Origin: Tubiluchus corallicola
Taxonomy: Eukaryota > Animalia > Priapulida
DNA: 64,000 bases
Direction: 5' to 3'
Assembly (NCBI GenBank): GCA_030141605.1
Contig: JAQGDQ010000026.1
Location: 558,001-622,000, forward strand
Of the stretch, positions 1 to 64,000 are shown in pieces (position 1 is the stretch's first letter; the number at the start of each line of letters is the position of its first letter). The position numbers were made by a program, and so were the translations under genes. The notes beneath the pieces are model-generated. The model saw only the letters and a program-made list of their open reading frames with translations, was not told the DNA's origin and ran no database searches.

Positions 1-3000
1 AAGCGACTGTTACTGATGAATGTAGGATAAAGAAAGTAAGACTTATGAGGTATAATATCACAATTAATTGTCTTGGATAGCTGCGGTAAAGATCATCATG
101 AAGAATGTAATTGCTAAAATAACTTTCTGGTCAATGTTATAATGCTAAAATCAAATGATACAAATTCATCAGGCAGTAAAAAGTTACAGCCTAAACAATT
201 TTGTACTCTTCATTACAAGTACAACGGGAGTGTCTCTACACCCAATCTCTACCTCATTCGGTGTTTAGACGTGTCGACGTGCATCAAAGTAAATTGCCAG
301 TACATAACTCACATACTATTTAAACAGACCTAGATTAGATCATAAGCCTTGCAAACAAACTAATCTTGTTATTGCCTCTAGATTTATATGTAAAGTCTAT
401 AGTTCAGTTGCACTAATGCCGTATATGGTAGCAACAAAGTTCTAAAATACTAACACTTGTTTTTATGATATATTGCAAAAATGCATGAGTAAATTTGATG
501 TGTGATTATTAATGCATTTTAAGGTTTATCATCTTGATCAATGCAAATAAGGCCTCGGCTGGCTGGGATCAATTTTATAATGACACTAGTGGCCAGCCAC
601 TCATTCAGAAGCGGGAGATTTGTGTAAATATGAACTCTGCATGGTAAGGAAATTTCAGGAACTTCAGTAGTGACGTCAAAAGTCGTTTACTGGAAGTAAA
701 ACTAGGATGAAAGGGTTGATATTCAGAACAAATTCTGATGCTGGCTTTAAGCGATTTTACTAACACTGCAGTATGATATTTTTCTACTGAAATCCTTAAA
801 CGCCATCTAAAAGTGGTTTTTAAAGTACCGTAAAAATAGGAACAACTGATTTTTACATTCAAACTGCCGTAAGTTTTTTGTTAGTTTTTATTCTAAATTG
901 CGTTTGCTAGTTATATTGCCACAACACACAATCTATCTTTCGAAGATATTGTTCTTAAGATAAAAAAATCGTACAAAGTTTTTTATTAAAAAACCAATGT
1001 CCCCCATTCACCCCGTTTTACGGTATATACTTTAGGTATCTAAATAATGCTAGTATGCTACCTTTACAAAAGATAAAAAATGAGAAGATGGGCTCAGAAA
1101 AAGAGAAATAGCAGAGCTTTACCTACGATCAACTAAGATCGGAATGTAGAAGAATTCATTTAACTAACGGGAAGGATTTGTGAGAGTATATAAAGCATTG
1201 CAAAACACGTAACCGTATAAAAACAAGGGCTTAGCTAAGTCTATTTTGGTTTTTCAACTTTCTACTTCTTTCAATACATTTTCAGCCAGCCCAGCATGTT
1301 GATGAAACACGCGAATCTATGCTGGCGACTTTTTACTTCATCCGTCCGGCGCAGTGTGATTTATTACTGGAGCTGCTCCCTGGTATTTCCATCAGTTACT
1401 GTAACAACCTACAGCATTTTATTTTCGCTCATTCTCTCCGGACGTGCCAATGCATTTAGTTTAGCCCCTCGAATTCATTAGTGCATTATAATAAAATGCA
1501 TTTTTTCGTCTGTTTGTTTGATGGCGATTATCTCAGTTTATCTGTCCACTGTCAATGTCACTCGCCCCTGCAAATTTTTTAGATATCCAGACACAATAGA
1601 GTGTGGTACGTCATTAGTCTAGGTAATTTACACGGAACAATAAACTTTAAGCTGGCTAAGTTGGCGCTATATGATGGAAACGCAGATACTATCTCGGCAC
1701 AGAATAAGTCTGTACTTTTCTGTAAGGGATCGCTTCGTGCAGGGCCAGTGAGTGATTTAGATTCGTTATCTACAGCAGAACGCAAAGTACAGTAAACCAA
1801 TGCTATTAGCCGTGGCCTGCACACTATCTCGATACCTTGGTCATGCAGAAATACAAGCTATAGTTACATTACTACAACATACGATGATGTGAAGGTAACC
1901 ACGTAGGCATTAAACCATGTAGTAACCAGAAAACTGGATTTAATCTCATGATATTAGGCTTTTCAACCATTCCTTTGACGGTGAGATCTGGTTGCTAAGT
2001 GGATGGGTGACATCCAGGAATTGCTGCCCTGAGATTACATTTGTATCTCATCTTAGACAATAATTTTTGATAATGAAGTAGGTTCCGGTCCTGTCATAAC
2101 TATTAACATGATAAATAGCTCCTGCAGCTGTGTTTATTGTTCTTAAGACACCTTTTTATCAGCTTAGATGGAAAAAATTTGCTAGTTTTCAACCTATAAA
2201 ACTGGCTTTGTTGATTCACTGCACATAAACTTACTGAGCAGATCTGAAATCACAAAGCAACTAGAAGGCTAAGGGTACATGCGAGGAAGTATTCATTTCG
2301 CGAACTGGGGTCAAAATCGACAAGGCACCGACTCCAAGAGGGTAATGCCCATAGTGATGTAGACTAAGCTTCGATAGTGCTTTCTTCAGTAATCATAGCG
2401 TAATGACATTATAAAGAAATGTGTTGAATGAAAATGTCTTAAAAATGTTACAAATGTATTACAAAAATGGGTTAAGACTCCGGTTGACGACTCAAAAAAC
2501 CAAAGAGGCACCCGGGCTGACTATTGTGTTTAGGAACATTTTCTCTATCATATGCGTTCGAGAATGGCTAAGCTTGAATTTTCTACAGTCAGCAGGAAGA
2601 AGATTCAAACAAAAATCATTTCAGTTCGATTAACAGATTTTACATTTGCAGCAACGTCATTTATGATCAGTGGATAAGCGCCAGTTAAGTGTCCAGCTGA
2701 TGAAGTGGGTGGTGGCCGTGGTCATTGTACAGCCAAGCCTGGAACTGGAAACTGCACAGCGAGCAAGATAAATGTGTATAGATGTATAGTTGTTTAGGTT
2801 TACATTTAGACAACTTTAACACACTTACTGACGTGCAAGAAGTATGTGGTTTAATTGGTAATGCAATGAACTATTTCTGCACCAGTCGCAGGGAGAAAAC
2901 GCAACAGGTTTAAGGCATTCACATAACGCAGTTGGCAATTTATTCGAAAACAAAACCTAAGAACAAGTATACAGTTTTTCTCTGAGATCAAATAGCTTCA

Positions 3001-5333
3001 AAGTTTGCATAAACAGCAGCTGCCTGATGTCTTTAACCACTCCTAGCTTAATTCATTAAAGCTTAGCTCGCTTAGATAAATAACAGCACGAATTTCAACG
3101 CCATCTTACGCATAGCTGAGTGTTTAATAAGATTACGTAACTGGAGGGTCGTACAAATGCAGCAAACAGGTTTCTCCAAGAAATCTGCGCTGTAATTATA
3201 AGCTGTTGCACTCCTGCTGGTTACTTATATGACTTCTACTTGAATGGCGTAAGTGATTCCCAAAGCAGAACAATTAGGATGAAAGGAGAAATGTTGTGGG
3301 GGCAAGGATGAACGTTTAAAACTGCAAAGAAATGCATTATTGTTGAATCAAGGTTGAACGTAACATCTGATGTTCTAAATTGTTTACATGTTTTAAATTT
3401 AGTCTGCTTAAGTACTGCTTGTAAATGAGAAATTTTGTTGATCAAATTTGTAGAAAATTACGTGAAAATCATTGTCTTATATTTAATAGACAACTTGTAA
3501 GACTAATTTTGACCATAACGCGTCAGCCCAGTGAAAAATTTAGTGATATTAAGAGCGAAAGACTCGAAAAGTCGCCAAAATGTCATCAATCAAAATATGC
3601 AAGGGATGCCAAAATTAAAATATGACTAGACTCTTCTATTGCTTAACGACAAGAAGAAAATTGCTAACAAAATGCTACAATTTTTTGCGTCGTGCAGAAA
3701 ACCTTGCGAAATGTCACACTGTGTTTTTGAGGTATCCCTACATTGTATTTAAATAAGTATAGATTAGCAATCGTGTTTTTTATCATCTTGGCATCCTGCC
3801 AACTAGCAAACAGTACGCCTACTATACTGTTGTTTGATTTACAGCTGATCATTAAATGCATCATACAAGTACAACTAAAATATGTAGCTATTAGATAAAA
3901 CTAGTTACTATAATGAATTACATAATTTGTGCCATTTGTACGTTTAAAAAAGGTGTTTAGAACCCCGACCTTCATGTTTATTGTGATTTAACACACGCAT
4001 TACAGACTGCCTAGATAACATGCGAGAGAAAATATCAAACATAAATTTCAAATTTATTTGCAAACAAATTCTACGGTTCACTACACAAAATGTACCACAA
4101 ACTGCACCACGCTGCCACATAGATTACGAAATATGCAATCTGTTATGGGTACAATACACATGTAGAAAGAGCATATAACGAAATGCCCGAAATTTTGGAG
4201 AAACCCGATTTGCAAGTTTTTTAAGTAAAGCTATTGACGGTACAGTTCAGCAAGTTGCTGTCTATTATGAGATTTTGAAATATATACATCCCTGCCGCTT
4301 GCTAAAGTAAGCAGAATTATTATTGGAGCACGAAACAATCTACATTGATTGCAAAATTTAATCGAAAACTAGAAGGTTTTAGCACGACTGCAAATCAAAG
4401 ATTATAAAATAACACTCGTGGATAAATTACTTCACCTCACACACTGATGGTAAAAATCTGTGACTTAGTGGCTATATCAAAATTTGCTTCCTTATCTAAC
4501 AATAATTGCTCAGAGCTAATTAATGTCAGGCTTCAGAATGTGAAAAAGTCACAAGTCCTTTCAAAATGCTGGTGAAGGTTTCAAGTGCATCCTCACTTTA
4601 TACAGCTTTAATATTTATGTAGAACATTGCAGATATTTGATCCGTTTTTTTCTTCAAAAAATAGCAGTTTACTAACCCGTATAAAATTAATCTAGAAACG
4701 AAACAACGGAATTGAGGCTATAAGAACGTGTTAAAAACCACATCTTATTTTTGACTGCGTCCCCAATAACGACGACGTAGACGCGGGGAAACACTGACCA
4801 CTTGGGTCCCATTTAATGGAATGGATCCATAAACGACAACAGAATTGACAAAGTGATTATACCAGATTTCTAGGTTTGGTCTGACGTTTAACGGAATAGA
4901 TTCGCCATAAACGAAGTTTATATACATGAACTATAAAAGGTGTTTACGGAATGCGGCGTTACCTTATTGCGTAACTTATTCCTACCGGTTATGTATCACA
5001 TACACTCTTCTCCGTAAAAGTAACTTTGCTGTTAAGCTGCAATGAGCGACAAACTAATAACTATTCCACCCTGAGGTAATGGATCCGCCCCAATGTTAAA
5101 TGAAGGCACGCGGATAAGAGCGCGGACGTGCCGTCATGACTGTGGCCTCATTTGGAACTTTCCTGTCCTACTTGCATGGAAAGAATTCAGCAAAAACTCA
5201 CTGTTCTAAATTTTTTACATCATTGCAAGTTCTGCTAATGTCAAGCATGGCAATGAAACAGTTTCAGTGGCGAAAGCAAGTGCCACAATGTAGTCAGTAT
5301 CAGTGGGTAGAATTTTTGGCAGCCACAGTTTAA

Positions 5334-5584
5334 GGCCCGTTTTTCTTGCTGCAACAAGACGAATCTCTGGTGGTGTTCCGTCATTTTACCAGCGATTTGA
5401 AAAGCGACACATCGCTTGTCGCAACGATTAATGTTTTCCTGGAGGCGGTTTTATCGCTCTAGCGCTACAGCGATTTCTAGCTGGTGAGATTTGCAAGAAA
5501 TTTTCTCTCGCTGTGAAAAGACTTTTAGGAGCGCTTTTGTCGCAATATTGCCAACAGCGATAGAATCACTAGTCAGAACGGACC
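5334..5584. mobile_element. Small MITE with TTAA flanks (Kolobok- or Harbinger-like)
   Basis: TTAA|GGCCCGTT...AACGGACC|TTAA, with internal TCGC/GCGA-rich repeats in otherwise CpG-poor DNA. Confidence 0.45.
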
Positions 5585-7239
5585 TTAATAAGTTTTAGTT
5601 TCTGTTGACCTGTCACTGTGAAATTTTTATCTTATTAAATTTTGCTCATAATTTAACGTTAAGTTCACATTGAAACACCATATTCATCGTACCCCAAGGT
5701 ATCTTGCTTGGTAAAGTGAGACGTACGCTCCTACGCATGGAGTAAACACCTTGAATCGATTTTTACAACATCTAACTTAATTAGGTATTTCAAACTACTT
5801 GAAATTAACGTTCTTTCTGGTAGTACTACACGCAAGGAATATGTTATAAAGACAAGTTATAAGGGACAAAGAAAGCGGCAAGAAGTTCAAGGGATCATTG
5901 CATAAAATACATATACCGACATGCTTATTTAGTTCCTATTAGCATCGCCAAGTATGTAAGGTAACACATCCACAACGTTGAATATAGTTTAAAATGATGT
6001 GTCTTAAAGAAATGGACATTTTTGAATTCTATCCAAGTGAGTACATTTGGTAACTACGCACACCATTTTATAACAAATGACCGAAATAAAACTTTTATAA
6101 TTGATTGTATACATAACAATGTCATTGATGTTTATAATTTAATCTAATCTGCTATCCTGGAGACAGGTGCAGGGCCTATCTCTACCTGTACTGCAGAGTT
6201 GTTTACCGAGTATTCACCAGTTGCTATTTCTGAACAAAAGTACGAAAAGTACAAAAGTACGAATATAGTATCAGCCATTTTGCCCAAGCAGTTCAACAAG
6301 AAGCTCGTTTCCATGAGAGAAACTTGTAACCAAGCAAAGCGTATTGCATTACAGTAGACAGTGCAATTGCAATGACAGCTCCTGTCCTAGACACATACGT
6401 GATAGGCCATAGTTTACCGGGTATATATGAAGCAAACATGAAGATTAATGTATAAGAGAGATAGAGTGGTGTTTGTCCCTCCTTAACAAACGCACCCTTT
6501 GCACTCTTATCACTTTTCATATATACTAATCGAGCAGACAAACTGATAAGAAAGTATGACATGCGCTAACAGTGAAAAATATTTGGCAATAACGTATTAT
6601 AAGATGATAGTAAACAAAAAAGTATTTTCAGTTTACATGATAGCCAAAGTACGGTAGTCTCAATCTATACACATAGGCATGGAGTTCAATTTATTCAGGA
6701 CGAACTACTATTTAAAATTTGACGTAGCGGAAAAAATGCTATGATTATATCCATTACACTATTTAGGTCAAAAGTCTGAGAAAACGTGTTGTTAAAAAAC
6801 ACACAAAACCTAAATATTTTACAATTAAACTCTAAAAGCAGACTATTTTATTCTTATTTATGTATGAAAACAAATCTTTTGGAATCTAAAAAGAAACAAT
6901 GTTTCACTGTCAGACATTTCGGTCTCAAAGAGAATGCCTGGAATTTTGCAAAGCTCACCAATCAAACAACTAACGAAGAACACTAAAACATAACTTAGGG
7001 ACACTAGTAAGCACACTAACTACTTGCTAGGTGAAATTTAAGATTATTCATGTCTAAAAGTAGCAATTTTCTATTATCCATCTATTCCATTTGTTTAGGT
7101 TAATTGCTAATTTCTATATGTATTCAATATAAAGTAATTATTGCATGTGCCACAACTGTGTGCATATTGTATTGTTAATTAAACTTAATATAAACTGAAT
7201 TGCCATAAAGTAAAACTTAAAATAAAATGTATTTTATTT

Positions 7240-7311
7240 TATGATTCGCAGTTGTCTAATAACTTTTATTCCTCGTATGATTCGCAGTTGTCTAATAACT
7301 TTTATTCCTCG
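7240..7311. repeat. Perfect 36-bp tandem duplication
   Basis: TATGATTCGCAGTTGTCTAATAACTTTTATTCCTCG x2. Confidence 0.9.
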
Positions 7312-10300
7312 TAATTTTTTTTACAAAGTTGCAAACTAATAACAATGCAAATTGAAAATTAAACGCTTAGGATATGCTTGAGAAAAATGTGTTGCATCTA
7401 TGTACACCTAAGTGTATATACATGTACATTAGATATTCTAATACAGATCTTCCGTTTAAACGTGACAGGCATTACAAATCAATCAAATCCGCAAGTCTAA
7501 TCACATCGTTTAAATCTATACATGTTTTGCAATAGCTCGACCCATGTCAGCACAATGGTAGAAGAGTTTTTAACAAAAATACCTCTGTCTGAGTATGATG
7601 CATAGTAATGGATGCGCCTTTGATGAGGCATTTAATAACTGGTTTGGAACGGCAGATAACTAACTGACCAGTTAACCCAGTGTAAAAACCGGCACATCCC
7701 CAAGCTATAGCCACTTTTAACTACTTTTGCTTTCAGATTGTTCTAACCATGATGGATGATCTGACCAAACTGGCTATTATACCAGATGGCTATAATATCG
7801 CTTGTATTAGTAAAGCCGTAGCAAAACACCATAGAACGCCATTAAAGACCACTCCACGGTGAGTGTGCATCCTATAAACAGTGAGGAAGAAGAAAAGAAT
7901 GGCAAGCTCCAAAGACGGTCTGTGTAAATTTCTAACGCCTGTTATAAGGGCCCCTGTTAGGCATATCATTCTAAAGTAACAAATGCTTACAAAGAATTTA
8001 ATAGAAACAAAATACAGATAAAGAAGGAAGTCATTTACCAATTATCACCAATCATTGTTTGTACACTAACTGCATTATTCATTGGGAAAATTAAATCAAA
8101 ATCAGTAATTATATATTTAGTAATTAAATTTCATTTTAAAGCTAACAAACGAGGTAAATGTATAAAAGGCGTTTTCACAGTTTAGTTTCCTCTGAGTTTA
8201 TAATCTTCCTTAATACCTGATTCAGCAAAAGTAAAGCTGTTAACAGTGTTTAATTTCTTACTTGCACATTATTATGTAATATAATTATCCCATCGCACGT
8301 ACAGTACGCTGTGATACATTTCAGTTTCACATGTACATGTGTACTACAAAATTGCACTGAATCTGATTTAAAGTTCAGCAGGTACGATTTAGAGACCACA
8401 CATACAGCGGTATTACAGAAACTTCTAAACAAATCAGCAGTTTCTATCACTGAAATAAAACGGATAGGTGTTTGGTAAAAAATGAAACTAGGGAAATTAT
8501 TTTGGGTTACTCTGATTAGCTGCATCTATTGTATATAATACATTATTTTATCTCCCACGAGTCGCTGTGCTAATTATAATCGCATGAATACAATTACAAA
8601 CACCTGAAACACATTTTAGTTATAACTAACGCAAATGTCACAACTGATAGCGCACTTAGACACTTTATGTTACTAATTAGTAACTACAGATAACTTTCGC
8701 CCATGCAAGCGTAACCAGAAAAGTGCAACGCAACGTTAGGCAACAGTACGTGATATGTTATTAACAAATCTGTTATTTTCGGATATGTTATTAAAACCAT
8801 TTGAACCAATACGTACACACCGAGCACATGAAGCGCAATTCAAGCAAACAGCAGATAATAAATTTAATATGAATACTAAAAAAGCTACGTTACGATGTCC
8901 ATGAACTATGGTGCCTTTCAGTTCCAAATATGCGAGTTTTATGAACAGCTACCTTTGATTGTATACTTTTGCATTATTCATGTACGTGATTTGGCATAAT
9001 TACACTCCCTATGTACTTTTATGTATTGTAGCGCATTTATACATAATATTACGATATTGCGTGTTGATACAGTCATTTCCAAGAAATTATCATAATCATT
9101 ATAAAACTGCAATTATCACGGACCGCGTTACTTTTTAGCTTGTTTGAAGTAACGAAGATGCGCAATTATGACATACGTGCTTGAAAAACTTTATAATTAA
9201 TTTTACCTCTAATTCAAAAATAGTCGCAATAAGTTTTATAAAGTTTTTCAAGCACGTATGTCATAATTGGGCATCTTCGTTACTTCAAACAAGCTAAAAA
9301 GTAACACCTTCTTTTTCTCTCTGTAGAACTTATTCAAACATCTGGTTGTACAGCACAGAATTTTAGCTTTATCAATTCTATTGTAGCTGACACGCTGTAC
9401 TTGTTTATGAATCCCCACCCCTTTCCACCGCATTGCTATACTTCAGTAGTGTTAGCTGCCTGCAAGTGTGAATTGGCTAGAGCTTTGCATGCATGAGAAT
9501 GTCTGTTGTTGAAAGGGTACCCTGGAGCCTCTTTTGTGGCTGCTCCATGGATGGTAACACTACCCACATAGGCACAGTGAGTACAGTAATCGACCTACAC
9601 CAACTTTTGTATTTAGTCGCAGAAAAAGGAAATCCTGAATGGGAACCCAGAGTCTGTCCATTACAATCACACAGCACGCAGACAGTGTCTAATACCAAAA
9701 CCTGTAGTCATGCAAGAGCGAATAGTGGAGTCGTCCGAGCATACAATCCGGGCTAGATTACGGCTGTCTACGCATACAAACTACTTTTCCACACAAAATG
9801 CCTATTCGATTTGACTAGCCAGGTGTAGCTAACTGGACTCCCAAAGGAAGTTATTTCTACTTAGAATTAATTGTGCCTACCCATTAAGTGTTATCGGCAA
9901 TTGTAAAGAACGAGCGAGTGAAAACACACTAAATTCTACCATACCTGTCTTCACACACTAACTACACGCACTGTAGAACATTTCTTATGTGCTGTACTTA
10001 GCGGAATAAAGACTGGCCTTCAGCAATATTTGAGGTAGATTTATCAATCATGACTGGTTATTTGGCTCTGTACTAAATCCGTTTTTCAGGGCACGTCTAG
10101 TACAGAGAATTCGCAAGAGCGAATAAGCAATTCCGTAACCAAGAAATGTTTGCTCATAAGTAAGCTAGAATAAACGTCAGACTCGTGAATTACTGTTGTT
10201 TGTTGTCAATAGTGCGGATTTCCTGTAGTAAAGCTGTATGTATGTATGAAACTAAACAGGCTCAACGGTCTTAAATAAAAGCAGCAAATCACGTATGATA

Positions 10301-11256
10301 CCTTGTTAAAAATTAAAATACTGTATATTGTTATAGAACTACATGAATGATGCAGTTAATTTACATAATGGTAATATACAAATGATAAATGATGCGTCTT
10401 ACACGTCTCGCACAACACGATCAGCAAGTGTTCCGTACACTATACATAAACACTTGAAATTAAAACTCTTTGGTGATTTAACAAATTATAATTTATAAAA
10501 AAGAATATATACTCTATTCATTTTAATTACGTATACACAAACCCGATATTAAATACTAGCGTAACTTTACCAACATGCACACACAAATGTTTAAATGAAA
10601 AAATAAATACACGTTTAAGTTAAGTAATAGCGATTAACTAAAGTAAGCCACTGGCTTCTATAGCGCTGTTGGTCCACGTTATTGCAATGTATCAACTGAC
10701 TAAACATTTTCATAAATACGCAAACAAATCAACTGAACAGGCCAGAGTGATCAAATGGTATAAACTAATTATTCACTGAATGTCTATACGTAATAACAAA
10801 GAGACAACTATTATCCAAAGGAATGTGAAGACAATGTAATAATGACAATTTCCTATTATATGAGTTGAGCATTAAATTTGACGACAAACGTAAAATAATA
10901 AAGAGGTTTTTCTCCTAAAATCTTGACTTGAAATGTTAGAGACAATACCCGATGTTACTACTCACAAACGGAGTGACAAAAATTAAACACACTGTCGGGT
11001 GAAAACTAAAACTGTATAAAATAACTAAAACTACCACAATTATGAACTCTCCACTTGGTGGAGTCATCACTCAACCTATGTTTGAAAATAAATACTTTTT
11101 ATAAACATTTTGATACAGTGGAAAATATTAAGTGTAAAATCATTAAATAGTCCATAAGTTACCACACAAATTATCGACAGGTGTTACGAGTCTTAAATAG
11201 TTCGTGATGCTGCTTACAAAAAAGGCACTGTCGGTTAAGACCACACTAGCTTCACT

Positions 11257-12907
11257 TTAGAGGTCGTCGCTTATGGAAAGACGACTGAAAATAGGTAGAC
11301 GCAGGCCTCTGCTCACATCCAGCGGTGACTCGATTGGGCTGTCTCTATCCGAATTAGTGCTGGAACTCACTGGTGAAGCTGGCGCATCCATCAGCAGCTC
11401 GTGATACACATCATCCGTGTTGCGAGGCTGGAATCGCTGGTTTCGGTTGCTGTCGTACACACTCCGGTTGTTGTTGTTGGTAGCAGTAAATGCAGAAGTG
11501 GACGTATTTCTTCCTGGGCTGAGCAATGAATCAGTCTGCGGGAATGTGAAGACATTATTCAAGTTGAAAGTGGCTGGCGAAAATACGGAATATTGATCGT
11601 CCTGATCGAAGAACGTCGGTGATACCGGACTGGTACTGAGACTTGATGTTGGTGAGTCGGCAACAGAACCTAAACTAAAGGCACGCATGGTGTTAGACAA
11701 AGACTTTGGACGCTCTGTAGGTCTGCCAATTGGTTGGTTAGCGTATTGCATGGAAGGTGCAGGAGTGGTCGGAGTAGGTGGTGGCGAGCGTTTCTCCTCC
11801 GGATTGTGGATGAAGTGGCAGCGAGGTCCATATGGGCAGAACCCAATTGTGTGGAATGTGCGGCAGAGTTCAGTCTTGTATTTTGGATGGCGAGATAGAT
11901 TTCTTAGCTCATGCATGCCATGTGCAAACTGACACTTGTCTCCATACTTGCACGTACCATTTTCCTCGAATGGCCTACACAATTCTGTCTTGTATCTGCT
12001 AGAGTTCGCCTGCGAAGCTTTAGCTTGGTTGCGATCACCGGGTTCACTGACAGCCCTGTCTAACTTCTTGTGGACCTCATTGCTGATCAGAGCTGAGGCA
12101 TTTCCCGACAATGGTGCTAGAAGACCTTTGTTAAGGCCAAGTTTGTCCTCAACAGGCTGGAAAGCGCAGGATGGTTGAGCACTAGCCGTGCGGCGTAGTT
12201 GAGCATGATGTTGTGGCTGTTGTTGCTGACTGCTGAAGGCAGACATGCCTGAGCCAAAATCTTGGTTGTTAAATGTCATAGGTGTCCCAACGGCTTTCCG
12301 TTGCTGTTGCTGCAGCAAGTTATTGGCATTCTAAAAGAGAAAAAATTTACAATTTACTTCATATGAAAGTTAAAAAGTCAAAACGTTTTTAAACAGAAAT
12401 CGCTTTAAACTATTGAAAGATTATAGTCATACAGCACAATTATCTTCGTTTTGACCATATTGGAATGCAGCATACAACGCAATGCAACAACGTTGCGCGC
12501 TGAGATGAACTTAGTAATGACGCAACTGTTAATGACTACAGTTATTTAAGGAGCTTAGCAACAAAGTTTTCTGACACTTCTGACTTAAGTAGCAGTTACT
12601 TAAGAAGTATAACTAAATTCAACCAGTATAAAAACAGTACTTTCCGACTCGAGTATAGAAAGGCGCAACTCGCATAATTTAGGAAACCAAAAAAATTTTA
12701 GTTTTTACTTTCGGTAAATTTTCGTTGAAGAAACAACTTAATGCAAGTAGCGAGAAGTTATGAAAACCGAAGGAGCTATTTACGTTCAATATAACTTAAA
12801 ATTACTTGCGCGTGTGTGGTAACAAAACGTACAGTTATCATACTCACATTTAATGCAAAAACATCGTCGACGTTGAAATAGCTCGGAGATAACAATCCAG
12901 TTGACAT
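11257..12907 (-). CDS. Tis11: Tis11/ZFP36-family (tristetraprolin-like, ZFP36L1/L2-type) ARE-binding mRNA decay protein, 2 exons, ~377 aa
   Basis: Exon 1 is 12907-12848 ([20 protein letters not shown], donor GTGAGT). Exon 2 is 12330-11257 (acceptor TTTTAG, phase 0). It has tandem CCCH fingers with RYKTELC/KYKTELC lead-ins and the C-terminal CNOT1-binding motif [12 protein letters not shown]. The short first exon plus single intron matches ZFP36-family architecture. Confidence 0.96.
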
Positions 12908-13019
12908 GATCTCATAAGTTTCTAAAATGCTGCGTACACATAAATTATCTCATGTACGTACACGCGTACAGCACAAATACTCGAATACCTTTCAACTCGC
13001 CTCACTAAAGCAGCACTGC

Positions 13020-13088
13020 TTTATATCCATGCTGCACGCTGGTCTTGAAAGCGTGGTTTTAAGAGGCGGAGCATGTGCAGTGACGTCA
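13020..13088 (-). promoter_or_regulatory. Tis11 core promoter: TATA box, GC box and full CRE
   Basis: TATAAA on the minus strand at 13025-13020, GAGGCGGAG at ~13063-13071 and palindromic TGACGTCA at 13081-13088, all ~110-180 bp upstream of the ATG. Confidence 0.7.
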
Positions 13089-14561
13089 CCTACAGCGTGT
13101 TTCCCACATTGCAAACCAAACACATTGATACTTTTCGGCTGACCCAAAGGGAGGCACTTTGTTCGCAAGCATAAAGCAAGCGTTACCACATCCAGCGAAA
13201 GAATAAGGGTATATTGGAATCCCAAGAAAATGATTGATACGAACACAATGATGTGTTGATCTGTCAAATAAAACATGTTGCAGGAATTTGCTTTTTATTA
13301 TAAGGCCTCCTTCTTCTGTTCATACACTGTTAAATAATGCTACAAGTGTCGCTATTACAATCTGCTAAAAAGTTCATTAAATGACCTCAGCGGAAAGAAG
13401 AAAAACTATTACTGACAGCAGCAAACTAATTTAGTAATATGAAAAAACTCTTACTGATAGCGTTTGGAAAAGTCTATGTTGACAAGAATTGTTAACATTG
13501 TGAATGTATATTTATTAAGTACATATGTAAAATGGCTACAATTATGTTGTGACTTGTAAAAACAATTTTCAGTAGTTCTTTGAAAAAAATGGTAAAGTAC
13601 GATTCGATAACCATCTTCTGATAAAGCCATTATGAAATGATGCCAGAGGAGGCGCAACGAAAAAATTCCTAACAGATGTGTCCTTGGATATACTCAACGA
13701 AATTTCGTTTTGGATACAATAAAATTTTACTTATTTGTTTACTTTCTGAACTTGTTTTCTCATGAACGATAACAAATAAAAATTTTTAAACTTATACTTA
13801 AGTATTACAATAATGTTTTATACCACCAATAACTCTAAGGCACAAGATCTTTCATTCTGCTTCGGGTCAGTTTTAGCTCATTTTCTTGAAGAAAACATGG
13901 AAATTACGATCAACAGTGCTTATAAACTGATTAACGTTACGATAAAAACACACACGAAATGTGTTGCTTATGTTTAGCTACAAATTAGACACTCTACTGA
14001 ACTCAACCAAGAAGTTCGTTGAGGTAATATCGTTATAAGACAAAAGTTGTAACATTTCTCAGCTTTTAACGATAATCGTCAAATATTTCATGAAAAATAT
14101 GAAACTAATCAAAATTGAAACATCGACCGAAAGTCCTATGTTCAAGTTACACAGGAAACGTAATGACCAAAATTGCTGGCTTCGTTTAAGAACAAACAGC
14201 CTCGTTACTGTCCATTTCAATACCAGCAAAAACGCGTTTAGCCTCAGTCACAATTATTTATTTATTTATTTATTAAATATATCCACAATGATCATTACAG
14301 CATTGTACATAAAAGTATTTAATAATATATTTATTATTATGTGTTCAAGATGCAAAGCCGCAAATGACCCGTGGGGTACTCAAGAAGTAATTACTTGTTT
14401 AGAGTACCCAAATTAATAACAAATCATAGTAAGAATTCTAATATTAAGTATGAACAGAATTGTGGAACAGTGCTGATCTTTAAAAACTTGTACGCGGCTG
14501 TTTAAACGTGTAGAAAAACCAGACTGTAACACGGACATGACAATAAAGTTATTTTTCGGCA

Positions 14562-14655
14562 TGACGTCACGGAAGCACCCAGGTACTCGGAAATCGATAA
14601 CGAGCTGACAACTGGTTTTACCAGTTGCACTACGTGACGGCGCTCTGTGACGTCA
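14562..14655. promoter_or_regulatory. Upstream CRE pair (candidate Tis11 enhancer)
   Basis: Two perfect TGACGTCA palindromes at 14562-14569 (followed by the ETS-like CGGAAG) and 14648-14655, in a locally CpG-rich patch. Confidence 0.55.
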
Positions 14656-16922
14656 CAACATGTAAAATAGACGAAATAAATTTTACTTACAGACAAAACT
14701 TATTCAACAAAAACACGTTGAACTCAAATGAATGTGCACAAAAGTTAAATGAGAGCCTAATAGATGTGTTGATAGAAATAAATAAGTTAAATTAAATTCG
14801 GTGCCGCCAGTTTGTAAAGCACGTTTTTGTTAATTTTCTTACGGGCAAAAAGCAAATAGTTGACCTTTCTTAACTCGCAGCTTGCCATTTTAACATTTTT
14901 AGATTAACATAATTACTCTGTCAGGCTACTTACATTAATTAAAACTTGAAAGCAGGTTAGTGCGTGCCTACACAAAGCTGGCAATACAGTGAGTGAGAAA
15001 AAATTGTAATTTGTGATAATTATACCCTTGAAGCACACTATCAAGAGGATACAACTAAAAAATCACTATTGCTAAAACACTGGCCTACGAAAAATACCGC
15101 ATCACAATTTCCAATTTCTTAAAGACAGTGATTACTCATTTTTCAGACTATTCAACACTCTGCAAGCTGGGATTCAGCACTTAATGCGGATTGAGGTAGG
15201 ACCAGAACCTATCTTGTCTGAATTGTTTTTAATGCCAATCCTTTAAGACAAGACCGTGGCCTTAAGAGTCAAGCATACACATATGATCTCGCACAGCTAT
15301 AAAAACCGCAAAACTCAGTCAGAACATTTGATTAGTGAAAAGTTTTTATATTATTGTTATTTGTAGGGAGCGTGGGGTGGGGTAGACTAAGTGCAATTTT
15401 TTAACAGGGCTACTGAAAATTCTAAATCTGAAAATTAAGGCTATAAACATATAAAAAAGACAAAATTTGAGCTGTTATTGTTATAAAACTCTTACAGGTT
15501 ATAAACTTAGTTTATTAACCTAGTTAACTTCTTTTAACCTAGTATAACCTAACTGAGAAGCAGCAATCAGTATGACAAGCATAGAAGCAGTCTGTGATAC
15601 AGCAAAAAACGAAAGATGTGCTTATTTTACTTTTCTCTGCAATAGCCGGGTTTTTGGAATTTTAACGAAGTTTCCAGCGAATAAGAACACAAAAATATCA
15701 CACAATGAACTTTAACAGTCTCTAAATAACAACTGTTATCGTAATAAATAGACTGCTCCTTTACCTGGACTGAATAAATTATCTGGACGACATATCAATG
15801 CAAGATTAACCGAATGCAAGCGCCAGCCTCAAGTACATGTGATCAGTTTAGGCGTAACTAAGACATTTTGTCACAATTTGAACACGTAGCACCATCTACA
15901 GTCAATTGACTGTAATAACAGACTCAACATTTTACGGCTAGAATAATACATTCGTGGTGGCAAAGCTTCAATGAAAATTAAAAAGAAAATTCTTAGAAAC
16001 TTGAAATGTTTGTACCAACTGGAAAACGGTCGCTGTTGCACTAACTTAACTGCACACTAGAAACATGTTATTAATCTTAAGTAATTTAGATTTTTGCTTT
16101 GTTAGTGAAGTGTGCACTGCAAATGCTCTGATTATTTTTTGAAGCAATATGTAATGTTATCTAAAGCTGCTTAATTTCATACCCTAAATCGTGCCGTTAA
16201 AATGGCTGCTCTAACTGCCAGCGTAGGAGTCTAAATTTACAAGTTTTATACAGTACAACTGCTACAAGCTCAATGTGCAGAAAACCAGCACGTAGGAGTA
16301 ACAAAATTTCAAGAGGATTTTTTAGCTTTAATATGTAAACAGTTTTCTTGTCCTTTAAGACAGTGACAGTGATTTTGTCTACAGGCTACAGCAGCTGTTT
16401 TTTCTGTGTTTGAATGTTTATTCACTTGCTACATGTGTGCATTTTTATTCCAGTGCTCTTTCTTTCTATTGTTTATTATATGAAAAAAATTCAAGCCAAA
16501 CAACCACTTTGTAATTCCACCTTATGTGTAAACAGCTTAGAAATTTGAAATTATAATTACGCAAAAAGTATATATAAAAATATACTAGTGGATACTATAC
16601 TAAACCCATACTAGTTTTTTTCAATAATTAGTAACTTATTATTCTATGACACAAGGAAACGATCACTTGTAATATTTTTCAGGTGCATTTATATACATGT
16701 AGTAAATGCCAATACAGGACAAATGTATGAAGCTATTTATAGCCAGCCATCAGCAGAAATGGTACAGCAAACGTTTTTCAAAAATTAAAGAATAATATGC
16801 TAGACTTGACAGGGCAAGTCGTATGCACCGCTTTGTACAAAAAGTCATGCAATACATGAACATACACAAAACGTGGTACATAAAAAACAAACATTGGAAT
16901 AAAGAATAGTTACAATTTGTCA

Positions 16923-19900
16923 TCAGGAGTCGCTTAACTGTTTGCTCCATAAGGCACCAACAGTTTTAGGTAGTTCACTGTCCATAGTCTTAATAACTAT
17001 ATCTTTCAGATCTTCATGTACTTCTTCAACCGTTCTGTCTCCATCAATAATCTAAAAGCAGAAAATACTTCATCAGTTGCAGAACAGGCAAGGTACAAAA
17101 AAAATTGTTTAAGTCTTGCCAAATGAGCTCAAAAGAAGTCTGTAGGGAGGAAATTTTTTTTAAAGCTTCGTGAATGTTTAACGCTGTATTGTGGAATATT
17201 TAAAATCAGTTGAAATCAAAGTTTGTTTATTCCCAACTGGTTAGCAGTAATGTTTTAAATTTTTTCAAAGCACATTTTTTCATGCATTATTTTTTAGTTT
17301 CGCACACTATTTATCGTATAATTATCGATCATTGTATAGTCTCTTTTTTGAATCATGTATCTTTTTTGTATGCTCTGATAACTATGGTATAAGCGGCAAT
17401 ACTACTCGGCCATTAATACACTGATCTGGTGGCAAATTTGATACTTTTTAGTCTCCAATACAATGAGCATCATACAAAATGGCAACCCTGACCGAGAGTT
17501 AGTCGTGGAAAAACATGGCCGTGTCCTGCATTTGCCGAAAGAACGATATTATAATAATTATTGCGTTTTACGTTTTATATAAAAAATATGCTTTTATATG
17601 ACTGTGTCAAGTATGTATATGAACGTACAAAAAAAATTATAAAATTCCTGGCCGGGTGTGCGAAAAAAACATTACCCAGGCGATTAGACAGAAACATGAA
17701 GCATTTTTATTGTTGGCCTTACCAAGTTGAATTCTTTTAATTTTGGTGACTTCATTCTAGCAAAAAGAACACCAAGTTCACAGAAAATGGTTTAATCTCT
17801 TATCACTCGCATATGACAATTAGGTGGTGCAGAAAAAATGTGTATGCAAGCATTTCCACAATAGGAGCAAACGGATTTCTCCACAACAGATATCTGTGAC
17901 GATTTCGGACATAGTTAAATAACTACACTACAGAAGGCAAAAAGGTCAACAAAAAGAGTTGAGAAATGATAAATTTCACTTCATTTGCCTTTATACCATA
18001 CAGATTACATGCAGCTAAGGAAAGTTTATATTTATTGTTCTGTATAAACACTCAACATGACTGAAAGTCAGCCATGAACAAAATTTCGAATTTATTTTCA
18101 AATTTGTTTTTGAAGCTGTAGTAATTTGTTACTAATTAAAAGCAGGGATGTGCCAGATCCAGTTCAGGATCGCAAGACAGAGATTTATGGTTGTAGGGCA
18201 AGCGATACACTGGTACCTTGCAGCACACAAAGATATGGCTACTGCAGCAAAAATGTCTGCTAAAAATAAGAGCCGTCTACTTAAAACTATTAATGCATAG
18301 TTTGGTTGTTTTTTAGGGTAAACTGACCAAACAGAGATTGTGCTATATGTAATAAAAAACTGAAGCGCGGATGAAGTGCTGAAAATACAGTATATCAAAT
18401 TTAGAGAAACACTTGCAGTGCATTTCCACTTAAAATTACACTTTTATGCTGAAAACGAACAGATGATGCCACCACATAAACAAAGGTTAAACAAATGAAA
18501 TATTGTTTACACTAGTTTGCAGATCTTGAACTGGATCCGGCACATACAGATTCGGATCTGATATGGAACCAGCAAAACTGGATCCGGTGCGTCGTTAATT
18601 AAAAGTAAAGAGCGAATGTTATCTAAATGCAATTTACAACGTTTAGGTGCTTGTGCATAGGCAGCATTAGCCATGCAATTTTTTTCTTAAAAGAAATAAT
18701 TAAATATTTATCACTAACTGTTAGGCCATAATTACCCAGTCTTATCCATCTTTTTTCTGTAACTGACTCTTAATTTTTTGGTGAGCTCTTTAGAATGTGA
18801 ATCTTTTGTCAGCAACTCATCTTATTTTTTGTAAGTATGTTAATGTAATTAATTTGATTCTACAAACACTCACTTTCCAACTATCATCAAATAGGTGGCT
18901 GTATGTGTCCCCAACAGCCCTTTGAAAATCTTCTTTCTCGTAGATTTCGTCACCGAATCTTCCACGTTTTGCCACCGATTCAGGAGGCATATCCAGGTAA
19001 ACAATGAGGTCTGGTTTTGGTAAGCCAACTTCAGGTGCTTTGCACCATGTCAAACACATTCCCTACACATATGAAAAACAGATTAATCATGGTACATATT
19101 TTTACACACTTCACCATACTGCAAACCAGAATCAGGTACAATAACAAGGTATAATACAAACATGAATAGTTATCTTGGGACTAAGTCTGGAATTTAACTC
19201 ACTATAAAGGCTAATGTTCTAAAATGAGATATTTTACTGGCAAAAATATAGAAAAAAAACAAGAAAATCCATTTATTAACTAGGTTCCATTTACCAAACT
19301 CAGAACCTGCCACATAATTTAAATAATTTTCAGGTTATATTAAATGCGGGTCTCTGATCTCTCTGTATCGACACAAGTTATTACTGTCATTGTGCACTTA
19401 AAAAAGCTGGCGGCTCTAACATTTCCTCATAGATCGTCACACAGTTTTGTCTCACACAAAATAGTGTAGCCTCATATTTAAAAAGTCGTAATTTCAAGAT
19501 GGCAAATACATGTCAGGTTTCAAGAAAAGGCATGTTCCTGGCCTACTGGGTATTATTACCAGACAGTATCAATGTCTACTAAATAAACCTATTATACACA
19601 ATATGAAAACCATGCTTCAGATAAATTAGATGCTGTACCGTACTGTAGACATACCTTCTTAGATGCTGAGAAAGCAACCCCAGAAAATGAATACCTGTCA
19701 ACAATTAATGTGGTGCCTGCATTCAATAGTTCCTTGATTCTGGATCTGTAAATGTAACAAATGATTACAAAAATACTATATACGAACCATTTAACATGTA
19801 CTAAACTTAACTTTTATTGAAGATAAAATAAAGACAGATATATAGCCTTTCTCTATTTGCATGAAAATAACTTTTTAACTTTATCTTTTGGTCGGTGATC

Positions 19901-22900
19901 CTTTTATCTCTTGGTAACGTACAAGACCAGCGCCAAATTCTTAGAGATTAACATGTATTCACTAAGCCTATATCACCCACTCAATCCCACATCAGATCCC
20001 TCAAAAAACCACAAAGGTATTATTAAAGCAACTACATTGAGTAAGGAACGCTATCAATTTAGAACAGGCAGATGAATTTTTCTAGCATATGGAGCATAAT
20101 TCAACCATCTAACACACTGAACTATATAACACATAACTCGATTTTGCCACTCATTTTATATCACAAGACACGGACACTAGGATTAAATGATAAAGAAAGC
20201 AAAAAAATTCAAGTCAAATCTCTCAATGTAAATATCTAACAAAAAATGCTTACGCCTTTTCCCATCTATTGGCCGTAAAAAGCAAATGAATAACATGGTC
20301 ATCTAAAGTTGCTCGTTTTTCAAGATAGCTACCAATCATCTTGCCAATTTCTGTGCTTCTGTCTAAAATCAACATCATATTCATAACATTAGCCTGTCTG
20401 TTAAAAATGGTCTTAGAAGTTGGGAATCATGGTGTGATAAAAAAATAACACCAATGATAAACCAACATCAAAATTTTATTATAATGTTGCAAAGTCCAGA
20501 TGATGAGTTGTAAAAAATGTTGGTGTTTGGTGATTCATCGGTGTTTTAATTTTTTAGCCTATGATAAGACCTCGTTTAATGACGCCCCGTTTAGCGACGT
20601 TTCGTTTTAGTGAAGCAGACTATTTGACACGCTTTCTCACTTAACTATGCATGCATCATTTTAAAGACAATTTTTTTACATTTCTCAAGCAATTTTTTAT
20701 TTTAGTAACAAATTTCTCACTTATTTGAAGCATCAGAACAGAACATATTGCATTATTCTGTCCCAAAAATGCACCAGTAATGTAAAACAATACAATTATT
20801 TGTGTGTTTGCTTCCCAACTGACTGCTAAATGCTATCTTTTACTACCAAGCAAGATCAATTTTAGTATCAAGCATGAGGCGCCTGGATGCAAACTTTATG
20901 CAAGGAAATTTTGCCTCCATAACAATTATAGTCCAACAATCAACACAAAACTGTCCCAAAGCACCCCGGGGCTTGACGTTTAACTGCTAACTGCATAGGG
21001 CTAGCTAGGTAGTGACATGAAAGTTTCCAGTGTTTTCTGCCACAGTCTTAAAAAGCAAATTTTAAACACTTTATGAAGGGCAGAAGTCTGCTGCAGTAAT
21101 GCTGCTTTCTTCTTCCCTGGGGATCTGAGTAGTTGCTGTCAATGAGGTTTTTGTGCACGACGTGAATAATGATGCCTGGAAACCACATAAGTAAACAGAA
21201 AGTTAGATGGTTTGAAAAGCAAGCAGAGTCTAGTTAACTAACTAAAAATATGAATTAAGCAATATTGATTTTTGCCTTAGGAACATATCTGAATCCATCT
21301 GTAGGGTGCGCAGTACACCACGAGCCGAAGCAGGACACTTCCGCTAAAGTGTATGTGCTAAATTTGTGTATGTGCTTGATTTCTGTCAAGAATCGAGCAT
21401 TATGACATAATAAAACATAAAACTAAATTTGTTTTAGAAAAAAGTAACTTTATAACTAGTTGACAATGTTTCTGTGACGTGGTCAGAAACTGAAGATTTT
21501 GCAACAATAGTTATAAAATTGGGCCTTAAAAATGAAGAGATGACAGTTTTTCTTGAAAGTGCTCATTTTCTTTTATTGTATTCACCTTGCTTGAATACAT
21601 GGGAACTGCATTTCACAATGAATCCTCAGCATTTAACTGTTCAGTCCATCACCCACGAGTCAAAGGTCAACCCATCTGGGCATAACTTATATCATTCAGT
21701 TTGACTCATTGAGACCTTTCACTTGATATACAACAAGCTACTTTTGGTAGATCCTGGAAGACATTTGTCTCCTGGACCCCTATTTTGCCCCTAATGGGGT
21801 CAAAAGTTAATGATTCACATTGTAACTTATGCCATTTGACTCGCCTCATCGAAACCTTTCATTTGATATCTACATGGTACTATTCGTAGACACTCGATGC
21901 ATTTCTCTTCCAGACCCCCATGTTTCGGTTTTTGCCCCCTACTGGGGTCACAGATCAACCAGTGTCTCATCTAGACCTTTCATTTGATGTGCTACAAGCT
22001 ATTTCCGTTCGACACTGGAAGGATTTGTCTCCTCGACCCCTATTTTGCCCCCTAGCGGGGTCGCGGGTTAACTATTCTCATTGTAACCTATACCATTTGA
22101 TCGGCCTCTTTGAGAAATTTCATTTGATGTGTTACAAGGTACCACTGCTCAACACTCGGTTACTTCAGTTCCGGACCCCAATTTTTCGGTTTTTGCCCTC
22201 CAGCGGGGTCGTGGATTAACTATTCTCAATCTAGCCTATGCCGTTTGATCTGCCTCATCGAGACCTTTCATTTGATATGCTACAAGGTACCATTGCTCAA
22301 CACTCGGTGCACTTCTGTTCCCGGCCCCCATTTTTCGGTTTTTGCCTAGCGGCAAATTGAACTAATGCGCACGTCCCATATTTCGTGACGTGCAAGGTCA
22401 CGATACCACCTAGCAACATACCAAATTTTATTTCCCTAGCTCGAAAAAGATGGGAGCAGATGGATCATAAAGAAACATAAATGAAGACACGCCCGCTCCA
22501 TGACCTTTGACCTGCAACTCCGGTCACATGTATACGTAGATAACTCTGTCCAGTGAGTGTACCTTGTGAGTTTTGTGTCCCTAGCTCTCAGCATGTAAAA
22601 GGCCACCAATTGGTGGAACCCCAAACATTGCATTTTCGCCACTCCCTCGGGCATTTAAAACTTGTCAGCTTTTTAAAACCACAGGTGCACACCTGCCCCA
22701 CAGTGCCCAAATACTTGCGAAAAAAATTGGAAAAAACAGAAAGCCCTAGGAGGAGATGCAACCTAAAGGAAAAAGTGACTGATGCCCACTACCATTCCCC
22801 CTTTAACCAGTGGTCAGTGGTCACCATACTGATGTATGTCCCCGCCCATTGCTACCAACCGTGCGAGTTTGGTGACCCTAGCTTGTAAGGCTTAGGAGCT

Positions 22901-24006
22901 ATTAAGCGTTAAATTTGCGGAAAATAAATAAGAATAAATAAAAATGAAGAAATAACTCAAAATAAACAGTAAGATTTTGCTGTTTCTGACGTGGTCAGAA
23001 ACTGAAGATTTTGCAAACAATAGCTATAAAATTGAGCCTTAAAAATGAAGAGATCGTAGCTTTTTGTTTGAAAGTTATCATTTTCACCTTGCTTGAATAC
23101 ATAGGAAGTGCATTTCTCAATGAAACTTCAACATTTAACTGTTGGAATTGCCTAAAAAGCAGGCTTATTTCACTTTTTATTTTATCGGAAATATAATAAA
23201 TTATTTAACATGTACTGACGTTGTCAATTATTAATATTATTATTAAATAAACAAGGACAACGGATGCTGCCAGTACGGAAAACACCTCAATTCGTGACCT
23301 GTCTCTAGTGTCCTACTTGGGCAGCCTATGTACGACGCGTTCTATTTGGGCTATCCCATGTTCGCCAATTATTCTACTTTGGCTAGTGTCCTACACCGCT
23401 CCCAATACTTCTATTATTAGTATTACTGATATGATTATTTCTCGTGCAATGCACTCCATTTAACAACACTAACATGCTAAAACCTGTATTTGAAATATTT
23501 ATTAATAAATAATAGAATGCTAAAAGTACAATTTTTAACCGGACTTAGTCATTTTTTGTTACTCCTAAAACTCGTTTTTTTGAACTTTAACTGACCGCCA
23601 TTTCAAAACAAACTAATTATTTTACATCTGGTTTTTTTAATTAACTATATGCTCATAGCACTATCAAATGAGCACAGTTGTGGCTATGGTGGCGCGCTCT
23701 ACAATTTTCGTTCAGCCACCCTACTATAAAGTATAACTATAAGTATTACTAGTACAGAAGGCATTGTTAACGACTTTTTGCTGACAGTTGCGGCATTTCG
23801 TTAAGCGAGGACTTACGTGTGTGTGTACTTCAACTTCAAGTACTTATTTTTACTCGCTAAACTTCATTACCTGGAAACCTCATTAACTCAATATTCTTGC
23901 CCTCCTTTTTCAGAACATCTACGAGTTTCAAAGATTGTGTTGTTTTGCCACATCTGTCACATCCTTCAAAAACAATCAGTGCACCTCGCTTCAATGCTTG
24001 TTTCAT
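16923..24006 (-). CDS. DTYMK: Thymidylate kinase (dTMP kinase), 5 coding exons, 217 aa
   Basis: Exons 24006-23871, 20362-20254, 19745-19655, 19062-18874 and 17051-16923 are all GT-AG, phase-consistent and total 654 nt. Motifs: P-loop [56 protein letters not shown]. Confidence 0.96.
18143..18597. mobile_element. hAT-like MITE in DTYMK intron 4
   Basis: Identical 8-bp flanks ATTAAAAG (18135-18142 and 18598-18605), degenerate TIRs (CAGGGATGTGCCAGATCCAG / CTGGATCCGGTGCGTCGTTA) and internal GGATCC-type subterminal repeats. Confidence 0.65.
21466..23145. repeat. Composite Helentron/HINE-like repeat in DTYMK intron 1: ~170-bp direct repeats flanking a ~180-bp-unit tandem array
   Basis: TGTTTCTG(TG)ACGTGGTCAGAAACTGAAGATTTTGCAA... 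occurs at ~21466 and ~22981 and contains the hairpin GTTTCTGAC-GTG-GTCAGAAAC. Internal units (GACCTTTCATTTGAT...CCCCTATTTTGCCCC) repeat across ~21650-22350. Confidence 0.55.
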
Positions 24007-25447
24007 TTTAGTCTGTCTACAAAAATAAAAATTCAGCAAATCATTTAATTAACGCCAATTAACAATGATTGATAAAGCGGGATTAGATTAACAAAAAATA
24101 GCAAAATGAACCTTTAAAAATTCCGCTAAATAGGCGCAAACACTTTTGTATAAGCGCCTCCTAGGCTAGACTAGAAGATATATTCTATTGTTAATGCCCT
24201 TTTCTACGACTTCAACTGTCACACTAGAGACAGCTGCCGCAGAAAAAATGATAACCTTAAAAAACAAAACCTTGTAAATAAGACTAAACCGTTAAATTGG
24301 CTAAACGAAATAAATCTAAAATACTAATATTTATTTTTATACTTATATTATACATAAATGCATTGTATTTTGTTTTTTTAAATGTGACAAAACTGATTTT
24401 ATGAATTGAGGGTAATGGAGAGGATGACAATGATGACAGTGATTTAACACGGGTGTGCTCTGTTTATAGTAACAACAAACAAGATCCCTCATCACAACTG
24501 TAAGACAGATTACAAAAGTTGACATAACTTAAACAGTTTTTGCTTATACCTTTTTGGAAAGTCCTATCTGCCTAAAGGCCCTAAACACAATAATAAAAAA
24601 TGACTGTTCTTGGAAAATTATTTCAAAATAATAGGTCGCCATCAATTAAAGACAAAGTTTATGACCAAAGCCATTATTATCTTCAGCACTACCATAACAA
24701 TGGTGCATAGAGAAGCCAACCAGACTATTCACTTTGTTAGCGTGCATGAAACGATGCTACTGGTCGTTTTTTCTGATAAAACCCTGTAAGCAAGATCAGC
24801 AGCACATCTTTTTTTACCTTTATCTCAGTTTAAGATGTATATAAGTTACCTAATCTTTTAGATTATTATCACTTTCTTTGCCCTTTTATGTAAATGATGA
24901 TATCTATAGAAAAGTTAAAAGGCATGTTTTTAGTCTTTAACCCTGTATGATAAACTGTGTCTGCATAATGTAATTGCAATAGTTCTTACTCAAAATAATG
25001 CTTTTCTTTTCCTTTAATTCTTTTTTCTGTTTTTAATAAGTTAGTACAACGTATATTAAAATATATAGCAGGAATATTATCAGAAACATAAAAAATGCAA
25101 AATACTACACACACAAGTTAAAGTTAACAACAATTTATTCCTTAAAATATTACACAAATAAATTAACTATTAAAATTTATTTATGAAAAGACAAAGTAAT
25201 TGTTCGGAGAAATAGTGCTCTTAACTAATGTAGCTCAGCAAATAGTATAGGAACTCTATAGGAATTCACACCATAATATGATCTCTAATACCAAGCCATT
25301 ATCAAAATATTGCACAAAAAAATAAACTGTGATAACAAACAATTACAAAACAATTTACTTTTACAGACATTTTATTATACTCACAATGCCTAAAAATAAG
25401 CTTTATATGAATCAAAAAGCTAAATTTAAATAAGCAGTAAGTAAAAC

Positions 25448-25457
25448 TTTATTTATT
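25448..25457 (-). terminator. Polyadenylation signals of SelL
   Basis: Overlapping AATAAA hexamers on the minus strand (plus-strand TTTATTTATT), ~40 nt downstream of the SECIS. Confidence 0.6.
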
Positions 25458-25496
25458 TTATTACAATATATTTATCATATTACTGAACTTTTGCAA

Positions 25497-25575
25497 AACA
25501 AAACTAGAAAAACATCAGAATTTAGCAGTTGCAAGTACACTTTCAGCAAAATTCGTCATAATTTCTAGTTTTGTT
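25497..25575 (-). promoter_or_regulatory. SECIS element in SelL 3'UTR
   Basis: On the minus strand: 14-bp perfect helix I (AACAAAACTAGAAA/TTTCTAGTTTTGTT), ATGAC quartet arm (25559-25555), helix II GAATTTTGCTG/CTGCTAAATTC, unpaired AAA (25543-25541) 11 nt above the core, and 3' TGAT (25517-25514). It lies ~110 nt after the stop codon. Confidence 0.92.
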
Positions 25576-25684
25576 GTGAAAAACACAGTAATACTGCACA
25601 CCGCACTATAAATAAAAAAGCTTAGAAAATATCCACAAAGTCCTTGTGAAGTAGTCTCATGTATTGATTGAAGAGTGATACTGC

Positions 25685-48213
<22,529 letters not shown>

Positions 48214-48778
48214 AATGTCCCATCAAATCTCACAAATACATGACACCGCTAAAATTTCATCAAGAAAGTATCCAGATATCAGTTTACAATTAGAAACCGA
48301 AAAAAGTGCATTGCCTATTACGTTACAAGACTTTTAACAGACATAAACTTCAATTATTCATTGAAATTTTTTTTTTGATTTGCATTTTATATCTACAAGA
48401 GTAAAAACTTAATGCACATTTTAAATGAAGTAAAGTGGAAAAGAACTGTGTTCTTAAATAATTACCATTTAAAATATTAATGGCAGGCAAATTCCAAATT
48501 AAACACATAGTGCCAATAGAAGATAGTATAGTTTCACCTGTGTGTTAACTGTGACCTTATATTGGGGACAAAGTGCACATTTAGATGAGTGCTTTTTTGA
48601 TAAATCATTTAGTCATCTCACAAGGTAACAGCAAGGTACAGTGTAACTGGTAAAAATGCCTAGTACTTATGTTAATGTAGGTTTTTACCTAAAATGTAGC
48701 AAATTCACCATTATGGCAGTAGCAGAGGCAGAGATAACTGCCTTTAATTGTTATTATACAAAATACCAACAAGAGGTA

Positions 48779-49202
48779 CCGTATTTTCCCATGTATAAGA
48801 GACCCTTGTGTATAAGAGACCCCTTCAATTTTTAGGCAAAAATTCTGGAAAAAAGTTTTTTGGTAATGAATAACTTTATTCATCATAGAAATCATTAAAT
48901 TCCTCATCACTCTCATCAAAAATATCAACTGGAGTCAGACCTTCAGCAATTCCAGCCAGTTCATCATCAGAGGAGTCACTCTGCTCAAAAATGGCATTGT
49001 CCTCTGTGCCGTCCATGGCATTGGAGATGCCACACTTCTTGAAAGATTTAATAATGACCCCTGGCTTTACACCATTCCATGCCTTGAGGACCCAGCTGCA
49101 GACTTCTCCAAGGGTTGGCTTACTCCCATGTATAACAGACCCCCTATTTTTAAAGTGAAAATTCTGAGCAAAAAAGGGTCTCTTATACATGGGAAAATAC
49201 GG
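48779..49202. mobile_element. Internally deleted pogo-type (Tc1/mariner) element, 424 bp
   Basis: Perfect 29-bp TIR CCGTATTTTCCCATGTATAAGAGACCCTT with TA target duplication. It retains a transposase C-terminus on the minus strand (WVLKAWNGVKPGVIIKSFKKCGISNAMDGTED plus acidic tail). Confidence 0.92.
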
Positions 49203-51183
49203 TAAGTAGCAACAATTTAATGTCAAAAGAGATTTTGTGCAAAATCACTGATCGGAACACAAAAAATTTGAATAAAAACATCACAAATATTATTCTTAAA
49301 GACTGTGTCTCTATAATTAGTATAATTGTGCAGCAGGCAGCAACATTACGTGTTTGAGAAATTTCAAAACCTAGTCTAAAGTTTGCAAACTGCATTAAAG
49401 GCTGCACGTTCAGTATCTACAGCGACACAAACAAAATTGTAGTATCCAGATAAGGTGGATTTTCTTATATCACAAACTTTCCGAATAATTAAACAGCTTT
49501 AGAAATATGGTAAAAAAGAATAGTTAACCACTAATGTCTGCTCTTAAACTAACACTCATGCATTTTATTTCAGCAAAAATCAATAAACAAATTTGATTTC
49601 ACTATCCGGCACACTTAGTACACAAATATTTAACCCTTAATATATAAAATATTATTCAAACAACAATTAAGATTAGTTAGCAAAACGCGTAATAAAAAAG
49701 TGCTATCATATAATTACTGTGGTCATGAGGCCTTCATGTGTTAAGGCAGTGCAGAATGTTGGTATAAGAGGTTTACATGACTTTCGTTGGAAATACACAA
49801 GTACACACTAGTGTTGCACACTTGTTAAAGTAACTACCAGTGAAATGTTGAATGAAAATTAGGTAAAGCAAATACCTAGCTAAATAAATTAGTAATGAAC
49901 TAAACAAAATAATATATAAACAGTAAACAATTTTCCGTAAATAATACACGCACAAGCACACATAGCCCTAATCAAGTTCCACACATTGGTAATGAATTAA
50001 GTGTAACAGCCAACAATGCACACACTAAAACATCAGTGAATAAAAAATTTAGCACAGGAAAATCTACAAAAAGCGCATGTATATTGTAAATCACTCATCT
50101 TGGATATTAACTAATAATTATTATTTCAAGGTCCTTTTACACGTTGTGTAATTTTTACAAATAATTCAGCAATAAAACTAACAACACGAATAATAACAAT
50201 AATAATTTCGAGTACCAAAAAATACAATAACTGCTTCTGTCATAACTGCAGCTCAGTTATGATCACAAGTAACGTAACTAAAAATAATTCAGCTACCTGA
50301 ATGAATACAATCCAATATTTCATTTCACATTACTCACAGAGAAATTATTGTCATATAAAATAAAAAAAATTAAAAAAATAATTTTTCTAAAAGACTTGCA
50401 AATATTAAAATAACACTTTGGACCTGATATTTGCACCTGTATTCTTTCCCCACTTAACTTGTAACTATAAAGAGGTATAGCAACAAAATAACATTACAAA
50501 CCCGAGTTTCTGATCAACAAGAGATCATAGATTACTTTTACCATGTCACAAAATTTCATACCATATCAAAACTCTTATTTATTTGAAAAAATTACGAATA
50601 ACTCTACACTCCTCTACTTTTTTAGCTAAATAACATTTGTCAGTGATACATTTGCACACAGAGTTATGAAAATTCACTCAATTGCAGTCTACGAAAACAT
50701 TCAAAATATCTGATCGAAATACCAGTATAGTAGTTAGTATGATGCCAACAACATCACTGTCTATAACATGATGTTAAGTAAATAAGACCAGTTTATTTCA
50801 GGTATAATCTAATTCTTACTTATAGAAGAGTGCAGAAAATAATTAGCAAACAACAGCAAATTTACTAACGGTCTCATGGTCAACTACACCATTTAATTTA
50901 ATTAAACCCAGTGCATGCTATTTACAGTTCGTTCATATTATAATTCCTGTTATAATTTAAAAATAAGGAACTTTTTGCTAATAAGAATTATAGCAAAAAT
51001 AAAATGCCAAAATATAAGGAGATCACCTGCTGCTGAATGATTCGGCTTACATGCAATATAGATTTAAACTAATACTCAAAATTACTTGAATATCTTGTTG
51101 AAAGAAGCAACAAACCTAAAAGTAAATTTCCAGCAAAAGATTATCTTCTGAGATTTGCGTTGCTTTAGCATTACCATTATTTT

Positions 51184-52008
51184 TCAACTAGTTCTTATTT
51201 CAGGGTAAATAATACCTCTATGGGATGAACAAATACCAGGACCACTTTTACTCATAAAAACCGCATCAGCTTTATTATACAAATTTGCATTCAGTCTAGC
51301 GCGGTTCTGAGACCTTGTCGAAGTGTCAGAACCAATTCCAAAATTTTCCATCAATGCAATTCTAGACTGTGGACACATAGTAAACTTTAATCCTTTGTGA
51401 AAACATACCTGTATGGAGTACAAGTAATCAAATGCATTGCTGTCATCTAGAACACAAAGTACAACAGCATTAGTACCATACACTTCTTCAAGAGCATCAT
51501 TTATATCTTTTAAGCTATAGGTAATCTTGGTTGTATCTGTAGGTAGTATTTTACTAGCTGCAAGTGTTTTCTCAATCTGCAAATCAGAGTTCAGTTTAAG
51601 ACCTGCAGAAAAATAGTTTAATTCTCCTCTTAGGGAAGGCTCCGATGCTGCACATGTACCATGCTTGTCCCACTCGTGTTTCCAAAGAGAATCTACAGCA
51701 AGCTTGCTTAAATAGTTAGGCCAGTATATCTCCAAGTCCTCACGTATTGGGTCAAGTTTGCTAACGTCAAATGACCATGACTTGTTGCAATAAGTTGGCA
51801 ATTCTGTCCCAGTTATAGTTGGCCATAAACCATGAACAGTCCATGTATGTGTTTTCTTAGGAAAACTGCACGAATGGCCAGTAATGTTGTTTAAAATACA
51901 AACAGTTTGAGGCCAAAATTCAGCATACACAAGATAGTCCCAATTCACTCCATCAGCAATGTGTTGAACCAGAAGAAGGAGTACAACAAGAATGCTCAGG
52001 TTTTTCAT
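51184..52008 (-). CDS. RNASET2: Ribonuclease T2, intronless CDS, 274 aa
   Basis: Signal peptide; WDYLVYAEFWPQTVC; CAS I WTVHGLWP; CAS II LWKHEWDKHGTCA with both catalytic His; a splice acceptor (TTTTCTTCATATAG) 18 nt before the ATG. Confidence 0.95.
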   Translation of the reverse strand: MKNLSILVVLLLLVQHIADGVNWDYLVYAEFWPQTVCILNNITGHSCSFPKKTHTWTVHGLWPTITGTELPTYCNKSWSFDVSKLDPIREDLEIYWPNYLSKLAVDSLWKHEWDKHGTCAASEPSLRGELNYFSAGLKLNSDLQIEKTLAASKILPTDTTKITYSLKDINDALEEVYGTNAVVLCVLDDSNAFDYLYSIQVCFHKGLKFTMCPQSRIALMENFGIGSDTSTRSQNRARLNANLYNKADAVFMSKSGPGICSSHRGIIYPEIRTS

Positions 52009-53001
52009 GTTGGTCAGACCACTAAGCTATATGAAGAAAAAATTTGATCTAGCATACATGCACAATCGAAGTTTACTATGAACACTAGAAGAAAATGTAA
52101 TTAATGCACACTGAATGTAAAAATCAGGAATTGGAAAACAAATTTTCAAAGTGTTAGTTTCAAATTTGTTATGTATAATGTACCATCCGAGAGAGGTTAT
52201 AATTCAATGAAAAGTTAACTATCTTGTGTCCGCAAGGTCAAGTTCATCATAAGAAAATGGTATAATTGAAATTGTGCCAAATAAACATCAAAGTAAATAG
52301 ACTAATCCCAAGTCACAATGGATATTAAAGCCCACCGAAAGTTATCATTCGGCAGTATATTTTGCAAAAATATTTGCAAAATCCAGGATGGCAAAATTCA
52401 GCAGTATAGTCGCAAGATATAGGTAACCTACTCAAGACCTGTCTAAAACATTCAACATGTCTGGAAATATTTGAAGTTGTCCAATTAAAAGTAACTGTAA
52501 GTAAATGCCAAATAAATACCAGGAAAAATGTACATACCTCGGGTGGCGTGCACCCAAGATAATAGTCAAACTTAAAAGTCAAAAATACGACAAAAGGAGC
52601 GGTTGTTAGTGGTGTGGATCATAAACACAAAATAACGCATATTTTTATTACATTATTCGTCTTATCTGATTAAAGTTCAGAATTAAAAATGCTCATTAGT
52701 CTATTGTTTGCTAACCAAAATAAATTCAACTTATAGGGTCCAAGGCGCCACCAACCACTTGGTACACGAAAATTAAAGCTTTTTGATAGTCTAATCATGA
52801 TAACACTGAAGCATTTCCAGAAAATCATTAAACTGCATCGGAAATCCCCAACATAATGCAAGATTTGCAGCTAAACAGAATTTGTAAAAGGCAGATTTCA
52901 TTCAGAAAAGAAACGAAAATTTTTAATTTATGAAGAAGCAGGATTGTGAATTAGCATCTTCGTAGTTTTTCCCTCGGTCTTCTTACCAGAATATTGTTTA
53001 C

Positions 53002-53046
53002 CTGAAAACTACAGCCTTGACTGAATACGTTACCATCCCAGATTGG
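53002..53046 (-). promoter_or_regulatory. Candidate TSS / short non-coding first exon for RNase T2 (and possibly SelL)
   Basis: CCAAT on the minus strand at ~53046-53042, Inr-like TTCAGTC at 53025-53019, donor CAG|GTAAAC at 53002/53001 and a second donor CTG|GTAAGA ~15 nt further. Motif-level evidence only. Confidence 0.4.
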
Positions 53047-53399
53047 CCGCTGGCCTTGTTTGGGATGATTTGTATAAAAAAAGTTCTATATCTAAAGTTA
53101 TCCAAAAAATTACTACAAGTTTACAAGTACTTATGTTTTGCTAACTAAACTTGCTAATTAACAGATATTACTATAATGAATACTTTTAAAAAATTTCTTA
53201 ACTTATTAAAGTATCAATGATAAATTATACAATGTGTTAATTAGTGATGTATGATAATGCTAAACATTTTGAAGCGCCAAAAAGTTAAGTGACAAAGGCT
53301 ACTTGCAATTCAGGTTGTCCCAGTGGACAATATATGAATTGTACGAGCACATGGCATAATTACATTAAACTACTTTTGCGAAAGAGGTGAAAACAAGCT

Positions 53400-54890
53400 A
53401 TGATTTCTTTACCAAGATCCAAAGGAAATTGGTAGTAAATTGATATAAAAGAGACAGGCAAAGCTGACTCAAATGATTATCCGACGTGCTAAACAATACC
53501 TTGAAGCCAAGCTAGCCTTAAATATTAAAGACAACGTGCGGTCATTCTGGTGATACATTAATGTAAACAGAATTATTCATCCAACGGTCAAGTGCACTTA
53601 GTACTTCTTCTAATGAAACAGCATCTGATCATGCAAGAATGGGAGAAATTCTAAATACTCAGTTCCAGAGTGCTATCACAATCGAGAATTTCACTGACCT
53701 TCCTCGGGTACCTAGAATGGTGAATGGAGTTCTGTGCAATGACACTATAACTCAGCATGATATACATGCACAAACTGTTACATATGGACAAAGTCCTCAT
53801 GCACATACAGGATCAAATTTAATTCATCCAAAGATACTGGTTTGAGCCAGCCGCTGATTCACTGGTGAACCAACTGACAACTATTTTAGTAAGTTGTTAA
53901 CTATTGCTTGTATACCCAGTAAGATGAGGCTGTCTCGTATTAGTCCGATATATAAGAGGGAACTCAAGAATAATTCTGTGAAACATAGGCCTGCGGCGAT
54001 TACCTGTACAGTCGGTAAACAGGCTGTCAACATAATGCTTACGTATTTATAATCGAACAATTATTTAAGCAGTTCCCAACATGGGTTTCTCAAGAAGAGG
54101 TCAAGAAGTAGTAATGTACTTGAGTTTTTTAAACATGTATATCTTCTCCACATTGGAAAGTGGCAGTCCTCTTGACTTAGTATATTTAGACTTAGCGAAA
54201 GCATTCGACAAAGTCCCACACAGAAGATTATTACTTAAATTTGAGAAAGTATGGCATTTGTGGGCAACTGCCTGGATACAGGTATGGCTAAGTGACAAAG
54301 TCCAATATGTCGAAGTTGAGGGTTTCACATCGTCAATTGTACCAGTTCTATCCACCACAAGGCAGTGTCCTAAGACCTTTGTTGACATTGACAGCATAGA
54401 TGATAAAGTTGTTAGCTGGCTATTTAAGTTTGCTTTGAATTAAATCTCTGCTTGAGCCCATAGATAGCAGATGAAGATTAGCACACAAGATGGATAAATG
54501 CAAGGTAATTCATGTAGGGAAATCTACCAATCCTGAAAAGAAGATCTTAGATTGCTAGTAGACTGTAACTTAAATTTTCGTAGTCATAATTCTAAGACTA
54601 TTAAGAGTAACAGATTCCTTGGGTTAACTAGAACTATCACTTCCAGAACAGCAGACACTCCTTTCACTGTACATAACACTTGTTCGTCCACATCTTGAGT
54701 ATGTCAGTCAAGTATGAGCTGTTAACACGATCATAGGTCTTAAAGGACTAACATGTTAAAAGAAACTGGAAAAAACTAGATCTGTATCGGCTTTCTACTA
54801 GAAGTAGGGGAAGACTTACTGAAATGTTCAAGATATTAAGGGGGTTTACTGTGATGACACAAACCAGTTTTTGATACTCAATAGAAGCAT
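53400..54890 (+). mobile_element. Decayed CR1/L2-like LINE reverse-transcriptase fragment
   Basis: DLVYLDLAKAFDKVPHRRLL, WIQVWLSDKVQYV and VRPHLEY remnants with stops and frameshifts; boundaries approximate. Confidence 0.85.
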
Positions 54891-54899
54891 GAACACTGT

Positions 54900-55500
54900 G
54901 CTAAATTTGTGGGTAGATTACCATGTAAAATCGAATGTTTGGATGACAGCTCATTCAATGAATGGTCAGTGAAATGGGATGCGAGTTTAAAGCGAAACAT
55001 CATTTTACTAGTAGACAGTTGCATTACCCATGTAGTCAACTCATCATTAAAACACATTAAAGTTGTGTTTTTACCAGTCCGTTAGTTAGATGCAGCTTCA
55101 ATGTTAAGTGCAACTGACCTGGATAAAAACAGCCTTCTCAATGCACTGCACTTATTGGCTATGTCCTGAAGTAATGCTAGTGAACACGCGATTCAGAACT
55201 GCTTTACTCACATGAATAAAACTGACAATGAAATTCTTACGTTGCAAGACAGACGCCTAACTTCACCATCTGACATGACCAGCAACAAGCTTAGACGAAA
55301 CTACAGATGAAGCACTTGCGAAGAAACACGGGCAGTGCCAAATGCAATTCAAGTACGCCAAGAACTAACTATTTTACGAGAATTTGTGTGGGAATGCGAG
55401 AATAAAACAACAGATTTTTAGTGTTTTATCAGTAAGAGAACTTTTATGACCCAACATCTCTGGAAAAAAAAACCCGAAACAGCCAACCTTGGACGTATTT
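54900..55500 (+). mobile_element. Tigger/pogo DDE transposase relic
   Basis: WMT..FNEWSVKWDASLKRNIILLVDSCITH..LKHIKVVFLP reads as a degenerate DDE_1 core; frame broken; boundaries approximate. Confidence 0.75.
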
Positions 55501-55937
55501 TTATAAATTTACAAATTTGTGTGTTTTAGAAAGGCAAACTTTTTTTAGTTTCTTTTTTAATTACCTCACTTTACAAATTAATACTTTTAAATAACTGCAT
55601 AGGAATTAAGGCATTACTTTGTTTCCAAAACTCATTAAAAAATTACCGTAGATCAACAGGACGAAGCCTATAAGTAGGCTTTTTGCACATAGTTGTCTCT
55701 CTTCTTAAACTTCTGTTAATTGTTTTATCACACATATCTCTCGCGCGTCATATATTTATGTAATCTCTAAGTTGTCTCTCAAGTGGAAGTGCCACCTAGC
55801 AGCAGATGTCATGGTATGGTGAGGAAGCAAGGTCAGTGGTGGCAAACGGGTCAGATGTGTTGGTTTATGATAACCTGAAATAGTGTTGCAAATTAGAAAC
55901 CTTTGCACTGCATACTAAGCTGATGATTTATACTATA

Positions 55938-56871
55938 CAGTAGTCGCCGCTTAATAGACTCACTTTGGGACCGACGTGTTTTCACCCAATTAACCGATTT
56001 AACCTATTAACCAATGGGTATAGTATTACTGCTATAGAAGTATGAGTCATCAGCTTACTATGCACTGCAAAGGCTTTTAATCAATTTTAGAAATGAAGTA
56101 ATGCCTAAATTCCTTTGTGTAGTTAAAAATTAGAAAAAAATATTTTAAAATATTAATTTATATAAGTGAATTAACAATAAATGAAAAAGTATACTGTTCT
56201 CAATCACACAAGTCTTGTTTATTTGTAAAAATTACAAAAATTCCTTCAAAGTTGGCTGCTTCACTTTCTTGCTCAGAAGTTGGTCCACAAAGTTCTCGTA
56301 ATTGGAAAATCTGTTGTTGTGCATGACTAAAATAGTTCTGAATCGCCAATCTGGTTCACTCACATTCCTCTTATTTGCTGTACGATGTTTACACTTGTAA
56401 GTCACAAGGAATACCGGCTGATTATACTGTACCTGCATCTTTGACTGTTAATTCATTAAGCCTGAAAGTGTGATTTGCAACTAGACCATCAAAAAGAAAC
56501 CGCTAGGCAAGTTTAGCTTCCAGAAATTCTTTGGGTAACGAGGTTAATTGTAGTGGGCGAGCGGGTAACAGATTCAACGCAAAACCGCTACGCTAGCCTA
56601 TTAGCGCATGAAAAACGTACCTGTTTACAAACAAAATGGTACTTAACATAATTGTTTCCTCATATATAATGCACGAAAGGGAAATATAGATGACATAAAA
56701 GTAGGAAGGGCTGTTTGGGCACATACAAATGTCTTATTTTAAGTACGTGAAGGAAAAATATTGAGTCAATTAAGCGAAGTTATTTGAGTCAAGTACCGAT
56801 AGTTTTTATGTATATTTGAATAAAAGAGGCCCGTTCCAGGCGTTTTTGAGTCAATTAAGCGACGACTACTG
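55938..56871. mobile_element. Non-autonomous Tigger-like element, 934 bp
   Basis: TIR CAGTAGTCGCCGCTTAATAGACTC vs CAGTAGTCGTCGCTTAATTGACTC (22/24), TA flanks, and a minus-strand remnant ending KKVKQPTLKEFL typical of Tigger C-termini. Confidence 0.85.
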
Positions 56872-57255
56872 TATTACTAATAATACAGCCTGTCGGTTAA
56901 CTGGGTCAAAACACGTCCGTTCCAAAGAGAGTCTATTACTATTGCAATAACTTTTATATTACCTAGGTGATGAAAATAAGAATGCAAGCGTAATTATTTT
57001 AGTAACCTTTAACTAAAATACGAAATTAATTGATTTACCTAACCTGTTTAAACCAAAAATTCGCGTTTAAACGCAGAACTTTCAGCAAAACACTAACAAC
57101 AGGGATTGTAAAGGGCGCGCCACTAACTGATCTATGATCGCATTTCGATCAGCTTGGTGGCTCCCCCTGATGTGCATTACCTGGTGATGTCGGTCGTTTC
57201 TCTTCAGTAGACTTTTAGAAAATATTAGATTTAGTTAGCTATCGGAATTTAAGAA

Positions 57256-60200
57256 ATGGCATCAGACGTTGTTATTACAGAGGATGGGTTTTGGTGTGTT
57301 GGAGTTGAAAGTTGTACACTAATACATCATCACTCTTTGAATGTGCTGCTCATTTTAACGAATGATAACAAGATTCATGTGATTGATGCAAATTCTGGAT
57401 GCGTACTCCAAAAGGCTTCCGTAGATACACATATGATATCATCTGGCCCAGCCAATGATATTAGTAAGTAACTTAAATTTTACTAACAATTAACTTGGGA
57501 CGATCGCTGCAGTTTACTGCAATGTGAATCCTTTTCAACGTTGAATATAATTATAAATATAATTAAGTGTAACCACAGCGCCGCCAATGGCCAGTAATAT
57601 GCAAATTTCAGCTATTTTGTCTTAATAATATGTAAGGTTACGGTAAACTACAAACTGCCTAACTTTTTAAACTCAAGTTCTGCAAGTGTGCTAGCATATA
57701 AAAATGCTTTCAACGAACTGCAACAGTGCTTGTTTAAAGAACTCAACATTGGGGACATTAACAATATCACTGCCTAGATTGTTCCATTTTTGCCCAACAA
57801 CGGTTGGAGAAAAAGTACTTCCTCATATTTGTGTGTGAATATCTGACATGTAGTCTTTGCACATGACTATGCAACTCTCTATAAGTATTTTCATAGAAAT
57901 CATTTAGATCCAAGACTGTGTTCTCATTCGTTATCTTTAACACATTGGCAAGATCAATTGCGTCAAATCTCTCCTCTAAGGTAGATATATTATAAAGATC
58001 CAGATCGCTACCAAGACGTAGACATCTTCGTTAAATCTTTTTCAACTGTTCTTTAAAAGATACGTATTGCAGTGCCCAAACAACATCTGCATGCTCCAGT
58101 AGGGGCCTGATTGGAGCCTAATAAATCGGTACAATAACTGATTACTCACGACGTACAATTGATCTTCTAATGATGCCATTTCTTTGGTTAGCAGTCTTTA
58201 TAGTATGAGCAATACGATCATTAAATTTCAGTGAGTCATATGTAAACCCCCAGATCTCAGACCGTATTAACTTGACGTATCATACCATTACGTAAAGTGT
58301 AAGAAGTATCAACATTGGCTTATCTACTCCAAAGCCTGAGTAAAGCACACTTAACATGTTTCGACTGAAGCAGCCACTGATCAGACCAAGATTCCATGCT
58401 GTCAAGATCTATCTGTAACATATCAGAAAAAAATTGTGACTTGATTGTCCTGTATAATTTAACGTCATCAACAAACATGCTAATAGATGAACTAACATAC
58501 TCCGTCAGATCAGTTATGTATAGTATAAAGCAATAGGGACCGCTAAGTGTTTCCTGTGGAATAAAGTAGTTTTAAAATGGTGTTGTCTTTTATGAGCCAT
58601 AGTGACCAATAGTGTACATCGTTACATGTAATACTAATAGACAGAACTCATGCTTGAGGATGTTATATATCTGAATGAAGCTGAGTCACCTGTGCCTTTC
58701 AGTGGCTTATTTTCAAAGGTTGTCCTTAATAATGTGCCAGGATCCGGTCATGCCACAAACATCGCCTTGAATATGCCCTGCCAATAAATTCTGTTGTGGC
58801 TTGTACTGCACTAAAGTGTATAAAAACATTATCCATGCAGATTAGCACATAGCAAAGTAGATTGGAATTGATGTCTGACCTAACCTTAGATTTAGATTTA
58901 GTTGGACATTGGCTAACTGACCTTTTTTATTAATTAAAGTGAGTTAGATTACATTGCATATTAGTTTATTAATTGTACCATGTTGTTTAAATTTGGTATG
59001 CTGTCAAAGTTTTTACAAAACTAATAGTGACACCATCTGTAAAGGTGGTTATAATGCTAAACTAGTAGTATCTTTTTTGCACTACAGCGCCAATTGTAAA
59101 CAAATTGGGCAATAATCAGAGAAGGACGACTGCAATAAGTGACAGTCTGCTTTTTTAACTGTTTTTAACTGCTAGTAACCAATTTTGTGGCACAGCAAAT
59201 GATTGATGAAATGCACAACTTTTGTTATAGAGTGTAACTCAAAACCTGTGCTTTACCTCATATAATTCTTGTTTTTTGTGTTAATAGATGCTTCTTGTAA
59301 ATGCCTGTACGTGCCATCACATGACAAAGTGTTGATCTGCGATCAGAATAGGATAGGTCTGAGAAAGGATTTGAATGGAGTTCTATTGCTCGACTCCATA
59401 CTTCAACTTCCTGTCTTGTCAGCCGATGATAAAGTAAAGGTTGAATTGCCACTATCGGAGGTAAATTTAAATTACCCAGTAATACATTAATATTATGGTA
59501 TATTCCTCCATTAAGGAAAACAATGAAAATTTTCAGTGTGTAAACTAAAGAAAGATTGGTCATCTGCATTGATCATGAGCATTATGACCTTGAATTTGGC
59601 ATACTTTTTTGTCAGTTTCTGTATTCTTTCATTAAGTGCATTGCAATTTCACATTTCATCAGCAGCTGTATTTTCACTGAATATTATGAAAGTATTAAAC
59701 TATTTTTTACATGTAGGCTACACAGCTCTACCATGGTCTTCTTGACGCGGAGTTGTCCGGAGTTGACGATCATTATGAAGAAGTCGTTAAGGCGCTTGTT
59801 AAAAACATTAAACCCGTCAACAATGCAGCAAAAGACAATCATAAATTAACAAAGGTGTGTACTATTTTCCTTTTCTTTGTAGTTCATGTGGCAACTTTAA
59901 TAGGTACGAATAAAACAGTATAGTATATACCTGTACTTTAGACCTCGTATTTTTCATGTGATTTGACAAAATATTAGTGAAAATTCTTGTACAAGCATTT
60001 TATGTCACTTATTTCACTTTTGAGAAAATCGACCTTAAAGACATCAAGTAAATTCAAAAGCCAGTGGACATTTTAACTGATTTTAATCGGGCAATTCTAA
60101 AGGAAAATTTATCTGCAATTGTAGTGAAAACATTACATTTATATGTTTCTCATTTTGTCTGACAATAGATCATTAATATTCTATTATATAAACTGTGGCA

Positions 60201-63200
60201 TTAGTGTCAAACACACACAAATTGAAAACACCAAGTTGGTACTTCTTGTAAATATCAAATAACGCATGGTCAAAACTTGAACTAAGTTTGCATAATTCAT
60301 TATGCTAACTAAATGTAAAGTAAACGTAACTGTAATCCCTTTGCTATGAAATTTAAATATTTATTGAAATGAATGATAATGTATAATGGTGACTAAGCAG
60401 TATTAGGTGCTTGTGCGAATTGTGAATAGAAAAGATACTAGTAGCAGTGAGACGAAAATCACATTCTTTTATATACTTTTCCTAAACTGTTCTAACAATA
60501 TTGGCAAATCACACGCTAACATAATAACTTAGTCTCTCTGATGACTGAATCCATCCTCTCTGGATGTGCCATGAAATGATTATTATGCTAAAACTTTAAT
60601 CTGCACTTACATAGATGTTTTAATAAATATCAGTTGACAATCACGCAGCTGTGGTTAGTAAAATCTCAGTATGAAATACATTATCACGAAATTTCGGCGA
60701 TGAATAACTTGGCAAATGGCTCATTTTTCTTCACATGCCCCAAAGACCTATAGTAAATGTTGTTGTTTTTTTCAAATAATATAAGTCTTATAAAGTTCGT
60801 GGTCGGAGCATGATGAGAGGTTCGGGAACATGTTCGATGTTTAAGAAAAGTTTGGGATCAAGGTTTGGGGATTAGGTTCATGGCTACCATGATCATGAAC
60901 ACACCTATAGATACATAATACTGCATACTTGTTACAGTGGTCGGTTGTTTGCTTGGAGCTTCCGTTGTTTTCTCTGCGTTCTGTCTGCACAAGCCTTATT
61001 CAAGAAATGAAGAGGGTTAACAAATTTGCTCCTTGTGTGCCAGCAGCATCAGCTATTTGTGAAAGATTGGCCATGTTATTACCGTCAAATTCATCAGATG
61101 TTATGGATAGAAAGCTCATGCATTCGGAAGCAACGCGGCGGGAAACTTTCAGGAATTGGCCACATATGGACTACAAGTAATAGATATGTTAAACTTGCAG
61201 TTTGCTTTACAGTTTAGCATAAAGATTTTGTTACTTAAGATTTATATGGTAGTATTTTTGCACTCGTTGTTATTAGCTTATTATATTATATGCAGGCATT
61301 TGTTATAGAGTTTTTTGGAAGTATACAATGTATGTATATAATATAACTGGCAAGGAAAGCTTACTAAAGAATTAACACTTGTTGCAGTTCATGTTTTTAT
61401 TGCAGATGGGCATTACCAGCACCAATGGCGCAAGCAGGGTTTTATTATGCCCCAAACAATCCTGGTGACGATCGTGCAATGTGCTTTACCTGTAATGTTT
61501 GTCTGATTTGCTGGGAACCAACGGATGAACCGTGGTCAGAACATGAGAGGCATTCACCAACTTGTCCATTTGTAAAGGGAGAGTACACGCAGAATGTCCC
61601 ACTTTCAGGTTGACTTATAACACTAACATTCTGTGTTATTAAAGTGGCTGTAACATAATATTAGCTGTTTTATAAATGAAATTTTATAATTCATACAAGC
61701 TTACTTGCAATTTAAAAAAATTCCACTAAGTTTTCAACTCTGAGGCCTTTTGTAGTTCATAATGACGGAATGCTGATTCAATAAAAAAATCTCATAGTAT
61801 TTCAGGTTGTTCTTATTCGGTTCATATAATATCAGCGATTGCTAACTGTTCTGAATAAAATACCATTTTTTGAGATATGCATCATGTTGAAATTGTATAA
61901 TCAGCTAAGAAGGATGCCTACTCGATTGCAAACTTACTTTCACAGTTCTTAATTTGTTCTGAATGCTTCCACTTAATGTATAATGTTGACAATTTTCGCT
62001 GTAGAATATCGACCACGAATATTGCATAAGAAACTGAGTTATGACAAAATCCAAGTAGAGTTCTTGACATGCTAAAAAATCTTCATCACAGTACCTCGTT
62101 TTGCCCGAGTCATGTTAAAAAATAAAGTGTGCTTAAATGCGCAAAACAAAATAGTGACGTTGAAGATGATAGTGCCGTATTTTTCAGTTACATATGCCAC
62201 AGCTCCTGCTCAGCCTTATTCAAGTGAACCTGAAGAGGTAATTAATGTTTGTATGGTCATAGATATGTAAATAATATGTAACATTGTCAATTTGACATTT
62301 GGTGAAAATTACTAAAAAATTGGGGTGTAATTTCTTGATTAGTTAGTGAGAAGTTTTTTGTCTTTTATTATTTAATTCTTACTTTTTTTGAAAAAGTGTC
62401 TTCTAAAGTACTACAACTTTGTTCTAACTGTACTGTTGTATATTGTAAAACCCTACTGTGTGTGATAGTAGAGAAGAATTATGGTGGTTTTTACTTCAGT
62501 TTGCTGCTCGTGTAAATATGCAATTAGGGCAATAACCAGAACACTATCAACTTAAACTCATGTTACAAAACTACATACAATCATCTTTTTCGGCCAGTGA
62601 TAATGTTACATTTCTTTGAAGTATTGTATGTCAGCACTTACGATGATTAGCAACATCTTGTATCACAACATTTACACTGATTAGTAAAATATCGTATGTC
62701 AGGAGTCATCTAAGATCACCTATCATAGTGTTCGTAATATCATTCACAACACATAATGTAGTACTGTGATGTTTTTAGTTTATGCATACCAGTACAAGCA
62801 GTCATGACGACATGGTTGCTACGGCAACAACATCTGGTCATGTCGTAGTCTGGGAGATCAGCGATCAATTACGGGTATTTATACTGCTTATTAATTTCAA
62901 TAATAATAGCTATAATAGCAAAATTTATGCAGTTTATGAATAAAATCTATAAAAAAATCTATGGAAAGGCACAACCTAACAATTTTGTATGAAAATATGT
63001 TTGTATGTATATTAACTGTTGTCTCATAATATAAGTTACGAGAGAAAGGTATTACATAAAAATATGCATTCTGCTGCTGAATCGCACAACTACATGTAGT
63101 AGTAGTTGTCTATATTGACGTAGTAAATAGTAGTAAATTGACTATAAAAAGAAAAAAATAGTGGTATTTTCTTGTTAGGGTATTACTGACATGAAAATGT

Positions 63201-63499
63201 GATCAAAGGAGCTCAAATCTATTCACAATATTCGTGTTAGCAGCAGCAGCAGTAGTAATTTAGATAATTGTAATTGTAAAATAAACAGCAGTCTTAGTAT
63301 ATTTCTTTACGCTAATGCTTTTATTGTTATTGTAAATGCAGAATAACTAAAATGTACCTTGTACATTATGCTTCTCCTGTGTTTTATGTCTATTTTCAAC
63401 TATACGTTCAAATGTTCACTTTCAGAAATATGCAGATTTTCAGTTAGAACTGCCTAAATGCCGGGTATCAGTTCAAGAAGAACAGACTGAGCAGACTTG
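57256..63499 (+). CDS. BIRC6: BIRC6/Bruce/Apollon giant IAP, 5' portion (continues beyond the last exon I can call)
   Basis: Exons 57256-57463, 59288-59460, 59717-59854, 60938-61176, 61406-61608, 62188-62237, 62779-62874 and 63426-63499 are phase-consistent. Motifs: LRKDLNGVLLLDSILQ, VELPLSEA, and the BIR domain MHSEATRRETFRNWPHMDYKWALP..MAQAGFY..DDRAMCFTCNVCLICWEPTDEPWSEHERHSPTCPFVKGE. Confidence 0.94.
57650..58565 (-). mobile_element. Decayed CR1-like LINE 3' fragment in BIRC6 intron 1
   Basis: Minus-strand remnants PQE..GP, MFVDDVKLY (YADD-type motif) and RPLLEHA; many stops; boundaries approximate. Confidence 0.75.
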
Positions 63500-64000
63500 G
63501 TATGTTATACACTTCAAGCAATATTTTTATTTCTGTGGTAACAATACTTTATTGTTAACTAGTAAAAATACCTCTAAAAGGTTAATTTGGTTTTACCATT
63601 TAAACTGATATGGCTTGCCATTTGCCTTCTGAACAATTACCAAAAATTTTAATTAGCCATAGGATGATATTAATTCCTATAGATAGTCATGGTTCTAGCG
63701 GGACAATAAATCGCAACTGCCAACTGTCATTACGAAAACTTTTGTTCTGATTAAGTGATTTTATCAAAAATCATTTTACTGTGACATTCCACTAAATGCT
63801 ACCTTTTTCATATTTATATGATCAACAAGTGTGCAATGCAATAGTCTATGAGGTCGTTTGCTTATTTTATCACTCATGTTTATCACGTTTTTAGTATTAC
63901 TTTGATGGATAGGCCCATTTCATGACTGGTATCTGTGTATGTTGAGTAATCTTTTGACAAGGGTAGCTGTATATTTTGGTTTTTGATTTCACCTAGTATA

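Follow-up and report, generated by a model that had tools for sequence, protein, structure and literature searches.

Selenoprotein L (SelL/SELENOL) is said to have been described by Shchedrina et al. (2007, PNAS 104:13919). In the excerpts available of further papers, the protein is credited with a diselenide and with occurrence in aquatic organisms (PMC2397514), is present in five of six invertebrates (PMC3473315) and in Ciona (PMC2874816), and has its two selenocysteine (Sec) residues inserted with a single SECIS element (PMC3316567). The gene found here, on the minus strand of the window (the whole 64-kb stretch of DNA that was analysed), shares with known SelL the UxxU motif in an AhpC/TSA-type thioredoxin fold, the length of about 300 residues, the one SECIS in the 3′ UTR and the aquatic invertebrate host. 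It differs in that its host is probably related to priapulids, that three astacin genes are nested in its intron 6, that a Met replaces the Asp two residues past the second Sec, and that a strong hairpin is predicted after the second UGA. The bacterial SelL-related redox proteins (NCBIfam NF040769) have the same catalytic domain and motif; however, they lack an N-terminal extension and, instead of a 3′ UTR SECIS, have a small coding hairpin just past the motif.

We regard the hairpin at 25575-25497 as very probably the single 3′ UTR signal that would recode both UGA codons of this gene to Sec. The use of one SECIS for both UGAs is an arrangement already known in SelL, and knowledge of Sec decoding is unchanged by the gene as found. 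What it adds is one SelL gene, well supported and together with its SECIS, from an animal lineage for which sampling is poor; our search found no literature linking priapulids, selenoprotein and SECIS.

Table 1. Features of the predicted SelL gene, its SECIS element and the nested genes (window positions)
Feature	Positions	Strand	Basis or remark
SelL exon 1	48114..48213	minus	ATG at 48213; joint supported by P0002
SelL exon 2	47807..47885	minus	gene model and P0002
SelL exon 3	47224..47277	minus	gene model and P0002
SelL exon 4	46718..46763	minus	gene model and P0002
SelL exon 5	45704..45943	minus	holds U-V-P-U; NF040769 positions 8-49, E 3e-10
Coding hairpin, 5′ arm	45711..45732	minus	exon 5, starts 4 nt past second UGA; predicted
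Coding hairpin, 3′ arm	44919..44940	minus	exon 6; pairing requires intron 5 removal
SelL exon 6	44817..44942	minus	NF040769 positions 53-86, E 0.015; PF13911 E 0.005
Intron 6	30267..44816	minus	14,550 nt; largest share of the 20 kb gap
Nested astacin gene, copy 3	40368..44097	plus	PF01400 E 4e-12
Nested astacin gene, copy 2	36294..38996	plus	PF01400 E 1e-23
Nested astacin gene, copy 1	31276..35452	plus	start codon to stop
SelL exon 7	30228..30266	minus	gene model and homologue alignment
SelL exon 8	29106..29204	minus	gene model and homologue alignment
SelL exon 9	27070..27177	minus	NF040769 positions 139-172, E 2e-6
SelL exon 10, coding part with TAA	25685..25696	minus	C-terminus in register with P0033; runs on as 3′ UTR
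Eukaryotic SECIS	25497..25575	minus	Rfam match, fold, pair listing
Three overlapping AATAAA	25448..25462	minus	at 25462, 25457 and 25453-25448

The SelL gene and its pair of UGA codons

The sequence identifies the gene as SelL; its two in-frame UGA codons, predicted to encode Sec, have two residues between them. The gene model runs from 48213 to 25685 in ten coding exons, separated by GT-AG introns throughout, and its 903 nt specify 300 residues. Apart from the terminal TAA, the frame contains no stops other than TGA at codons 159 and 162; these UGA codons (45748-45746 and 45739-45737) belong to a U-V-P-U motif. P0002, a 153-residue protein of a related organism that is 77% identical to exon 5 and ends just ahead of the first UGA, runs across exons 1 to 5 and thus supports the first four exon joints. 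The joints of exons 5 to 10 and the 3′ end were drawn from splice signals and homology only.

The original prediction had called the gene SelL, and end-to-end alignment with homologues, exon matches to NF040769 and the U-V-P-U motif all argue for that name. Six of the eight long homologues align with the model at 25–31% identity over 258–303 columns (E 1e-32 to 2e-49). Full-length homology to a named SelL comes via P0095 (29% identity over 269 columns), whose cluster includes 'selenoprotein L [Biomphalaria glabrata]'; three of the ten protein clusters checked are named, and another of these contains an uncharacterised Priapulus caudatus protein cut at the motif. Exons 5, 6 and 9 match NF040769 (SelL_rel_redox) in order. 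Their scores, like those of four full-length homologues, all lie below the cut-off of 120, which in this bacterial model is set for the whole protein; P0002 has no match to it. Solved structures yielded distant thioredoxin-fold relatives only (best E 1e-4), and the UxxU lies at the redox site of this thioredoxin-like fold.

A profile-free HMMER search with P0002 returned 174 proteins at E ≤ 0.001, homologues longer than P0002 among them; a different search had yielded no longer ones among 574 candidates. The same RH.. motif ends 118 of the 150 homologues listed (query included), and gene callers hence cut the SelL family at the first UGA; three full-length homologues have W-x-P-W at the motif, as expected of a gene caller that reads TGA as W. 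Public snail and fish SelL models (P0095, P0154, P0125 and P0151) drop the motif region, avoiding the UGA codons.

A metagenome scan yielded 180 relatives, and 80 loci were retained. The motif was UxxC in 61 of them, UxxU in 15 and CxxU in one, with three unparsed, and all seven loci covering the whole protein had TGA-xx-xx-TGA. Eight loci (L001–L007 and L046) are eukaryote-type, a label inferred from the N-terminal extension and from the introns of L046. Among L008–L080, the bacterial SelL-related genes have in common a conserved small coding hairpin with a CAGU-type loop about 20–40 nt past the first UGA, which is likely the bacterial SECIS. In the gene described here, the codon after the Arg that follows the second Sec is an ATG (45733-45731, minus strand), one codon past the second UGA; the seven full-length loci have Asp or Ser at this residue. 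The ATG contributes two pairs to the coding-region hairpin discussed below and could serve for re-initiation after termination.

The SECIS hairpin and its place in the predicted 3′ UTR

A SECIS is defined, in section 11 of PMC3473315 as excerpted, by an A before a non-Watson-Crick quartet, tandem G.A/A.G pairs, two helices and an apical AA, all of which the hairpin at 25575-25497 possesses. The original prediction had described an AUGA with an AAA at 11-nt spacing, a UGAC/UGAU quartet, a perfect lower helix of 14 bp and two U-U mismatches in helix II, and the pair listing reproduces each of these. The AUGA/UGAU core lies at 25559-25555 and 25517-25514 (minus strand), and the quartet reads U.U, G.A, A.G, C.U. 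All 14 pairs of helix I are Watson-Crick; helix II has 11 positions, namely nine standard pairs and the two U.U mismatches, and the apical AAA (25543-25541) follows 11 nt past the quartet and 12 past the AUGA. A weak apical mini-stem of 3 bp is present in the minimum-energy fold and absent from the centroid; in the usual nomenclature, we take the hairpin with this mini-stem to be a form 2 SECIS.

By both anatomy and covariance model, the hairpin is a canonical eukaryotic SECIS, as had been claimed. The covariance-model check that had been suggested was run with Rfam and gave a match to RF00031 (SECIS_1) at 25505-25567 on the minus strand with 35.8 bits, 0.8 bit over the gathering score of 35 (E 0.0019). 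No other match in the window passes gathering, and of the 11 matches with E ≤ 10 no other is to SECIS_1. The folding energy of the strand is -21.6 kcal/mol (z -4.44), a stability reached by none of 200 shuffles. Compared with SECIS_1, the animal AUGA_AA_GA type, the hairpin has the same core, spacing and apical AAA; it differs in that helix I is long and perfect, whereas helix II is weak and AU-rich with its two U.U mismatches. The upper stem is weak, at -4.2 kcal/mol; in four relatives it ranges from -10.3 to -14.7.

A loose SECIS pattern at its standard setting likewise had this hairpin as its sole site in the window, and relaxing it by one pair gave 15 sites. As shuffled 64-kb sequence contains 2.3 loose-pattern sites per window, the motif by itself is weak evidence; sites with a helix I of at least 10 bp were absent from all 60 shuffled windows. 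No second SECIS was found in the window by Rfam or pattern, in agreement with the original prediction, and an atypical one could escape both.

The element lies in the predicted 3′ UTR on the sense strand, 125 nt past the TAA stop (25687-25685). A cluster of AATAAA, ending with that at 25453-25448, follows 35–50 nt 3′ of the SECIS and is likely the poly(A) signal; the position between stop and AATAAA given in the original prediction hence holds. Its distance of 20 kb between UGAs and SECIS is right for genomic DNA and does not hold for the spliced message: modelled introns downstream of the UGAs total 19,635 nt, and in the spliced model the AUGA comes 551 nt after the first UGA and 542 nt after the second. 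According to this model, almost all of the 20 kb gap is predicted intron. Intron 6 is so large because three tandem astacin genes sit inside it. Two sequencing runs gave no coverage of the SECIS exon, a result that carries no information on expression.

Between 25625 and 25443 (minus strand), the 3′ UTR could prolong the SECIS stem far downward, and the AATAAA cluster could pair with a U-rich stretch upstream. This fold (245 nt, z -2.68, with 1 of 200 shuffles as stable) may be a by-product of the SECIS and of AU richness.

A single SECIS as the probable signal for both Sec codons

The relatives permit a comparison of SECIS numbers. L004, L005, L006 and L007 have exactly one SECIS-pattern match each, 20–118 nt past the stop and 449–523 nt past the second UGA; the sequences of L001 and L003 break off 41 nt and 33 nt past the stop, respectively. 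In Rfam scans of L001–L007, SECIS_1 matched L004–L006 at 28–30 bits, below gathering, and gave no match at E ≤ 10 in L002 or L007; with MAFFT, five SECIS elements were not alignable in register. L002 and L046 represent one UxxU gene (L002 1161-3628; L046 3352-6294) without a canonical SECIS in the 2.5–2.9 kb past its apparent stop, although a looser scan of L046 revealed one weak site 1.7 kb out. Its SECIS may be atypical, or a last intron may have been left unspliced. Because L005 and L006 are closely related, one SECIS was found in three of four independent informative genes, none in one, and two in none of them.

The original prediction implied that one SECIS for two Sec codons would be surprising. 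Such surprise is unwarranted, since a single SECIS is already stated for SelL in the excerpted text of PMC3316567 and the spliced distance here resembles that of the relatives; the arrangement is thus ordinary. Splicing would set the SECIS about 550 nt behind the UGAs. In eukaryotic Sec decoding, the SECIS core is the binding site of SECISBP2, which in turn brings in eEFSec and Sec-tRNA, and an element in the 3′ UTR is able to serve several UGAs (PMC5727441, as excerpted); by family knowledge the G.A/A.G core of the present hairpin would likewise bind SECISBP2. Ribosomes do not unfold an element in the 3′ UTR, and hence the SECIS, the single one that Rfam and pattern offer in 64 kb, could act twice, three codons apart. 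The product would be a 300-residue protein whose two Sec residues, as in the family, are expected to form a diselenide. Failed recoding at either UGA would leave a fragment of 158 or 161 residues and, given five introns downstream of the UGAs, probably lead to nonsense-mediated decay. A candidate hairpin formed by splicing past the second UGA may raise recoding efficiency.

Three other explanations were weighed. Part of the mRNA pool might be without the SECIS if exon 9 were read through to a stop at 27043, with polyadenylation in intron 9 and termination at the first UGA. Exon 9 indeed stays open for eight codons to a TAG, and AATAAA occurs at 26437 and 26355. However, with a minus-strand AATAAA background of 1.25 per kb, two in the 1.37 kb of intron 9 are expected and thus unremarkable, and the donor of this intron is good and its acceptor rich in pyrimidines, so that we consider such messages improbable. 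Alternatively, the hairpin might be an AU-rich stem that arose by chance, or both UGAs might be genuine stops in a pseudogene. The GC content of 28.5% at 24001-26000 and the loose-pattern counts in shuffled windows speak for chance; against this stand the full covariance-model match on the correct strand and at the correct place, the TGA pair conserved in all seven full-length relatives and the frame kept intact across ten exons, which together make this explanation very hard to uphold. That the SECIS belongs to another gene is the least credible of the three and close to inconceivable. Three other genes do lie between UGAs and SECIS, and a gene that we take to be thymidylate kinase-like starts about 1.5 kb further (exons 24010-20250, same strand, about 1.4 kb past the SelL poly(A) signal). 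The astacin genes, however, are on the opposite strand and the kinase-like exons are 3′ of the SECIS; moreover, of the six open TGA-NN-NN-TGA contexts that the window contains, a single one is inside a recognisable protein.

The hairpin after the second UGA and the surroundings of the gene

The reading of one 3′ UTR SECIS serving both UGAs would be extended, and not replaced, if double insertion also depended on a hairpin that spans exons 5 and 6 and slows the ribosome as a Sec redefinition element. In SELENON and SELENOP, elements of this kind enhance Sec insertion; as described in excerpts of PMC8704476 and PMC5727441, those of SELENON, SELENOT and SELENOP are likewise stable coding-region stem-loops a few nt past the UGA-Sec. 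In a segment of 60 nt past the second UGA that was fixed before folding, we observed a stem-loop of 18 pairs just 3′ of the codon, with -20.5 kcal/mol and z about -4.4 to -4.6. Unspliced sequence at the same place folds at -4.1 only. None of 500 synonymous recodings was as stable, and the segment ranks 1 of 28 in the coding sequence, although the +138 segment of the same gene had a similar score in a 30-shuffle scan.

The relatives are less favourable to this extension. Recodings as stable as the same segment numbered 11 (L001), 5 (L002), 9 (L004), 216 (L005) and 197 (L007) of 500 each, i.e., no excess stability was seen in L005 and L007, and the segments ranked 5/28, 2/29, 3/29, 7/28 and 13/28, respectively. 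With the discovery sequence left out, a rank test on these five gave a combined p of about 0.06. The 18 hairpin pairs were in register at only 7 (L001), 6 (L002), 9 (L004), 4 (L005) and 10 (L007) positions, slid controls being no worse, and RNAalifold returned no consensus fold for the post-UGA segment in relatives. Known redefinition elements are conserved and mutation-tested, at least in the excerpts cited above, whereas the candidate is not conserved pair for pair in these five distant relatives and spans a splice junction. It is also out of the bacterial SECIS register: 52 dereplicated bacterial-type loci fold on pair diagonal 61 versus 86 here, and the different diagonal led us to reject a retained bacterial SECIS as its origin. 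A contribution of the hairpin to double insertion is thus possible but on balance unlikely. We are a little more hesitant still about the specific proposal of a second SelL cis element, in which a hairpin built by intron 5 splicing would let one SECIS fire twice in three codons. No redefinition element in SelL was found in the literature as judged by titles and the start of abstracts. If functional, the hairpin would make the gene a compact natural test of how two Sec are inserted at a distance of three codons and of recoding signals that depend on splicing.

Each of the three astacin copies nested in intron 6 has a signal-peptide-like start, the zinc motif HELMHAAGFYH and a stop. These multi-exon copies are alike in introns as well as exons (63–98%, repeat families), which points to fairly recent duplication. 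In copy 2, a weak donor (GTTTGT) ends the exon after the zinc motif. We found no literature on an astacin gene nested on the opposite strand of an intron. Intron 6 also contains short TTCGAA-rich elements with related ends (39820-39460 and 32660-32310), which look like miniature inverted-repeat transposons.

Outside the gene, an intronless ribonuclease T2 gene (51184-52005, minus strand; PF00445 E 6e-50) shares the strand of SelL and lies about 3 kb upstream of it. No tRNA genes were found in the window. At 11257-12330 (minus strand), an exon encodes tandem CCCH zinc fingers of the ZFP36/TIS11 type. Among the matches listed, its best named one is from Priapulus caudatus, with 307 bits versus 217 for the next named. 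In a tree of 31 rows, i.e., the window exon and 30 rows chosen from the 120 matches listed, it groups with Priapulus caudatus at 100/100. From this one gene under sparse sampling, the host is likely a priapulid or a close relative of one. Finally, a long near-perfect inverted repeat at 9154-9278, which scores as MIR2606 far below gathering, is likely a small transposon-like palindrome.
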